Of a stretch of DNA of 64,000 bases, positions 1-64,000 are shown piece by piece. The stretch is taken from NCBI GenBank assembly GCA_029857955.1, contig JAOUFY010000006.1:1390-65389 (forward strand), in the 5' to 3' direction. Each line of letters opens with the position of its first letter. Position 1 is the first letter of the stretch. A program made the position numbers and the translations under genes. The stretch comes from Spirochaetia bacterium (GTDB lineage: Bacteria > Spirochaetota > Leptospiria > Turneriellales > JAOUFE01). The notes beneath the pieces are model-generated. The model was not told the DNA's origin. It worked only from the letters and a program-made list of their open reading frames with translations, and did not search any database.

Positions 1-2063
1 TCATTTTGCCCAGGGCAGAAACCTTGTCTTCGCAGGGACGAGGCAACACGCTGGAGGCTTGGCTTAAGCGATTTCCGCAGGAATTTCTGGAAAATTCGCC
101 CTGGCTGCAGCACTGGCTCGGAAACTGTCGCATGGCATACAACCCCGGCGAAGCCAGGGGTTATATGGAAAAGGCTTATGAATTGTTTAAATCTGCCAAT
201 AATCCTGTGGGGCTTTTTCTCTCCTGGTCAAAAATTGTAGATTCGTTTGTTCATGAATGGGGCGACGCCAGACCCGCTGACCATTGGATTAACGAACTCT
301 CCCGTCTGACTCAACAACACTCGTACCCGTCTTTTGAAGTCGAAGCGATGGTAACCGCCAGCATGGTGGGTATATTGGTGCACCGCCAACCTTCGCATCC
401 TGATTTTACACATTGGCAAGAAAAACTGGAAAAAATTGTTTTAAATTTTCCTGATGGTGATGTAAAATTATTATTGGGAAGCCACTTGATGAACAGCTAT
501 AATTATGTTTCGGGCACTCAAAAAGCAGTGAAATTTTTCCAATCGCTTCAGCAAATTTCCAGGAAAAAAAATACATCTCCATTGTTTCAGTTGATGTGGT
601 GCCTACAGGAAGCGAATTATCTGTTTATGACGGGTGAGTATGAGTACTGTGAAGAGACGATCACATGGGGACTGAATGTTTCTGAAAAAAGCGGAATACA
701 TCTTCTGGATCCGTACATTCTCACTCATGGCATTTTTGGAGGGGTTTCGTACAACCGCCCTGATAGACTCAAGTTTTATCGGGAGAAATTTTACCGGGCC
801 GCCCTTTCGCCTCGCCTGCTGGACAAATCATTGTTTCATTATACGGAGGCCACAATCGAATGGTACGAAAAAAAATTCGAGAAAGCCCTGGAACATGGCA
901 GGGTGGCGATAGAATATGCCGAGGCGGCAGATTGCCCGTGGATACTGGCGTTTTGTTATTTGAAACACTCGGTGACATTGTTGGACTTGGAAAATTACGA
1001 AGAAGCTAAAATCTATCACTTAAAAGGTGGGGACTATGGCAAAAATATCATTACCGGATTCTTATATAATATTATTGGAGCAAGAATTAATTTAAAATTG
1101 GGAAATCTGCCTACCGGACTTCAATTTCTGGCAGCAGCCTTTAAACTGGGACTTGAAAACAAATATACATTTGCAGATTGCCAACACGACCAAACCATGT
1201 CGCGTCTCTGCGCCATCGCTCTGGAGCATGAGATTGAACCAGATTATGTGCGATTTCTCATTCAAAAACGAAACCTTGTCCCGGATTTCTCCATGCCCAT
1301 ACCGGAAAACTGGCCATATCCTTTGAAAATAATAACGCTCGGAAAATTTGAAATTATAAAGAACGATGAAATTCTTGAATTTTCCGGCAAAGTTCAACAA
1401 AAACCGTTGGCGCTGCTGAAATTATTGATCGCCTATGGCAGCAAAAACGTTAATGAAACCCAAATCAGCGATGTTTTATGGCCAGATGCCTCAGGCGATA
1501 GTGCGCATAGTTCCTTTGCCATGGCTCTACATCGATTGAGAAAACTTATTGGAGATGATGTTATTGAACTTTCAGAAGGCCGGCTCACGCTAAATCAAGG
1601 CATGTGTTCGGTCGATGTATTTGTTCTCGAAAAAAAAATCAAGATGGCCGAAAACGCATGGGCAACCCTGCCGTTGGAATCCGAAAAAGCGCTTGATCTA
1701 ACCATGCAGGCGGTTAATCTTTATCAAGAAGGTTCCTTTTTACCCGGAGCCGATCACAGTCTTTTTATCACAGGTTTTCGGGAAAAACTCAGTGGAAAAA
1801 TAAGACGCATTTTAGTTTCAGTCTCAACATATTATGAATCCTGTGGCAATTTTGAAAAAGCACTGGCAATTCTCGATCAGGCGCATTTATTCGACGATCT
1901 CTCAGAAGAACTCATTCAGCGAATGATGCTTTGCCATTTGCAGCTTGGCCGCAACAGCGAGGCGGTGCAACTATTCCAAAGTTGGCGCGATCGTATGATG
2001 TTGACGCTAAATTCGCCCCCTTCTGAAAAAACAATGGAAATTTACAATGGCCTGGTAAATTGA
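1..2063 (+). CDS. Large transcriptional regulator, 5'-truncated by the window edge: helical/TPR-like region followed by a C-terminal OmpR/PhoB-type winged helix plus BTAD (SARP/AfsR-like) domain
   Basis: ORF 6..2063 stays open to position 1, so the TTG at 6 is unlikely to be the real start. The C-terminal ~250 aa show a winged-helix pattern (LKIITLGKFEI...KPLALLKLLIAYG...ISDVLWPD...ALHRLRKLIG). BTAD-like helices follow (YYESCGNFEKALAILDQA...EELIQRMMLCHLQLGRNSEAVQLFQSWRDRM). Confidence 0.6.
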   Translation, partial: ILPRAETLSSQGRGNTLEAWLKRFPQEFLENSPWLQHWLGNCRMAYNPGEARGYMEKAYELFKSANNPVGLFLSWSKIVDSFVHEWGDARPADHWINELSRLTQQHSYPSFEVEAMVTASMVGILVHRQPSHPDFTHWQEKLEKIVLNFPDGDVKLLLGSHLMNSYNYVSGTQKAVKFFQSLQQISRKKNTSPLFQLMWCLQEANYLFMTGEYEYCEETITWGLNVSEKSGIHLLDPYILTHGIFGGVSYNRPDRLKFYREKFYRAALSPRLLDKSLFHYTEATIEWYEKKFEKALEHGRVAIEYAEAADCPWILAFCYLKHSVTLLDLENYEEAKIYHLKGGDYGKNIITGFLYNIIGARINLKLGNLPTGLQFLAAAFKLGLENKYTFADCQHDQTMSRLCAIALEHEIEPDYVRFLIQKRNLVPDFSMPIPENWPYPLKIITLGKFEIIKNDEILEFSGKVQQKPLALLKLLIAYGSKNVNETQISDVLWPDASGDSAHSSFAMALHRLRKLIGDDVIELSEGRLTLNQGMCSVDVFVLEKKIKMAENAWATLPLESEKALDLTMQAVNLYQEGSFLPGADHSLFITGFREKLSGKIRRILVSVSTYYESCGNFEKALAILDQAHLFDDLSEELIQRMMLCHLQLGRNSEAVQLFQSWRDRMMLTLNSPPSEKTMEIYNGLVN

Positions 2064-2065
2064 AA

Positions 2066-2460
2066 TCAAGCTGCGGGTATTGGTTCTGATGCAACCAGTT
2101 TGTTCTTTGTGGGATTTACCATAAGGTTTAAACCTTCCAGGGTACGCGCTCCAGGTAAAATGAGATCGCCTTTTTCAGCAAAAACAACTTCATCGATGGT
2201 GAAGTATTTATCTATTTTTATGATGACAAAACCAATGTTTCTCGTTATAATTGACCCATTGGCCATCATGAAAGAAACATCTTTTTTTCGCGCGTAACGC
2301 CTATTTTTTCAAGTACATTGGAAGGAAGCCATGTATGTTCGCTGCCGGTATCTACCAGAAGCTTTGAAATCCTGGCAGATTTTCTTCTATCCGCATGGTT
2401 TTCAACCAGCGCTCCCACATAAAATGTATCCATAAGGAAACGTTCATTTTTTGTCATCAA
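2066..2460 (-). pseudogene. Retropepsin-like (clan AA) aspartic protease split into two ORFs by a 1-nt frameshift
   Basis: ORFs 2266..2460 and 2066..2269 overlap in ATGA. The N-terminal ORF carries the catalytic LLVDTGSEHTWLP (D-T-G-S). The C-terminal ORF carries the flap and LILPGARTLEGLNLMV segment of the same single domain. Adding one A to the A7 run (T7 on + strand, 2282..2288) gives a continuous ~131-aa product reading ...GVTREKKDVSFMMANGSIITRNIG... Confidence 0.7.
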
Positions 2461-2498
2461 TGTAAATTACTTTTTCCGAAAATCGCTTTTGGCAAACA

Positions 2499-2772
2499 GG
2501 AGTACTACTTTTTAGTAAATGTTTTTTAAGAAACTGCCACAGAGACTGTAGAGTATAGAGGAAAAAACCATCAAGACTTCTGCCCTTCAAAGCCTTTTAA
2601 CGACATTTTATTCTTAAAAAAAGCACATCCGTTACCCATCCGTTATCAGTTATGTATTATTATCACATCAATTTCTTTCTTTTAAAAAGGCGTCCCAGGG
2701 TACTTTTTAGTAGTGTGGCCGTTTTGGTGCGCGGAGCGCGCCAAAACACAACGTTCTTACTAAAAAGTACCC
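2499..2772. repeat. Mosaic of MITE-like palindromic repeat fragments upstream of the 2822 gene
   Basis: The motif TACTTTTTAGTA occurs at 2506..2517 and 2701..2712, and its complement TACTAAAAAGTA at 2758..2769. Between them lie degenerate CCACAGAGAC and ATCCGTTACCCATCCGTTATC blocks that resemble the internal arms of the repeat at 29470..29618. Confidence 0.55.
2698..2772. repeat. 75-nt long imperfect hairpin (palindromic element)
   Basis: The outer arms GGGTACTTTTTAGTA (2698..2712) and TACTAAAAAGTACCC (2758..2772) are perfectly complementary. The inner arms are GTTTTGGTGCGC / GCGCGCCAAAAC (2721..2747). Confidence 0.8.
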
Positions 2773-2821
2773 GCTCAGAGGGGTCTTTTTAAAAGATATT
2801 CAAAGTTTTATAAGGAGAAAA

Positions 2822-4144
2822 ATGATGAAAGAAAAAATTAAAAATTTGATGTCTCGAAAAACCATAATTGCGATTTTTACGACAATTATGTCAGGGTATA
2901 TTGCAAATTGTGCAGTTGCTGCAAAAAATCCAGCCGCCAGCGCTGCTGCTGCGGCAACACATGTTTACAACAGCACAACCTCACGCGGAGATCTGGTAAC
3001 ATACACGGTCAACGGGTCAAGTCTCGTTACCGACTGGAGTGTCACGGATAACGTGGGAGCGATTAACTTTATCTGGAACATACAGACTACCTGCGGAGCC
3101 CAAAATGCCACTTATGGATATCGCACCTGTACCATTAACTCCGTAAATTGCAGCAACGGCGCATTAACATGCCCGGCATTCACCCCCCCCATTGGAGCAG
3201 CCATTGATTTGATGGAAATTCCGGGAACAGCTGTGATCGCGCATGTACCGGCGAGCTTTGCAGGAGGGGTCGAAGGCGTAACGGCTAGAGAAGAACTGCA
3301 TGCAGGCTTTGTTTCTGGCGGATGCCCTGCCAACATAAGCGGCGATTACACATTCATCAGGGCTGGCCGGGCAAACGCTACTTACGGAGCCACAGATTTA
3401 TTTGGCATGTATCGTACGGATGCCGCATTTAACAGTGTCAGTCACGCTGAATTTGGCATGACAACAGCAGGTACCGCTGCCATAAGTACTGCTGTCGACT
3501 CCTATACCACGAACCCTGCAAACCTGACCGGCGCTGAAACGCTTACAGGTACTACATGTAACAATGGCGTTTTCACCAGAACCATCGGAGGCAATACATT
3601 ACGCATCAACGCAACAGCTGGCGGTACATTTATTCTCGACATGCCGGCAGGTCAGGGAGGTTTAATTTCGTTTAAAACTACCAATGCGGCTGTAATTGGA
3701 GATCTTGCCAGTCGAAACTGGTGGGGAATTGTTTTCCCTGACAATGGCGCGCCTGATTTGGTAAGTCTGACATCGGGCACTCTGGCTTCCAATTCAGTTT
3801 CTATGAGCGGACAGACATCAAGCGGCGGCACAATTACAAACGTACCGGTTCAGCCTGCTTCTGATGCGGCCCTGGCAACCAAATTTGCAGCTCCAGCGGC
3901 TTATACCTCATCTGGCAATGCGCTTGTGACGAACTATGCAGCGCCGAGCAACATTCCAGGGTTGATGCAGATTAGCCAGGCTCCTGATAACAATATCGTA
4001 GCCATTGCCTCAAAAGTAGGCAGCCAGGTTATGATGTTTGGCACAGTATATAATCTTCGTGATGGCCTGGGAGCAGTTTGTACAGCAGGCGCTGGCGGTT
4101 GTATCCCACGCAATGCCGGCAACTTTATTCTTTTCTCACATTGA
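2822..4144 (+). CDS. Secreted or lipoprotein of unknown function, Ala/Gly/Thr-rich with about 10 Cys
   Basis: SD AAGGAG lies upstream of the ATG at 2822. It has an N-terminal signal peptide with a possible lipobox (SGYIANC). I recognise no catalytic motif. It is visibly more G+C-rich than its neighbours and is followed by a strong terminator. Confidence 0.6.
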   Translation: MMKEKIKNLMSRKTIIAIFTTIMSGYIANCAVAAKNPAASAAAAATHVYNSTTSRGDLVTYTVNGSSLVTDWSVTDNVGAINFIWNIQTTCGAQNATYGYRTCTINSVNCSNGALTCPAFTPPIGAAIDLMEIPGTAVIAHVPASFAGGVEGVTAREELHAGFVSGGCPANISGDYTFIRAGRANATYGATDLFGMYRTDAAFNSVSHAEFGMTTAGTAAISTAVDSYTTNPANLTGAETLTGTTCNNGVFTRTIGGNTLRINATAGGTFILDMPAGQGGLISFKTTNAAVIGDLASRNWWGIVFPDNGAPDLVSLTSGTLASNSVSMSGQTSSGGTITNVPVQPASDAALATKFAAPAAYTSSGNALVTNYAAPSNIPGLMQISQAPDNNIVAIASKVGSQVMMFGTVYNLRDGLGAVCTAGAGGCIPRNAGNFILFSH

Positions 4145-4200
4145 TGATTTGTTAAACACAAATTTTCAGTAGTTTCAATCATATTGAAGTAATGAAGAGA

Positions 4201-4238
4201 CGGATTGAGGTATTCAAAAATACCTCAATCCGATTTTT
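4201..4238 (+). terminator. Rho-independent terminator of the 2822..4144 gene
   Basis: There is a perfect 14-bp stem, CGGATTGAGGTATT (4201..4214) / AATACCTCAATCCG (4219..4232), with a 4-nt loop, followed by ATTTTT. Confidence 0.8.
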
Positions 4239-4342
4239 AAGCCAAATGTGGACTCGTAAAAAACTGGCGTACGCAGCAGAATAAAAATTAGACAAATCTA
4301 CGTACAAATTTTATGCGTTAAATTTAAACCAAGCAATATCGA

Positions 4343-5113
4343 TTAAATCGAAAGTAGTCTTTGCATATAACCAGAATGAATCATTGCAAAAAGATCGGCT
4401 AAAAAAGCAATGCTCACGTGTACTATAAAACCAGGCCAGATTGAACGACTGTGAAGCGAAAGCATACCAAGAACATACCCGGCAATGATCGAAGCCATGG
4501 CCTCAGGAAGAGGTTTAAACAAATGTCCAATGGCATAGGCAATGATAGCAACCCAGACCCCTCTGCCGGGGAAAAAAGATTCCAGGCGGTACAATACCAC
4601 GCCTCGAAAAAAAAATTCGGTTGGTAAAAACAAAGGAAGATAAATACATTCATAAAAAAACCAGTCTTTTAGCGTTAACGGTTTATACATCGGGTAAAAG
4701 TTGTTAAATCCGGATGTAGCAAATGAAATCCATAAAATCGGTACCATAAAGGCTACAATTAAAATCGATACAACAAAATGACGTCGAATCCCTGTAATTC
4801 GCATTCCATAGGCATAATCCATTTTAATCGGTAATAATTTAAAAACAATAATGGGAACAATCATAAAGAAAAAAAATGTACAGGCGCTCATATAAGCCTG
4901 AGCCCAGAAGGTAAACTGGTTTGGATTAAGTCCCTGAACAAATTGAGTGTTTCCAAAAAATGCCCTGAACATTCCAGAGACACTGAAGTTTAAAAACAAT
5001 AAAACCAATACAGGAATGGATATAAGTGTAATATGAGTACTTATATTTTTTTTATTAAACGGTTTTAAGCCATCAATTAGAATATGAATAAATGTTTTAA
5101 CAGTGTTTTTCAT
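4343..5113 (-). CDS. CPBP-family intramembrane metalloprotease (CAAX protease / Abi-like)
   Basis: Polytopic membrane protein with the three CPBP motifs in order: PTEFFFRG (E-x-x-x-R), AYAIGHL (x-x-x-H) and IVHVSIAF (H-x-x-x). Confidence 0.7.
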   Translation of the reverse strand: MKNTVKTFIHILIDGLKPFNKKNISTHITLISIPVLVLLFLNFSVSGMFRAFFGNTQFVQGLNPNQFTFWAQAYMSACTFFFFMIVPIIVFKLLPIKMDYAYGMRITGIRRHFVVSILIVAFMVPILWISFATSGFNNFYPMYKPLTLKDWFFYECIYLPLFLPTEFFFRGVVLYRLESFFPGRGVWVAIIAYAIGHLFKPLPEAMASIIAGYVLGMLSLHSRSIWPGFIVHVSIAFLADLFAMIHSGYMQRLLSI

Positions 5114-5258
5114 TTTATGGATATTTATTTTATACAGACCGTGGGCGTCAATTATGAGATTATAATTTAAAATAAATTTGTCACATTTAGTTCATTACTT
5201 TACCTGTAAACCATGTCGTTTACTGGCATTTTTAATTAAACATGAATAAATTAATATT

Positions 5259-5348
5259 GTGCCTTTTTGATTTGTTCCGCTTGCGCGAAACAAATTCAAG
5301 CGGAGCCGCTTCAAGTTTGAACATGTATAAATTAAACAGACATAGTAC
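5259..5348. repeat. MITE-like repeat, family 2, short copy
   Basis: It shares TGATTTGTTCCG(C/T)TTGCGCGAAACAAATTCAAGCGGA and GCGGAGCC(G/A)CTTCAA(G/A)TTTGAACATG...AAACAGACATAGTAC with 43689..43905. The termini are inverted (GTCTGTTTGATT-like / AATTAAACAGAC). Confidence 0.75.
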
Positions 5349-5423
5349 GATAATAAATTTAATCGAAGGAATATTTGTAAAATTTAAATTTCACCGGATT
5401 TAAATAAATATAAATAAAATAAT

Positions 5424-6701
5424 ATGAAACCATCAAAACATTATAAAACCATGATTTTTTTTGCTTATCTGGTTTTGTTCAACGCTATAAATCCAATCCG
5501 TGCTCAAACGATAGAATTAAAAAAAACCAATTTTCAAAGTATTGATGCCCATGTTGATAAAGCCTCAAAAATGCACTTTAAAAATACAAAATCACTTGCA
5601 GCTTATTTAATACAACCGGCCAAAACCGATCTTGAAAAAATACGAGCCATATATCGCTGGGTAACCGCCAACATCGATTACGACACAAAGTCATATTTTT
5701 CAGGAGCCTATGAACCTACAGACTCTGAATATGTTTTTCAATCCGGAAAATCGGTTTGTGAAGGTTATTCAAATCTTTTTGATGCGCTTGCCAGAGAAGC
5801 CGGTATTGAATCTGTAAAAATTTCAGGATTTGCCAAGGGGTATGGTTATATACAGGGCAGCGTTGATGATAAAACAAATCATGCATGGAATGCAGTAAAA
5901 CTCAATGGAAAATGGTATCTCATTGATACCACCTGGGGTTCTGGCTATTTAGAAAACCGCTCTTTTATTCGACGTTTTGAAGAACATTATTTTTTAACGT
6001 CGCCAATTCAATTTATATATGACCATTTCCCTGAAAATCCGAAATGGCAATTACTGGATAAAACAATTTCAAAAGAAGAATTCATAAAAAGACCTTATCT
6101 AAGACCTGATTTTTTTAGAAATGGTTTGGTGTTGATCAATCACAATACCGGTAATATCACCGCCAATGATCGATTAACCTTTACCCTGGGTAAAGAAAAT
6201 GCTCAGGCAAATTCGTCTATTCTGGCGATGCTTTATTTAAATCAACAGGAACTTGATAAAAGACAGTTGTTTGTTCAAAGTAAAGGCGATAACATCGAGG
6301 TAATGATTCGATTTCCTCATAAAGGTGAATACATTTTAAGAATTTTTGTGAGACCTCAAAACGAAGGCGGAGCCTATGCATGGGCGGGTGATTTCCATAT
6401 TACAGCAAATGCCGGCACAAAAGAAATTTTTCCCTTTGCGTATGACACGTCCGGCATAAATGTACATTTACTTTCGCCCATTCAGGGAATTTTAAATCAA
6501 GGCGATGTATATGATTTTTCCATAGAAGCGTACAATGCCGAAGCTGTTGCAGTAGCTGCAGACAGAAAGTGGATCCATCTGGAAAAAAAAGAAAACCGTT
6601 TCAGCGGACAGGTAAAAGCATCTGCAGGCGATATCACTGTATTTGTAAAATATCCTGGAAAAAGCAATTTTCGCGGCCTTTACAAGTTTACAGGTAGATG
6701 A
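5424..6701 (+). CDS. Secreted transglutaminase-like cysteine protease domain protein
   Basis: Signal peptide, then the transglutaminase-core triad context: GKSVCEGYSNLF (Cys) and NHAWNAVKLNGKWYLIDTTWG (His, Asp). Confidence 0.8.
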   Translation: MKPSKHYKTMIFFAYLVLFNAINPIRAQTIELKKTNFQSIDAHVDKASKMHFKNTKSLAAYLIQPAKTDLEKIRAIYRWVTANIDYDTKSYFSGAYEPTDSEYVFQSGKSVCEGYSNLFDALAREAGIESVKISGFAKGYGYIQGSVDDKTNHAWNAVKLNGKWYLIDTTWGSGYLENRSFIRRFEEHYFLTSPIQFIYDHFPENPKWQLLDKTISKEEFIKRPYLRPDFFRNGLVLINHNTGNITANDRLTFTLGKENAQANSSILAMLYLNQQELDKRQLFVQSKGDNIEVMIRFPHKGEYILRIFVRPQNEGGAYAWAGDFHITANAGTKEIFPFAYDTSGINVHLLSPIQGILNQGDVYDFSIEAYNAEAVAVAADRKWIHLEKKENRFSGQVKASAGDITVFVKYPGKSNFRGLYKFTGR

Positions 6702-6810
6702 TAAGTTTATTTTATTGAAATAAGTTCATTATTACGGTGTAATAAAATTCAGGCAAAACTTTCAATTACCCTTTTGCTTTACGGTAAAAAACACTATTGA
6801 AAACTGACTT

Positions 6811-7701
6811 GTGGATAATCTAAAAATATTGAAAGAAATGAAAGTCAGTTGTTACACTTTTATTCGAAACGGCGAAGTGCTCGGTTATCCTTTTATTGAA
6901 AGTATAAAATCAGCCCTGCCCATTTGCGATGAATTTGTCATTGCCGCAGGTAAAGGGGATGATCATACACGAAAAATGATCGAAAAAATTGGAAATAAAA
7001 AAATACGAATTATCGATACAATCTGGAATGAGGGGCAAAAAACCGGCGGCTTTGTATACGCTCAACAAAAAATGATCGCACAATACAATTGTACAGGCGA
7101 CTGGGCTTTTTATCTGGAGGGCGATGAGGTTTTACATGAAAAAGATCTAGATACAATTTACAACGCCATGAAAGAAAATTTAAATGATGAAAGAGTTGAA
7201 GCCCTGGCATTTCATTATCATCATTTTTACGGAAATCCACAGACAATTATAAATTCACCGGCATGGTGTCGTTCAGGGGTACGAATTATTAAAAACAACC
7301 TTAGAGCAATTGCGATGGACGGCCTTCATTTTACAGTCATGATCAACCATAAAAATGGAAGATGGCCAAGGGGTAAAAAAATCAATGCCGCCATTTACCA
7401 CTATGGGTATGTTCGTTCCATTTTAAAATTACAGGAAAAACTTAACAAAGTCAGTAAATACTGGGGAACAAAAGTCGATCATCATTCCTACGGCGATATC
7501 GACCCTGAAGTTTTACATCCATTTTCCGGTACTCACCCTGCCATTATGAAAAAATGGCTTCAAAAAGATGCTCAAAAAGAATTCACACTGAACCCTGACT
7601 ATAAAATAACCAAACGGGAAAAAAGACATCGTTTTTACCTGAAGCTTGAAAAATGGTTTAATCTGGATTTAAATAAGAAACATTATAAAACAGTAAAATA
7701 A
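6811..7701 (+). CDS. Probable glycosyltransferase (GT-A / family 2-like)
   Basis: The N-terminal pattern CYTFIRNGEVLGYPFIESIKSALPICDEFVIAAG and an acidic YLEGDEV motif resemble GT2-like proteins. The ATG at 6838 (MKVSCY) is a more likely start than the GTG at 6811. Confidence 0.45.
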   Translation: MDNLKILKEMKVSCYTFIRNGEVLGYPFIESIKSALPICDEFVIAAGKGDDHTRKMIEKIGNKKIRIIDTIWNEGQKTGGFVYAQQKMIAQYNCTGDWAFYLEGDEVLHEKDLDTIYNAMKENLNDERVEALAFHYHHFYGNPQTIINSPAWCRSGVRIIKNNLRAIAMDGLHFTVMINHKNGRWPRGKKINAAIYHYGYVRSILKLQEKLNKVSKYWGTKVDHHSYGDIDPEVLHPFSGTHPAIMKKWLQKDAQKEFTLNPDYKITKREKRHRFYLKLEKWFNLDLNKKHYKTVK

Positions 7702-7723
7702 GGTAGTAAAAAAACACAATAAT

Positions 7724-8827
7724 ATGAAACATAAAAATCTCTCTGATGTTTTTGGAGCTAACCCCTGGGGAATTAAATCAAAAATTTTGGAAATTAACCA
7801 TGATTTTACAAATATTATCGGAATTGATGCAGGTGGAACAAAAACCCTCATCGCTCATGTTGATCATTCCATCGTAAACCGATCTGTAAAGCGTTTAAAC
7901 TCAATAACCTGCTCAGGCAAAATATTTTATGAAGGAGACAAATATTCCTCATTAAATGAAATTATCGCCAGCTATTTAAACGAATACAACATCGACTCCA
8001 AAGAAACCCTTGTTTGTATCGCCGGAGCCGGACCGGTTCAAAACAATTCCATAAAAATGAGCAACCGCTCATGGTCCATACATTCCGACGAAATTGAAAA
8101 TACATTTCAATTTAAAAAAGTATATCTAATCAATGATCTTGAAGCCATGATTTACTCCATCGACAGCGTTCAACCAGATCATTTGACGACCTTAAATCAC
8201 GGAAAAAAAATACAGCATGGCAATATCGCTGTAATTGCAGCCGGGACAGGTCTGGGCGAAAGCATTGGCGTATACGTTACGCAAAAAAATTCAATACATG
8301 CCGTTTCAACAGAGGGAGGCGGCTGCGACTTTGCGCCATCAAATGATTTTGAAATTGGTTTAATGAAATATTTAATGCAACTTAAAAACCATGTTTCATG
8401 GGAAGATGTTTTATCCGGAAACGGTCTTATCAATATATTTAAATACTTAGTAGCTTCCGGCTCAGAAATTACCCCGGATACCCAAAAAGATATGGAAATA
8501 TTAAATCCGGCGGAAGTAATTGCCGCAAAAGGTCTTTCCAATCAAGACGCTGTTTGCCGAAAGGCGCTTGAAACATTTGTTTTAATTTACGCCAGAGAAG
8601 CTGCAAATCTTGCCTTAAAATGCCTGCCCTGCGGCGGTTTGTACATTGCAGGCGGTATTGCTCCGAAGCTTTCATCTTTAATACAAGACAAATCTTTCAT
8701 CAATCAATTCTTCGAAAAGGGAAAATTAAAACCGGTTCTTGAAAGTATTCCCGTTTATCTCATTACAAACCCGGATTACGGCGTAATCGGCGCCATCAAT
8801 TATGCCTTATTAAATTCGCCATTTTAA
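7724..8827 (+). CDS. glk: Glucokinase
   Basis: Glucokinase-family motifs: IIGIDAGGTKT, INDLEAM, AAGTGLGES and EGGGCDFAP. Confidence 0.8.
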   Translation: MKHKNLSDVFGANPWGIKSKILEINHDFTNIIGIDAGGTKTLIAHVDHSIVNRSVKRLNSITCSGKIFYEGDKYSSLNEIIASYLNEYNIDSKETLVCIAGAGPVQNNSIKMSNRSWSIHSDEIENTFQFKKVYLINDLEAMIYSIDSVQPDHLTTLNHGKKIQHGNIAVIAAGTGLGESIGVYVTQKNSIHAVSTEGGGCDFAPSNDFEIGLMKYLMQLKNHVSWEDVLSGNGLINIFKYLVASGSEITPDTQKDMEILNPAEVIAAKGLSNQDAVCRKALETFVLIYAREAANLALKCLPCGGLYIAGGIAPKLSSLIQDKSFINQFFEKGKLKPVLESIPVYLITNPDYGVIGAINYALLNSPF

Positions 8828-8947
8828 CTAAAACCCAGGGGGTAGCCGAAAAAGCTTCTTTGAAGGCGAGGGGGCCAGGTTTTTCCGGGCGCAGACCGAA
8901 TCTGCATGTAACCAATGCCCCCTTTAAAATTTAGCTGAATCAATGAT

Positions 8948-9658
8948 CTATTCAACAACAATACTGGCATCTTCAACAATAACGGAGTATTTATAACCTG
9001 AACCAAAATCTTTGTCTTTTGCAAGTTTGCCGGTAATGACTACAATGTCGCCGACTTTTGACTTACCTTTCGTAGTTACAGCAAGATCATTGCTTCCGTC
9101 TTTGCCGGTTCCGTCTTGCAGATGAATCCAGTTTTTATTCATTATGTCCGGTAAAAATTTTACAACCTTTCCTCGTACGACCACCGTTTTTCCATTTAAT
9201 ATGGCAATGTCTTTGTAGCAATCATTGACCGATTGTCGCCCTTTGCTTTTAATTTCCTCTTCGCTGCCGGCAAAATTTTTCAACTTTTGATTTTCGGCAT
9301 TTGCATTTTTATCAGTTACATCATCGGGTGTAACGGTGTCTATAAACAGGATCGAAGGAAAAGTTTTCTTTAAAGTTTTGCTGGTGAAATTGCGCATAAC
9401 ATAACCCTTTGCTGCGGTAATTTTATCGCCTTTCTTTACCGAAACTTCAAGACATGCCATCCAAAAATATTTACCATCATCGCCTTTCATCAATATGTAT
9501 GTGTAACCGCCAGAGTTCATTGTCTCGGCCACGGTTCCTTTGTAAAAAGCTGCCTGCTCGTCGGGCTCTGAGATAACGATTTTTTCTTTACACTGAAAAA
9601 CAGCGAAAGAAACCAGAAGCGTTATTATTAAAACTAAAATTCGTTTGGATTGTTTCAT
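8948..9658 (-). CDS. Exported protein or lipoprotein with two OB-fold-like domains, function unknown
   Basis: Signal peptide (LLVSFAVFQC). There are two beta-rich modules: GTVAETMNSGGYTYILM...KGDKITAAKGYVMRNFTSKTL and GKTVVVRGKVVKF...WIHLQDGTG...VGDIVVITGKL. Confidence 0.45.
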   Translation of the reverse strand: MKQSKRILVLIITLLVSFAVFQCKEKIVISEPDEQAAFYKGTVAETMNSGGYTYILMKGDDGKYFWMACLEVSVKKGDKITAAKGYVMRNFTSKTLKKTFPSILFIDTVTPDDVTDKNANAENQKLKNFAGSEEEIKSKGRQSVNDCYKDIAILNGKTVVVRGKVVKFLPDIMNKNWIHLQDGTGKDGSNDLAVTTKGKSKVGDIVVITGKLAKDKDFGSGYKYSVIVEDASIVVE

Positions 9659-9917
9659 AGAAGGTTTACCTTTCGAGATGGATTGGATTGATTTCTCTTC
9701 ATCTCTTTTTACTTTGAGGATGAATCGGCGACCTTACTCATTGTTAAAACAAAAAAATAGATTTTAAAAGCAGCGACCTCTACTGTAACATCCCTTTTGC
9801 CATTTTATCCTTCATTCCCTGCAGCATTGACCATGAAAATTGAGGACTTACTTTAGAATTTCCCCATTAGTGTTAAAAGTCATTGCCCGCTGAATTGTAT
9901 TTTTATTTTCTACCCAT

Positions 9918-10320
9918 GAGCAGGGGACGGCCGCGCGGCCCCACAGCCATTTATGGCATTTAGGGAGTGAGGAAAGTCGGACACCACGGAATCAGAAGGC
10001 CAGAGGAATCTGGATTTATGGAAAGTGTAGCAGAAAGTATACCGCCCTTGAGGTCTCACGATCTTTCGGGTAAGGGTGAAAAGGCGGGGTAAGAGCCCAC
10101 CGCATGGTTTGAGAAAACGATGGCAAGACAAACCCCCTTCGGTGCAATTTCAAGCAGCTCCCGGATGATTCCCCATGCAAATTGCCGCGAAAGCGATAAT
10201 TGCAAGGGAGCGGGTAGAAAGCAAAGCAGGCGATCGTATAATATCGCTTCAAGATAAATGGTCGTCGCCCCCGCATCACGAAAGTGATGCGGGGGAACAG
10301 AATCCGGCTTACACCTGCTC
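9918..10320 (+). ncRNA. rnpB: RNase P RNA, bacterial type A
   Basis: Universal signatures on the + strand: GAGGAAAGUC (9969..9978), GGGUAAGGGUGAAAAGGCGGGGUAAGAGCCCACCG (10068..10102) and ACAGAAUCCGGCUUA (10297..10311). P1 pairs GAGCAGG (9918..9924) with CCUGCUC (10314..10320). A T6 run follows. Confidence 0.92.
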
Positions 10321-10346
10321 TTTTTTAAAGAAAACGTTATTTGTTT

Positions 10347-11273
10347 TTATGCTGCCCGATTGCAGCTATTTGTATTTTTAATCGGGTGTTCATTTAATGA
10401 AAAATTAAAAAACAACTGATCGCCTAATAACATTTTTAATTTCAATTGACCGCGTTTTATTTTTCGGTGAACGCTGGTGATGTTGGTTTGAAAAACTTCA
10501 GCAATTAAGCGAAGAGGAACAAGGTTTTTAACTTCTGCAAAATATGTTAAAAGTCTCTCACGTCGATCCATGATTTTTTGATTTGCCTCATCTCTCATGA
10601 AAATACTCGTAAGATATAACTTTTGAGATATTACTTCCCTTTGAGCCCTCTCTGTATTTAATTTGTGTTTTAAATAATCATGGTATTTACGGTAGTTTTG
10701 AAAAACACTTTTTAAACTAAAGCGCCTGATGAAATATCTAAAGTCTTTATTTGAAAGAGGAAAGCCATAGTACAATTTTATGGCAATTTGTTCGTCTTCT
10801 TTTAAATCACTCAGGCATATTTTTGTAAAATCCCGAATGTTAAAATGACTTTCTTCGTTAATATCTGTCTGATAGTCTTTTCTTTCTTCAAATACCGACT
10901 CAATAAAAGCGTCAGGATTTAAATCGTAAAATTCGTGAAGATTTTCATACCTTTTTAATTTTGAATATTTAATTTTATAGTTAAAAAGTCTTCGCTTGAT
11001 TTTTGATGTAAAGTAAACAAGAAAAGAAATTAAATACGATGGCTCATACTCCTCTAGCCATTTTCTCGTATTCTCAATATTTTCTACAAAAAAATCTGAA
11101 GCCGTATCAAACTCTATCTGGTATTGACCTGTTACATAAAAATATATATATTTATTTAACTCTTCTATAACAAACATCCTCGATTTAGAATTTTCGGCGG
11201 CATTCCAGTATAATTCAAAAAGTTCTTGAAATTCTGTCTCATTAAAATTAAATGACTCATTCATATAAGCCAT
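10347..11273 (-). CDS. Divergent sigma-70-family-like protein (region-4-like HTH segments), function unknown
   Basis: LSDLKEDEQIAIKLYYGFPLS resembles sigma region 4.1. The C-terminal LRLIAEVFQTNITSVHRKIKRGQLKLK resembles a region 4.2 HTH. I recognise no clear region 2.4/-10 motif. Confidence 0.35.
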   Translation of the reverse strand: MAYMNESFNFNETEFQELFELYWNAAENSKSRMFVIEELNKYIYFYVTGQYQIEFDTASDFFVENIENTRKWLEEYEPSYLISFLVYFTSKIKRRLFNYKIKYSKLKRYENLHEFYDLNPDAFIESVFEERKDYQTDINEESHFNIRDFTKICLSDLKEDEQIAIKLYYGFPLSNKDFRYFIRRFSLKSVFQNYRKYHDYLKHKLNTERAQREVISQKLYLTSIFMRDEANQKIMDRRERLLTYFAEVKNLVPLRLIAEVFQTNITSVHRKIKRGQLKLKMLLGDQLFFNFSLNEHPIKNTNSCNRAA

Positions 11274-11383
11274 AACGATCCCCCTTAGACCGGAAAAAAA
11301 ACTAAAATATGTCTAAGTACAGAATATATTCATCCCACATTTTTTCAAGAATTTTTTTAAATAATTTGACATGAGGTGAGAAA

Positions 11384-12232
11384 ATGAGATTTGCAAAACT
11401 AGAAGGACTTGGTAACGACTATCTTTTTACAGAAGACATCCCCAAAAACCCTGCCCGCGCAGCAAGACTACTATGCGACAGGCATTACGGCGTAGGCGCC
11501 GATGGCCTCGTATTGATCATGCCTCCCGATAATCCTGAGGCCGATGTAATGATACGTATATTTAACCCGGACGGTTCCGAAGCAGAAATGTGCGGTAATG
11601 CGCTTCGATGTCTCGGTAAATACCTCTATGATCGAGGTAAAACCACAAAGCAAGAACTCATAGTAGAAACCCTTAAAGGTTTGGTGCCGACAGTGCTTAT
11701 GGTGCGAGACGGAAGGGTGTATCGTGTAAAAGCCGACATGGGAGAACCAATCCTGCAAAGAGCTAAAATTCCTATGCAGTGCGCAGCCGGTGAAGAAGAA
11801 AACCAGGTCATGAATGAAAAAATATACCTTGATAACATGCAGACATTTGAATTTACAGCAGTTTCCATGGGTAACCCGCATTGCATCATCTGGGTAGACA
11901 ATGTAGATAATTTTGACGTAAGCAAGTTTGGCCCCATCATCGAAACTTATTCATTGTTTCCAAATCGAATTAACGTTGAGTTTATAGAAATGCTCGACGA
12001 AGACGTAATTAAACAACGAACATGGGAAAGAGGCGTAGGCGAAACCCTTGCCTGCGGTACAGGCGCATCAGCTGCTGTTGTTGCCGGAGTACTTTCTGGT
12101 AAAATCAAAAGAAAAAGCAAGGTTGAATTAAAAGGCGGCGTATTGGAAATATACTGGTCTGAAAAAGATAACCATGTCTATATGACCGGGCCATGTAAAG
12201 ACGTTTTTGAAGGCGAAACCCAGATCATTTAA
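11384..12232 (+). CDS. dapF: Diaminopimelate epimerase
   Basis: KLEGLGNDYLF, FNPDGSEAEMCGNALRC and GETLACGTGASAA carry the two catalytic Cys motifs. SD GAGGTGAG lies upstream. Confidence 0.92.
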   Translation: MRFAKLEGLGNDYLFTEDIPKNPARAARLLCDRHYGVGADGLVLIMPPDNPEADVMIRIFNPDGSEAEMCGNALRCLGKYLYDRGKTTKQELIVETLKGLVPTVLMVRDGRVYRVKADMGEPILQRAKIPMQCAAGEEENQVMNEKIYLDNMQTFEFTAVSMGNPHCIIWVDNVDNFDVSKFGPIIETYSLFPNRINVEFIEMLDEDVIKQRTWERGVGETLACGTGASAAVVAGVLSGKIKRKSKVELKGGVLEIYWSEKDNHVYMTGPCKDVFEGETQII

Positions 12233-12266
12233 CGTTTAACAAATTTAACTTAAATAGCGGTTTGAC

Positions 12267-13133
12267 TTGTATTTTCAGGATATCATAAAAAAGCTCAACG
12301 AGTATTGGGCATCACATGGGTGTTTGATCGTTCAGGGCGTTGACACCGAAGTCGGCGCCGGAACGTTTAACCCGCACACGTTTTTAAGGGTGCTTGGGCC
12401 AGAACCCTATAAATGCGCCTACGTTGAACCATCCCGAAGACCAACCGATGGTCGCTATGGCGAAAACCCCAATCGTTTACAACACTACTATCAATATCAG
12501 GTGATTTTAAAACCTTCTCCTGAAAATTCACAACAATATTACTTAAAATCGCTGGAATATCTGGGAATCGATTTAAAAAAACACGACGTTCGCTTTGTTC
12601 AGGACGACTGGGAATCCCCCACTCTTGGCGCAAGCGGACTGGGATGGGAAGTCTGGCTCGACGGCATGGAAGTGACCCAGTTTACCTATTTTCAAAACTG
12701 CGGTTCTATTGAACTAAACCCCGTTTCTGTAGAGTTTACATACGGCCTTGAGAGGCTTGCCATGTACATTCAAAACGTCGACAACGTTTACAACATACAG
12801 TGGAATGAAAATTTCACATACGGGCAAATTCATAAGCAAACAGAATTTGAAAATTCTACTTACAATTTTGAAGTGGCCTCCGTTGAATTACTGCTAAAAT
12901 GGTTTGAAGATTATCATAAAGAAGCCCATAATATCTTTAATTTTGAAAAAACAAAACTGGTCTATCCGGCGTATGACTACATGATGAAGTGCAGCCATAC
13001 CTTTAACCTTCTCGACGCACGCGGCGCAATTTCAGTCTCTGAAAGGGTAAAGTACATTGCGCGAATTCGTCATCTGGCTCAAATGATCGCCAAAAGATAC
13101 GTCGAACTAAAAACCGACCCAAAAGGGGCTTAA
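12267..13133 (+). CDS. glyQ: Glycine--tRNA ligase alpha subunit
   Basis: [45 protein letters not shown] and the typical ~290 aa length. The start is TTG. No glyS follows in this window. Confidence 0.9.
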
Positions 13134-13178
13134 CGAGCGGCCCCTGATGCAGGTGCATGGTAACCTACCCCCCATGAT

Positions 13179-14432
13179 TTAAAGTGTAATGCAGCCAGAA
13201 ATATCAGTGGATATACTGGCACCAGCAGTAACGGTCACTGTTGTACATTTATTACTTACTTTTTCAGGGTAACCGTCCTTTCCTAGTGCTAAGCCTGCTG
13301 CTGTTAGGAGATTTCTATCTGCGGTTTTATAAATATCATAATTTCCTGGCGGCAGGTTTGAAATTGTACCTGCGGCGTTTAACGTTGTAAGCCCACTTCG
13401 ACTGGTTGCAGCATAGGGCAGGTCTGCTCCTGTAAACGTTGAACCTGAGGGCACAACAGCATAGTACGATTTACAGGCTGGCAGCGCTTCTGTGTCTGTA
13501 ATAGCGATTGACCCAACGTTGGCCGGGTCATAGATTCTTGCTGTAAAAATAACGTTTCCGCCCATCTGGTATGCCAAATTTAAATCAGCGCTATTGTGAT
13601 TTACACTCCAGTCAGAAGGCCCTATAAAGGTGGTTGGTCCGGCGGTTGAATTGCCGCCTAAATGCGCAATCACATGTTTCATTAACAGGTTTTTTAAAAA
13701 AATACGAACTTCCAATACATAGGGGTCTCTGCCCGAAGGTATTTTTAAAGATAAATCTGTACGCTCAAGAGGAAACATCAGCGGCTTAAGTTTAGAGGTA
13801 TCTGATGCCGCATACTGGATAATGCTATCCATTAAATTAATACCATTGATAAAGCGGTTGTCAAACGTGGCCGTCTGGTTAACGGGGGTATTGCTGGCGG
13901 TGTCACTGTAACTAATAGAAGGTCCAACAATAAATTTTCTAAAAAATATGGCTAAATGATTGTATGTATTTTCAGGTACATCAAAGGCCGGGTATGTAAA
14001 GCCCGATGAAAATAATTCGGCATAGTTTTTATCGCCGTGATCATTGTAGCACGATAACAACTTATAGTTTAGATTACCGTTTGCATAGTTATCGCTGCAA
14101 AAAACTTCCCTGTTTGGAGTAAAATAAATCCAGTATTTATCCGGAGTTACATTGTCAGGTTTACCTGTTTTCCCCGTTCCCAGGCGAATTTCTGATATAT
14201 CAATGTACATCGAAACACTGCTTTGAGCATCAGCCGTATTGATTGCTCCGGTATAAGCAGCCAGGGTATCATCCATAAAAACATTTGGTTCCCAGCCGTA
14301 AGGCGTATTGCTTTCATAGGTACCTTTAAGAATCACGTGGATTCTGTTATTAACCAAATCTGAAAGAATTGGAAATTTTGCGCAGGTGAAAAAAATTAAA
14401 AACAGGGGTAATATAAATATTGCTTTTTTCAT
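13179..14432 (-). CDS. Lipoprotein of unknown function
   Basis: Signal peptide with lipobox (LFLIFFTC). It lies 34 nt downstream of, and on the same strand as, the small OMP gene at 14467..15051. I recognise no catalytic motif. Confidence 0.55.
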   Translation of the reverse strand: MKKAIFILPLFLIFFTCAKFPILSDLVNNRIHVILKGTYESNTPYGWEPNVFMDDTLAAYTGAINTADAQSSVSMYIDISEIRLGTGKTGKPDNVTPDKYWIYFTPNREVFCSDNYANGNLNYKLLSCYNDHGDKNYAELFSSGFTYPAFDVPENTYNHLAIFFRKFIVGPSISYSDTASNTPVNQTATFDNRFINGINLMDSIIQYAASDTSKLKPLMFPLERTDLSLKIPSGRDPYVLEVRIFLKNLLMKHVIAHLGGNSTAGPTTFIGPSDWSVNHNSADLNLAYQMGGNVIFTARIYDPANVGSIAITDTEALPACKSYYAVVPSGSTFTGADLPYAATSRSGLTTLNAAGTISNLPPGNYDIYKTADRNLLTAAGLALGKDGYPEKVSNKCTTVTVTAGASISTDISGCITL

Positions 14433-14466
14433 AAATTCTCTTTTTTAAAAATTACGTCAATCACCT

Positions 14467-15051
14467 TTATGGATTTGTATTAAAATTTACCATAATAGCA
14501 ATGTTGAAAAAATGTCCATTGATCATTTTATAACCTGCCTGCGGTTTCATCCAGGTTTCATAAATCATGTAGTAGTCAAAACGAGCCCCAATATTTACAA
14601 CTTTACCGGCTGGAAATGCCGTTTCAAATCCTCCGTAAAACACGGGTAAAAATCCGCCATTACCTTCGGGTTTATTGGCAAAGTACCCTGAACCAGCGCC
14701 CCCTTTAAAATAAAAAGACAGGGCAAAATCAACGGGTAATTTATACACTAGAGCTACATAACCAGGAACCATGGTCAACTGGCCGGTAAAATTTGATTGT
14801 AAGTTATAGTAAGACGCTCCCGTTTCAACAAGAAAACTGTCAGAGGGTACGTTTAAACGAAAAAAAGCCCCGCCGCCAAGGGCAGTGTTTAATATGGGCG
14901 CAAGTTCCGTACCCGGAAATGGCGCTATCACTCCAAACCATGCTCCAATGATTGGATGAAGCTGATAATCTTTTTCTTCGTATTGAGCCCACAATGGGGA
15001 AATAAAGGACAGGACAAGTACAGAAATTAATGAAAATTTTTTCATGAGCAT
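14467..15051 (-). CDS. Small outer-membrane beta-barrel protein (OmpA/OmpW-like 8-strand class)
   Basis: Signal peptide ending ...PLWAQ. It has alternating hydrophobic, Gly and aromatic-rich strands (GGGAFFRL, GASYYNL, YFKGGAGSGYF, GARFDYYMIY, FFNIAIMVNF) and is ~170 aa when mature. Confidence 0.6.
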   Translation of the reverse strand: MLMKKFSLISVLVLSFISPLWAQYEEKDYQLHPIIGAWFGVIAPFPGTELAPILNTALGGGAFFRLNVPSDSFLVETGASYYNLQSNFTGQLTMVPGYVALVYKLPVDFALSFYFKGGAGSGYFANKPEGNGGFLPVFYGGFETAFPAGKVVNIGARFDYYMIYETWMKPQAGYKMINGHFFNIAIMVNFNTNP

Positions 15052-15119
15052 TTACCAATCGTTGTATTCTTTTCTCAACGTCAAACTAAATAACTCGGAA
15101 ATGAATCTACTCAAGAAAT

Positions 15120-16130
15120 TCACCACACGTCGATGCTTTCTTTAAAATGAGCGACAGGCGGAATTTTTTTAGTTTTCACAAGATCTTCATAGCAACAAAC
15201 CTGATTTCGGCCATGATCTTTGGCATAGTATAGCGCGGCATCAGCCTTTTTCAAGGCATAATATGTATCCAACGGATATTCAAGCTTTGTAAAACCGCCG
15301 CTTAAAGTAAGTTTATGCACTTGAGGAAACACTGTATTTTCTATTGTTGATCGAAGCCGTTCGCAGGCAATGACTGCATTTTCAAACGAAAGATCAAATA
15401 AAACAAATACAAACTCCTCGCCGCCGGTTCTAAAAGCAATGTCGACGGTTCTTATTTTTTCTCGAATGACCCTGGAAAACAAAATCAATACTTCATCGCC
15501 AATCATATGCCCAAAATTATCATTAACTGCTTTAAAAAAATCAATGTCGATGATGACTAAATAATCGCTTTTTCTCTCATGTATGGTATGAGGATGAATT
15601 TCCAGAGTACTCATTACACGATTAAATGCCCTTCGGTTATACATTCCTGTCAGAAAATCTCTTTCATTTGATCGAATAACCTTATAATAATTTATAAATA
15701 TGTCGAGAAAGCTTAATAAGTATGGCGGAGCTTCAAAACCGGGAAATGTTATCTTTAGTAAAAACTGAATCTCTTTCTCATATCCCAAAGGAAGCGCATA
15801 CATGACTTTGTTTTTATCAGGTAAATCTTGTTTAATGACTTTATTCTCATGAAAGCACTTATTTAAGAACTGATCGCCCGAAAGTGGTTTTGGATTTGGT
15901 TTTTCGTCAAAATAATCACTAATCAAGATTAAAACTCTTTTATTTAATTCGATGTTGTCTTTTTTATGAGTGTTTTTTCTTCTAACATGTATTTTGTTAT
16001 AAGTCAGTTCGATACCTGGAAATATTTTACCAAGTGCGGTGTGCGTTTCACTGAAAAGATCTCTTTCGTTGTCAACTCTGGTTAAAAATACCAGAGTTGA
16101 CCATAGTTGTGATTCCATACTTAAGCTCAT
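15120..16130 (-). CDS. Diguanylate cyclase (GGDEF) with an uncharacterised N-terminal domain
   Basis: LTGMYNRRAF, DIDFFKAVNDNFGH and RTVDIAFRTGGEEFVFVL. GGEEF is the active site, and an RxxD I-site lies 5 residues upstream. Confidence 0.85.
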   Translation of the reverse strand: MSLSMESQLWSTLVFLTRVDNERDLFSETHTALGKIFPGIELTYNKIHVRRKNTHKKDNIELNKRVLILISDYFDEKPNPKPLSGDQFLNKCFHENKVIKQDLPDKNKVMYALPLGYEKEIQFLLKITFPGFEAPPYLLSFLDIFINYYKVIRSNERDFLTGMYNRRAFNRVMSTLEIHPHTIHERKSDYLVIIDIDFFKAVNDNFGHMIGDEVLILFSRVIREKIRTVDIAFRTGGEEFVFVLFDLSFENAVIACERLRSTIENTVFPQVHKLTLSGGFTKLEYPLDTYYALKKADAALYYAKDHGRNQVCCYEDLVKTKKIPPVAHFKESIDVW

Positions 16131-16193
16131 GAGATACTTGATTTTCGGAGATTCTGCTGCCCTAGTAAAGATTCTTTAATTTTTCTTTACTAT

Positions 16194-16598
16194 TTGATCA
16201 ATTTACTTTTATTTAACATCGTGAGCAATAATTTATACAAAGGCTACGAAACCCAATACACGAGGTTAATTACACGTGAAGATATAATCAAGTTTGCAGA
16301 AATCAGTCATGACAGAGGCCAGCACCATGTAGATCTGAAAAAAAAACTATTGGCACATGGCCTTCTTGTTGCGACCCTGCCTACAAAACTAGGCGGCGAT
16401 TTAAATTTTATTGCAAGCGCAATTGAATTTAACTTTATTAAGGGTGTTTATGAAGGTGAAACCATAACATGTTTAGCAAAAGTTGAAAACCTGCTCGAGC
16501 AAGAAAAAAGGTTTAAAACTAAATTTTCTTTTTATTGTGTCAATGAATCCGGCGAAATGGTCATGGAAGGAACTACAAAAGGAATGATCTGGAAATAA
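16194..16598 (+). CDS. Hot-dog fold protein (MaoC dehydratase-like)
   Basis: The size (134 aa) and FAEISHDRGQHHVD resemble the MaoC F-x-x-x-S-G-D-x-N-P-x-H-x-D segment. The start is TTG. Confidence 0.45.
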   Translation: MINLLLFNIVSNNLYKGYETQYTRLITREDIIKFAEISHDRGQHHVDLKKKLLAHGLLVATLPTKLGGDLNFIASAIEFNFIKGVYEGETITCLAKVENLLEQEKRFKTKFSFYCVNESGEMVMEGTTKGMIWK

Positions 16599-16743
16599 AA
16601 GTTATCTAAAGACGCAAATTTGTATATCGATACATTTAGATACATCGATTTAAAGTACTTGACGTCATCCCTGAAAATTAAAATAATGATCAAAACTATA
16701 CAAATAAAATTTAAAATTACGTATTTATGCAAGGTGAAAACAA

Positions 16744-19700
16744 ATGAATAAAACCAATAACAATCCATTTTTTCAGTTAATGAAAAAAAGAACCATTGTC
16801 TTTGACGGGGCTATGGGCACCATGATCCAGAAATGTAATTTACATGCTCACGATTTTGGCGGCGAAGCTCTTGAAGGAGCAAATGACCACCTTGTGATCA
16901 CCCGCCCCGATGTAATTGAAGGAATTTACAAAGAATACCTTGAAGCCGGAGCAGACGTAATTGAAACCAACAGCTTTGGTTCAAACCGTTTAAAACTTGA
17001 AGAATACAATTTAACCACAGTCCGAGAACATAACATAGCAGCGGCTAAAACCGCCCGTAAAATGACAGACTTGTTTTCAACCACTGAAAGCCCACGTTTT
17101 GTTTTTGGTTCTATGGGCCCGACAGGGATGTTACCATCTTCTACAGATGAGGCGTTATCTGCCATTACTTTTGACCAGTTGTATGAAATTTTCAATGAAC
17201 AATCATTTCACTTGATTGAAGGAGGCGTGCACGGCTTATTGATTGAAACCTCACAGGATATTCTCGAAGTAAAGGCTGCCGTTGTAGCTTGTCACGATGC
17301 ACGCTTGCGAGCTGTCAAAGAAGGTATCATTTCGTCTGTAGATGATATTGTCATTCAAGCCCAGGTAACGCTTGACCCGACGGGTCGAATGCTTCTAGGA
17401 ACAGACATTAAAGCCGCTCTTGCAATTCTTGAACCACTGCCGGTTGATGTTATTGGTTTAAATTGCTCCACCGGACCAAATGAGATGAGAGAATCTGTTC
17501 GCTATTTACTGGAAAATTCATCGAAGTATATTTCTGCAATACCCAATGCGGGTATGCCGATTAACGAACACGGTCATGCTGTTTATAAAATGGATCCTGA
17601 TTTTTTTGCAAAAGAAGTATTTTCATTTATCAGCGAATTTGGTCTTCATGTAACCGGCGGTTGTTGCGGCACCACGCCTGCGCACATTAAAGCATTAAAA
17701 GATACGATTCTGGCACATCCAGAGGTAAAGCCGCGAGAAGTTGCTACAAAACGTTTACCCATGGCTGCATCTGCCATGACAGCCGCTTCACTTGTACAAA
17801 TACCTGCGCCAACATTAATTGGTGAACGTTTAAATTCTCAGGGTTCTCGAAAAATGAAAGATCTTCTCATTGCTGACGATCTTAATGCCATGCTCGGCAT
17901 AGCCCGGACACAGGAAGAAGGAGGCGCCCATGTTTTAGATATTTGTCTTGCCTCAAATGAACGAACCGATGAAGCGGAAACCATGCAAAAACTGGTAAAG
18001 TTACTAAGTAATTCTGTTGCAAGTCCGCTTATGATTGATTCAACTGAAGCAAACGTAATTGAAACTGCGTTGAAATCTTTACCGGGCCGGCCTATTGTTA
18101 ACTCTGTAAATCTTGAGGGCGACGGTAAAACAAGAATACACAGCATCATGCCTCTTGTAAAAAAATTCGGAACAGCTGTGGTTGCCCTTACCATCGACGA
18201 AAAAGGGATGGCCGATACAGTTGAATGGAAACTCGACGTTGCAAAAAGAATTCACAACATCATTGTCAACGAATATGGTCTTTTGCCGCAGGATATTTTA
18301 TTTGACTGCCTTACATTTACACTGGCAACCGGCGAAGAAAAATACAATAAATCTGCAATCGAGACGTTAAACGCCATTAAAAAAGTCAAAGAAGAACTGC
18401 CCGGCGTATTGACTACCCTGGGGCTTTCAAACGTATCGTTTGGTTTTTCGCCTCATGCAAGAAAAATTTTAAATTCTGTATTCTTATACCATGCGGTACA
18501 GTACGGATTAGACACCGCCATATTAAATCCAAACGAGATTGTACCATTTTCTCAATTAACCAAAGAAGATGTAAAAATTTGTGAAGATCTGTTGTTTTAT
18601 AAACATCCATCGGCTTCTTCTGATTTTATCAATTATTTTGAAAATAAAAAACCGGTAAAAGGTACTAGCAAAGAGGATACAAAATCTTTATTAAAGAAAA
18701 TGGAGCCGAAAGAAAGAGTTCATTTTCAAATCGTAAACAGAATTTCCGATAATATTGAAGAAAGTCTCGCTGAAATATTAAAAAAAACGAACGCTGTAGA
18801 TACCATCAACAACATTCTTTTACCGGCAATGAAAGATGTTGGCGAGAAATTCGGCGCAGGAGAATTGATATTACCATTTGTTTTACAGTCGGCTGAAGTG
18901 ATGAAAAAAGCCGTAGCTTATGTTGAACAATTTCTTGATAAGGCTGATTCAACCAGTAAGGGCGTTGTGGTTCTGGCAACTGTCTATGGAGACGTTCACG
19001 ATATTGGAAAAAACCTTGTAAAAACTATTTTATCAAACAACGGCTATACCGTGATCGATCTTGGAAAACAGGTTCCTGTCGCTAAAATCATTGAAGCGGC
19101 TGTTGAAAATAAAGCCATGGCGGTCGGACTTTCAGCGCTCCTTGTTTCCACTTCAAAACAAATGACCATTTGTGTAGAAGAAATGTCCAGAGCAAAACTA
19201 AATTTCCCTGTCATCGTCGGAGGCGCGGCAATCAACAGAAAATATTCCTACCAGATTTCGTTTCCTCAAGATGCCTATTATGAACCTGGCGTATTTTACG
19301 CAAAAGACGCCTTTGAAGGTTTAACCATCTTAAACACTTTAATTACAAAAGAAAGAAATGCCTTTGCTGCATCAGTTAAAAACGAAGCTATTGAGCATCA
19401 TAAGGCTGCAGACATAAAAGCACATTCAAATACCGTTATTTCATCTGGCAGTAAAAAAAATCACCTTAACGATGCGATCATTCCAAAGGCTCCCTTTTAT
19501 GGCAGAAAAATTCTCACAGATATTTCATTTAAAGAAGTTTTTGACTTAATCGATCAACAATACCTGTTTCGTTTTAAATGGGGAATTCGTTCCAAGGGCG
19601 ATGAGTTTTATAAACAAATTAAAGAAATTTACAAACCAAAGTTATATGAGCTTGCCGAAGAAGCCGAAAAAAATAAATGGATCGATCTTAAACTGGTCTA

Positions 19701-20211
19701 TGGATTTTTTAAAGCTAAATCAAAAGATAACCAGATCAATGTTTTGGATGAAAATGAAAACCTGCTTGAAACACTGAGTTTTCCTCGGCAAATTGATGAT
19801 GAACAGCTCTGCCTTAGCGACTACGTATCAAATAAAGTTTCAGATAATTTTGCAATGACTGCAGTTACGGCAGGTCAGGTTGCATCAAAAATCATTCAGG
19901 AACTTCAAGACAAAGGCGAACTTGAAAAATCGTATTTATTCGCGGGTCTTTCAACCCAGATGGCGGAAGGTTTGGCAGAATACATTCATAAAAAAATACG
20001 AAACGAATGGGGTATCGACGAAAAACAGGGTCTTCGTTATTCTTTTGGCTACCCTGCCTGCCCTGACTTACAGGATCAGGAAAAACTCTACCGGTTGCTA
20101 AAACCGCAGGACATTGGACTTGGTCTTACCGAAGCATGGCAGATGGATCCAGAGCAAAGTACCAGCGCTCTTGTGTTTCATCACCCCCAATGTTCCTATT
20201 ACAAAATTTAA
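16744..20211 (+). CDS. metH: Cobalamin-dependent methionine synthase
   Basis: All four modules are present: the Hcy-binding domain (FDGAMGTMIQ...GGCCGTTPAHI), the pterin-binding domain, the B12-binding domain with DVHDIGKN (D-x-H-x-x-G) and SALLVST, and the C-terminal AdoMet activation domain. Confidence 0.93.
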   Translation: MNKTNNNPFFQLMKKRTIVFDGAMGTMIQKCNLHAHDFGGEALEGANDHLVITRPDVIEGIYKEYLEAGADVIETNSFGSNRLKLEEYNLTTVREHNIAAAKTARKMTDLFSTTESPRFVFGSMGPTGMLPSSTDEALSAITFDQLYEIFNEQSFHLIEGGVHGLLIETSQDILEVKAAVVACHDARLRAVKEGIISSVDDIVIQAQVTLDPTGRMLLGTDIKAALAILEPLPVDVIGLNCSTGPNEMRESVRYLLENSSKYISAIPNAGMPINEHGHAVYKMDPDFFAKEVFSFISEFGLHVTGGCCGTTPAHIKALKDTILAHPEVKPREVATKRLPMAASAMTAASLVQIPAPTLIGERLNSQGSRKMKDLLIADDLNAMLGIARTQEEGGAHVLDICLASNERTDEAETMQKLVKLLSNSVASPLMIDSTEANVIETALKSLPGRPIVNSVNLEGDGKTRIHSIMPLVKKFGTAVVALTIDEKGMADTVEWKLDVAKRIHNIIVNEYGLLPQDILFDCLTFTLATGEEKYNKSAIETLNAIKKVKEELPGVLTTLGLSNVSFGFSPHARKILNSVFLYHAVQYGLDTAILNPNEIVPFSQLTKEDVKICEDLLFYKHPSASSDFINYFENKKPVKGTSKEDTKSLLKKMEPKERVHFQIVNRISDNIEESLAEILKKTNAVDTINNILLPAMKDVGEKFGAGELILPFVLQSAEVMKKAVAYVEQFLDKADSTSKGVVVLATVYGDVHDIGKNLVKTILSNNGYTVIDLGKQVPVAKIIEAAVENKAMAVGLSALLVSTSKQMTICVEEMSRAKLNFPVIVGGAAINRKYSYQISFPQDAYYEPGVFYAKDAFEGLTILNTLITKERNAFAASVKNEAIEHHKAADIKAHSNTVISSGSKKNHLNDAIIPKAPFYGRKILTDISFKEVFDLIDQQYLFRFKWGIRSKGDEFYKQIKEIYKPKLYELAEEAEKNKWIDLKLVYGFFKAKSKDNQINVLDENENLLETLSFPRQIDDEQLCLSDYVSNKVSDNFAMTAVTAGQVASKIIQELQDKGELEKSYLFAGLSTQMAEGLAEYIHKKIRNEWGIDEKQGLRYSFGYPACPDLQDQEKLYRLLKPQDIGLGLTEAWQMDPEQSTSALVFHHPQCSYYKI

Positions 20212-20269
20212 AGATTACATACTATACAAAACTTTATTTCGTATTCTCGAAAATATCGTGAGGGGTGAA

Positions 20270-20408
20270 GGGGTTGTCTAATAAGTCAAATTTGAACCGC
20301 GAAGACGCAAAGAACGCAAAGGAATTAAAGAAAATGATAAGAAAAATCCCTTTATTTCTTTACTTTGCGCCCTTCGCGCCTTTGCGGTGAGACTTTTTAG
20401 ACAGCCCC
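20270..20408. repeat. MITE-like repeat, family 1
   Basis: The terminal inverted repeats are GGGGTTGTCTAATAAGTC (20270..20287) and GACTTTTTAGACAGCCCC (20391..20408). The internal opposed arms are CGCAAAG-rich and CTTTGCG-rich. The right terminus is shared with 29601..29618. Confidence 0.75.
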
Positions 20409-20591
20409 GACGAGACAACTTGCCCCATCCCTGGTATCGTCTGCCTCAGGCCGTCGTGGCCTTTTGGCAGAATTGCTCCATCCCTTATATGTAAAGCTCC
20501 CTTTGTCGAAAGATCATAAAACCAGGGAGAGCTATTTCCAAACAATAAAAAATTCTAGTAAATTGGAATGACAATAATAAATTGATCCACA

Positions 20592-22418
20592 ATGCGAAGT
20601 CGTTTTAAAAATAAAATTAAAATTGATCGGCATATTTTAATTGCCCTTTCATTTTGTATCCCTGTTATTTTAAGCCGTATTTTTATTTTAATTTTTTCGG
20701 CTGATTTTCACTTTACATCAAGCATTTACATTTTTTATATCATCAGGGGAATTATATCAGATTTAATACCAACGTTTATAACAGGATATATTATTTCATT
20801 TATTCCGCTTCGTCTTCCATGGCGGTTTGTCATTTATTTTTTATGGGTTTTCACCTGTATCTTTTCTGCTGCAAATGCGGAACACATCATTGTAAATCTG
20901 GGAAATATTGATTTTAGATATACCCAGCTTGGCTTAAGTCACACGATGCTGAAAGGCTCGGTTATGACAAGCCGCGTTCTTTTACTGATGTCATTTATAC
21001 TTGTTCTTTCTTTTTTAATAATAAAGCTTGCAAAAATTTCAATAAAAAAATTATATCAAAATTCAATGCAATATGTTTCTACCTTTCGACAGTTTACCCG
21101 AACTATACCGCTTTTTGTAATTTTAACCTGTTCTTTACTTGTATTGCCGACAAACTACAGTATTTTTACATGTATCCAAATGGGTCTGGTTGAAGAAAAT
21201 ATTTTAAAAACTTATTATAACCTGTATTCATCAATTCAATATGAAAAAATTCCGTTAAACGATAATATTACAAACAGTATTTTTGGCCAGGATCTAAATG
21301 CGCCTCTTGTTGTAGATCGTCCGCAGCAAAAATATAACGTATTACTTGTTCTTGTTGAAAGCATTGGCTATGAAACTGTAAAATCGGGTATGATGCCAAA
21401 TTTAACGCAACTGTCAAAAAATACTTTATATTATCCCCGTTATTTGATTTCTCAAAAACAAACCAACAGAGGAATGTACAATGTTCTTTGTGGAGATTAT
21501 CCAAATCTAGTTTCATATAAGGCCAAGGCAAGCCAACTGACGGCACACAAAGAAAACACTTCAGGCATGCCGCGTTGTTTACCTGAAGTACTTAAAAGCG
21601 CTGATTATCAAACCGTTTATTTGCAAAGCGCTCCTATGCAGTTTATGCACAAAGAAAGATTTATATCTCAGATGGGTTTTGATGAATTTCATGGAGAAAA
21701 TTATTTTAAGAATATATACGGCAGAGCTGGATGGGGTGTCGATGACCGAACGCTGTATTTTGCTGCTCTTGATAAAATAAAAGAAATGGCTTCTAAACAT
21801 AAACCATGGTTTATGACATTGTTAACTGTAAGCACCCATCATCCGTATCGACCGACAGACAAAGCAAAATCAAATTACGCTGCTTCTGTAAAATATGCTG
21901 ATGATGCTCTCGGCGAGTTCTATGCGCACCTGGAAAAAATGAATTTACTGGAAAATACCATAGTGATCTTTACAACCGACGAATCTCATGGTCCTTTAAA
22001 TGGAGGTACCATTGCGCTCATTTCCAGAAACCACGGTTTTATGGCAATACACCTTCCTGTAGAAAAAAAATATTCTACAAGAAGACCGGCTTTTATATTA
22101 AATGACCTTTTTGCTGCCCACGATCTTGAAATTTCAATTGCTGATTATCTTGGCTTGCCGGTTAAAAACTTAAAAGGCCGAAGTTTGTTTAGAAAATACA
22201 ATAGAGAAAATCGCCATTTAATTTTTGGACATACCTATGCCGGAATTTTTTATTATCTCGATGATCAGCATTTATATGTATGTAACTATGACTACATGTG
22301 TTCGTATTATACACTTAAAGGCAAATTTTTTGAAGATTATAAATACCAATTTTCAGGTTATGAAAAAGATACATCCTCCTTAAAAGCCATTATACAATTT
22401 AATGACTGGATAGATTAA
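20592..22418 (+). CDS. Membrane-anchored sulfatase / LTA-synthase-like enzyme (alkaline phosphatase superfamily)
   Basis: About five N-terminal TM helices, then an extracytoplasmic domain with VLLVLVESIGYE, TNRGMYNVLCG, LLTVSTHHPY and FTTDESHG. Confidence 0.65.
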   Translation: MRSRFKNKIKIDRHILIALSFCIPVILSRIFILIFSADFHFTSSIYIFYIIRGIISDLIPTFITGYIISFIPLRLPWRFVIYFLWVFTCIFSAANAEHIIVNLGNIDFRYTQLGLSHTMLKGSVMTSRVLLLMSFILVLSFLIIKLAKISIKKLYQNSMQYVSTFRQFTRTIPLFVILTCSLLVLPTNYSIFTCIQMGLVEENILKTYYNLYSSIQYEKIPLNDNITNSIFGQDLNAPLVVDRPQQKYNVLLVLVESIGYETVKSGMMPNLTQLSKNTLYYPRYLISQKQTNRGMYNVLCGDYPNLVSYKAKASQLTAHKENTSGMPRCLPEVLKSADYQTVYLQSAPMQFMHKERFISQMGFDEFHGENYFKNIYGRAGWGVDDRTLYFAALDKIKEMASKHKPWFMTLLTVSTHHPYRPTDKAKSNYAASVKYADDALGEFYAHLEKMNLLENTIVIFTTDESHGPLNGGTIALISRNHGFMAIHLPVEKKYSTRRPAFILNDLFAAHDLEISIADYLGLPVKNLKGRSLFRKYNRENRHLIFGHTYAGIFYYLDDQHLYVCNYDYMCSYYTLKGKFFEDYKYQFSGYEKDTSSLKAIIQFNDWID

Positions 22419-22500
22419 ATCATGATATTTAAAAGCGGTTATCGCCCCTTCACACAGCGTGATCAGATCCTTTATATTGTCGGAATAGCAGAATTAGAAC

Positions 22501-24177
22501 TTGCCGCGATGGGGGTTATTCACACATTGCATGGTGATCAAAATGCGATCCATTTTGCCGGTTTTTTTTATGCTGACCTGCCTGGGTTTGCAGTGTTCAT
22601 CACCCGATTCTATAAATAAAAATGTAACTTCATCTATTGAATATATCGAAGATGTAAACGGAGCTTTTTCGTTTCAGGATATTCAAAATACAGAGGTAAG
22701 GCAGTGGCAAAAAGTGGGCCAGGATTCATTTAACTTCAAGTTTTCCAAATCTGTTTTTTGGCTGAAAATCGACCTTGGCAATTATCTTTCCATTTCTCAA
22801 AACCGAATGTCATATCTCGTTTTTGCCTGGAAGGCTCTGGATTCGGTTGAACTTTTCTATGTGAACAGGCAGGGCAAAATCGAAACGCAAATAGCCGGCG
22901 ACATGCATCCAAAATCAACGTGGTCATTGCCCGAGGCGCACTTTCCCGCATTTTCTATTTTGCCACGGGACAATCCCCGGCATATTTACTATGTGCGTCT
23001 TGATTCATTGTCGATAAAAAATTTTCCGGTTTTTTACAAGTCGGATATCGCCTACCTGCACGATCTAAAAGCCGAAATTATGGTAATCATGGTATTTAAG
23101 TCCGTTATTTTTGTTCTTCTTTTTTTCGCCGGTTTTCTCTTCATCATGTCGCGCGATATAAACTATCTTTTATACCTTGCTTATTTGCTTTCTATCAGTC
23201 TTGCCCAGGACGTTACCTTTGGCAATGCCTTTGATTTATTTTGGCCGAACTCAACCTGGTGGCAGAATCGCGCAGGAATGACTTTTATTGGCGGCCAGCT
23301 TTTATTTTCCCTTTTGTTTGTCAGACGCCTGCTTGATTTTCAACGCTTTGTACCGTTGGCCGATAATCTATCAAAGAGTCTGGCCGTTGTGTGCGCGATC
23401 TCCATTCCGCTTACGTTGACAGATATTCCGATCTCGATATTTTCGCATTTATACACCTCTATATACTGGATTGTTATTTTGTCATTTTTCGGCATCGGGA
23501 TTTATCTTCTTTCGAGAACCGTTCGCTATGTCCGTTTTTTTGTCATCGGCTGGGGTATATTTTTCTTTTTTGCCATTTTTCAGGTTTTATATTTTTCTTA
23601 CATTCTGCCCTACCATCCGTTTTACGTGTATGCGCCCATTCTGGCCATTCCGGTCGATATACTTTTCCTGTTCATGAGTATCTGGGAAAAACAGCAAGAA
23701 ATTCAAGTAAGGCGAATGTTGCAGGTCGAAAAAAAAATGCAGGCATTGCATCCGGCACATCATCCGTTGCAGGAAAAACAGGAAAGCGTAAACTCCGCGC
23801 CGGTTACCCGTTATCAAAAATCTTCCCTGGTCGATGTCGATGTGGAGCTGGTTCTAAGGGAGCTCGATATTCTTGTGCGCCAGGAAAAAATTTATCTCGT
23901 AGAAGGTTTGCGGCTGCCAGAACTGAGCCGTCTGCTGCGGCTCAACCGTACCCAGTTATCGGAACTGCTGAACACGCGCTTTGGAATGACATTCTCGGTC
24001 TACATCAACCAACTTCGAATTGAAGAGGCGAAAAGGCAACTGCTTTCCCAGCCAGATAAAAGAATCATCGACATAGCCTTTGACACGGGTTTTGGCTCGA
24101 AGGCCTCTTTTTGCTCGGTATTTCAAAACCTCACCGGCGTCAGCGCCAGCGATTACCGCAACAAGAAAACTCCATGA
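22501..24177 (+). CDS. Membrane-bound one-component regulator: 7TMR-DISM-type sensor fused to an AraC-family HTH
   Basis: Signal or lipobox-like start MRSILPVFFMLTCLGLQC (the ATG at 22543 is the likelier start). Next comes an extracytoplasmic DISMED2-like domain (FSFQDIQN...FSKSVFWLKIDL), then seven TM helices, then a C-terminal AraC HTH (LSRLLRLNRTQLSELL...IIDIAFDTGFGSKASFCSVFQNLTGVSASDYR). Confidence 0.7.
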   Translation: MPRWGLFTHCMVIKMRSILPVFFMLTCLGLQCSSPDSINKNVTSSIEYIEDVNGAFSFQDIQNTEVRQWQKVGQDSFNFKFSKSVFWLKIDLGNYLSISQNRMSYLVFAWKALDSVELFYVNRQGKIETQIAGDMHPKSTWSLPEAHFPAFSILPRDNPRHIYYVRLDSLSIKNFPVFYKSDIAYLHDLKAEIMVIMVFKSVIFVLLFFAGFLFIMSRDINYLLYLAYLLSISLAQDVTFGNAFDLFWPNSTWWQNRAGMTFIGGQLLFSLLFVRRLLDFQRFVPLADNLSKSLAVVCAISIPLTLTDIPISIFSHLYTSIYWIVILSFFGIGIYLLSRTVRYVRFFVIGWGIFFFFAIFQVLYFSYILPYHPFYVYAPILAIPVDILFLFMSIWEKQQEIQVRRMLQVEKKMQALHPAHHPLQEKQESVNSAPVTRYQKSSLVDVDVELVLRELDILVRQEKIYLVEGLRLPELSRLLRLNRTQLSELLNTRFGMTFSVYINQLRIEEAKRQLLSQPDKRIIDIAFDTGFGSKASFCSVFQNLTGVSASDYRNKKTP

Positions 24178-24329
24178 ATGAATGAAACTTTTTTAAAGGG
24201 GCGGTTGTCTTCATCGAACGAAGGTGTAAAACGCCAATGCACCTGGTATAGGCGAAGCCTTCTGAACCCCATTGTGCATGATTCAAACGAAATTTTCCGT
24301 AAAAATCGCCATTTTTTGTAAAAAAAGAA

Positions 24330-24351
24330 GTCCAGAATGATCATTCTGGAC
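24330..24351 (-). terminator. Orphan intrinsic terminator oriented for minus-strand transcription
   Basis: A perfect 22-nt palindrome GTCCAGAATGA/TCATTCTGGAC. On the minus strand it is followed by TTCTTTTTTTAC. On the plus strand no T-tract follows. No annotated minus-strand gene lies upstream of it. Confidence 0.55.
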
Positions 24352-24494
24352 GACAAACGCCAATTTCTATGCTATAAAAATTCATGAAGACGCGATATGT
24401 TCGGGGGTAGCGCAAAACGGCGGTTCATTTCCGCAGGGAACGGTCGCGATCGTTCCTTACGACATAACCCGCCGGTTGAAGCGAGGGGGCAAAC

Positions 24495-25616
24495 TTGCCC
24501 CCTTTTAAACAGGAGAAAATGAAACGTAACAAAATACTGCTTTATCTGATAACAGTCTTGTGCCTGTCGATATATTCGGCGTTGTACGCCGATGATATGC
24601 AAAAGGTAATTATTTTACCGTTTAAAAATATCGATAAAAATCCAAACTACGAATATCTCGAAGCCAGTATTACCGACTCGATTCGAGAAAATTTAAAAAC
24701 AAAATTTGTTTTTGCCGAAACCGCCGAACGAGACTGGAAATTGATTTCCAAAAAGAATTTTCTCTATGACAATGAATGCTACACGGCGACCTACGGCATG
24801 ACTCTGGGTCTTTTTGCCAACCAGGACGTAATCATCAATGGCGGATTTACGATCAAACAAGGCGGCAAAGATCAGGACGCCGTTAGTACGACCGTTCGCA
24901 TCATCAGCATTACCGAAAAAAAAATTATTTCCGAGTTTGTCATCGACATACCGGCCAACAGCGAATTGTTTAAGGCCATTGGAGAAGTAGCCGACAAGGC
25001 CGCCAAAGAAGCTTCCAAAGCCCTGCCCAACAAGGACGATTGGGAGAAAACCCGCGGTAAAAAAAAGGTAGAAAAAAAAATTTTCTCCAATGTTGCTCTG
25101 GGCATTCGGGGCGGCGGCGCGTTTTATCTCGGCGGCTGGGCAGATCAGTTCAGCACGAAATTACCGGCTTTTGGTTTTTCACTTAGAGCCAACATGCCGA
25201 TGATTGCCGACCGACTATTTGTTTCTGCCTTGTATAATAATTTCCAGCACGAATTTTCTAAAAGCGCGAAAAATTACCTCGCAAACGTGGGATTGGCCCT
25301 GCTCACCGCCAATCATCTTGTCGGCGGCAATGTCGGGTATGATTTTTTCATTAAAGATATTTTCTTGCTATCGCCTAAACTGGGCGGCGGAGCTATTTTT
25401 CAAACAAGCCAGATCAGCGGAGTGGTATCCCAAACCGTGAACAACAATATTCCCTGGGTCGGGATAGGCCTTGATTTTACCTGGCTTGCCACCGATTCGC
25501 TGCGCCTGGTTCTCGATGTAACTTTTAACGCAGAATTTGAAAAATCAACGAACACGGGAACAATCACGACGACATTTTTTCCCATGGCTATGCTGGGGAT
25601 GAATATAAATTTTTAA
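24495..25616 (+). CDS. Outer-membrane protein: signal peptide, TolB-N/CsgG-like periplasmic domain and C-terminal beta-barrel-like domain
   Basis: The probable true start is the ATG at 24519 (MKRNKILLYL), preceded by AGGAG. The N-terminal domain reads VIILPFKNIDKNPNYEYLEASITDSIRENL. The last ~180 aa are alternating-hydrophobic strands ending in the aromatic terminus ...AMLGMNINF. Confidence 0.6.
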   Translation: MPPFKQEKMKRNKILLYLITVLCLSIYSALYADDMQKVIILPFKNIDKNPNYEYLEASITDSIRENLKTKFVFAETAERDWKLISKKNFLYDNECYTATYGMTLGLFANQDVIINGGFTIKQGGKDQDAVSTTVRIISITEKKIISEFVIDIPANSELFKAIGEVADKAAKEASKALPNKDDWEKTRGKKKVEKKIFSNVALGIRGGGAFYLGGWADQFSTKLPAFGFSLRANMPMIADRLFVSALYNNFQHEFSKSAKNYLANVGLALLTANHLVGGNVGYDFFIKDIFLLSPKLGGGAIFQTSQISGVVSQTVNNNIPWVGIGLDFTWLATDSLRLVLDVTFNAEFEKSTNTGTITTTFFPMAMLGMNINF

Positions 25617-25620
25617 TTTT

Positions 25621-25650
25621 CATAGCCACGGGTTTAAACCCGTGGCTATG
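25621..25650. repeat. Perfect 30-nt palindrome between the OMP gene and the giant lipoprotein gene
   Basis: CATAGCCACGGGTTT/AAACCCGTGGCTATG, with no T-tract on either side. Confidence 0.85.
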
Positions 25651-25692
25651 AAAAAGGGAGAATAACCCGTGGCTATGAAAAAAGGAGAATAA
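25639..25692 (+). repeat. 27-bp tandem duplication carrying a duplicated Shine-Dalgarno and mini-ORF
   Basis: Unit 1 is CCCGTGGCTATGAAAAAGGGAGAATAA (25639..25665). Unit 2 is CCCGTGGCTATGAAAAAAGGAGAATAA (25666..25692), with 1 mismatch. Each unit contains ATG AAA AAR GGA GAA TAA. The ATG of the 1254-aa gene is at 25694. Confidence 0.85.
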
Positions 25693-25693
25693 A

Positions 25694-28600
25694 ATGAATG
25701 CAAGAACAAAAATATTTTATGCAGGGTTGTCAATGCTGGGTGTGATATTGGCCGGTTGCGGCGGAAAAAATACGTCCACGGGAGATTTACTCAGCGGCAG
25801 TACCCTGCCTGCTCTGAGCGTCTCATCTGTCAGCGCCCGCAATTTAACTACGCTGGATATTGAGTTTAACGATGCGCTCGAACCAGTTTCTGCCGCGACT
25901 CTTTCGAACTATGCTATAAAAAACAACGCTGGCGTTGCTGTCAATATTTCGGCGGTACATGTCGACGCTGCGAATAATAAAAAAGTAAATCTCACAACGG
26001 CTTACCTTAATGAGACCGTCGCCTATAGCCTCACCGTTTACAATGTTTCGGGAACCGGCGCCACAAGACCGATACCCGTCGCAGGCGTTTCTACTTCATT
26101 TACCGGCTTGGGCAGCAACTCTCCCCAGTTTGGAATTCAGTCAGTGGCCACATTGGACGCTTTTCATGTCAGGGTTCAATTTAATTACAACGTAGACCCG
26201 GTTTCTGGTACCACCTTGTCCAATTACGGTATTACATCGGTATCCAACGGCACGCCGGTAAACGTGACAGCGGCAGTCATCAACGCTTTGAACGCAGCCA
26301 CAGTAGATTTAACTACCGGCGACTTAACCGTGTTTACCCAGTACACGCTGAAAGTAACCAACGTATCGACCACGGCAACGGCTCTACCCATCAGCTCGAC
26401 CGGCATCAGTCTTGTTTTTTCGGGCGTTGCAGGTTCATTGGCCGATTCAACCCCGCCTAATATTTTGTCGCCGGCCAACGGTAGCGTGACAGGTCTTTCG
26501 GTTGCTTTGGTATGGACATCTAAATCAGGCGCGACATCGTACACGGTAGATGTAGCCACCGATGCTGGGTTTACTTTGCCCATTACCGGAAGCCCGTTTA
26601 CCGTAACAGCGCCATCAACCACATACAGCCTTACACTTGCCACAGGAAATCGTTATTACTGGCGCGTTCGCGCCAATACTACGGCTTTAGGACAATACGG
26701 TTCAGGCTCTTTCGACGCGCTCGATGCCGCTATTTATGTCTACTGCGCCAGCGGAACCACCTGTAGCGATACTGGAGCCATCGGTCATCAGTCCGCTCCT
26801 TTTCAAACGATTATGGGCGGCGCTGCCGAAGCCGCACGTCTGGGTAAAAAAACCGTCAAGGTCGCCTCGCGCGGTGGCTTAAGCGCTTATGCCGAAACTT
26901 TGATTTTGCGCGACGGGGTAAGCTTAAGCGGCGGTTACAATGCCGCCACATGGATACAAGATAAGGTGAATAACCGGACTGCCGTTTCTTCGGCGATTAC
27001 CTATGTGGTCTATGGCCAAAACATTGCCATGAATACGGTCGTGGAGGGTTTTAATTTTCAAAATATTTCGACCGGCCAGATCAACAGTTATGGCATGAAA
27101 CTCGACAACTGTTTAAACCAGCTGACGATACAAGACAATACCATCAACAGCGGAACAGGCACAACGACTTCAGCCGCCATTTATAACAACGGCTCGTTTC
27201 CGAATATTCTCGGTAACACTATGAATGCGGGCGGCGGAGGTACCTCGTATGGAGTTTATAACAACATAGGCTCCATCACCACACTGTCGAACAACACCAT
27301 CAATGGCGGCAGCGGTACAACCTCGTATGGAATTTTTAATAATGATACTATAACCACGATGTCGGGCAATGCTGTCAACGGTGGTAGCGGAACAGGCAAC
27401 ACTTATGGAGTTTTCAACGGCGGCTCTATCACCACGTTCTCGAACAACTCCATAACCGGCGGCAGCGGTTCTACGGCATCTTATGGCGCATATCTTCCCG
27501 CCGCAAGTTCCATCGCCACATTGACGAACAACACGTTGAATGGTGGCAGCGGGGCAAATTCCTATGGGGTTTATACCGCCAGTACGACGGCCCTTGTATT
27601 TTCCAATAATACCATTCATGGCGGTAGCGGCTCTGCAAGTTCCCGCGGAATTTATAATGCTGCGGGAAGTTCCATTGCATTGACCGGCAACATCATAACC
27701 GCTGGCAGCGGCGCTGGCATCTCTTTTGGAGTCGACAATGCCGCAACCGCTACGCTGAGTCTTTCATCTGGAAACACTTTTAACGGCGGCGGCGCTACGA
27801 CCTCGTATGGAGTAAATAATCCTGCGACAGCGATTCTCTCAGGTCTTACAAATAACATCTTTAACGGAGACAGCGCTACCACCTTTTATGGTATTTACAA
27901 TTTAGCCAACAACACCATTCCCACATTGTCGAACAACGTCTTTAACGGCGGCAGTGGTGATTTCTATGGAATTTATAATAAACCATTATCAGGCGCAACG
28001 AATTCTATCACCACAGTTTCTAATAACACGTTTAACGGCGGCACCGGAACAAATTTCTATGGAGTTTATAATTTTTCCTTGGCGGGAGTTACGGCCGTTA
28101 TCGGCACATTGACGTTCAACACGTTTAACGGCGGCAGCCAAACAGTAAACTCTTATGGAATTTCTAATTTTAATGGTGGTAGTACAATCACCACCCTGTC
28201 TAACAACATCATCCATGTCGGCAGTGGGGCAACTATTTATGGAATATTAAATTCTGCTGGCGGAATTGGTACATTGTCGAACAACACCATTACCGGTGGC
28301 AGCGGAACAGGAACCTCTTATGGTTTATCGAATACTGGTGGTACAATCGCCACCTTGTCGAACAATACGATCAACGGCGGCAGCGGGGCAACGGCCTATG
28401 GAATATCGAATACTGGTGCAATCAACACCATGTCGAACAACACCATCCATGCCGGCAGCGGCACAAACTCTTATGGAGTTTTCAACAGTGCCGGCTCGAT
28501 CGCCACGTTCTCGAACAACTCCATTAACGGCGGCAGCGGCACAAACTCTTATGGAGTTTGGAACAACAACACGATCACCATGTTCTCGAACAACACCATT

Positions 28601-29458
28601 AACGGCGGTAGCGGGGCAATAGCCTATGGAATCTATATTTTGGGAGTTCCATCGCCAAAGAACAATGTAATTTTTGTATCCGGTAAAAACAACACACGCT
28701 TTGCGTTTTATGAGGGTAATAACGTAACCAGCCCGGCGAACATTCTGAACAATAATATTTTTGACAGCGGCAGCGTAGGTAAATTTTATTTTTACGCGGA
28801 TAAACCTGGGGCTATCAGCACCGGAACAACCTGCATCAATGCGGCGGGGGGTCTTGATACTTCACGAAATTGTTACAGCCTCATTAGCGATGTCAACAAT
28901 GCAGCAGTAACTACCGGGGGGGCGGCAACCACCGCACAAGGGAATGTGAATATCGACAACACCGCAGGCCAGCTTTTTGTCAACGCACCTCTGATGCAAG
29001 ATACTACGAAGGACGGTGTTGACCCCAACGCCATCTACGATGGCGCCACCACAAGCATCGAAGTGGGCGCTTGCGATTTGCTCAACGCTCGGTATGTTCT
29101 AAACGAGTTTATCGAGTACAATGACGATACTATTGCGCGGCAAATCACGGGCGTAAATTGTACGGCAACGACATCGATCATTAGCTTTAGTCCGGCGCTG
29201 GCAGCAGCCAGCACTGCGGGCGTGCAAATCACGCTCTGGGGCGCCAATGGCGCGAACATGATCGAAAATTACAGGTTAAACGCGGCGACGGCCAATACCT
29301 GCAATGCGCTTTTTGGCGGATTGAACCTGGGCGCTGGAATCACTGACTTTGACGGCATTACCAGGACGGCGAATATCACCGGTCTACCCTGTACCATGAC
29401 TGCGCCGTCGAGTACCCTTGGTCAGGGTTGGTCGATGGGCGCGTTTGAAAGGGATTGA
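25694..29458 (+). CDS. Giant surface-type lipoprotein: two Ig-like domains, an FN3-like domain and a right-handed beta-helix with ~19 degenerate repeats
   Basis: Canonical lipobox VILAGCGG. Two SbsA/Big-like modules are present (LTTLDIEFNDALEPVSAATLSNYAI... and FHVRVQFNYNVDPVSGTTLSNYGI...). An FN3-like module follows (LVWTSKSGATSYTVDVATD...YYWRVRA), then a DUF1565-like helix start (SAPFQTIMGGAAEAARLGKKTVKVASRG). Repeats of the form SNNTINGGSGxxSYGxxN follow. The C-terminal end reads DFDGITRT...GWSMGAFE, as in beta-helix (choice-of-anchor-Q-like) proteins. Confidence 0.7.
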   Translation: MNARTKIFYAGLSMLGVILAGCGGKNTSTGDLLSGSTLPALSVSSVSARNLTTLDIEFNDALEPVSAATLSNYAIKNNAGVAVNISAVHVDAANNKKVNLTTAYLNETVAYSLTVYNVSGTGATRPIPVAGVSTSFTGLGSNSPQFGIQSVATLDAFHVRVQFNYNVDPVSGTTLSNYGITSVSNGTPVNVTAAVINALNAATVDLTTGDLTVFTQYTLKVTNVSTTATALPISSTGISLVFSGVAGSLADSTPPNILSPANGSVTGLSVALVWTSKSGATSYTVDVATDAGFTLPITGSPFTVTAPSTTYSLTLATGNRYYWRVRANTTALGQYGSGSFDALDAAIYVYCASGTTCSDTGAIGHQSAPFQTIMGGAAEAARLGKKTVKVASRGGLSAYAETLILRDGVSLSGGYNAATWIQDKVNNRTAVSSAITYVVYGQNIAMNTVVEGFNFQNISTGQINSYGMKLDNCLNQLTIQDNTINSGTGTTTSAAIYNNGSFPNILGNTMNAGGGGTSYGVYNNIGSITTLSNNTINGGSGTTSYGIFNNDTITTMSGNAVNGGSGTGNTYGVFNGGSITTFSNNSITGGSGSTASYGAYLPAASSIATLTNNTLNGGSGANSYGVYTASTTALVFSNNTIHGGSGSASSRGIYNAAGSSIALTGNIITAGSGAGISFGVDNAATATLSLSSGNTFNGGGATTSYGVNNPATAILSGLTNNIFNGDSATTFYGIYNLANNTIPTLSNNVFNGGSGDFYGIYNKPLSGATNSITTVSNNTFNGGTGTNFYGVYNFSLAGVTAVIGTLTFNTFNGGSQTVNSYGISNFNGGSTITTLSNNIIHVGSGATIYGILNSAGGIGTLSNNTITGGSGTGTSYGLSNTGGTIATLSNNTINGGSGATAYGISNTGAINTMSNNTIHAGSGTNSYGVFNSAGSIATFSNNSINGGSGTNSYGVWNNNTITMFSNNTINGGSGAIAYGIYILGVPSPKNNVIFVSGKNNTRFAFYEGNNVTSPANILNNNIFDSGSVGKFYFYADKPGAISTGTTCINAAGGLDTSRNCYSLISDVNNAAVTTGGAATTAQGNVNIDNTAGQLFVNAPLMQDTTKDGVDPNAIYDGATTSIEVGACDLLNARYVLNEFIEYNDDTIARQITGVNCTATTSIISFSPALAAASTAGVQITLWGANGANMIENYRLNAATANTCNALFGGLNLGAGITDFDGITRTANITGLPCTMTAPSSTLGQGWSMGAFERD
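27131..28640 (+). repeat. In-frame tandem array of ~19 degenerate 25-27-codon repeats inside the giant lipoprotein gene
   Basis: By hand count there are 19 units of (T/F/M)-(L/F)-S-N-N-(T/S)-I-x-G-G-S-G-x-x-x-Y-G-(V/I)-x-N. The spacing of the TCG(Ser) codons at 28277, 28358, 28433, 28511 and 28586 is 81, 75, 78 and 75 bp. Confidence 0.85.
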
Positions 29459-29469
29459 TCTGATTTGTA

Positions 29470-29618
29470 GGGTGATGTCTATAAACAAGAAATTTGCCAC
29501 GGATGGACACGGATAAACACGGATTAAAGATTCATAAAGGCATCTATCTGTATTTATCCGTGTTTATCCAGCGAAGCGGGTGGCCATTTTTTTCGGATTT
29601 TACTTTTTAGACAGCCCC
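29470..29618. repeat. MITE-like repeat, family 1
   Basis: The termini are GGGTGATGTCTATAAAC (left) and TACTTTTTAGACAGCCCC (right, 29601..29618). The right terminus matches ACTTTTTAGACAGCCCC at 20392..20408. The internal 14-bp perfect inverted repeat is GGATAAACACGGAT (29511..29524) / ATCCGTGTTTATCC (29556..29569). Confidence 0.75.
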
Positions 29619-29965
29619 AAATATTTCCGGATACTCGGGAAAAGGTAGCTACTAATGACCGTAGCAAACACAACAAGGTTATCTTTAAACCGTACGAACA
29701 GCAAAAGCCTTACAATGCCAAAGGCGCACTTCACTTTTTTTTTAAAAGACACCACTTCATTTATTCTTAACAGGAATCAGTAATGGTTTATCATTACATC
29801 AAGCTGTCTTAATAAGATTATTGATAAAGTTGTTATTTTTTTACACCTTTGTTTATAAAATTTTTAATTATTAAAAAAATGAAATACCATTTGAGAATAT
29901 TTTGACAAGTCCGATAACAAAGTAATCGAAAAAACCGTCGGAGAATCATGTACATTACTTCATAT

Positions 29966-30086
29966 ACAGGATTATTTGGACAAGATGTACTAAAGCTTTT
30001 CAAAAGAATCCTACACATCGTGCCGATGAATCCTGTAGAATGATTGAACGATCCTGTCACTTGATCAAATATATCCTGTTGATCAA
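29966..30086. repeat. Iteron-like array: phased ATCCT(G/A)(T/C) heptamers plus two TTGATCAA palindromes
   Basis: ATCCT cores start at 30008, 30030, 30051 and 30073, a spacing of 22, 21 and 22 bp. An inverted copy, ACAGGAT, lies at 29966..29972. TTGATCAA occurs at 30061..30068 and 30079..30086. Confidence 0.6.
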
Positions 30087-30175
30087 GCAAGTAGAGCGTT
30101 TACAAAGAAAGTGTGAGATTGAACAGGTCGAAAAAAATTTCCCCTTATCTCGATGTTATTTATTTTAAAAGTCGC

Positions 30176-30669
30176 TTACTTTCTGGTTAATGCTGATAAA
30201 TCTTCCAGTAAGGCCTGAAGGTCTTCTTCATGCATAACTTCATCCTGCAATATTTGCACAACCAGGTTGTAGGTTACCGGATCTTTAAACCCGACCTCTT
30301 GAATCAGTTGATTATAGACCGTAATGGCACATTGTTCGCCTCGAATATTTTGCTCAAGTATACTGCGTACATAGGAATCCGAAGGCGCTTCATATCCGCA
30401 TGAGCTCCATTTAAACCATTCCCTGGGATCCTGCAAGAGAACTCCGCCCAACTGAACGATTCTGGAGGTTATCATTTCTGCATGTCGCAGTTCATCGGCG
30501 GCGTGTTGCACCAACTCTGCAATAACGGCATCTTTCATGGGGCCAGAGACAACCTTGGAGCCAAGCCAATACTGATAATATGCGAGCCATTCGTCGGCAA
30601 AGCCTTCGTGAGCAACTCGATAACCCGTTCAAGATTTTCCCCTACAATTTCGCGTCCTTTCGTTCCCAT
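30176..30669 (-). pseudogene. Dps-like (DPSL) / ferritin-like di-iron protein interrupted by a 1-nt frameshift
   Basis: ORF 30176..30538 encodes ...HAADELRHAEMITSRIVQLGG...GEQCAITVYNQL...DPVTYNLVVQILQDEVMHEEDL. Upstream, from the ATG at 30669, a second frame reads MGTKGREIVGENLERVIELLTKA and then runs out of frame. Adding one T to GCTTTGCC (A3 run on + strand, 30599..30601) restores ...KAFADEWLAYYQYWLGSKVVSGPMKDAV..., giving ~164 aa. Confidence 0.75.
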
Positions 30670-30824
30670 GGTTTATTTCCTTGTTTTTACTATACTAAAT
30701 CCAATATTTAACCACATATTATTATCGAAAGCATTTATTTTAAAGACGACTAAAACTTACGTATGGGGTGACGGAATCTGCCGTTGCAGATGAAGGCAGG
30801 GGAAAAACTTTTCCCCTTTTAATA

Positions 30825-33710
30825 TTAAAGTTCATTTAAAAACTTACTTTCGGGAAAGCTTTCTTTTAACTTGTCTTTATAAGTCGTGTACTCGCTTGTT
30901 TTACCGGCTTTTTTAAAACAAAGGGCGGCTTTATACAATGCCTTTTCAAACAAGTCGTGATTACCGGAGTATAAATAAATAATTTTTGTATATTCGCGCG
31001 CGCCGGTAAGGTATTCCTGTTTCATCAACTGAATTTCGCCAAGATAATAATATGACCATGCGGCAAAATATTCTTCCTCTGTTTTTTGAACAACCTGTCT
31101 AAAAAACTCTGAGGCTTCATTAAACTTTTCACTTTCGTAATACCCCATTGCCAAATAATACCTTGCAGCAATGGAAAGCTCCGGTATTACAAGAAGTTTT
31201 TTTAAAACCTCTTCCGATTTTGCATATTCTTTTTGATTTAAATAAATTCGGGCATCGAGTAAATCTAACTGGGCAAGCATGATTTTATCGTTTAACGCTT
31301 TTTGCTTCTGAACTTGAAGAATTTCCTGAGCGACATCCGTTCTATTCATTTGAATGTTCAATTGAACTATCTCTGTAATGATTTTCAAGCGAAATGGCGC
31401 ATACTCTTCGGCGTTGCTGTTTAAAAGATCATTTGCAATTTTTAACGACTCATCGACATTATTTTGCTCAGAATACATTTTTATACGTTGAAATTCCATT
31501 TCAATTTTTTGTTCCGGGTTTTGCGAGCTTTCGATGATTGTTCTATATATTTTATCCGCCTTTTGTGTGTTTCCAATACGTCGGTAGTAATTGCCAATAT
31601 TACGAAGCATTTCTGGCAAATACAAAGATGTTGATTTTTCTTTTTTTAAATTCTCGTATACCTTTTCGGCTGCGGCTGGTTCTTTTATCTCAAGAAGAGA
31701 ATTTAACAACGCATAATTTGCTTCTTCTGTAAAATTAGAGACAGGAAACTCTTTTAAAAACTTTTTATAAGATAATATTGCTTCTTGATTTTTCTTTACA
31801 ATGGTCAATGTTTTTGAATAATCAAGCAGAGCTTTTTCTTTAAAAATATTATCGGAAGGGGCTTTTTCATATGATTGAATAAATTCCGTCATGGCTTCAT
31901 CAAATTTTTTCAAATTAAAGTACGACCATCCTTTAAAATAAACGGCTTCAATTGTTCTTTTGCCCTCAGGGTAATGAGTTAAATAATTATCAAATGCTGA
32001 AATGGATTTTTCAAAAGTTGACTCTCTGTAATATACCCATGCAATTTGAAATGTCGCTTCTTCAGCCGCTTCTTCTTTAGGATAATTATCAATAATTTTA
32101 TTATAATATTTTATAGCATCCTCAAATCCGCGAAGATTATACATACAAGACGCGGTAGCAAGAAGCACATTTGATTTTTGTAAATTATTTTTTGCCGCAG
32201 CTTCAGCTTTTCTAAACCAGTCCGAAGCGCGGGCATACTGCTTTAACTCAAAATAACTCCAGCCTACACCCATTAAAGAATCAAAGTATCTCGAGTGTTT
32301 TGGAAAAAACCTTATAATTTTATTATAACTTTGCAATGCCTTTGTGTATTCTGTCAGAGCATAGTATACCTCGCCCTGCAAAAAATATGCATCAGTCTTC
32401 CAATTTGATTTGGGATATTTCTCTTCCAATTTATTAAGTATATCAAGAGCTACATTATACATCTGACCTTTATAATGACTCTGTGCCCTCATGTACATGG
32501 CTTCTGGCGCTAAATTTGAAGTTGGATATTTTTCATATAATCTTTCAAAGGCAACTGCTGAATTTCGAAAATCTCCATTTTGAAACAATAAATTTCCCTT
32601 TTTTTGAAGTATTACAATTTCAGCATCGCTTGCAAGCTCAAATCCGCCGAGAATGCGATCGTAAATATCGAGAGCCTTCTGATTTTCTCCAGCTTGCTGA
32701 TAACAGTCAGCAAGTAGTTCAAGCGCCTGCGAATTAAACTCTGATTGTGAATATTTCTCGACAACTACCTTATAATTTTCTGCGGCATGTGAATAGTCTT
32801 TTTGCATTTGCAAAATCTGCCCTTTTCGAAAATAAGCAGAACCTATTTCACTCCATTTAGAGTAGTTCTGAATTATGCTATTTAAGTAAGTTAATGAAGT
32901 TTCAAAATCATTTAATTTATACCTTGTCAACGCCAGTTGATAATTGGCATCAGCAAGAAGATCTGAATTTTTAAAATTATCCAGTATATAATGAAATTGT
33001 TTTTCTGCATCTATATATTTTTTTTCAGCATAATATGTTTTACCGATCCACAACTGGGCGCTGTTTAACTCATCAGAATCCTCAAGTGTAATTAACATAT
33101 TTTGAAATTGTTTTCTAGCCAGCGCGTATTCAGCGTTATTGAAATGAGCAATTCCAAGTTGCAATGCAATACTCGGAGCCATTTTGCTGGCAGGATAAAG
33201 TGATAATGCCTTTTCAAATTCAGCAACGGCATCATCATATCGCTTTAGTACATTATAAATATAACCAATTGTATAATAGGCATAGGCGGCATGTTTATCT
33301 TCAGGATATTTTTTTACAAAATCATAATGGCTCTGTAAAGCATTTCGATAATCTTTTAAATAATAATAACATTCCCCCATCCAATATTCGACATTGGGAG
33401 CAAACTCTGACATGGAATAATCTCGAAGAAAAATTTTAATTTCAAAAAGAGCCGAGTTATAATCTTCTTCATAGTAATATGTAAGCGCAAGGTAATACTG
33501 GGCATCGTCGGCATATTCACCGGTATGATCTTTATGAATGATTTCCTGGAGTAAAAGTCGAGAAGTATAATAATTTTTTTCTTTAAATGCCGTCATCGCG
33601 GCCTGAAATGCCTTACGGCTTAAAAAGTCCTGTGAAAATAAATTCTCAACGCCGATAAACAGTGTACATAAAAATAGAATAAATACTTTTTTTGAAATTT
33701 TTTTTTTCAT
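30825..33710 (-). CDS. Large exported TPR-repeat protein (YbgF/BamD-like repeats)
   Basis: Signal peptide MKKKISKKVFILFLCTLFIGVENLFSQ. More than 20 TPR-like helical pairs carry recurrent A-x-Y-x-L-(A/G)-x-x-Y-Y motifs over 961 aa. Confidence 0.75.
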   Translation of the reverse strand: MKKKISKKVFILFLCTLFIGVENLFSQDFLSRKAFQAAMTAFKEKNYYTSRLLLQEIIHKDHTGEYADDAQYYLALTYYYEEDYNSALFEIKIFLRDYSMSEFAPNVEYWMGECYYYLKDYRNALQSHYDFVKKYPEDKHAAYAYYTIGYIYNVLKRYDDAVAEFEKALSLYPASKMAPSIALQLGIAHFNNAEYALARKQFQNMLITLEDSDELNSAQLWIGKTYYAEKKYIDAEKQFHYILDNFKNSDLLADANYQLALTRYKLNDFETSLTYLNSIIQNYSKWSEIGSAYFRKGQILQMQKDYSHAAENYKVVVEKYSQSEFNSQALELLADCYQQAGENQKALDIYDRILGGFELASDAEIVILQKKGNLLFQNGDFRNSAVAFERLYEKYPTSNLAPEAMYMRAQSHYKGQMYNVALDILNKLEEKYPKSNWKTDAYFLQGEVYYALTEYTKALQSYNKIIRFFPKHSRYFDSLMGVGWSYFELKQYARASDWFRKAEAAAKNNLQKSNVLLATASCMYNLRGFEDAIKYYNKIIDNYPKEEAAEEATFQIAWVYYRESTFEKSISAFDNYLTHYPEGKRTIEAVYFKGWSYFNLKKFDEAMTEFIQSYEKAPSDNIFKEKALLDYSKTLTIVKKNQEAILSYKKFLKEFPVSNFTEEANYALLNSLLEIKEPAAAEKVYENLKKEKSTSLYLPEMLRNIGNYYRRIGNTQKADKIYRTIIESSQNPEQKIEMEFQRIKMYSEQNNVDESLKIANDLLNSNAEEYAPFRLKIITEIVQLNIQMNRTDVAQEILQVQKQKALNDKIMLAQLDLLDARIYLNQKEYAKSEEVLKKLLVIPELSIAARYYLAMGYYESEKFNEASEFFRQVVQKTEEEYFAAWSYYYLGEIQLMKQEYLTGAREYTKIIYLYSGNHDLFEKALYKAALCFKKAGKTSEYTTYKDKLKESFPESKFLNEL

Positions 33711-33791
33711 AATTACTGATTACAATTCAAGAATAGAATTTTCTATTAGAGTTCTCCTTACACAAATAGAAAATTCCATGTTTACAATAAA

Positions 33792-35138
33792 TTATAATAT
33801 ATGCCTGGAAAGATCTTCGTTTTTCATTACGCCGTCTAATTGTTTTTTAACATATTCATCATCAATCACAACTTCCATGGAAACATACTTATCTGCGTTA
33901 AATGATACATCTTCCAACAGTTTTTCCATAACTGTATGTAAACGACGAGCGCCTATATTTTCAGATCGTGAATTCATTATAGAGGCTATTTTCGCAATTT
34001 CGTGCAATCCGGATTTTTCAAATTTCAGGGCAATGTCTTCCGTTGAAAGAAGCGCCTGATATTGCTTGGTTAAGGCATTTTTCGGATTATGCAGGATGGA
34101 AAAATAATCATCTTCCGTCAGAGAATTAAGTTCTACGCGAATTGGAAATCTTCCCTGAAGCTCCGGAATTAAGTCAGACACGGAAGTCATATGAAACGCT
34201 CCGGCAGCTATAAACAAGATATGATCAGTTCTTATGCTTCCATATCTGGTATTTACCGTTGAACCTTCTATAATGGGTAAGATATCTCTTTGAACACCCT
34301 CGCGAGACACATCTGGAGAACCTTTACTGCCCCTTGAACTGATTTTATCGATTTCGTCAATAAATACGATTCCATTTTGTTCAACACTTTCGATGGCCTC
34401 TGACTTAATTTTTTCCATATCAATAAGATGCTCCATCTCCTCTTCTACAAGAATTTTTCGAGCATCCTTAACTGTCATTTTTTTACTTGATTTTTTCTTG
34501 GGCATTAAATCGCCTAGAACCGACTGCATCTGGTTTTCCATATCTTCCATACCGGGAATAGCCATGATTTGCATCATTGGTTGAGAAGAAGCCGTTGATT
34601 TTATTTCAATTTCTTTTTCTTCGAGGCTGCCCATATGGAGTTTTCGACGAAACATTTCCAGAATATCTTCGTCTTCTTTAGTATGGGCAACATGAGAAGT
34701 TTCGGAAGGTTTATCAGCGCCGTTTAATAATATTTCAAGAATTCTTTCTTCTGCGCGAGCAGCGGCTTTTTCTTTAACTTTTTCTTCGTGATTATGTTTT
34801 ACCATTTTTATGGCAACATTTAAAAGATCGCGGATCATGCTTTCGACATCGCGCCCAACGTAACCTACCTCGGTATATTTTGTAGCTTCGACTTTAATAA
34901 AAGGCGCATCTACAAGACGCGCAAGTCTTCTTGCAATTTCTGTTTTACCAACTCCCGTAGGACCCATCATAATGATATTTTTAGGATGAATTTCTTCTTG
35001 AATCGGATCATTTAAAAGAGATTTTCTGCGCAAACGGTTTCTTAAAGCAATGGCTACCGATTTTTTAGCCTCGCTCTGGCCAATGATAAATTCATCTAAT
35101 TTTTCTACAGTTTCCTTAGGCGTAAGTCCAGTTAACAT
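33792..35138 (-). CDS. hslU: ATP-dependent protease ATPase subunit HslU
   Basis: LTPKETVEKLDEFIIGQSEAKKSVAIALRNR, Walker A MMGPTGVGKTEIARRLA and Walker B GIVFIDEIDKI. It lies immediately downstream of hslV. Confidence 0.95.
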   Translation of the reverse strand: MLTGLTPKETVEKLDEFIIGQSEAKKSVAIALRNRLRRKSLLNDPIQEEIHPKNIIMMGPTGVGKTEIARRLARLVDAPFIKVEATKYTEVGYVGRDVESMIRDLLNVAIKMVKHNHEEKVKEKAAARAEERILEILLNGADKPSETSHVAHTKEDEDILEMFRRKLHMGSLEEKEIEIKSTASSQPMMQIMAIPGMEDMENQMQSVLGDLMPKKKSSKKMTVKDARKILVEEEMEHLIDMEKIKSEAIESVEQNGIVFIDEIDKISSRGSKGSPDVSREGVQRDILPIIEGSTVNTRYGSIRTDHILFIAAGAFHMTSVSDLIPELQGRFPIRVELNSLTEDDYFSILHNPKNALTKQYQALLSTEDIALKFEKSGLHEIAKIASIMNSRSENIGARRLHTVMEKLLEDVSFNADKYVSMEVVIDDEYVKKQLDGVMKNEDLSRHIL

Positions 35139-35139
35139 A

Positions 35140-35694
35140 TTATTCTTTTAACTCCAAAATGGTTATGTTGTGATTTGTATAAACGCAAATATCTGCGGCA
35201 ATTTCGAGTGATTTTTTAGCGATTTCTGCGGCGGTGTATTTACTGTTTTCAAGATAAGCTCTTCCTGCTGCAAGGGCAAAATTTCCGCCGGATCCTATGG
35301 CAATGATGTTATCTTCAGGTTCGATAACATCGCCGTTTCCGGAAAGTAAAAATATTTTTTTGCCATCACTGACAATCATCATCGCTTCAAGCCTTCTCAG
35401 CATTTTATCCATTCGCCAGTCTTTAGCAAGTTCTACGGCTGCACGCAAAAGGTTACCGCCGTATTTTTGCAATTTCTCCTCAAACAATTCAAGCAAAGTA
35501 AATGCATCCGCAGTTGATCCGGCAAACCCCGCGATCACTTTATCTGAATATATCTTTCTAACCTTGGTGGCGTTACCTTTTAGTATAGTCTGACCAAGCG
35601 AAACCTGACCGTCTCCGCCCATGGCGACCACGCCATCTTTTTGGACACAACAAATGGTGGTTCCATAAATCTTGCTTTCATCTGAATGGTTCAT
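35140..35694 (-). CDS. hslV: ATP-dependent protease subunit HslV
   Basis: [22 protein letters not shown] and [13 protein letters not shown]. The catalytic Thr-Thr is preceded by an 11-residue N-terminal extension ([11 protein letters not shown]). Confidence 0.93.
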
Positions 35695-36662
35695 TTATTA
35701 TCCTTACTTAAATCTATCGTTTTTTTCGCATGTGGATGACAATTTCTAAATGTATTTTGCAATTTCTCACGCGCCACTTTTGTATAGTTTTGCGTTGTTG
35801 AAATGCTTGAATGCCCCAGCATCTCCTGAATAACTCTGATATCTGCGCCTGAATTTAACATATCCGTAGCAAATGAATGCCTCATGGTATGCGGAGAGAT
35901 TTTATCGTCTCCTTTTAAAATAAGTTTTCTTCTTTTAATTATGTAAACGGCACCGTGCCTGGTAAGACGTCGTCTATGATGATTTATAAATAATGGTTGA
36001 TTGGTTTGCGATTGTTCATGAGAGGAAAATATTAAATATTGATTTAGAGCATCTTTCGCAAAACTTCCAATAAAAACAATCCTCTCCTTACCGCCCTTGC
36101 CTCTTATAAATATAGAATCTCGTATTTTCCCTGATACATCAAGAATATCCTGTACATTTAAACTAAGGATTTCAGAAACACGCATTCCGCTGGAATACAA
36201 CAATTCCAGTAAGGCCCTGTCTCGAATTTGAATAAACGCAGATTGACCGCTGTCTACCTCAAGCATGTCTTCAAGCTCAATCGGTTTTAAAGGTTTTGGC
36301 AATCCTCTTCTGTATTTTGGGGCGCTCATTTTTTTTAAGGGATTTTTTTCGATTAATTCTTTTTTTTCGACGAAAAGATAAAATGCTTTGATACATGCGG
36401 CCTTTCTTGCCTGAGTAGAGCGTTCAACACTTTTTTCTTCTTGAATTTTACTTAAAAAACCATACACCATTTTTAAATCAACTTCAAACCATTGCATACT
36501 TTCTATGTTTAAAAAATCAATAAACTGATTTAGATCGCTTTCATATGCCAGTTGAGTATTTAATGAAACACTTTTTTCGTATTTCAGATAATTAAAAAAA
36601 GCTTCCCTGATTTGTTCGTTGGAGTATGATGTAACATTACTCATTTTTTTGTTCCAATACAA
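35691..36662 (-). CDS. xerC: Tyrosine recombinase XerC/XerD family
   Basis: [11 protein letters not shown] (Arg), [12 protein letters not shown] (H-x-x-R), [13 protein letters not shown] (His, Tyr). It sits in the classical topA-xerC-hslV-hslU synteny. The assignment of XerC over XerD rests on that synteny only. Confidence 0.8.
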
Positions 36663-38796
36663 ATTTACATTCAGGATTTTGACATGTCATTATAATTCCG
36701 GTTTTTCGTACTTTTTGAGACATTAAAGAAGAACACATCGGACATGGGGTTTCAGAAGGAGGATCCATCATGATAAATTCACATCCTGATGAAGCATAGT
36801 TTTCACAGCCATAAAACTTTCGGCCTTTTTTAGATGCCTTCGATACCACATTACCTTTACAAAGAGGACAAATTCCAACGGGAATACTTTCACTATACCT
36901 GCAGCCTCCGGCAAAATGACTGCATCCGATAAAATAACCGTTTTTACCAAGTTTTTTCTGCAAAGGATTTCCGCATTTTGGGCAATCTCTGCCAATTGGA
37001 ATACGCGTTATATAACTCATGTCTTCGATATTTTCAGCGGCCTTGTTTAACACAAGTTCAAACGGCGTAAAAAAATCGCGAAGCATATGTTTCCATTCGG
37101 TATGTCCGTTAGCGACCTCATCGAGAGTTTCCTCAATTCCGGCAGTAAATTCAATATCTACAATATCCGGAAAATGTTTTTGCATGATGTCATTGACACA
37201 TTTACCGATCTGGGTTGGTTTTAACTGTTTTCCTTTTCGTTCAATATAATTTCTTTTATCAAGCGTACCAATCGTCGGAACATAGGTAGCCGGTCTGCCG
37301 ATACCAGATTCTTCCATAATACGAATCAATGAAGCTTCGTTAAAACGAGGCGGCGGCGATGTAAATTTTTGTTCCGTAAAAAGTTCGGCAAGCGAAACAG
37401 GATCATTTTCTTTAAAAGACGGTATATAACCTTTTTTGGTATCTCCCGTTGAAAAAACGGCCCTGAACCCGGGAAAAACCTGACGACTTTCTGAAAATCG
37501 GAATAAATATTCATTTTGCTCAGATGAAATCTCAAGTGTTGTTAATTCATCAATACCATTTGTCATTTGTGAGGCAATAAACCTGCTCCAGATCAATTCA
37601 TACAATTTAAATTGATCCTTTGTTAAAAAAGGCGCCAGCTTTTTAGGAGTATTGTTTACATCTGTCGGACGTATCGCTTCATGAGCATCCTGAGCAGTCT
37701 TACTCATTCCATACTCAATTGCTTTTTCAGGGAGATAACTCTCTTCAAAATTTTCTTTAATATAATTGCGCGCCATTTCAAGACCCGTCTGTGAAATACG
37801 AGTTGAGTCAGTACGCATATATGTAATTAAACCTGTTGCCCCAGTTTCAGGGATTTCAACGCCTTCGTACAAGGATTGAGCCACAGACATTGTTTTTTGC
37901 GCTCGAAAACCAAGGCGATTTGATGCATCCTGCTGAAGCCGGCTTGTAACATAGGGAGCCGAAGGTTTGGTTTTTCTCTCGCTGCTTTTACGGGTCGTTA
38001 CGAGAAACTTTAACGTTTGGCAATCTGTTTTAATTTTTTCGACAACAGCAGAGCTGCCGATTTCTGTCTTTTTACCGTTTATCTGCGCCAATTTAAATTT
38101 TACGTCTAAATCTTTTTCTTTGATTTTATCACTGGATTTTTCGCCGCTTGAAGAAGTCCATGAAGCATCTACTTCCCAGTATTCAACTGGAACAAAGGCC
38201 TCTATTTCTCTTTCACGATCTACAATAATTTTTAAAGCAGCTGACTGAACTCTACCTGCGGAAAATCTTCTGGAACTGAATTTTTCCTGTAAAATAGGAG
38301 AAATACTGTAGCCGACAAGACGATCGAGAAGTCTGCGCGCTTGCTGAGAATTAACTTTCAACAAATCAATGGCTCTAGGATGTGCAATTGCATCTAAAAC
38401 AGCCTGTTGTGTAATTTCATTAAACTCGATTCTTTGAATGTCATCATTCATCGGTGAAAGTGCATTTTGCAAGTGCCAGCTGATAGCCTCGCCTTCGCGA
38501 TCAGGGTCGGTTGCAAGTAAAATTTTAGTGCATGATTTTGCAGCTCTTTTTAGCTCAGCCAGGGTTTTGCCCTTGCCGCGTATGGTTATGTATTGTGGCG
38601 AAAAATCATGGGCAATGTCAATTCCCATACTGCTTTTTGGTAAATCAATTAAATGCCCTTTTGAAGATTCTATTCTATAATCAGAACCAAGAAACTTTGA
38701 CAGTGACTTTATTTTTGTAGGCGACTCGACAATGATCAAGGTCGCATTTTTATTTCTTTTTTTAACAGGCTTTTTATTTTTTTTTTCTTCAATCAT
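36637..38796 (-). CDS. topA: DNA topoisomerase I
   Basis: Toprim LIIVESPTKIKSL, active-site ITYMRTDSTRIS, and C-terminal Cys4 zinc ribbons (CPKCGNPL...C, CPLCKG...C, CPMCSS...C). Confidence 0.95.
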   Translation of the reverse strand: MIEEKKNKKPVKKRNKNATLIIVESPTKIKSLSKFLGSDYRIESSKGHLIDLPKSSMGIDIAHDFSPQYITIRGKGKTLAELKRAAKSCTKILLATDPDREGEAISWHLQNALSPMNDDIQRIEFNEITQQAVLDAIAHPRAIDLLKVNSQQARRLLDRLVGYSISPILQEKFSSRRFSAGRVQSAALKIIVDREREIEAFVPVEYWEVDASWTSSSGEKSSDKIKEKDLDVKFKLAQINGKKTEIGSSAVVEKIKTDCQTLKFLVTTRKSSERKTKPSAPYVTSRLQQDASNRLGFRAQKTMSVAQSLYEGVEIPETGATGLITYMRTDSTRISQTGLEMARNYIKENFEESYLPEKAIEYGMSKTAQDAHEAIRPTDVNNTPKKLAPFLTKDQFKLYELIWSRFIASQMTNGIDELTTLEISSEQNEYLFRFSESRQVFPGFRAVFSTGDTKKGYIPSFKENDPVSLAELFTEQKFTSPPPRFNEASLIRIMEESGIGRPATYVPTIGTLDKRNYIERKGKQLKPTQIGKCVNDIMQKHFPDIVDIEFTAGIEETLDEVANGHTEWKHMLRDFFTPFELVLNKAAENIEDMSYITRIPIGRDCPKCGNPLQKKLGKNGYFIGCSHFAGGCRYSESIPVGICPLCKGNVVSKASKKGRKFYGCENYASSGCEFIMMDPPSETPCPMCSSLMSQKVRKTGIIMTCQNPECKFVLEQKNE

Positions 38797-38893
38797 TTAT
38801 AATTCCATTTTTCGAAACTACCAGTTTTCAAAATAAGCCGGGGTTACGCACAAATTTTCAGACGATGAAGTCCGTGAAAATTTTAACTGATCG

Positions 38894-39919
38894 CTATAAA
38901 TCCATAACATTAAAATAAAGTTCAGAGTTTTTACGCTTTAAAACTGCTCTTTTCATTTCAGGTGAAGCTGCGATGGAAATAATTTTATCCTGAAAAATTA
39001 CGCTGCTGCTTACGGCTTTTGACGCCACAGCCTGTGCAATTCGCAAACCTTCGAATGAAACAGTGCTATACTCCACGACTCCAATACGCAGATCTAGCTC
39101 GGAAAAATTAAACTCTCCGGTAAAGTATTTTTTATAAAGCCTGATTAAATATCGTCTGGGAATATATCCGCTTATGCTTTTTTCAGTAATTTCAATATAA
39201 AAAAACATTCTTCGTTGTGCCTTCCAGCGACTTGATAATATTTGTTCAAAAACTTCATGATTGTTTGATTTAATAGCTACGGCAATTAAATCGTTACTGC
39301 GAGTTAAAATAAAAATAAATTTTATCGTAATGTATAATAGTATAAGAGCCCAAAAAAAGGCATTTAAATATTTAAAGTCTGCATTTTCCCAGATTTGTGT
39401 AATCGCGGTAGAAGGTTTTTGTACTTTATAGTTGTAAGTCCACAATACTATGCGATTAGTCTCATTTTGATGACAGATCAAACATGGCGGCGGGCTTTCT
39501 TCAAAATACTTAACTTCATTGTTTTTACCATAGATGTATTTACGCATATTTTTATTAACATCTATATTGTTTTCTGTTTTTACCTTTGAAATATCGTCTA
39601 CAAAAGAAAATGAAGTTACAATGCAGTTCTCGTTAAATTTTTTTTTTACAGTTTTTTGATGAAGAGATTCACATTTAAACAAGGGTTTCCAGACATAGGA
39701 TTCTGTACCGGCGAGTTTTATATTGATCAATTCCTGCCTGCGAACTTCCATAGCCTTCTCGTAAAGATCTTTGCTGGGATCTTTTTTTTCTTTTTGATAC
39801 ATGTAATATAAAGTTAGAATAACAACAAAGTATAAAAAAATAATTCCGCCAACTATATACGACGGCCATAAAAATGGATGGTAGAATTTATTGTGAATGA
39901 TACGGGAATTTCCCCACAT
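38894..39919 (-). CDS. Membrane protein of unknown function (two TM helices; possible degenerate nucleotide-cyclase/GGDEF-like C-terminal domain)
   Basis: TM1 is FLWPSYIVGGIIFLYFVVILTLYYMY and TM2 is FFWALILLYITIKFIFILT. The C-terminal ~140 aa (LIAVAI...FFYIEITEKSISGYIP...LRIGVVEYSTVSFEGLRIAQAVASKA) loosely follow GGDEF-domain secondary-structure order but lack GGDEF. It lies 8 nt downstream of the sigma gene. Confidence 0.4.
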   Translation of the reverse strand: MWGNSRIIHNKFYHPFLWPSYIVGGIIFLYFVVILTLYYMYQKEKKDPSKDLYEKAMEVRRQELINIKLAGTESYVWKPLFKCESLHQKTVKKKFNENCIVTSFSFVDDISKVKTENNIDVNKNMRKYIYGKNNEVKYFEESPPPCLICHQNETNRIVLWTYNYKVQKPSTAITQIWENADFKYLNAFFWALILLYITIKFIFILTRSNDLIAVAIKSNNHEVFEQILSSRWKAQRRMFFYIEITEKSISGYIPRRYLIRLYKKYFTGEFNFSELDLRIGVVEYSTVSFEGLRIAQAVASKAVSSSVIFQDKIISIAASPEMKRAVLKRKNSELYFNVMDL

Positions 39920-39927
39920 GATATTTA

Positions 39928-41004
39928 TTATCGGCCAGGAAGAAAGGCTTCCAGCTCTTTTTTATGCCCGTATTTTTGAAGTTTTAAAAGTGTCTTTTTT
40001 TCAATTTGTCTGACTCTTTCTTTTGATAAATTAAATTTTTTGCCAGCCTGAGTGAGCGATATTCGCTGTTTGCCATTTAATCCAAATCTATATTCAATGA
40101 TTGCTCTTTCTGAAACGGTAAGTTCAACAAGTATCAGGTTAATTGCATCATGCAAGGCCTTGTTCATTGCCTCTGTTTCTGGCGACTCATATTTATCGTC
40201 TTCAATCGTTGAAATCTGAGTATTGTCAGAGTCATTTCCAAGCGGTGCGTCAAGAGATACGTAATCAGCTGAAATTTGCTTTAACCACTTTACTTCTTCA
40301 ACCGGCAAATCAAGCCGTTCTGCAATTTGATCGAGGGTAGGCTCTACCCCCATATTGTTTTCAAGTTCTTTCTGAACTTTTTCAATTCGATGAAGATCAA
40401 TCGTTCGATTCATGGGAAGTCTGATGATAGAAACCTTCTGGTTTATAGCAAGGATGATGGCCTGTCGAATCCACCAAACCGCATAAGAAATAAAATGAAA
40501 ACCCATATCGGGATCAAAGCGTTCTGCGGCTTTTATAAGCCCCATGTTGCCTTCATTGATTAAATCAAGAAGGCTGATGCCATATTTTTGATATTTTTTA
40601 GCGACTTGAACGACAAAACGCAAATTTGCCGTAATGAGTTTATCTTTTGCCTTTTCGTCGCCTGCAATGGTTTGACGAGCGTACAAATCTTCTTCAGCTC
40701 TGGTTAATAAAGGAATTTTGTTGATTTCTTCAAGATACCACTGGATACTGGATTCCATGTGTGTATGTTTCTTGACATCCACCTCAAAAAATTCATCCAG
40801 TTTTTCTTCTCCAGAAGCAGAAGATGCATCTTCTGCCAAAACTTCAGCTAGATTATCAACCAATTCGGGAGGAACGTCGTCAGAAATTTCCTCACCGGGT
40901 ATAATGGTTTCTTCAACGGGCGATTTTATCGCTTCCGCTTTGATTTTAGTCTTACTTTTCACAGATTCTTCATTTTTCATTGATGTTAACCATAAAGCAG
41001 TCAA
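39928..41004 (-). CDS. RNA polymerase sigma factor, RpoD/sigma-70 family (short, group-2-like)
   Basis: IQWYLEEINKIPLLTRAEEDLYA (region 1.2/2.1), ANLRFVVQVAKKY, LINEGNMGLIKAAERFD, FISYAVWWIRQAI (region 2.3/2.4) and KERVRQIEKKTLLKL (region 4.2). At 358 aa it is shorter than typical primary sigma factors. Confidence 0.8.
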   Translation of the reverse strand: MTALWLTSMKNEESVKSKTKIKAEAIKSPVEETIIPGEEISDDVPPELVDNLAEVLAEDASSASGEEKLDEFFEVDVKKHTHMESSIQWYLEEINKIPLLTRAEEDLYARQTIAGDEKAKDKLITANLRFVVQVAKKYQKYGISLLDLINEGNMGLIKAAERFDPDMGFHFISYAVWWIRQAIILAINQKVSIIRLPMNRTIDLHRIEKVQKELENNMGVEPTLDQIAERLDLPVEEVKWLKQISADYVSLDAPLGNDSDNTQISTIEDDKYESPETEAMNKALHDAINLILVELTVSERAIIEYRFGLNGKQRISLTQAGKKFNLSKERVRQIEKKTLLKLQKYGHKKELEAFLPGR

Positions 41005-41296
41005 TTTTAAACGTAAAAGTAAAAAATATATACCTTTAGACTATTTATAACGACATTTGTTTTTACCTTCTTAAACTGTAAAGATTTTCTGTCACTATTT
41101 TTTATAATTGCACTTTAGCAAAAAGTAACCGCTACCCTTTATCGCTAAAAAACAGTTAAAATATACTTACATTTTTCATCTCCTGATGCGATAAAAATAC
41201 GATTATGCTGCGCGGGTCAATTTATGGCAAACGTAAAACCATGACAAACATGCGCAAACTAAAAATTATATTCTGCTAAATCTACACAATTAATAA

Positions 41297-42046
41297 TTAA
41301 ATAGTATTTTTTCTATGAACATCTATGACGTTTGAATACATCACAAATACAACAAGTAAAACAAAAAGAATTGCCGACGAGCCGATGGTTCCCAAATTTA
41401 AACCACCCTTATCAACAGGTTTTGTAAGAAAATCGCCAAAGGTCGCACCAAAAGGGCGGGTTAACACAAAGGCGATCCAGAAAAGGATAACGCGATTGAT
41501 GCGAGTAAGCCAATAGCCAAAGACAAGAAGACCCAGAATACCGCCAATCAATAAAGCTGAACCCAGAAAACCGAGACCGGAATCGTCTGCGATATAATCG
41601 CCCAATGCCGTACCCAGAGTATTTGAAATTAAAATGGCGCTCCAATAAAAAAGCTCTGCCCGTGTTGTTGAAATGTTGCTGACAGAAAGAGTTTTTTCGC
41701 TGATACGCCATACAATCAAAGAAACCAGCAGCGCTGAAAATAAAATCATGGAACCCTTTGCATAGCCAAGCCCCAGGGTACGATCCATAAAATCCGACAT
41801 CGTTGTGCCAACCGTACTGGTCAAAAGTATAACGATCCAATAGATCGAAGGATAAAATCTCAAACTTCGAAGCTGTATAATGAGTGTAAACAAAAAAAGG
41901 GTGATTAAAATGACAGAACTAACTGCATAACCGACGTTCATCGTCATCGATAAAAGATCGCCGGCTGTTTCACCCAGCGTGGTCGCGCATATTTTTATAA
42001 TCCAGAAAAAAACATTTACCGCTGCAATTTTATTAATTGATTTCAT
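41297..42046 (-). CDS. Polytopic membrane protein with four internal repeats (COG4705-like)
   Basis: There are four repeats, each a TM helix followed by a G-x-x-x-(G/S)-D motif: TLGETAGDLLS, TVGTTMSDFMD, TLGTALGDYIAD and PFGATFGDFLT. Confidence 0.5.
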   Translation of the reverse strand: MKSINKIAAVNVFFWIIKICATTLGETAGDLLSMTMNVGYAVSSVILITLFLFTLIIQLRSLRFYPSIYWIVILLTSTVGTTMSDFMDRTLGLGYAKGSMILFSALLVSLIVWRISEKTLSVSNISTTRAELFYWSAILISNTLGTALGDYIADDSGLGFLGSALLIGGILGLLVFGYWLTRINRVILFWIAFVLTRPFGATFGDFLTKPVDKGGLNLGTIGSSAILFVLLVVFVMYSNVIDVHRKNTI

Positions 42047-42093
42047 TTTGTTGACGGGTCAGTATTTTTATATAAAACCTGTTTTAAACTGTC

Positions 42094-42726
42094 TTATGCT
42101 GCCAATTTCTTAAAGCTGCAAAACAAAAAAGCCTGCACTTTATTTGATGGAGTGATGTGATTTTCTTCAAAACATCGAATCTTGTCAAACCCGGCTGAAA
42201 ACAATGTTGTCATTTTGGATTCATTGTATCTTGTGATCGGCAGTCCGCTGCACTTGTCTGGACCATTTTCGGAAAATGTACCTATGACAAAAATACTGTT
42301 TTCAGATAAATTTTCCTGAACCAGTTTGACATATGAATTAATTTCTACCTGGCGTGTTAAAAAATGAAAAACTGCCCGATCATGCCAGAAATCGTATTTT
42401 TTAACCGGTTTAAATTTTGTAATATCTGAAACAATCCAGGTAACGTTTTTCCCGGCTTCTCCGAGGCGTTTTTTAGCTCTTTCAATGGCCGCTTCGGATA
42501 TATCAAGAATCGTGATATTGGTATAGCCCATTTTTAAAGCATGATCTACAAATAATGAATCGCCTCCGCCGACATCAATGATTTCTGCGTTAAGTGGAAC
42601 ATGATTTATCGTTAAAAACTGAAGAGAAGTTTTTGGGTTTTCCTGAAACCAGCTCATTTCATTATTTGATTTTATGGTATAAATTTTTTCCCAATGTTTT
42701 TTTCGATCATCATTGCTATTTTCCAT
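42094..42726 (-). CDS. Class I SAM-dependent methyltransferase
   Basis: Motif I is IIDVGGGDSLFVDHAL, the post-I acidic segment is ILDISEAAIERAK, and motif II/III is DFWHDRAVFHFL. Confidence 0.75.
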   Translation of the reverse strand: MENSNDDRKKHWEKIYTIKSNNEMSWFQENPKTSLQFLTINHVPLNAEIIDVGGGDSLFVDHALKMGYTNITILDISEAAIERAKKRLGEAGKNVTWIVSDITKFKPVKKYDFWHDRAVFHFLTRQVEINSYVKLVQENLSENSIFVIGTFSENGPDKCSGLPITRYNESKMTTLFSAGFDKIRCFEENHITPSNKVQAFLFCSFKKLAA

Positions 42727-42797
42727 GATTGTCTCCTGTATTGTCGATTACAAAATTTTGACGATGTGTCGAGCATTTTTCAGCGAAAAAGAAATAA

Positions 42798-43679
42798 ATG
42801 CTTTGCAAATCAAAATGTAGTTTCAATTTTATCTCAAGGGAAAATAAAAATATGTTCCATTTATTATTCGGATTTATAAGTGTTGCTTTTTTATTGCGGT
42901 TGATACCTTTCATTTTTTTTCACCCCTCCAATGATCGCGACTGGTCCATTGATCAAATGATTTTGCCCTATGGCGAAATTAACGCTAACCTGGTTCATTT
43001 AAAAAATATTCGGAATTTTTCGTATATCACATCACACGAATACATTCCAGATTATTACGACAAAACTTTTAATTTAAATAAACTTCGAACGGTTGATTTT
43101 ATTGTAGAACCCTTTGATAGAACAGGATTAGCCGCCCATACTTTTTTAAGTTTTGGCTTTGATAACGATGAATTTGTAAGTATTTCGATAGAAATTCGCA
43201 AAAAAAAGGGCGACTCCTTTTCACCTTTAAGAGGATTGTTTCGTCAATATGAAATCATGTATGTAATTTCTGACGAAAGGGATGTTGTTAAACTTCGCGT
43301 CAAATATCGAAAAGATCCGGTGTACATTTATCCGGTAAAATTCATGGAACCCGAAAAACTTCGTCTTCTTTTTTTATCAATGATCAAACGCGCCAACGAA
43401 CTTCGAAAGACGCCGGAATTTTACAACACGCTCAACAACACCTGCATGACCAACATCGTTCGTCATTTTAATGAAGTTGCCGATAAAAAAGTTTTTTTTA
43501 GTTTTAAGATTTTACTTCCGGGTTTCTCTGATAAACTGGCCTATCAACTGGGATTAATCGATACAAATCTGCCGCTAAAAAAAATCAGAGAACATTTTTA
43601 CATTAATAACCGAGCCATGAAATATGCAGACTCGCCTGATTTTTCAAAATTAATCCGCCAGTATGATGAAAAACTATGA
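42798..43679 (+). CDS. DUF4105-like (Lnb N-terminal periplasmic domain-like) protein
   Basis: NDRDWSIDQMILPYGEINANLVHLKNIRNF and YEIMYVISDERDVVKLRVKYRKDPVYIYPV match my recollection of the DUF4105 family. The likely true start is the ATG at 42852 (MFHLLFGFISVAFLL). Confidence 0.5.
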   Translation: MLCKSKCSFNFISRENKNMFHLLFGFISVAFLLRLIPFIFFHPSNDRDWSIDQMILPYGEINANLVHLKNIRNFSYITSHEYIPDYYDKTFNLNKLRTVDFIVEPFDRTGLAAHTFLSFGFDNDEFVSISIEIRKKKGDSFSPLRGLFRQYEIMYVISDERDVVKLRVKYRKDPVYIYPVKFMEPEKLRLLFLSMIKRANELRKTPEFYNTLNNTCMTNIVRHFNEVADKKVFFSFKILLPGFSDKLAYQLGLIDTNLPLKKIREHFYINNRAMKYADSPDFSKLIRQYDEKL

Positions 43680-43688
43680 ACTAATACC

Positions 43689-43905
43689 GTGTCTGTTTGA
43701 TTTGTTCCGTTTGCGCGAAACAAATTCAAGCGGAAACGCTACTTGACAAGTCTGTTTAACCTGATTAATATCAAAAAAAGCACCAAATATACCACACAAA
43801 CCATTGTTTAATACTTAACAAATTTGCATGCTTTACAATATTTAAAATTAATGCGGAGCCACTTCAAATTTGAACATGAATTTGCCAATTAAACAGACAT
43901 AGTAC
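43689..43905. repeat. MITE-like repeat, family 2, long copy
   Basis: The left block 43698..43734 and right block 43853..43905 match 5268..5304 and 5300..5348. About 118 bp of extra sequence lies between them, containing a second GTCTGTTTAAC terminus-like motif at 43750..43760. Confidence 0.75.
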
Positions 43906-44108
43906 TAGATTTCTCATTGACAAAGTGTTTACTTTAGAAAAAATATTTTGTGAATAAAAATCTTTTTTTAAAACTCATTGTGGTCTGTGCATTGTGTTTT
44001 TCAATTGTTTACTCCGTTGTATTATTATTTCAATGGATTTCTTCTCATTAACAACCTAAACATCAAAATACCTGACAAAGGAAATCAGGTTAAAATATAA
44101 TTGTTCAT

Positions 44109-46568
44109 TTAATTTTCCTGAAAAACCTTAAACTTCCTCGACTTAAATCTGCCCTGGTTATCTATAACTCTTACTGTAAAATTACCTGGCGATGGGTTCC
44201 AGAAAAATTCTTCGCCTCTTTTGGATCTTCCAACATACTTTGTATCTACAAACCAGTATAAATCAGTTGCATCGGCATCACATACAGCCGAAAACGCAAT
44301 TGAATTTTCTTTATTGCCCGAGCGAATTACATAATTCAAGTTTTCTCTCGGCAAAACAATCTCAGGACTCTGACCGCTATTTCCATTAGAACATTCTATG
44401 TCATACGGGGGAGGAATTCTTCTGGGCACGCCCGCCAATTGAAATACTTTTAAAAGATCCGACGGCCAGAACTCGTAAATTTGACGATAAACTCCGGGTT
44501 GATCCGCTCGACAGGCTCTCATCCCTGTTTTAGCATTTATAAATATCTCTCGATAAACGGTGTCGGGTTGAATCGGCGATTTACCCGGAATAAAATATGC
44601 ATTTTTTACTGCAGGGCAGTGAGGCCCCGGCAAACCTCCTGAGGCGGCGCAGACCTTAATCAATTTTATATTTAAATTTTTATCGCTTTGAATGTCATGA
44701 AGGTTTGGTTTTATGGCGTTTAACGCCTCAATAATTCTAAAAAACAAAACGCCCGCTACATCTCGTCCAATAAATGCAGGATTCCCTTGACCGTTAAAAT
44801 TTCCAATCCATACAATTAAAACATAATTTGCAAAAATACCGGCTGCCCATGCATCTCTAAAACCAAACGATGTTCCCGTTTTCCAATAAACCGGCTGCCT
44901 TTGTTTTATAAAATCAAGATCAAGACCGCCTTCATCTATATAATTTTTTTCAAGCATCTTCAGGGTTATGTAGGCAGCTTCAGGGCTGATCAACTGTCTT
45001 TCTTCTTTTTCTAAATGATTTAAATTATTCGAAGTTTTATCAAAATTATTTTTTTCTGTAAATTTTATTTTTTTAATAACGCCTTGATTCGCCAACATAC
45101 AGTACAACGACGCCAGTTCCGTCATTGTAATTTCAGAACCTCCCAGAACAATCGACAAACCATAATGATTTCGACTCTCCATATTTTTTACGCCGGCTTT
45201 TTGAAGCAAGCTGTACAAATCAGGGTTATCAATTTTTGAAGCAAGGTATGCGGCCGGTATATTTCGGCTTCTGATCAATGCATCGCTTGCTGAAATTGGC
45301 CCCTTAAATGTTCCGTCATAATTTTCTGGAGAATAAGCCCCAAAACCCATCGGCGAATCTTTTAATACGGTTTCAGAATGTATGATTCCCTGATCGATTG
45401 CCAGCGCATAAACAAAAGGTTTGAGAGTTGATCCTGGCGATCGTTTTGCATTTGCCCCGTTAACCTGCCCGTGAATATCATCGTTAAAAAAATCCGATGA
45501 ACCTACCATGGCTTTTACTTCCATATTTTTATAATCAATTAAAATTGCAGCGCCGTTTTCAATTCCCCTGTTTTGATTTCTTTCAATATATTCTTTTAAT
45601 TTTCTGGAAATCATCATTTGTATATTCACATCAAGCGTCGTTGTTACCTGCCCGCTGTCTGAACCTTGCAATATAATTGAATTTATAAAATGCGGGGCAT
45701 AAAACGGTATGTCTTTACGTTTATAAATGGCAATTTGACTGCTGAACGAATCTTTGCTTTTTTTATCTTCCGGATGTTTTTTAATCCAGTATTGATATAG
45801 TTTTAATCGTGCCTGAACCAGGCTATCATTAACATCAATTGTATTTGTTTTTTTTTCCGAGATTATATTTGATCCTCTTAAATTAGAAACACTTTCCGGC
45901 GCATTTTTAACAGGGTTTTGAGGAACCACGCTCAATGTAAGCGCTTCAAGAGAGTTTAAGCGATCAGGCGTTTTTGCAAAATATATTAAACTTGCGGCCG
46001 CAAGTCCTTCGATGTTTTGACCATATGGAGCCATGCTTAAATAAGCGGCCAGTATTTCATCTTTATTGTAAAAAAATTCCAATTGAAGAGCTCTTAGCAT
46101 TTGAATGATTTTACCTGACAAATGATTTGTTTTTAAATGATATCTTAGACGCGCCAGTTGCATCGTGATGGTTGACCCTCCCATTTGTCTTGATTTATGA
46201 ATGTAGGTTTCATAAAATGCACGAAAAATGGAAAATGGATTTATACCAGGGTGGTAGTAAAAATATCGATCTTCATACAAAAGAGTTGCTTCAATTAAAG
46301 CTGGTGAAATTTTTTTTAAATCAACCCTTATTCGAAATTTTTCATCCGGAGTTGTCGTCATACGTAACAATTTTCCGTTTTCGTCATAATAGGCAGACGA
46401 CCAGTTTACCCCATTCCATAATGGCGGTCGCGGCACAACAACATATACAGCTAAAATAATGATTGAAAATTGAATTAGCGTAGTTTTAAGTTGAGTACTA
46501 TTGAGTAATTTCAAAAAAACGGCTTTTAGAAATTGCATTGATCGATCTATTGTACATGGATTCGGCAT
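44109..46568 (-). CDS. pbpC: Penicillin-binding protein 1C (bifunctional glycosyltransferase/transpeptidase)
   Basis: GT51 motifs EDRYFYYHPGINPFSIFRA and GGSTITMQLAR. Transpeptidase motifs SPGSTLKPFVY (SxxK), SRN and KTGTS. A C-terminal PBP1C-type beta domain is present. The start is uncertain: the ATGs at 46568 and 46538, or an in-frame TTG further down, all overlap the 3' end of the upstream A2M gene. Confidence 0.88.
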   Translation of the reverse strand: MPNPCTIDRSMQFLKAVFLKLLNSTQLKTTLIQFSIIILAVYVVVPRPPLWNGVNWSSAYYDENGKLLRMTTTPDEKFRIRVDLKKISPALIEATLLYEDRYFYYHPGINPFSIFRAFYETYIHKSRQMGGSTITMQLARLRYHLKTNHLSGKIIQMLRALQLEFFYNKDEILAAYLSMAPYGQNIEGLAAASLIYFAKTPDRLNSLEALTLSVVPQNPVKNAPESVSNLRGSNIISEKKTNTIDVNDSLVQARLKLYQYWIKKHPEDKKSKDSFSSQIAIYKRKDIPFYAPHFINSIILQGSDSGQVTTTLDVNIQMMISRKLKEYIERNQNRGIENGAAILIDYKNMEVKAMVGSSDFFNDDIHGQVNGANAKRSPGSTLKPFVYALAIDQGIIHSETVLKDSPMGFGAYSPENYDGTFKGPISASDALIRSRNIPAAYLASKIDNPDLYSLLQKAGVKNMESRNHYGLSIVLGGSEITMTELASLYCMLANQGVIKKIKFTEKNNFDKTSNNLNHLEKEERQLISPEAAYITLKMLEKNYIDEGGLDLDFIKQRQPVYWKTGTSFGFRDAWAAGIFANYVLIVWIGNFNGQGNPAFIGRDVAGVLFFRIIEALNAIKPNLHDIQSDKNLNIKLIKVCAASGGLPGPHCPAVKNAYFIPGKSPIQPDTVYREIFINAKTGMRACRADQPGVYRQIYEFWPSDLLKVFQLAGVPRRIPPPYDIECSNGNSGQSPEIVLPRENLNYVIRSGNKENSIAFSAVCDADATDLYWFVDTKYVGRSKRGEEFFWNPSPGNFTVRVIDNQGRFKSRKFKVFQEN

Positions 46569-49500
46569 ATATCGGAGGCACCCTGAATTTTCCTTTATTA
46601 ACAGCTCTTACTTTATATGAAAAAGATTTCGCCGACTTTTCAATGCCTCCAAAGATAATGATTCCATCATCACGCAAATCAACGTATTGCGGAAATCCGT
46701 ACATATTGACGCGACTGTCCTGGTTATTTGATTCTTCGCCTGAAGGTTCAGCCCCAATTGAATTTTCTTTATTGATTCTCACCGACTTTAGATCCACTTC
46801 AAGACCTCCTGTCAATAAATCAATGATGGCAATATGCGCAAGTTGGTTTTTACTTGTTGATCTGGCGCTGACATAAACCGTGAGAGTTTCTCCAAGTTTT
46901 GCCTTCGTCACTGTGTCGCCAGCTTCATTTCTAAAATCTCTTGAAACCTCGATACCATGATTAATATCTTTTTCTGGAAGTTGTACATCATATCCGCCGT
47001 CAAGAAGCTGATAATAATAAGCGTCAGAGCCTTCATGCTTGATAACAACCTCTGATGCTTTTTCGTTTAAACTCGACGTTAAAAATATTCCGTTAATATT
47101 AAAAAAAGCATCAACAGATTTTCCGTTTATGGTTTCGCTGATTTTAAAAGATTTATCATCAGGCGTTCTGGCCGTCTGGGCATAGGCATTTAAAGCAAGT
47201 AACGTATATGCAGAAGACAATGTATTGAACTGGCCATTAAACACCGGCGCAAGAATTTTATTAATGATATTTGTACTTATTTTATTTGCTTTATACGGAA
47301 AATGTCTATTAAGTAAATACAATAATTGCGAATTGTATGAAAGCGAATCATAGTAGTAATCATAATTGCTGTCCACTTCGACATTAAAATCTGTATTTTC
47401 AATCAGTAAAGATGATTCTTTTTCCTGTTTCATCAGTTCAAATGAAGCCGCCATATAAGCCGACAAAATGTCCTTTTTCCAAAATTTTTTTTGTTTTTGA
47501 ATGAACTCATCAAGCGCCATCAGATAATTTGAAGTTAAAACGCCATTTCGGGTTAAAATATAAATACCATAAGCCTGTAACCTGGCATCTTCGAGACTTT
47601 CAGGCTGTTTCTTTAATATTTCATAAATGTACTTTAAAGCCTGCCCCATCAAATGAGAATCCACTGGATAGCCCGACTCTTTCAGATCAGTTAAAAAATG
47701 AGCCGCATATACAGTATGAAAACTGTCAATATAGGATCCGGCAAACCACGCTCCAAACGCACCGCTTGAATTTTGTCTTTCCTTTAAAACTTTTATAACC
47801 TGCTCAAGCGATTCTTTTGCTTTTTTAGTATCATATCCAAATTCTGGCCTGCTTCTTAATACTAGCGCCGGTATCGATTGACTTATAATTTGTTCGGTAC
47901 AACCATAGGGGTATTTTTCAAGATACGTATTTAAACCATAACCTAATGACAATGGTATGGTAGAAAGCAAAAGTTCAGTTTTTTTATAAAATGGATAAGT
48001 TTTTCTGTCAAGGGCCAATTTTTGATTTGCGTTTTTTACAAAATCGCCTTTAACTTTAGTTATGTAGGGCATAGAAGGTCGAATACTCATTGATTCTGTA
48101 TACCTCGTTTCGGTATTTCCATATTTAACGATAAAAGAAATATCAGCCTGCCCAAATTCCTCAAGAGTTTTAAATGTAAATTTAACGGCACGTTCTGAAT
48201 TTTCAGGAATTTCAGTTTTTTGAGAAGCGACACTTGTTAACTTAAGTTTTTTACTGCTGACAACGTTTGTTTCGATAATTGCATTTTTACCTGAACCAGG
48301 AAAATTATTGGCGACATTTACGCTGATTTCAAATTCATCGCCGGCAGTCGCATACAACGGAACTGCCGGAGTGATGATAAAGTTTCCTTTAACAGAAACA
48401 TTTTCACGGGCAGATCCTATGGATTGATCAGATACGACGACAGCCATCACTCGAAGCGAACCATTAAAATAATCAGGTACCTGATAATAAAGGGCGCCGC
48501 CTTCGTCGCCGGCATCAATGATTCCCGACCAGAAAGCAACGGCCGGTTTTTGCTTTGCCCTGAATGGATTTATATTGGAACCTGACTTTAACAGGTCTTC
48601 TCCGCCTCCCGCTCGCGAAAGTTGTTTTAATATAGAATATTCTGGTAAAATTAAATCAAGAATTTGCGATGTTCTTACCTGGAGAGCTTTTTTACGGAAA
48701 AAGTACTCCAGAGGATCCGGCGTAGAATATCTGGCGACCTGAAGTATTCCTTCGTTAACAGCAAATACCACAATTTTTCCGGGGTGAGATGTTTTATAAC
48801 CAATCTTCAAGGTTTGACCCGGCATGATTTTTTGCGGTACATTTAAAGTAATGCTGTTTCGTCTTGCTTCGCGACTGATGCTAAAGGGAGCTACGGCATA
48901 ACTTAAAGGACTTGAATATATTTCAGGAGATCCTATGTCCCTTAAAAATGTAACATTTATATAAGCATTACCATGAAGATTTGCCGGCGCTACTATACTT
49001 TGTATTGAACTGGAATTGTTTGTTTTAAACCATATATATGAATACACCTTTTCTCTTTCAATTGATATCAGTCCCGATCCGGCATATGGCGATCTGATGG
49101 ATATTTTTATTTCTTCTCCCTGAGAATAATCTTTCTTATTTAAACTGATCTGCAACTCGCTGTTTTTTTCAAGCCTGGAAGAAACCTCGCCCTGACCGAC
49201 AACGGAAAATTCAAAGCTTGAAAGTTCTGTTTTATTTTCATCGCGTATCACGACCCTGTAATCTCCGGGTTTATTCGAAGACAGGTTGTAATAAAAACCG
49301 GAAGGCGAAACTGTAATGGATGTTTCGCTTTTTGATATTTTTTTACGAATGGACTGATAACTGTATGTACCGTCATTTTGCCTGACAAGAGTTGAAATGT
49401 AATTTTGTTCGATCAATTCCAGTTTTAAATTTTTAACTTCGGTTTTTAGCAGGTCTCGGTTTACAGCAATTATATGAACATTTCTTTGAACATTTTGTCT

Positions 49501-52497
49501 TACAAAATTTAAATCGCCGTCTGTTTTATAACCAAGAATAAAATTTAACGGCGATACAACGATACTTCGGTAAGCGGTTACAGCTCTTCCGCCGTCAAGA
49601 GAATGACCCTCTGCTGAAAATTGAAGGGTATATGTCGCCTTGTCAAGATTTTGCAGTTTCAGAGGAATCTCTACCTCGCCCTTGTCGTTGGTAATCACAT
49701 CGGGAAGTCTTTCAGAAAAACTACCGGCGCCCTCAGAAAGCGGATCATGAAAAATATAATCAGGATATGCAGAAAATTTGGAAGGAGACGGACTAAAACG
49801 AACATATGACGATATTTTATGATCTTTTGCCGGTGTACCAAATAAATTCCATAACGAGACATTAGCCGATAAATCGACAGGTGAAATCCAGCCACTTTTT
49901 TTCTCTTGATTATTCTCTTTATTAAATGAAAGTGAAATTTTCATTGTATCCGGCAAAAATTCTTCAATTTTTACCTCGGTTGATCCCAACAGAGCAACGC
50001 TTTCATCATTATTTTTTAAATCTTTCGCTGTATACAATTTAACCTGATACGCGCCGGTAGGAGCTGTAATTCCGGTTGTATAATCAATTTCGTAAAAACC
50101 AGATGCCGGTACATATATCTTCTTTCTGTAAATTTCCATTTCTCGCGGATCGCTAATGACGAGCTCAAGGGGCAGTCCGGCCATGTTGTTATGCCAATTT
50201 ACGGACTTGATGATCACGCCGACATGAAATGTATCTCCTGGCCTGTAAATTCCCCTGTCTGAAAACAAATAAGCGTCCAGATTTTTTTCATTTCCATTTA
50301 GATATTCGCCGCCAACGTCAAAGCGGGAAAATTCAAGACTGCGTTTTTGCATATTTATCGGTAAAAAAGATAAATCATGTCCATTGTTTGCCTTGATCAC
50401 AACGGGTGTTTTCTCCCTTGAAAGACCCTTTAAGCTTTCCATATGAACACGCCCGCTTTCGTCAGTGTAACCCGATTTTACCGGCAAACCATTTTTGCCC
50501 AGAATTTCTACATGAGCATTGGAAACGGGCATTCCCGAATGAATGGATTGTATAAATACATCGAGACTTTCATCTTGAGAAGTTTTTACAATAATACCCA
50601 AATCTGTCACGACAATTAAACGCCTGTCTTTTTCCGGCAGCAAAACATTTTTTTCTGGGTCGTATCCATTTACGGTTAAAATAAAAACGCCATAGGGGAC
50701 ATCTTCTTTATTTAAATATTCTGAAAAATCCAGAGAAGAGTATTGCACTCGTCCAGGGGAAGTTTGCGCAAGTTTAACTATTTTTTCAAACCTGCTGACG
50801 ATGTTATCTTCTGTAAACCCGCCATATTCATTAAAAGACGGCGTTTCAAAATCATTATAAGAATATGCCTGCGTCACAAGATGAGAAATATCTGTCGGCT
50901 TGATTTTTCCAATTGAGTATTTCAGAGAAATCATATCACGCGAAAGAACCGTTAATTTTTTATCGCCGCTTAAACTTAAAATGGAGCCTGATCGTGCAAT
51001 TTTTACTTCTTTTGGAAAATCTGGAATCTGAATGATCTGGCGATAGGTTTTAACAAGATGTGAACCTCCGATCGCCTCGGCGCCTTTTTCAACTTGAACA
51101 AAAATATTTCGTTGAACGGGTAGATTTAAACGATAACTGTGAAGCTGGGCATATTCTTCGTTTGTTCCAATTGGTTCAAGATTAATAATTTCTGACTTTT
51201 GCAATACATAGGGCGTAATTTCATCGGGATTAAACCAGGCATAATTTTTATCGCTGGGAACGCCTTCTGCAACAGGACGATCAACTGGCAATAAATACAC
51301 TTTTAATTTTTTTTCCAGTTCGCGGCTTTCAATGCCTGCGGTAGTTTCAATCACAAGAGCCTGTTCACTTTCGGAATGTTCATTTGAAACCAATGCAATT
51401 TTAATTTGTTCAATATGAAAAAAGGTTTCAATATCCGGTACATTTACAGATGCTGATAAATCAGACGGTAAACCAGGACCGCCTCTTAAAGAATGTGTTG
51501 AAGAACCAATCTCAATAACTACAACCTGGGGTTGAATTTTAATTTCTACCGGCTCCGTATGAATATAAGCTTCTGTTTTTGTTTTATTGTATGATATTTC
51601 TTTGTTTAATTTATCGCCGCCAAGTATTGACCCCTTTGCAGAAATTGAGATGGACACATTTTTTAAAAAATTTTCCGAATCTACGGAATGGCTGAATTTA
51701 ACCGTGGCAACGACTTTATTTATTTTTGGATTTATCGGATCCTGATAAAGCTTGTGAGATGTGATACTTGCTTTAAATGGCGCAGAACTAAAACCAAGCG
51801 AGTACGACCTCAATGAAACATGTTTTGCAAAAAAACTGGCTTTAAATTTCACTTTATAGTCGGTACCGACAGCCCAGTCTTCCAGAGGAGTAAAGACAAG
51901 CTCACTGTCGTTTTGCCATCTCCAGTTTCCCATTATTTCAGGATGAATTTTTACACCCTGAGTTAAATTTTTATTTAACTGATCAAGAGGGGCAACTGGT
52001 TTTTCAAAATGTATTCTTAACGGATCCGGCAAAGCTCCGGCTTCAACATTGGTTGGCCCAATAGGATCGGCCTTAAAAGAAATACCGCTTGACAGCACTA
52101 TAATTTCAACTATGCTAAAAAAAAGAAACGCTGCAATAACTACATTACGGCCAATTTTATACTTTTTTTGATTTTCATTTTTCCAGTTTTGATAAAGTTC
52201 GAAATATTTTTTAATTCTCAACTGAAACGGCTTTAAATGCTGAATGAACCAGGGGATTGTACTGTATTTATATGCAAAATAAATAAAATAATGAATCACC
52301 ATTTTCGATATAGTTTTCGTAATTAAAAAATATCGTTTAAATGGACTTAATTTTTTTTTTGAAATTACCGTCGTTTTACTTATCTTTTCTGGAGATGTTT
52401 CAATAAAATAAATAATCTGATCTTTTAAAGTATTAAAAAACTGAATAATTTTATTTTTAAAGGTTTTTCGTGTTTCTTTTTTTTTCTTTTTTACCAT
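46498..52497 (-). CDS. Bacterial alpha-2-macroglobulin family protein (YfhM/ECAM-type, thioester-containing)
   Basis: It is 1999 aa and carries the thioester motif YPYGCTEQIIS (C-x-E-Q). It lies immediately upstream of, and overlaps, pbpC. The N-terminus is Lys-rich (MVKKKKKETRK...) with a TM helix VVIAAFLFFSIVEIIVLSS rather than a lipobox. Confidence 0.88.
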   Translation of the reverse strand: MVKKKKKETRKTFKNKIIQFFNTLKDQIIYFIETSPEKISKTTVISKKKLSPFKRYFLITKTISKMVIHYFIYFAYKYSTIPWFIQHLKPFQLRIKKYFELYQNWKNENQKKYKIGRNVVIAAFLFFSIVEIIVLSSGISFKADPIGPTNVEAGALPDPLRIHFEKPVAPLDQLNKNLTQGVKIHPEIMGNWRWQNDSELVFTPLEDWAVGTDYKVKFKASFFAKHVSLRSYSLGFSSAPFKASITSHKLYQDPINPKINKVVATVKFSHSVDSENFLKNVSISISAKGSILGGDKLNKEISYNKTKTEAYIHTEPVEIKIQPQVVVIEIGSSTHSLRGGPGLPSDLSASVNVPDIETFFHIEQIKIALVSNEHSESEQALVIETTAGIESRELEKKLKVYLLPVDRPVAEGVPSDKNYAWFNPDEITPYVLQKSEIINLEPIGTNEEYAQLHSYRLNLPVQRNIFVQVEKGAEAIGGSHLVKTYRQIIQIPDFPKEVKIARSGSILSLSGDKKLTVLSRDMISLKYSIGKIKPTDISHLVTQAYSYNDFETPSFNEYGGFTEDNIVSRFEKIVKLAQTSPGRVQYSSLDFSEYLNKEDVPYGVFILTVNGYDPEKNVLLPEKDRRLIVVTDLGIIVKTSQDESLDVFIQSIHSGMPVSNAHVEILGKNGLPVKSGYTDESGRVHMESLKGLSREKTPVVIKANNGHDLSFLPINMQKRSLEFSRFDVGGEYLNGNEKNLDAYLFSDRGIYRPGDTFHVGVIIKSVNWHNNMAGLPLELVISDPREMEIYRKKIYVPASGFYEIDYTTGITAPTGAYQVKLYTAKDLKNNDESVALLGSTEVKIEEFLPDTMKISLSFNKENNQEKKSGWISPVDLSANVSLWNLFGTPAKDHKISSYVRFSPSPSKFSAYPDYIFHDPLSEGAGSFSERLPDVITNDKGEVEIPLKLQNLDKATYTLQFSAEGHSLDGGRAVTAYRSIVVSPLNFILGYKTDGDLNFVRQNVQRNVHIIAVNRDLLKTEVKNLKLELIEQNYISTLVRQNDGTYSYQSIRKKISKSETSITVSPSGFYYNLSSNKPGDYRVVIRDENKTELSSFEFSVVGQGEVSSRLEKNSELQISLNKKDYSQGEEIKISIRSPYAGSGLISIEREKVYSYIWFKTNNSSSIQSIVAPANLHGNAYINVTFLRDIGSPEIYSSPLSYAVAPFSISREARRNSITLNVPQKIMPGQTLKIGYKTSHPGKIVVFAVNEGILQVARYSTPDPLEYFFRKKALQVRTSQILDLILPEYSILKQLSRAGGGEDLLKSGSNINPFRAKQKPAVAFWSGIIDAGDEGGALYYQVPDYFNGSLRVMAVVVSDQSIGSARENVSVKGNFIITPAVPLYATAGDEFEISVNVANNFPGSGKNAIIETNVVSSKKLKLTSVASQKTEIPENSERAVKFTFKTLEEFGQADISFIVKYGNTETRYTESMSIRPSMPYITKVKGDFVKNANQKLALDRKTYPFYKKTELLLSTIPLSLGYGLNTYLEKYPYGCTEQIISQSIPALVLRSRPEFGYDTKKAKESLEQVIKVLKERQNSSGAFGAWFAGSYIDSFHTVYAAHFLTDLKESGYPVDSHLMGQALKYIYEILKKQPESLEDARLQAYGIYILTRNGVLTSNYLMALDEFIQKQKKFWKKDILSAYMAASFELMKQEKESSLLIENTDFNVEVDSNYDYYYDSLSYNSQLLYLLNRHFPYKANKISTNIINKILAPVFNGQFNTLSSAYTLLALNAYAQTARTPDDKSFKISETINGKSVDAFFNINGIFLTSSLNEKASEVVIKHEGSDAYYYQLLDGGYDVQLPEKDINHGIEVSRDFRNEAGDTVTKAKLGETLTVYVSARSTSKNQLAHIAIIDLLTGGLEVDLKSVRINKENSIGAEPSGEESNNQDSRVNMYGFPQYVDLRDDGIIIFGGIEKSAKSFSYKVRAVNKGKFRVPPIYAESMYNRSINAISKSRFFEITQ

Positions 52498-52982
52498 CTT
52501 ACAAGCCTTAAATTTCCATTAACAAATGACAAATCGATGCCGTCAAGTCGAGTTTTATCGTGAGATCTGCACCAACAGACAGGCAGGCATGAATTCAGAG
52601 TTTAGAACTGATCTCCCTGGACTTTATAAAAAGTAATCTGCCCCGCAATCTTTACACCGTGACAAAATTACCCGACGGACGCAACGTAGATAAATCATTT
52701 GCGTTTGAAACGACCTGAAATTATTTGCATTTATCTTTTTTATAAGTATTATACTATTAACTAAATTAGAATACTTATAAATACATATATTTTATTATAA
52801 TGGAGAACTTTCTATGAATATATTTTACAATAACAAATCAAAAATTTCAGGCAAATCGGCGGGCATAGCCCATTTTGCAGATTTTTGGGAAATCCAAAGG
52901 GTAAAAAGTGCGGCCATTTAACCAGTCTTTTCGAAAACTATTGTAACGTTTGTTTGCCTTTAAAAAATCTGATTTTTAAAAC

Positions 52983-53723
52983 ATGCGAAACCTTGTCGAA
53001 AAATACAACAAGATAACGATTGTTTCAGCGATCACGTTGATCGCCATCATTGGCACGCACATAATCTTACGCTTGTATTACTCCATTACAAATACTGAAA
53101 TGAGACAATCCGAAGTGATCGCGGGCGTCATTACTCCTTTAATCGTTGCATCCACCATGGTTACCTATTTAATCGATATTTTTAAAAAATTAAATGACCT
53201 GGAAAAACGAATCCGCAAAATTGCAAATTTTGATCAAACTACATCTCTGGGATCTCGCCTGGCATTATTGGAGTCGTCTGAAAATTTATTTAACCTTGCA
53301 AAACGCTGCAACCGAAATCTTGGAATATTAATGCTGGACATCGATCATTTTAAGTACATCAACGATAAATATGGCCATCTCAAAGGCGATGCAATATTAC
53401 ATTCCATGGGAAACATCATCAATTCAACAAAACGTGAAACAGATCTTGCCGGAAGATACGGCGGAGATGAAATGATCATTTTTCTTCCTGAGGCAGATCT
53501 TAACGGGTGTCAAAGTTTTGCAGAAAAATTAATAGAAAAAGCAAGAGCATTTCAAATGGAAACTTCAAACGGAGTTATAAAGTTTACCATCAGCATTGGA
53601 ATATCCGTTTTAAGTGAATCATTTTCTTTTTGTCATCTCGGCGAACTTATTGAAAGCGCAGATACAGCGCTTTATAAAGCAAAAAATCTTGGCCGCGATC
53701 AATATTCTATATATAAAGCATAA
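52983..53723 (+). CDS. Membrane-anchored diguanylate cyclase-type protein with a variant GGDEM motif
   Basis: Two N-terminal TM helices, then DIDHFKYINDKYGH and RETDLAGRYGGDEMIIFLPE. The active-site motif is GGDEM instead of GGDEF, and an RxxD I-site lies 5 residues upstream. Confidence 0.8.
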   Translation: MRNLVEKYNKITIVSAITLIAIIGTHIILRLYYSITNTEMRQSEVIAGVITPLIVASTMVTYLIDIFKKLNDLEKRIRKIANFDQTTSLGSRLALLESSENLFNLAKRCNRNLGILMLDIDHFKYINDKYGHLKGDAILHSMGNIINSTKRETDLAGRYGGDEMIIFLPEADLNGCQSFAEKLIEKARAFQMETSNGVIKFTISIGISVLSESFSFCHLGELIESADTALYKAKNLGRDQYSIYKA

Positions 53724-53816
53724 TTATATTAATAAAATTTTACGTTAGTATAATTTTTTAAAAAAGGGGAACTTTGAAAATTTACCGGCGCGGTCATCAC
53801 TGGTTCCCCTGGCCTC

Positions 53817-53845
53817 GAACAAAACGGGCAAAGCCCGTTACGTTC
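53817..53845 (-). terminator. Probable intrinsic terminator of the DHH gene
   Basis: Core stem AACGGGC (53823..53829) / GCCCGTT (53833..53839), extended by GAAC/GTTC. On the minus strand the stem is followed by TTGTTCG, so it is only moderately U-rich. Confidence 0.4.
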
Positions 53846-53883
53846 TCTGGCCACCCCTTCAGGAATTATGATTTGCGATTCAA

Positions 53884-54810
53884 TCAGCCGTCTGCATTGA
53901 TTTTTTCAATAAGTTCTTTTAAAACAGCTTCGGCTTTATCACTATCAATCTGGCATGTACCTGCTGCCTGATGTCCGCCGCCGCCGTATTGCAGCATGAG
54001 TTCGCCGATGGATGTTTTTGATGTCTTGTTAAAAATTGATTTTCCTGCGGCTAAAACTACATTTTTTTTATCTTTGCCCCAGAGCACGTGAATTGAAATG
54101 TTGGCATCGGGAAAAAGGGCATAAATGACAAATCGGTTACCGGGAAAGACCGTCTCTTCTTTTCTCAGATCTAAAACCACCAGATTTTTATACACCTTTG
54201 AGCATCTTTCCAGTTGAGCTTTAAACAGAGGAATGTAAGATTCAAACAAGTCAACACGTTCTTTAACATCGGGCAATTGTAAAATTTCGTCAATGGAATG
54301 ATTTTTACAATAGTCGATGAGATCCATCATCAGGTTATAATTTGAAACGCGAAAATCTTTAAATCTTCCAAGTCCTGTACGGGCATCCATTAAAAAACTT
54401 AACAATACCCAGCCGGCTGGCTCGAGAATTTCTTCTTTGCTAAAATTTGCAGAGTCTGACTTATCTACGGCATCCATCATGGCTTGAAATGATTCCGGAA
54501 AATTTGCCCCTGATGTATAATAATTAAAAACAACGCGGGCAGCAGACGGTGCGCTTGCCTCGATAATATGGTTTTCTTTTTTGCCGACGCGAATGGTTTC
54601 GCTTAAATGATGATCAAAAGCAAGATACACGCCTTCTACAAAAGGAAGATTCGTTGTGATATCGTTTGGCCCAATTTGAATTTTTCCATCTTGCATGTCT
54701 TTAGGGTGAACAAATTCTATAGTATCGATGATACCCATGTGTTTTAACAAGACAGCGCAAACAAGCCCATCCATATCGCTTCTGGTCACCAATCTATATT
54801 TTTTACTCAT
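53884..54810 (-). CDS. DHH/DHHA1-family phosphoesterase
   Basis: RSDMDGLVCAVLL (DxD), LAFDHH (DHH) and the C-terminal GGGGHQAAGT (DHHA1 GGGH motif). Confidence 0.75.
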   Translation of the reverse strand: MSKKYRLVTRSDMDGLVCAVLLKHMGIIDTIEFVHPKDMQDGKIQIGPNDITTNLPFVEGVYLAFDHHLSETIRVGKKENHIIEASAPSAARVVFNYYTSGANFPESFQAMMDAVDKSDSANFSKEEILEPAGWVLLSFLMDARTGLGRFKDFRVSNYNLMMDLIDYCKNHSIDEILQLPDVKERVDLFESYIPLFKAQLERCSKVYKNLVVLDLRKEETVFPGNRFVIYALFPDANISIHVLWGKDKKNVVLAAGKSIFNKTSKTSIGELMLQYGGGGHQAAGTCQIDSDKAEAVLKELIEKINADG

Positions 54811-55046
54811 GATTACATCCTTAATGTTTATTTTAAAGATATCCTTCCGAGTTCTTTCAGCATGTCCATTGAAAAATAATATCTGTAGTTAAATATAAAC
54901 GCGATAAACAGGCTTGTAAATTAGCGCGTTAAAATGAAAAAATCATAAAACTCGTTACGAGCCCGATTTTTTATTATAATCGATCTGTTAAAAGATAATA
55001 ATTATTTCGTCTTAATGGCTAAAACGACATATATTAGAAAAACCTA

Positions 55047-55583
55047 ATGAATAAATTATTTTTAAATTTGAAAAGTTTCATAACTCGTAATAAACGCGAT
55101 GTAATTTGGTGGTCTCTTTTAATTCTTGCGATCCCCATAATTCAACATTGGCAGACACGTAATTTACTGTCTACGAAACAAACTGCGCCTGATTTTACTT
55201 TATATGACATAGACGGTAATAAACATTCTCTGACTGATTATCGCGGCAAACCCGTTTTAATTTATTTTTTTGCGCCATGGTGCACAGTTTGTAAAGCGAC
55301 ATCTTCAAATTTGACATATTTAAGAAAAATTCGAGGTTTTGATAAACTGGCAATATTGAGCGTTGGCATGTCATATAATGATCAAAATGAAATAATCAGC
55401 TTTGCCAAAGACCATGGCCTAAGTAATGATCAAGTACCCGTTTTGCTAGATGATAATATTTCTGGCGAAAACTATAAAGTTAATTCGTTTCCAACTTTTT
55501 ACTTTATTGATGCAAAAGGGCAAATCAACTCAAATTTAACAGGTTATACAACCACCGCAGGACTTTTTTTACGTAGTTTTTAA
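55047..55583 (+). CDS. TlpA-like membrane-anchored thiol:disulfide oxidoreductase (thioredoxin fold)
   Basis: An N-terminal TM anchor, APDFTLYDIDGNKHSLTDYRGKPVLIYFFAPWCTVCK (W-C-x-x-C), and FPTFYFID. Confidence 0.8.
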   Translation: MNKLFLNLKSFITRNKRDVIWWSLLILAIPIIQHWQTRNLLSTKQTAPDFTLYDIDGNKHSLTDYRGKPVLIYFFAPWCTVCKATSSNLTYLRKIRGFDKLAILSVGMSYNDQNEIISFAKDHGLSNDQVPVLLDDNISGENYKVNSFPTFYFIDAKGQINSNLTGYTTTAGLFLRSF

Positions 55584-55703
55584 TACATCTTTCAACTAAC
55601 GTTATATTTTAATAATGTTAATTCATCAGATAATTTTGCAATGTTATTGTCAAGTGATCATTGACAGAAAAAATGGCAACATAAATGCTTAAGGTGAAAA
55701 CTA

Positions 55704-56759
55704 ATGACAACAAATTCAATGAATTTAACAAAAACAATTACAATTTCTGATCCTATCGCAACATCAAAAAAATTAAATCTCGTTGATAAATTGATAATGA
55801 AATTTATCAATGAAGAACGAGACCTTCCCATTGGTCATTTAATCTTAAAAATATCCTTGACAATGATTCCACTTGCATTCTTGATATTTATGATAAGATC
55901 GTTTAATATTTACCTTGCCGTGGTATATGCTGTTTTTTTTGCAAGGTTTTTTGGCCCATATCACTTAATGCTCCACAATATCAGTCATCGAAAATTATTT
56001 AAAAATAAATTTTCTTTGTTTAATTATTATCCGACGTGGTTTATGGGAATTTTTTTTGGACAAAGTCCCGAAACTTATTATGCCCATCATATTCAAATGC
56101 ACCATTTTGAAAATAACCTCTTATCAGATAAAAGCAGTACTCTTAAATATAGAAGAGACAGTTTTTCAGATTGCATGATTTATTTTTTTCGTTTTATTAC
56201 CATTGGTTTATGGGAAACAATGCTGTATTTTATACAAACCAAAAAATACAAAGCAGCGTTTAAAGTATTTGCAGGCGAATATTCCTACTGGTTGTTTATG
56301 GCGGCAGTATCATATTATTATTTGCCAGCCGGTATTTTTTTATTTGTTACCCCATATATAATTTCACGTGCAGTAATGATTATTGGTAACTGGACTCAAC
56401 ATGCTTTTGTCGATGTAAATGATCCTAACAACTGCTATCGAAACAGCATTTCATGCATAAACGGAAAATATAACCATCTGTGTTTTAATGACGGTTATCA
56501 TATCAGTCACCACTTAAAGGCCAGCAGACACTGGAGCGATCATCCGCATGAAATTATTGAAAACAAGGCAAACTACATAAAAGAAAATGCCATTGTGTTT
56601 GAAAAAATTGATTTTCTGGGTGTATGGTTTTTATTAATGTTAAAACAACATAAAAAACTTGCAAAGTATTTTGTAAATTTAAATGAAAAAAAGCCAAAAA
56701 CTGAAAATCAAATACTTGCTTTATTTGAAGAAAGACTTATACCAATTTCTCAAAAATAA
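55704..56759 (+). CDS. Membrane fatty-acid desaturase family protein
   Basis: Three His boxes are present in order, HNISH, HHIQMHH and YHISHH, with TM segments between them. Confidence 0.7.
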   Translation: MTTNSMNLTKTITISDPIATSKKLNLVDKLIMKFINEERDLPIGHLILKISLTMIPLAFLIFMIRSFNIYLAVVYAVFFARFFGPYHLMLHNISHRKLFKNKFSLFNYYPTWFMGIFFGQSPETYYAHHIQMHHFENNLLSDKSSTLKYRRDSFSDCMIYFFRFITIGLWETMLYFIQTKKYKAAFKVFAGEYSYWLFMAAVSYYYLPAGIFLFVTPYIISRAVMIIGNWTQHAFVDVNDPNNCYRNSISCINGKYNHLCFNDGYHISHHLKASRHWSDHPHEIIENKANYIKENAIVFEKIDFLGVWFLLMLKQHKKLAKYFVNLNEKKPKTENQILALFEERLIPISQK

Positions 56760-56809
56760 AAATGATCTTAAGCTTGTAATGTTTGGTTAAATTTAGTGAA
56801 TAGCCTAAA

Positions 56810-57712
56810 ATGAAATTGTTTAAAAATTATTTGTTTAATGTACTGACTCTTTTCAGTATTTTATTGTTAATTTTCACAATTGCATTTTTTACAAAAACGA
56901 TATCTGCCAATGATGAAAAAAATAACATAGTCGTGACATGGGAAACACCCGAAGAAGGCACGGCTGTTAGTTTTAATTCAGATAATGAATATGCAAAATC
57001 GCCTCCAATTTTACTGTCCAGTCATTCGGATCATCCTTTAAAAATAAAAACCAGTATCGATTTATCACCTATACTTCAACGCCTGATTTTACCTGGTTCT
57101 GAAGACAGTGGATCTGAAACTGAAGACCAGGTTGAAAACGATAAAAATAATATCGGAATCAAGGCTGCGCAAAAAGCAATTGAATTTTACGAAAAAAAAA
57201 TAAAAACAATAAACGTAAACGGATCGCTTTTAAATATTGAAACAGATTGTTCTTATTTTGTGAGAGCAGCTTACTGGGAAGGTTCAAATCATACCATGGA
57301 TTTATTTCGGGAATCAATTTCTACAAAATCAATTGATCCAAATAAAGCTACTGGTGTTACCTTATTAGCATCTTACTTTAAAAAAAATCATCGATATAAT
57401 GTAAAAACCCCCGAAATTGGTGATATAATTATTTTTGACAATACATACGATAAAAATCATAATCAACAACGAGATGATAATTACACTCATACAGGAATAG
57501 TAACCGCTATTCGGGAGGATAACACAATCGAGTTTATTCATGGAAATATAGGACGAACCATAAAAAAAGGGTTTATTAACTTTACACATAAAGACGTATC
57601 AACGATAAATCAAAAACCAGTAAACTCGTATATTCGCCCCCATTATTCATGGGAAAACGATACCAGGCAAAATCTTGCAAGCTATCTTGTCCGCGCCTTC
57701 GGCGGTTTTTAA
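56810..57712 (+). CDS. NlpC/P60-CHAP-like papain-fold peptidase, membrane-anchored or secreted
   Basis: N-terminal hydrophobic anchor. The Cys context is TDCSYFVRAAYW and the His context is YTHTGIVTAI...FIHGN. Confidence 0.55.
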   Translation: MKLFKNYLFNVLTLFSILLLIFTIAFFTKTISANDEKNNIVVTWETPEEGTAVSFNSDNEYAKSPPILLSSHSDHPLKIKTSIDLSPILQRLILPGSEDSGSETEDQVENDKNNIGIKAAQKAIEFYEKKIKTINVNGSLLNIETDCSYFVRAAYWEGSNHTMDLFRESISTKSIDPNKATGVTLLASYFKKNHRYNVKTPEIGDIIIFDNTYDKNHNQQRDDNYTHTGIVTAIREDNTIEFIHGNIGRTIKKGFINFTHKDVSTINQKPVNSYIRPHYSWENDTRQNLASYLVRAFGGF

Positions 57713-57730
57713 CTTTTATATATTTGAAAA

Positions 57731-58918
57731 TTATTTATATGTTCGAAACAAAAGGATCTGTGGTTTATCTTTTAAAACAGTAACCTCGCCAATACTTTCA
57801 TCGTATGCTTTTGATCCATTGCGGTTAAAATATGTGATAATTCCATCGTATTTACCAGGAGGCAGGGATACACTACCTGCATGATAACTTGCCGGTATTG
57901 AATGCCAGCATCGAAGATCCGGTTTTTCAGAGCTAAACAATGCTGCGCCCATTCCAACTCCTGCAACTGTTCCCACCAACAAACTTGCCAAGCCGCCATA
58001 ACTTCTACCGCCAGCTTGCCTGGCAACCTGCTCTGCAACAGCCTTAGAAACTAGCGTAGCTACGACTTTTGTGGCAAGTCTGGTGATCATTTCTTGTTTA
58101 ATTTTTTGATAATGATTTTCAAAATTTGTTAATACCGTATCTTCGACATCATTCATCTGACGTAATTCTACACTTGTATATAACTTGCCCTGGCTCATTA
58201 AATTTAATCGTGCTGAGACAATTTCATAATTTTGCTTTATATACTTTGGCACTGGATGTTCAGCTGTTGCTACTGTGGATAATACAAGCTGGTTGCTTAC
58301 GGCACGAGCGGAACTCCCACTCGTGACAATCGCCGTTACCACAGCGGCCCGAAACATGGCATTTAATTCCTGATCGTCAAGCAGCCTGCCCCTTGATATT
58401 TTTCTCGGAGAAAGACCAGCTTCATAAATAACAACAAGTTCTGTCGAATTTTTATCGTTTTTCATTTGTCCAGGATTCATTTGTAAATTATACAATTTTT
58501 TCCATTTAGCATAATCATCATCATAACCAAGTTCTGCAGAAAGAGCAAGCAGTTTTAACCCTACAGCGGGAATACCCGGTTGGATCTGATGAATTCTTTT
58601 TAAATCCACATATGCATATTCATACTCGTCTGAAGCCGCATGAGAAATTGCCGAAAGATACAACGCCATCAGGTTAAGTTGAAACTGTTTACCTGATTTA
58701 TCTTTAATGTATTCGAGTTTATTGTTTACTTTTTTAAATTCAACTTTTGCGCTTTCAAAATTGTTTAACATCATGTAATTTATGCCGATGATCATGTTAA
58801 GTAAAACCCTTTCATAATCTTCACCCATATAATCTTTACCAGTTTTGTTGGTTATAAATGCAGCAACTTCTTTAGATGCACTTTTATACATTGCATCAGC
58901 CTTTTCATCTGCCGCCAT
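57731..58918 (-). CDS. COG3014-like envelope protein, C-terminal 395-aa part (no signal peptide of its own)
   Basis: Helical TPR-like N-half, a Gly/Ala-rich hydrophobic segment GGLASLLVGTVAGVGMGAALF, and a C-terminal DLRCWHSIPASYHAGSVSLPPGKYDG. Its ATG overlaps the stop of the 89-aa ORF (TAATG at 58916..58920). Confidence 0.55.
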   Translation of the reverse strand: MAADEKADAMYKSASKEVAAFITNKTGKDYMGEDYERVLLNMIIGINYMMLNNFESAKVEFKKVNNKLEYIKDKSGKQFQLNLMALYLSAISHAASDEYEYAYVDLKRIHQIQPGIPAVGLKLLALSAELGYDDDYAKWKKLYNLQMNPGQMKNDKNSTELVVIYEAGLSPRKISRGRLLDDQELNAMFRAAVVTAIVTSGSSARAVSNQLVLSTVATAEHPVPKYIKQNYEIVSARLNLMSQGKLYTSVELRQMNDVEDTVLTNFENHYQKIKQEMITRLATKVVATLVSKAVAEQVARQAGGRSYGGLASLLVGTVAGVGMGAALFSSEKPDLRCWHSIPASYHAGSVSLPPGKYDGIITYFNRNGSKAYDESIGEVTVLKDKPQILLFRTYK

Positions 58919-59187
58919 TAATATTTATTGCTTTTCTGGTAATCTTTTGCAATATGAAGCATATAACCTGCTTCCATCATAAATAATAATTGATCTTGAT
59001 TTCTTTTATTTACATAGGGAATTAAAATTCGTGAAGCTTCAAGTGGCTGATTATCTACATAGAGAGATTTTTCTGCCTTTACCATAAGTGTATTATAATT
59101 ACCGCTTGAGCACATTAGCCCTGAAACAGAAAAAATAGTTATAAATAAAATACGTAATCTGGTTAAAACAATAAAATGCAAACTCAT
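58918..59187 (-). CDS. 89-aa lipoprotein ORF, probably the detached N-terminus of the 57731..58918 gene
   Basis: The lipobox is FSVSGLMC. The sequence ends in the middle of a TPR-like helix (LLFMMEAGYMLHIAKDYQKSNKY-stop). Confidence 0.5.
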   Translation of the reverse strand: MSLHFIVLTRLRILFITIFSVSGLMCSSGNYNTLMVKAEKSLYVDNQPLEASRILIPYVNKRNQDQLLFMMEAGYMLHIAKDYQKSNKY

Positions 59188-59206
59188 GTTAGTTTATCTT
59201 CACGCG

Positions 59207-59767
59207 CTACCAGCCGTATTTTTCTTCTTTTGAAACCTTCATAAATTCCTGACGATCCTGCCAGACAACTGCTGTTGTTGCAACATCAACAAGCTTAAGC
59301 GTGACAATAATAAACTGTTTTTTATTATTTCCGTCATAGACAACATTGTCTGTAATGTCGCCGGACAGTTCATAATTTGGTGATCGCAATTTACCGGCAG
59401 AAATAGCTCCCTCGCTGTCAGCTAAACCTGTTTGTCCAAATTCTATTTCTTTAACAGATTCGGCTCTCTGGGATTTATCAATAAAAGGAATGCCTCTTTT
59501 TATCAACTTGGTTGAAATTTCATTGGCAATCATTGTCGTATCAATGTGCTCCGATGTCCTGTTGCGAATTTTGTTTACCCCGATTAAAATATCTTGATTT
59601 TTATTCTTTAAATTTCCGTATAATGATGCAACCATAGTATCAACAGTTTCATTAATTTCCTTTGCGCCCCACTGACGCGATCCTGTGTCTTTTTTAGAGT
59701 CTGTATACTGCGTTGATGCGCAATTACCAAAAAAAACAACCGTCATTACAAATAATATTTTTTTCAT
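59207..59767 (-). CDS. LpoB-like lipoprotein (COG3417 family, penicillin-binding protein activator-like fold)
   Basis: The lipobox is VVFFGNC. The domain pattern is W-x(6)-V-x-x-M...ILIGVNKIRNRTSEHIDTTMIANEISTKLIK...YELSGDITD...FIIVTLKLVDVATTAVVW, as in LpoB. Confidence 0.55.
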   Translation of the reverse strand: MKKILFVMTVVFFGNCASTQYTDSKKDTGSRQWGAKEINETVDTMVASLYGNLKNKNQDILIGVNKIRNRTSEHIDTTMIANEISTKLIKRGIPFIDKSQRAESVKEIEFGQTGLADSEGAISAGKLRSPNYELSGDITDNVVYDGNNKKQFIIVTLKLVDVATTAVVWQDRQEFMKVSKEEKYGW

Positions 59768-59998
59768 CTTCTTCTCCTCATCATGGATATATGGCGTTTT
59801 ATCTTTATTATAAAATATAATAACGATCCTAAAATCTCATCAACATGGATTCAGCTTTATCTATTGTCAACAGAAAAACAAGATACCATATTTAGTTGGA
59901 CTGTTGATTTTGGGTAAAGCTTAGCCGTCTCCAAATTTTATGAACACTTTTCAAAGGAAAACCGGTTTACAAAGCGTGAAATCAGTTTTTCATGACAC

Positions 59999-60937
59999 AT
60001 GAGAAAACTAATATTTCTTACTCTTTTAATAATATCTTCAACCATTACTCAAGCCGATGAAATGATCAATGAAATGGTTGCGATGGTTGGAGATACTCCA
60101 ATCACTGTGCTTGATTTAAAAGATGAAATTTCTCATAAAAGACCGGTAAACGTTAATGATCAAAGAAACCTGGAAAGTAAAATATTAGATATTTTAATTG
60201 AAAAAGCCATTGTTGACATAGTTATTAAAGAAGAAGCAATTAGTATATCACAGGCTCAGGTTGATGATATCATTCAAAAAACAATGATAGGCAATGGTTA
60301 TAAAGATGAGAAAACTTTTGAACAGGCTTTAAACGAACAAATGCATATGTCGCTTGCTGATTACAAAAAAGAAATTACAAATAATCTTAAAATACAGCAA
60401 ATTGCCCAATTAAAAGTGTCTGTTTCTGCGCCTAAAGATGAAGAAATAAAACATTGGTACAATCAGCACAAAAATGATGTTGGTAATAAATACCTTCTGC
60501 GAATCATAAAAAAATCATTTAACCCGAACAACGCAAAAGAAGAGTTGAGTGTAAATCAGTTGATGAATAAAGCTAGAAATGAAGCTGTTGCAAATTTTAC
60601 GATAACTGCAAAGCAATATTCTGATGATCCATCTTCAACAAATGGCGGCTTGCTTGGTTGGTTAAGACTTGATGAATTAGGTACAATCGACCCGATGATG
60701 GCAAATGTGGTATACCAAACTCAGGCAGGCGAAGTCAGTAAGGTATTTGTATCTAAAAATAATTACATGATTGTGAAGATAGATGCTATTTCTCCAGTAT
60801 CTCTTGAAGAAGCATCCCCGTTAATTATGCAGAAACTATACCAGGAAAAGCAGCAGGCAGGATATTTTTCCTGGATTAAAAATAGAAAAAAATCAACAGG
60901 AATTAAAATTTATATGAAAGGATATCAGGGATTATAA
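59999..60937 (+). CDS. SurA/PrsA-like periplasmic chaperone with a parvulin PPIase domain
   Basis: Signal peptide, an N-terminal SurA-like chaperone region, and a rotamase domain SDDPSSTNGGLLGWLRLDELGTIDPMMANVVYQTQAGEVSKVFVSKNNYMIVKI. Confidence 0.7.
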   Translation: MRKLIFLTLLIISSTITQADEMINEMVAMVGDTPITVLDLKDEISHKRPVNVNDQRNLESKILDILIEKAIVDIVIKEEAISISQAQVDDIIQKTMIGNGYKDEKTFEQALNEQMHMSLADYKKEITNNLKIQQIAQLKVSVSAPKDEEIKHWYNQHKNDVGNKYLLRIIKKSFNPNNAKEELSVNQLMNKARNEAVANFTITAKQYSDDPSSTNGGLLGWLRLDELGTIDPMMANVVYQTQAGEVSKVFVSKNNYMIVKIDAISPVSLEEASPLIMQKLYQEKQQAGYFSWIKNRKKSTGIKIYMKGYQGL

Positions 60938-60951
60938 TCGATCCATTTATT

Positions 60952-62541
60952 ATGGAAAAAACCATTATTCTCTGTCATTTCAATCTTTCGACTTTACAAC
61001 TATGGGAAAGCTTAACTCAAGAATCCCGTGTATTCAGGGAAAAAAATGATATTTTAATTTTATTAAACAATTTTATAAATTTTATAAACAAACTTGGGGT
61101 CAAGGTGACATTAAGTTATGAACTGGAAAATAATATTATTAAACTTATAAAACAAGGTTTAAAAAATATTCAATTAGAACTGTCATATGCTCATGAAATT
61201 TCATTGTTAAAACATATTTTTTCAGATAAAAATATCGAAAGCGTATATTATATAGACTCCATTTACTCTATTGGAGATTTAATGTTAACTCAAAAATTAT
61301 TTGAAATACATAATGAATATTCAGCTGACTATAGTTACATTGAAAATGCTCCGCCAGGTTTAGCCGGAGTTTTTTTTAACAGAAGCCTGTTTGAAGCCAT
61401 GCAAATGGAAGAAAATGAACTATCAGACACATCAAACATTGATAAAGCCATACCTGATTCTATTGCTATACCTTTAAGTGAATATATTGAAAAAAATATT
61501 AATCATTTTCATGTTGAAATTCATTATGAACATCCCGACCTTCGATTATTGAGACTGGATTTCGCAGGGAAAACTACAAGATCCATTCAAAGTTCTAATG
61601 ACGTATTTAACAAATGCGGTGAAAATAATGACTATTACATCGAATTGGAAGATTTATACAACAAAGCCCCTGAACTATTACATCATTTTCCATCATACCT
61701 TGAACTGGAAATTTATGGCGGATGTGAATATGCATGTACATTTTGTGCACGCCAATTTATTATGAATCCTGATGCACATATGTTAACTTTAGAGAACATT
61801 ACCTCTATCACAAATTTTATACAAACCGGTTTAAACGATACGTCGATTGCCATCGGTGGACTTGGTGAACCCTTGGAACACCCGCAAATTGTTGATATAA
61901 TAAACCATCTTTTAACTCAAAAATATATTCCTATGGTGGTTCTTGAAACAAATGGAAGGCATCTGGAAAAAATTATTTCAACATTTGATCACTCTGAAAT
62001 ACATAAACTGCGAATTGTTGTAAATTTTAACAGCATGAACAACTATCAGCAAATGCATGGCGCTAAAAACGGCGACAAAGAAATTGTTATTCAAAATATA
62101 GAAAAATGTTGCGGGTTACTTTCTAAAAAAAATGAATCTTATAAAAAAAATATCTTTATTCAAACACTTAAAATACAGGATAATGAAACTGAACTTGATG
62201 AATTATATGACTTATCGGATAAATATGGAATATCATTTTTACTTCAAAAATATAATTCATACATAGGATTAATGCCTGAAAAAAGGGTTTCTGATATGAC
62301 GCCTTTGGAACGTTTTTTTTGTTGGCATCTGCGGCGAGATCTGTATATTAAATCTGATGGCAATGTAGTTTTTTGTAAACAAGACATACAAAATCTTAAA
62401 ACAAGAGGCAACATCAACAATAATTCCATGGAAGATATTTGGAAGACCTCGCTGGATGACTGGAAAAACAATTACAACAACGTTTATCCGCAATGTCCTG
62501 ACTGTAAAAATTGTGACGAATATTATACATTTAATATGTAA
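60952..62541 (+). CDS. Radical SAM / SPASM-domain protein with an extra ~240-aa N-terminal domain (spiro-SPASM-like)
   Basis: The radical SAM cluster motif is YGGCEYACTFCAR (C-x3-C-x2-C). The C-terminal SPASM-type Cys motifs are FFCWHLRRDLYIKSDGNVVFCKQD and CPDCKNCDEYY. The family name spiro-SPASM is from memory and has not been verified. Confidence 0.75.
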   Translation: MEKTIILCHFNLSTLQLWESLTQESRVFREKNDILILLNNFINFINKLGVKVTLSYELENNIIKLIKQGLKNIQLELSYAHEISLLKHIFSDKNIESVYYIDSIYSIGDLMLTQKLFEIHNEYSADYSYIENAPPGLAGVFFNRSLFEAMQMEENELSDTSNIDKAIPDSIAIPLSEYIEKNINHFHVEIHYEHPDLRLLRLDFAGKTTRSIQSSNDVFNKCGENNDYYIELEDLYNKAPELLHHFPSYLELEIYGGCEYACTFCARQFIMNPDAHMLTLENITSITNFIQTGLNDTSIAIGGLGEPLEHPQIVDIINHLLTQKYIPMVVLETNGRHLEKIISTFDHSEIHKLRIVVNFNSMNNYQQMHGAKNGDKEIVIQNIEKCCGLLSKKNESYKKNIFIQTLKIQDNETELDELYDLSDKYGISFLLQKYNSYIGLMPEKRVSDMTPLERFFCWHLRRDLYIKSDGNVVFCKQDIQNLKTRGNINNNSMEDIWKTSLDDWKNNYNNVYPQCPDCKNCDEYYTFNM

Positions 62542-62577
62542 ATCAACAAGATGAAATAAGCATCTATCGCTAATAAA

Positions 62578-63354
62578 ATGTCTGTTCGCTATATAATTCA
62601 AGCTCGTATGTCTTCAACCCGACTATCTGGTAAAGTATTGATGGAGATAGGGCAAAAACCACTGATACAACACATCATTGATCGATTGCTGTTGTCCGGT
62701 GCAAATAAATCCCAGATTTATTTTGCTCTTGCGGTTGAAAACTCAAATGAACTTTACAAATACCTGGATAAACAAAATATACAATGGATATCCGGCGATA
62801 CATTTAATGTTTTATCAAGGTTTATAAAAACTTCGCAGGATTTATCAGAAAAAGATATTATTGTTCGACTAACAGGCGATAATCCATTTATTGATTTTCA
62901 AATTTTAAAAGACAATTTAAAATATTTTGATACCGAAACTAATCTTGATTTTTCATTTCCCTTTAAGTTGCCTCTTGGAATGGGGTTTGAATTGTTTCGT
63001 AAAGGCGCTATGATTAAGCAGCTTGAACATGACTTGCTCCCCCATCATCTGGAGCATGTAACTACTTTTATTAAAGAAAACAAAAATCTTTTTAATATTA
63101 AACAAATTGACTACTATAAAAATTCGCCAGATATTCGACTTACCATCGATTATCCAGAAGACCTTAAACAGGCTCGTGACACATACAATTTTTTTTCAAA
63201 ACAAAATCTTCCTTATTTTTGTTCAAGCGATGTTTTTAATTTATACAATGCAAATTCTAATTTTTTTAATATCAACAAATCAAGCAGACAAAAAAGTCCA
63301 AAAGAATATGCTAAAGACCTTATAAATCACAAGAAGGAAAATAATGAACAATAA
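62578..63354 (+). CDS. Cytidylyltransferase-family protein (SpsF / acylneuraminate cytidylyltransferase-like)
   Basis: The N-terminal motif is IIQARMSSTRLSGKVLMEIGQKPLI, with RLTGDNPFID further in. Confidence 0.7.
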   Translation: MSVRYIIQARMSSTRLSGKVLMEIGQKPLIQHIIDRLLLSGANKSQIYFALAVENSNELYKYLDKQNIQWISGDTFNVLSRFIKTSQDLSEKDIIVRLTGDNPFIDFQILKDNLKYFDTETNLDFSFPFKLPLGMGFELFRKGAMIKQLEHDLLPHHLEHVTTFIKENKNLFNIKQIDYYKNSPDIRLTIDYPEDLKQARDTYNFFSKQNLPYFCSSDVFNLYNANSNFFNINKSSRQKSPKEYAKDLINHKKENNEQ

Positions 63355-64000
63355 AGTTCTTATAATAACCAATAAGGGTGAAAATTATGGTACTGGTCAT
63401 TTTAATCGATCCAATTTATTAAAAAGGCATCTGGAAAAAATGAATATAGCCTGCGACCTTCTGATGGGTAAAAATATTCCTAAAGAAATAGCTTCATATC
63501 AACTTGTATTGCTTGATAGCAGAGATGATGAATTTCCAATAGAAATAATTGAAAAAAAAAATTACTACCTCATGGCAATGGATAATCGGGGTACCGGACG
63601 AAAACAGTGTGATCTCATTTGGGATACATTACCTCACATAAACATGAACGATGACGAATTAAAAACCTCGTTAAAAAACTGCATTCTTGATCCTGTGATT
63701 TACGAATGTACACCAATGACCACCAAATCCAAGATAATTCGAACTTTAATTGAAAACATTGAATCAAACAGTGAAATTGATTTAATACAATATGCGCAGA
63801 AAGAACGAATAGAACTAAGCAAAGAACTGTTTCATATAAAACTTATCAAATCAAATAAAATCGGAACATACTTCGGGCAGACTTTTTTTGAGGCATTATA
63901 TCTGGGTAAAGAAATATATCTCTACGATATCAGCGAATATCATAAACAACTGTCTGACTGGTTTACCGCAAAATGGAATGAGCTGCCGGATCTTCATGAC
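63344..64000 (+). CDS. SpsG/PseG-like (GT-B fold) protein, 3'-truncated by the window edge
   Basis: This is not in the supplied ORF track because it has no stop before the window end. I translated by hand 219 codons without a stop from the ATG at 63344 (SD AAGGAAA). The N-terminal KVLIITNKGENYGTGHFNRSNLLKRHL resembles the G-x-G-H-x-x-R motif of PseG/SpsG. It overlaps the previous gene by 11 nt. Confidence 0.55.
   Translation, partial: MNNKVLIITNKGENYGTGHFNRSNLLKRHLEKMNIACDLLMGKNIPKEIASYQLVLLDSRDDEFPIEIIEKKNYYLMAMDNRGTGRKQCDLIWDTLPHINMNDDELKTSLKNCILDPVIYECTPMTTKSKIIRTLIENIESNSEIDLIQYAQKERIELSKELFHIKLIKSNKIGTYFGQTFFEALYLGKEIYLYDISEYHKQLSDWFTAKWNELPDLHD

Follow-up and report, generated by a model that had tools for sequence, protein, structure and literature searches.

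A conserved cassette pairing a small outer-membrane barrel protein with a giant beta-helix lipoprotein in uncultured Spirochaetia

Results

Organization of the locus

The window, by which we mean the whole stretch of 64,000 nt analysed here (Spirochaetia bacterium, assembly GCA_029857955.1, contig JAOUFY010000006.1, positions 1,390-65,389 of the forward strand), carries a three-gene unit comprising a 7TMR-DISM/AraC sensor-regulator, a small outer-membrane protein (OMP) and a giant lipoprotein (Table 1). The last two genes had already been described, in a sequence-only reading, as co-oriented and 77 nt apart (25617-25693), and both ORFs are indeed present in this arrangement. That reading had overlooked the upstream regulator as a member of the unit, and also that the tether, not the passenger, is the probable element of partner specificity.

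Table 1. Features of the regulator-OMP-lipoprotein locus (window coordinates).
Feature	Position	Strand	Evidence
Sensor-regulator, 7TMR-DISMED2 + 7TMR-DISM_7TM + AraC-type HTH	22501..24177	+	Pfam E 4e-24, 5e-22, 7e-20
G+C-rich repeat element, ~90 nt, regulator-OMP spacer	24403..24489	.	blastn copies in L005, L006
OMP signal peptide, SPase I type, MKRNKILLYLITVLCLSIYSALYA↓DD	24519..24590	+	sequence reading; AF2 helix residues 2-22
OMP periplasmic alpha/beta domain, aa 26-173, TolB-N / LpoB / FlgO / GNA1162-like fold, to LPNKDD joint	24594..25037	+	AF2 + Foldseek
OMP 8-stranded barrel, aa 190-365, class A subtype, ends LGMNINF, and stop codon	25086..25616	+	AF2, Foldseek, Pfam
OMP-lipoprotein spacer, perfect 13-bp-stem hairpin CATAGCCACGGGT-TTAA-ACCCGTGGCTATG	25617..25693	+	RNA fold dG -35.9 kcal/mol, z -7.8
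Lipoprotein signal peptide, lipobox ILAG↓C (Cys22)	25694..25759	+	sequence reading
Post-cysteine tether, class A motif GGKNTSTGDLLSGSTLPA	25760..25813	+	comparison of partner lipoproteins
Tandem pair of modules, each ~105 aa (aa ~38-141 and ~143-247)	25805..26434	+	internal duplication, 37% identity, E 3e-18
FN3 module, aa ~257-349	26462..26740	+	AF2 fragment residues 13-105 pLDDT 79-91; many Foldseek FN3 matches
Right-handed parallel beta-helix, aa ~387-990, capping helix + 19 repeats	26852..28663	+	repeat table, TRF, AF2
C-terminal ~265 aa, ends ...GQGWSMGAFERD, and stop codon	28664..29458	+	pLDDT <50
Long imperfect inverted repeat (29495-29570) + T7 run	29495..29591	+	RNA fold dG -48.6, z -5.2

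The regulator, whose 7TMR-DISMED2 is an extracytoplasmic sensor domain according to Pfam, is the first gene both of the conserved unit and of a compositional island. Its protein is 85% identical to the regulator preceding the L005 cassette, and similar regulators adjoin the cassettes L003, L005/L006 and L038 (two copies), while that of L040 lies 5.7 kb off. The G+C excess claimed for the big gene is real and goes beyond an amino-acid effect, with a GC3 of 0.53 against 0.27-0.34 in the flanking genes; since the OMP (0.51) and regulator (0.49) genes are raised as well, the island corresponds to the three-gene block 22501-29458.

The repeat element in the regulator-OMP spacer has copies in L005 (1040-1129) and at two places in L006, with 79-81% identity by blastn, and sequence reading places 3′ of it a hairpin, GGGGGCAA-ACTTGCCCCC, a T-run and the ribosome-binding site of the OMP gene. 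The spacer together with the OMP gene (24395-25542) aligns by blastn with L001 1904-3063. In the OMP-lipoprotein spacer the segment CCCGTGGCTATGAAAAAGGAGAATAA is duplicated, producing two Shine-Dalgarno copies, and the hairpin there is followed by no T-run on the + strand, on which no terminator was called within the spacer. The inverted repeat with its T7 run downstream of the lipoprotein gene is the probable operon terminator. It had been described as a MITE-like repeat, a view that we abandon, as this is a single terminator-like structure with no second copy in the window and none in 46 related loci.

The OMP combines a TolB-N-like domain with a small barrel

The OMP ORF spans 24519-25616 and the called protein, P0001, has 365 aa. 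A TTG start listed at 24495 is probably wrong, because the ATG at 24519 is preceded by AGGAG and agrees with the length of P0001, whereas position 24495 sits in the hairpin. The layout previously read from the sequence, that is a signal peptide, a TolB-N-like domain and a C-terminal strand domain ending in GMNINF, was borne out by the AF2 model (mean pLDDT 73), which consists of the signal helix, an alpha/beta domain at residues 29-165 (pLDDT 82-90) and eight long strands at 190-364. No Pfam family reached threshold for the window OMP.

In Foldseek the N-domain matched the TolB N-domain (E 8e-8), 4hrv (TMt 0.59) and also GNA1162, and a distant sequence link was found to the 'VLPFxN...YFxDG' domains of TPR proteins (P0161); Pfam LpoB or FlgO matches were limited to 3 of 60 family members. 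Across 60 sequences this domain is the best-conserved part of the family, with N37, Y46, L47, E48, T52, Q102, D103, G108 and P170 nearly invariant. Two proteins, P0100 and P0152, join the N-domain straight to cargo-like beta-rich domains, the barrel being absent, which could indicate that cargo of this kind acts where the N-domain does, in the periplasm.

The possibility that the first protein is a soluble periplasmic protein lacking a barrel was not supported, as it models as a membrane barrel by both AF2 and Foldseek. The eight strands measure 13-19 residues each and are of moderate confidence (barrel pLDDT 46-87 by block); the model covers class A, to which the window OMP belongs, and class B is tied in by HHalign. 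Structural matches were to the 8-stranded NspA, OmpA-TM, Ail, OmpX, OmpW and OprF-N (TMt 0.5-0.62), and OMP_b-brl (PF13505) was weakly matched in 21 of 60 family members. The C-terminus has the character of a hydrophobic/aromatic beta-signal, and the best-conserved barrel elements are the predicted outward hairpins beta1-L1 and beta5-L3-beta6. Neither Pfam nor Foldseek identified a TPR domain, a DUF560 barrel, a POTRA domain or an autotransporter beta-domain in the OMP; a weak Autotransporter match in Pfam occurred in 3 of 60 family members only.

The lipoprotein carries a large modular passenger

The second ORF, 25694-29458, encodes the expected 1254-aa lipoprotein, with the LAGC lipobox in the context VILAG↓C and the lipidated residue at Cys22. 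Two Ig-like modules had been proposed: the tandem modules are an internal duplication, no Pfam family matched them, and their Ig-like fold (SbsA/Big_5 type) is assumed. The FN3-like module, also proposed earlier, is supported by AF2 and Foldseek (Table 1), with Pfam fn3 at E 0.038 only, and sequence relatives of this region in other phyla (Bacteroidota) carry T9SS secretion tails (PF18962).

The beta-helix fold and the approximate number of 19 repeats were likewise substantiated: the repeats have a period of ~26 aa (TRF period 78 nt) and the consensus SNNTINGGSGxxSYGxxN, and AF2 builds three strands per rung with pLDDT >90 over the first half. The best Foldseek matches, all of them weak (best E 4e-5, TM <0.3), were PL6 alginate lyase, a GH87 enzyme (glucanase), phage tailspikes (depolymerases) and AlgG. 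The suggested resemblance to Pmp repeats found no support in Pfam, where no Pmp family was matched. The last ~265-290 aa were modelled with low confidence (AF2 pLDDT <50); no Pfam family matched the final ~265 aa, and this region is kept only among partners of the beta-helix class, with a motif common to L001, L003b, L009 and L040. In agreement with the earlier reading, Pfam family searches recovered no barrel, T9SS CTD or LPXTG in the lipoprotein.

The pair is conserved while the passenger varies

Homologous OMP loci were taken from uncultured Spirochaetia and Turneriella MAGs. Every sequence of the family is metagenomic, and all examples belong to one group of uncultured Spirochaetota. A co-oriented lipoprotein gene is directly adjacent in 24 of the 28 non-redundant informative OMP-family genes with usable flanks; of the other four, one has a single intervening gene, one is divergent and two are without a lipoprotein gene. 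The pairing is not due to chance, and the claim that the two genes form a dedicated module thus passed the co-occurrence check strongly. The lipobox cysteine is present in 22/22 tabulated partners, plus the later L029, L040, L042, L043 and L038, and the gene order is reversed in L003 and L019. The passengers, of up to 1975 aa, are mutually unrelated (beta-helix, NHL, LVIVD+Big_5, Sortilin/BNR, DUF5122, DUF1554, ELWxxDGT propeller). The two-gene cassette was previously undescribed and has no characterised family member.

The sole element conserved among partners with differing passengers is the tether. Each partner bears one of two post-cysteine motifs, the class A motif (~12 residues, T-S-T-x-D-L-L-N/S-G) being kept across differing passengers and also in the two reversed-order cassettes. 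The barrels divide into two equally large subfamilies, with 36 and 35 of 73 representatives, whose homology extends over their full length (HHalign 98.5% probability), and the tether class agrees with the barrel subfamily in all 12 class A and all 11 class B cassettes (Fisher p 7e-7, uncorrected for shared ancestry; as there are effectively two deep classes only, this perfect match is weaker than the p-value suggests). Four of four loci fetched after the rule was set fit it as well, and about 19 non-cassette putative lipoproteins of the same loci are without tether motifs, with at most one loose regex match. A possible discordant case is L014, where a class B OMP has upstream of it a 658-aa lipoprotein whose tether, CSSITTSNELLEANF, resembles class A. 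This contig carries three OMP-family genes; other cassettes are on contigs of the same metagenomes, and three of these contigs bear the label of a single MAG (isolate 8_1_Oct_SF_Bin25 or locus-tag prefix OEZ13).

A natural domain swap separates the N-domain from the barrel. The L005/L008 OMPs are 65-70% identical to the window OMP in their N-domains and 14% in their barrels, which instead share 42-55% identity with class B barrels attached to N-domains of ~40% identity. In DNA, window 22540-25039 matches L005 at 77% identity and the homology ends at OMP codon ~174, exactly at the N-domain/barrel joint, beyond which both barrel and cargo are swapped. Where the genes stand in their usual order, the 3′ half of the OMP gene, which codes for the barrel, forms one continuous stretch of DNA with the 5′ end of the cargo gene, so one recombination event would carry both along without any functional coupling.

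Discussion

We regard it as about an even call that the OMP serves large lipoproteins as a cognate adaptor for docking or sorting at the outer membrane, under control of the 7TMR-DISM/AraC sensor, a function that we infer from the data above. Along established pathways, both proteins would leave the cytoplasm through Sec, signal peptidase I would process the OMP before BAM inserts it, and the partner would receive its lipid at Cys22 and reach the outer membrane through Lol. There, the ~12-residue post-cysteine motif would be recognised by the matching barrel subtype, and the two proteins would form a stable outer-membrane complex. Because the N-domain is interchangeable between barrel types, it probably binds one factor common to every cassette. 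The passenger, with its two Ig-like modules, FN3 module and 19-rung beta-helix, a fold characteristic of proteins that adhere or act on polysaccharides, probably sits on the cell surface; if so, it would need a general machine for flipping, because an 8-stranded barrel cannot flip it. That the N-domain is periplasmic and the passenger external is an assumption based on general OMP rules and the domain repertoire. Hints for a surface location are the T9SS tails of the FN3 relatives, the conserved outward hairpins and the extracytoplasmic sensor of the regulator.

The closest match to the proposed logic is found in the T9SS of Bacteroidota, where PorP/SprF-like barrels serve cargo with a type B CTD (SprF-SprB, PorP-PorE-PG1035): a cognate barrel is encoded beside a giant surface protein, which it anchors and does not transport, and PorE is the periplasmic partner tying the PorP-type barrel to the envelope (PMC9143113). 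Those barrels, however, are of another, larger family, recognition is by a C-terminal domain, the cargo is not a lipoprotein and transport is by the T9SS, whereas in the window OMP the periplasmic module is fused to the barrel; no T9SS-type family was matched by the six proteins of 20.6-33.7 kb, which were the scope of that Pfam scan. With Slam (TbpB/fHbp-type lipoproteins, Proteobacteria) the cassette shares an OMP made of a periplasmic N-terminal domain and a C-terminal barrel beside a lipoprotein gene, and one OMP type with variable lipoproteins; adjacency was the discovery clue for Slam, 52% of whose homologues adjoin a lipoprotein gene (PMC5449769). Slam, though, is a translocon with a TPR N-domain and a 14-stranded DUF560 barrel (PMC9090332) instead of a TolB-N-like domain and eight strands, has no sequence or Pfam relation to the window OMP, and its substrates share a C-terminal barrel domain, while the cassette partners share an N-terminal tether motif.

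Other likenesses concern single elements. The short motif right after the lipid cysteine recalls the LES of Bacteroidota, which decides where a lipoprotein ends up (PMC5080379); the LES reads K-(D/E)2 or Q-A-(D/E)2 at +2 to +5 and is recognised by a general pathway, whereas the cassette tethers are longer, of other sequence, and co-vary with a dedicated neighbour OMP. RcsF of Enterobacteria is also a lipoprotein paired with outer-membrane barrels via an N-terminal linker (PMC4942254), but it is a small sensor encoded apart from its OMPs and uses 16-stranded porins, its contact with the 8-stranded OmpA being through the periplasmic domain only (PMC7553776). In fold and size the C-terminal half of the OMP resembles NspA, OmpX, Ail, the OmpA/OprF N-domain and OmpW, which have neither an N-terminal TolB-like domain nor an obligately adjacent lipoprotein gene; in OmpA, moreover, the domain order is reversed and the other domain is OmpA_C. 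The N-domain shares its fold with the TolB N-terminal domain, LpoB, FlgO and GNA1162 (DUF799), soluble or lipid-anchored periplasmic proteins of which none is barrel-fused.

It is unlikely, but deserves attention, that nothing is displayed and that the lipoprotein remains at the inner, periplasmic side of the outer membrane, bound to the TolB-N-like domain. Such an envelope structural or sensing complex would be comparable to RcsF with the OmpA periplasmic domain, TolB-Pal, LpoB-PBP or FlgO-FlgP. With the usual topology of such barrels, the OMP has its single soluble domain in the periplasm; this domain is conserved more strongly than any other part of the family and occurs in the barrel-less fusions P0100 and P0152, and RcsF binds the periplasmic domain, not the 8-stranded barrel, of OmpA (PMC7553776). 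Against this, cargo class follows the barrel and not the N-domain, the predicted outward loops L1 and L3 are conserved, and the passengers (FN3, Big_5, NHL, LVIVD, BNR, PL/GH-like beta-helix; up to 1975 aa) are of kinds and sizes usual for extracellular proteins, the Bacteroidota relatives of the FN3 region carrying T9SS tails. A slim chance is left to a mini polysaccharide-utilisation unit without a direct complex, in which a glycan-binding or -degrading lipoprotein, surface or periplasmic, accompanies a small channel for substrate or product or an unrelated co-regulated OMP. Here a carbohydrate-type 7TMR-DISM sensor would control both, a parallel being the KdgM-type porins that adjoin pectinases. 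OmpW-like barrels can pass small molecules, the 7TMR-DISMED2 sensor with AraC output is directly upstream in several loci and the top beta-helix matches are PL6 alginate lyase, GH87 glucanase, AlgG and tailspike depolymerases; yet those matches are weak, the passengers differ greatly from one another and many do not look like enzymes (NHL, LVIVD, DUF1554, Ig arrays), and neither the tether motif with its barrel-class match nor the periplasmic TolB-N-like domain would be explained.

The mechanism put forward in the sequence-only reading, in which the OMP itself translocates the lipoprotein in a Slam-like or split-autotransporter-like manner, is in our view very unlikely, even allowing for oligomerisation or a co-assembly aided by BAM in which the tether passes through the barrel. 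In its favour, OMP and lipoprotein genes are more tightly linked than in the Slam case, no translocator domain occurs in the partner itself, the tether class corresponds to the barrel class, and TolB-N/CsgG-like folds build rings in some secretion systems. However, a 1232-aa passenger with a folded beta-helix demands a real conduit, and the barrel models as closed and 8-stranded, with NspA, OmpA, OmpX, Ail and OmpW as nearest solved structures; it is hence not a Slam, autotransporter or TpsB conduit, TPR, DUF560, POTRA and autotransporter domains being absent (apart from the weak Autotransporter match in 3/60 members). Barrels of eight strands have no polypeptide-conducting lumen, and for that stated reason E. 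coli OmpA was dismissed as the carrier of RcsF (PMC7553776). That the two genes have no functional tie at all, their adjacency reflecting the shared ancestry of a DNA segment duplicated in one lineage, has a next to negligible probability: the examples do come from one uncultured Spirochaetota group and the classes are deep lineages, but adjacency outlasts N-domain divergence to ~37-40% identity, passenger replacement and gene-order inversion, the genomic context differs at every locus, and the neighbourhood data come close to refuting this explanation.

As for the evolution of the docking or sorting adaptor that we favour, the domain swap suggests that recombination at the conserved LPNK(D/E) joint may have exchanged barrel-plus-cargo modules, the regulator and the N-domain ahead of them staying constant.

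Results

The gene pair and its predicted protein structures

Both open reading frames of the pair described in the sequence-only reading are present, co-oriented and 77 nt apart (see the table of features). The outer-membrane protein (OMP) gene most likely starts at its ATG codon rather than at the listed TTG, because AGGAG precedes the ATG and the TTG sits within a G+C-rich hairpin; in the public protein collection the protein has 365 aa.

The AlphaFold2 model of the OMP, made with six homologues (mean pLDDT 73), comprises a signal helix, an alpha/beta domain (aa 29-165, pLDDT 82-90) and eight long strands (aa 190-364). Searched against the PDB with Foldseek, the N-domain matched the TolB N-terminal domain (E 8e-8) and the lipoprotein GNA1162 (4hrv; TMt 0.59, rmsd 4.7, 141 columns), and its modelled alpha/beta fold can be superimposed on these. 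The C-terminal half matched NspA, OmpA-TM, OprF-N, Ail, OmpX and OmpW at target-normalised TM scores of 0.5-0.62. The nearest solved structures are all eight-stranded, and the predicted barrel has the eight strands of the OmpX/OmpA/NspA-like small barrels, the smallest barrel class. Model and Foldseek thus agree with the signal peptide, the TolB-N/CsgG-like domain and the barrel ending in GMNINF that had been read from the sequence, and the structural look that had been proposed as a check returned a barrel, of eight strands by the model. At fold level, the OMP joins a domain of the TolB-N/LpoB/FlgO type to an eight-stranded barrel of the OmpX/NspA type, both known modules, in an arrangement absent from solved structures (Foldseek, PDB profile search) and from the published literature searched.

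At the level of sequence families, the window OMP matched no Pfam or NCBIfam family at threshold (DUF481, E 0.0015 on the C-terminal half, fell below the cutoff), and the Pfam scan gave no match to PF13505 (OMP_b-brl), LpoB, FlgO or TolB_N. Among 60 family members, OMP_b-brl matched weakly in 21 (E of 1.5e-5 or above), OmpA_membrane in 4, LpoB in 2 and FlgO in 1. The family profile found marginal barrel matches only among PDB sequences (OprF, E 0.017). Of 96 members, 63 end in L or F and 24 more in I, W, Y or M, as is typical of small barrels with a hydrophobic or aromatic last residue.

The second gene encodes a predicted lipoprotein with a lipobox (VILAG/C, Cys22; signal peptide MNARTKIFYAGLSMLGVILAG/C) whose cysteine is kept in all partner proteins of related loci. 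Its residues ~38-247 contain one module twice (37% identity, E 3e-18), and the AlphaFold2 model of aa 245-1254 shows an FN3 domain followed by a long helix with the three strands per rung of right-handed parallel beta-helix proteins, modelled at pLDDT >90 in its first half; the last ~290 aa have no confident model. The lipobox and the beta-helix of about 19 repeats had both been predicted, and 19 repeats of ~26 aa were counted (TRF period 78 nt). The likeness to Pmp repeats that had been suggested did not hold up: the consensus is SNNTINGGSGxxSYGxxN, with no Chlam_PMP match at E <= 0.1. Pfam and NCBIfam gave no family at threshold (fn3 at E 0.038 only) and no Pmp-repeat, T9SS-tail or barrel match, in line with the earlier statement that this protein has no barrel and no T9SS-type signal. 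Distant relatives of the FN3 region in Bacteroidota bear T9SS tails (PF18962). Foldseek returned only weak, generic matches for the beta-helix/FN3 model (PL6 alginate lyase, GH87, tailspikes, AlgG, FN3 domains), so that no enzymatic function was assigned and no catalytic residues could be transferred.

Features of the cassette region, of the surrounding window and of related loci (L numbers denote fetched DNA loci with OMP-family relatives)
Feature	Sequence	Positions	Strand	Remarks
Regulator gene (7TMR-DISM/AraC)	window	22501-24177	+	
Compositional island of three genes	window	22501-29458		
~90-nt G+C-rich repeat	window	24403-24489		GGGGTAGCG.AAAAC.GC ... AGCGAGGGGC; blastn against related loci
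OMP ORF as listed	window	24495-25616	+	373 aa, TTG start
OMP gene, most likely start	window	24519-25616	+	ATG start
OMP-lipoprotein spacer	window	25617-25693		
Lipoprotein ORF	window	25694-29458	+	1254 aa, 77 nt past OMP
Dps/ferritin-like ORF	window	30176-30538	-	120 aa, profile positions 38-140 of 142
RNase P RNA class A (RF00010)	window	9917-10325	+	188.5 bits, full length
Segment aligned with L005	window	22540-25039		77% DNA identity
Segment aligned with window	L005	2493-4954		77% DNA identity
~90-nt repeat	L005	1040-1129		
Stretch shared by OMP and partner genes	L003	7107-7316 and 9898-10107		210 nt, 97% identical
Stretch shared by two lipoprotein genes	L003	3157-3456 and 7198-7497		300 nt, 90% identity
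Turneriella OMP homologue	L012	9950-11080		aberrant non-barrel C-terminus

A rare OMP family with an adjacent lipoprotein gene

The OMP has few close homologues. Five were returned by a word-indexed search, each from an estuarine Spirochaetia MAG or metagenome, and a third such search, run with the profile, returned only 10 proteins, which led to four further loci. Run exhaustively over 1.84 billion representatives, a profile search gave 230 matches at E <= 1e-3 and 87 at E <= 1e-30; the family amounts to about 230 clusters at 50% identity among 15 billion proteins. Nearly all members have 345-405 aa and the same two-domain layout, and their taxonomic labels are Spirochaetia, Spirochaetota and Turneriella MAGs, with one 'Hydrogenedentota' MAG. 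No Pfam or NCBIfam model covers the family, whose annotations are limited to hypothetical, 'porin family protein' and 'TolB-like protein'; the cluster names of 30 representatives held no cultured organism and no informative name.

Among all fetched loci, 28 non-redundant OMP genes had usable flanks, and a co-oriented lipoprotein gene is directly adjacent in 24 of these (22 downstream, 2 upstream), with spacers ranging from an overlap to about 120 nt. The remaining four comprise one with a small gene in between, one with a divergent lipoprotein gene and two without a partner, one of which has an aberrant 3' end. This count bears out the earlier proposal of a dedicated module, for which co-occurrence in other genomes had been named as a check. 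Slam homologues lie next to a lipoprotein gene in 52% of cases (PMC5449769). Outside the pair, the genomic context is different in every locus. One contig (L014) carries three OMP-family genes, and other cassettes occur on separate contigs of the same metagenomes. The partnerless Turneriella homologue, which is followed by YajQ and ArgJ, most likely represents a cassette in decay or a frameshift introduced by assembly. Literature searches found no description of the OMP-lipoprotein pairing; OMP and lipoprotein make up a modular cassette that is conserved in uncultured Leptospirales-like spirochaetes and had not been described before.

A post-cysteine tether motif that follows the barrel class

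The passengers carried by the partner lipoproteins differ (by Pfam, NHL propellers, LVIVD+Big_5, Sortilin/BNR, DUF5122 and DUF1554, besides the beta-helix class); common to all partners are the lipobox and a short motif directly after the cysteine, which has two forms. The class A tether reads x-G-x-T-S-T-x-D-L-L-N/S-G(-x-F), and is C-GGKNTSTGDLLSG in the window, and the class B tether reads C-[QSR]-[NKQ]-x-P/A ... [VL]-x-F-[RQ]. A division in two is seen in the barrels as well, with subfamilies of near-equal size (36 and 35 of 73 representatives) that are unlinked by BLAST but homologous end to end by HHalign (98.5%, 16% identity), ending in ...L-G-I-N-I-x-F in class A and ...G-x-G-x-x-F-R-L in class B.

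Tether class equals barrel class in 12/12 class A and 11/11 class B cassettes, a match that, like the domain swap described below, draws on only two deep classes. The rule was drawn from 22 partner lipoproteins and was then obeyed by all four of the loci fetched later, and none of about 19 other putative lipoproteins encoded on the same DNA stretches carries a convincing tether motif. Class A partners retain their motif whether the passenger is of the beta-helix, LVIVD, Sortilin/BNR or Ig type, and also where the gene order is reversed (L003, L019). A possible exception is a 658-aa lipoprotein of L014, which has a class-A-like tether and lies upstream of a class B OMP.

In class A barrels the best conserved parts are the predicted outward hairpins beta1-L1 and beta5-L3-beta6, and such conservation is unusual for OMP loops. 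Class B barrels (e.g. L005, L012, L014b, P0096) have a conserved (K/T)-L-D-Y-S-x-L-S-x-L-P-V-D-x-x-G insertion between strands 5 and 6, in loop L3, which is predicted to face outward; its conservation at this place hints at a functional site on the outside of the barrel. We also considered the tether as a mimic of the barrel's C-terminal beta-signal (LLNGKF and INIKF in class A, VTFRN and LSFRL in class B) and do not claim it, since with two classes only the likeness is indistinguishable from chance.

In L003, an OMP gene and its partner gene share a stretch that spans the leader upstream and ~33 codons at the gene start (MIKTKLFKNLAHGYGSTTRILSLSKC...), which could stem from gene conversion or a shared regulatory leader. 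Two lipoprotein genes of the same locus share a further stretch, and a similar N-terminal extension is found in the partners of L018 and L023.

Exchange of barrel and cargo behind a constant head

In L005 and L008 the OMP shares 65-70% identity with the window OMP over the N-domain, more than several class A OMPs do (about 40%), whereas over the barrel it shares only 14%. Its barrel is instead 42-55% identical to barrels of class B, and the N-domains that go with these reach just ~40% identity. At the DNA level, the alignment between the window and L005 covers the regulator (85% protein identity), the spacer and the OMP N-domain, and it ends abruptly at OMP codon ~174, at the conserved LPNKDD joint. 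Past this joint both barrel and cargo of L005 are different, the cargo being an Ig/NHL protein of 1975 aa whose tether is of class B. We therefore distinguish a constant head (regulator plus N-domain) from an exchangeable barrel-plus-cargo module, and the type of cargo follows the barrel, not the N-domain. As the barrel-coding half usually adjoins the cargo gene on the DNA, a single crossover would transfer both even if they were not functionally coupled.

The window cassette and the swapped variant (L005-L007) were assembled from the same samples (ERZ27296335 and SRR7132115), and the two thus coexist in one community, as paralogues or in different strains. Three related proteins, P0112 (Turneriella, 1148 aa, 19 cluster members), P0100 (629 aa) and P0152 (478 aa), are natural fusions of the N-domain to cargo-like parts, namely DUF1554 arrays (DUF1554 in P0112), a repeat propeller and Ig-like repeats. 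Two or three barrel strands are left in P0112, and P0100 and P0152 have no barrel. As a Rosetta-stone fusion of N-domain, partial barrel and passenger, P0112 would be a weak hint, and it may equally be a deletion product.

Composition, spacers and repeats

The large gene had been noted as more G+C-rich than its flanks. Its GC3 is indeed 0.53, against 0.27-0.34 in the flanking genes (MetH, a sulfatase-family protein, a TPR protein and HslU), but it is not alone, since the regulator (0.49) and the OMP gene (0.51) are raised as well, and the compositional island is the three-gene block.

The OMP-lipoprotein spacer contains a very stable hairpin (dG -35.9, z -7.8), in which a duplicated 26-nt segment with a Shine-Dalgarno sequence offers two alternative right arms; in the minimum-energy fold the first Shine-Dalgarno copy is enclosed and the second free. 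This predicted hairpin could tune the OMP:lipoprotein ratio. No T-run follows it on the + strand, so that read-through into the lipoprotein gene is expected. Spacers of homologous cassettes (20-120 nt) are unrelated in sequence.

The inverted repeat 3' of the lipoprotein gene, at 29495-29591, had been called MITE-like. It is single-copy in the window and absent from 46 related loci, so we dropped the MITE identity; a single long inverted repeat with T7 after it, it resembles a terminator. The promoter/terminator scan gave signals no higher than shuffled expectation, and Rfam had no match in the cassette region, the RNase P RNA being its sole match in the window. The ~90-nt G+C-rich element is a better fit to a small dispersed repeat than the hairpin flagged earlier; it recurs between genes in related genomes, in L005, at two sites in L006, and in L001 in both the upstream and the OMP-cargo spacer, and it creates spurious ORF extensions such as 'RERSRPFPA'. 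The Dps/ferritin-like ORF lies just past the terminator-like hairpin, a non-coding, A+T-rich stretch of ~600 nt separating the two; it may lack its N-terminus, or its start may be wrongly assigned.

Discussion

Comparison with known systems

The locus lacks every structural and sequence hallmark of Slam (TPR, DUF560), autotransporters, TpsB, PorP/SprF and LES. Slam has a periplasmic TPR N-domain and a 14-stranded DUF560 barrel, whereas here the modelled N-domain is alpha/beta and TolB-N-like, with no TPR or TPR_Slam match, the modelled barrel has eight strands, and DUF560 is found neither in the window OMP nor among the 25 Pfam families most matched by 60 members. The adjacent lipoprotein gene is a feature in common with Slam. 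Autotransporters (type V) have a 12-stranded beta-domain with a linker through the pore, unlike the eight strands modelled here; PF03797 does not match the window OMP and matches weakly in 3 of 60 relatives. Two-partner secretion relies on an Omp85-type 16-stranded barrel with POTRA and on a TPS domain in the cargo, whereas this OMP is small and neither protein matched POTRA, ShlB or the TPS domain in Pfam or NCBIfam. Type B cargo of the T9SS has a C-terminal sorting domain and a PorP/SprF barrel, families that neither protein matched. The lipoprotein export signal of Bacteroidota, a conceptual parallel to the tether motif (PMC5080379), is K-(D/E)2 or Q-A-(D/E)2 directly after the cysteine, which the window motif does not fit. 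In its logic the locus comes nearest to Slam with its surface lipoproteins, and nearer still to the PorP/SprF-like barrels, which each anchor a type B T9SS cargo of their own (PMC9143113).

A possible route to the cell surface

The functional statements that follow are inferred from sequence, models and gene context. By established pathways, both proteins would be exported through Sec, the OMP being cut by SPase I and inserted by BAM, and the partner being lipidated by Lgt/LspA/Lnt and delivered to the outer membrane by Lol. There the barrel subtype would recognise the matching tether, and OMP and lipoprotein would thus form a cognate outer-membrane complex. The N-domain goes with both barrel types, and no other part of the family is as well conserved, so that it probably binds a factor that all cassettes share. 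The barrel may act as anchor and specificity element and not as a channel.

We consider it probable that the passenger lies on the cell surface. This is favoured by the passenger repertoire and sizes, which are typical of extracellular proteins, by the T9SS secretion tails of the Bacteroidota FN3-region relatives, by the extracytoplasmic 7TMR-DISMED2 sensor of the regulator and by the conservation of the outward hairpins in class A barrels. With the passenger outside, a general machine must flip it, and BAM-type machines are among the candidates from other bacteria. LptD-type machines are others (bioRxiv 10.1101/2022.12.21.521298; PMC12065857). The earlier proposal that the OMP itself is the translocon for the lipoprotein, in a Slam-like or split-autotransporter-like manner, is highly improbable, given an eight-stranded model without TPR, DUF560, POTRA or, in the window OMP, PF03797.

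A purely periplasmic complex of OMP and lipoprotein has a precedent in RcsF, which is bound to the periplasmic domain of OmpA (PMC7553776); we regard it as unlikely here, and it would still be a new OMP-lipoprotein partnership based on a TolB-N-like domain. The cassette could also be a mini polysaccharide-utilisation unit whose products form no physical complex, which seems very unlikely. A more detailed reading, which we put forward tentatively as a whole, is a spirochaete-specific, modular display of lipoproteins in which a post-cysteine 'address' of ~12 residues is read by the cognate eight-stranded barrel. The tether might add a strand to the conserved sheet edge that protrudes at beta5-L3-beta6 or beta1-L1, general flipping or assembly machinery would be recruited by the TolB-N-like domain, which is conserved throughout, and the OMP would be needed to expose cargoes of ~500 to 2000 aa on the surface and to keep them there. 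Barrel-plus-cargo modules would be shuffled by recombination at the LPNK(D/E) joint behind the constant regulator and N-domain, and such shuffling would, if this display exists, give populations a changeable surface.

The placement of lipoproteins on the surface of diderms, and of spirochaetes in particular, is only partly understood. From this locus an uncharacterised OMP family can be defined that has one fixed architecture and a lipoprotein gene as its almost obligate neighbour; the locus supplies an annotation rule for many 'hypothetical' giant lipoproteins in Leptospirales-like MAGs. It also yields a concrete hypothesis, a short post-cysteine address matched to the barrel subtype, that is testable by few constructs, and may offer a compact two-part handle for the display of very large passengers. 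The swap of barrel plus cargo, made at a joint that is itself conserved, neatly illustrates how cell-surface repertoires evolve by modules, and the tentative display reading, if true, would add a new, genetically compact route for lipoproteins to the surface, of a kind largely unknown in the phylum.
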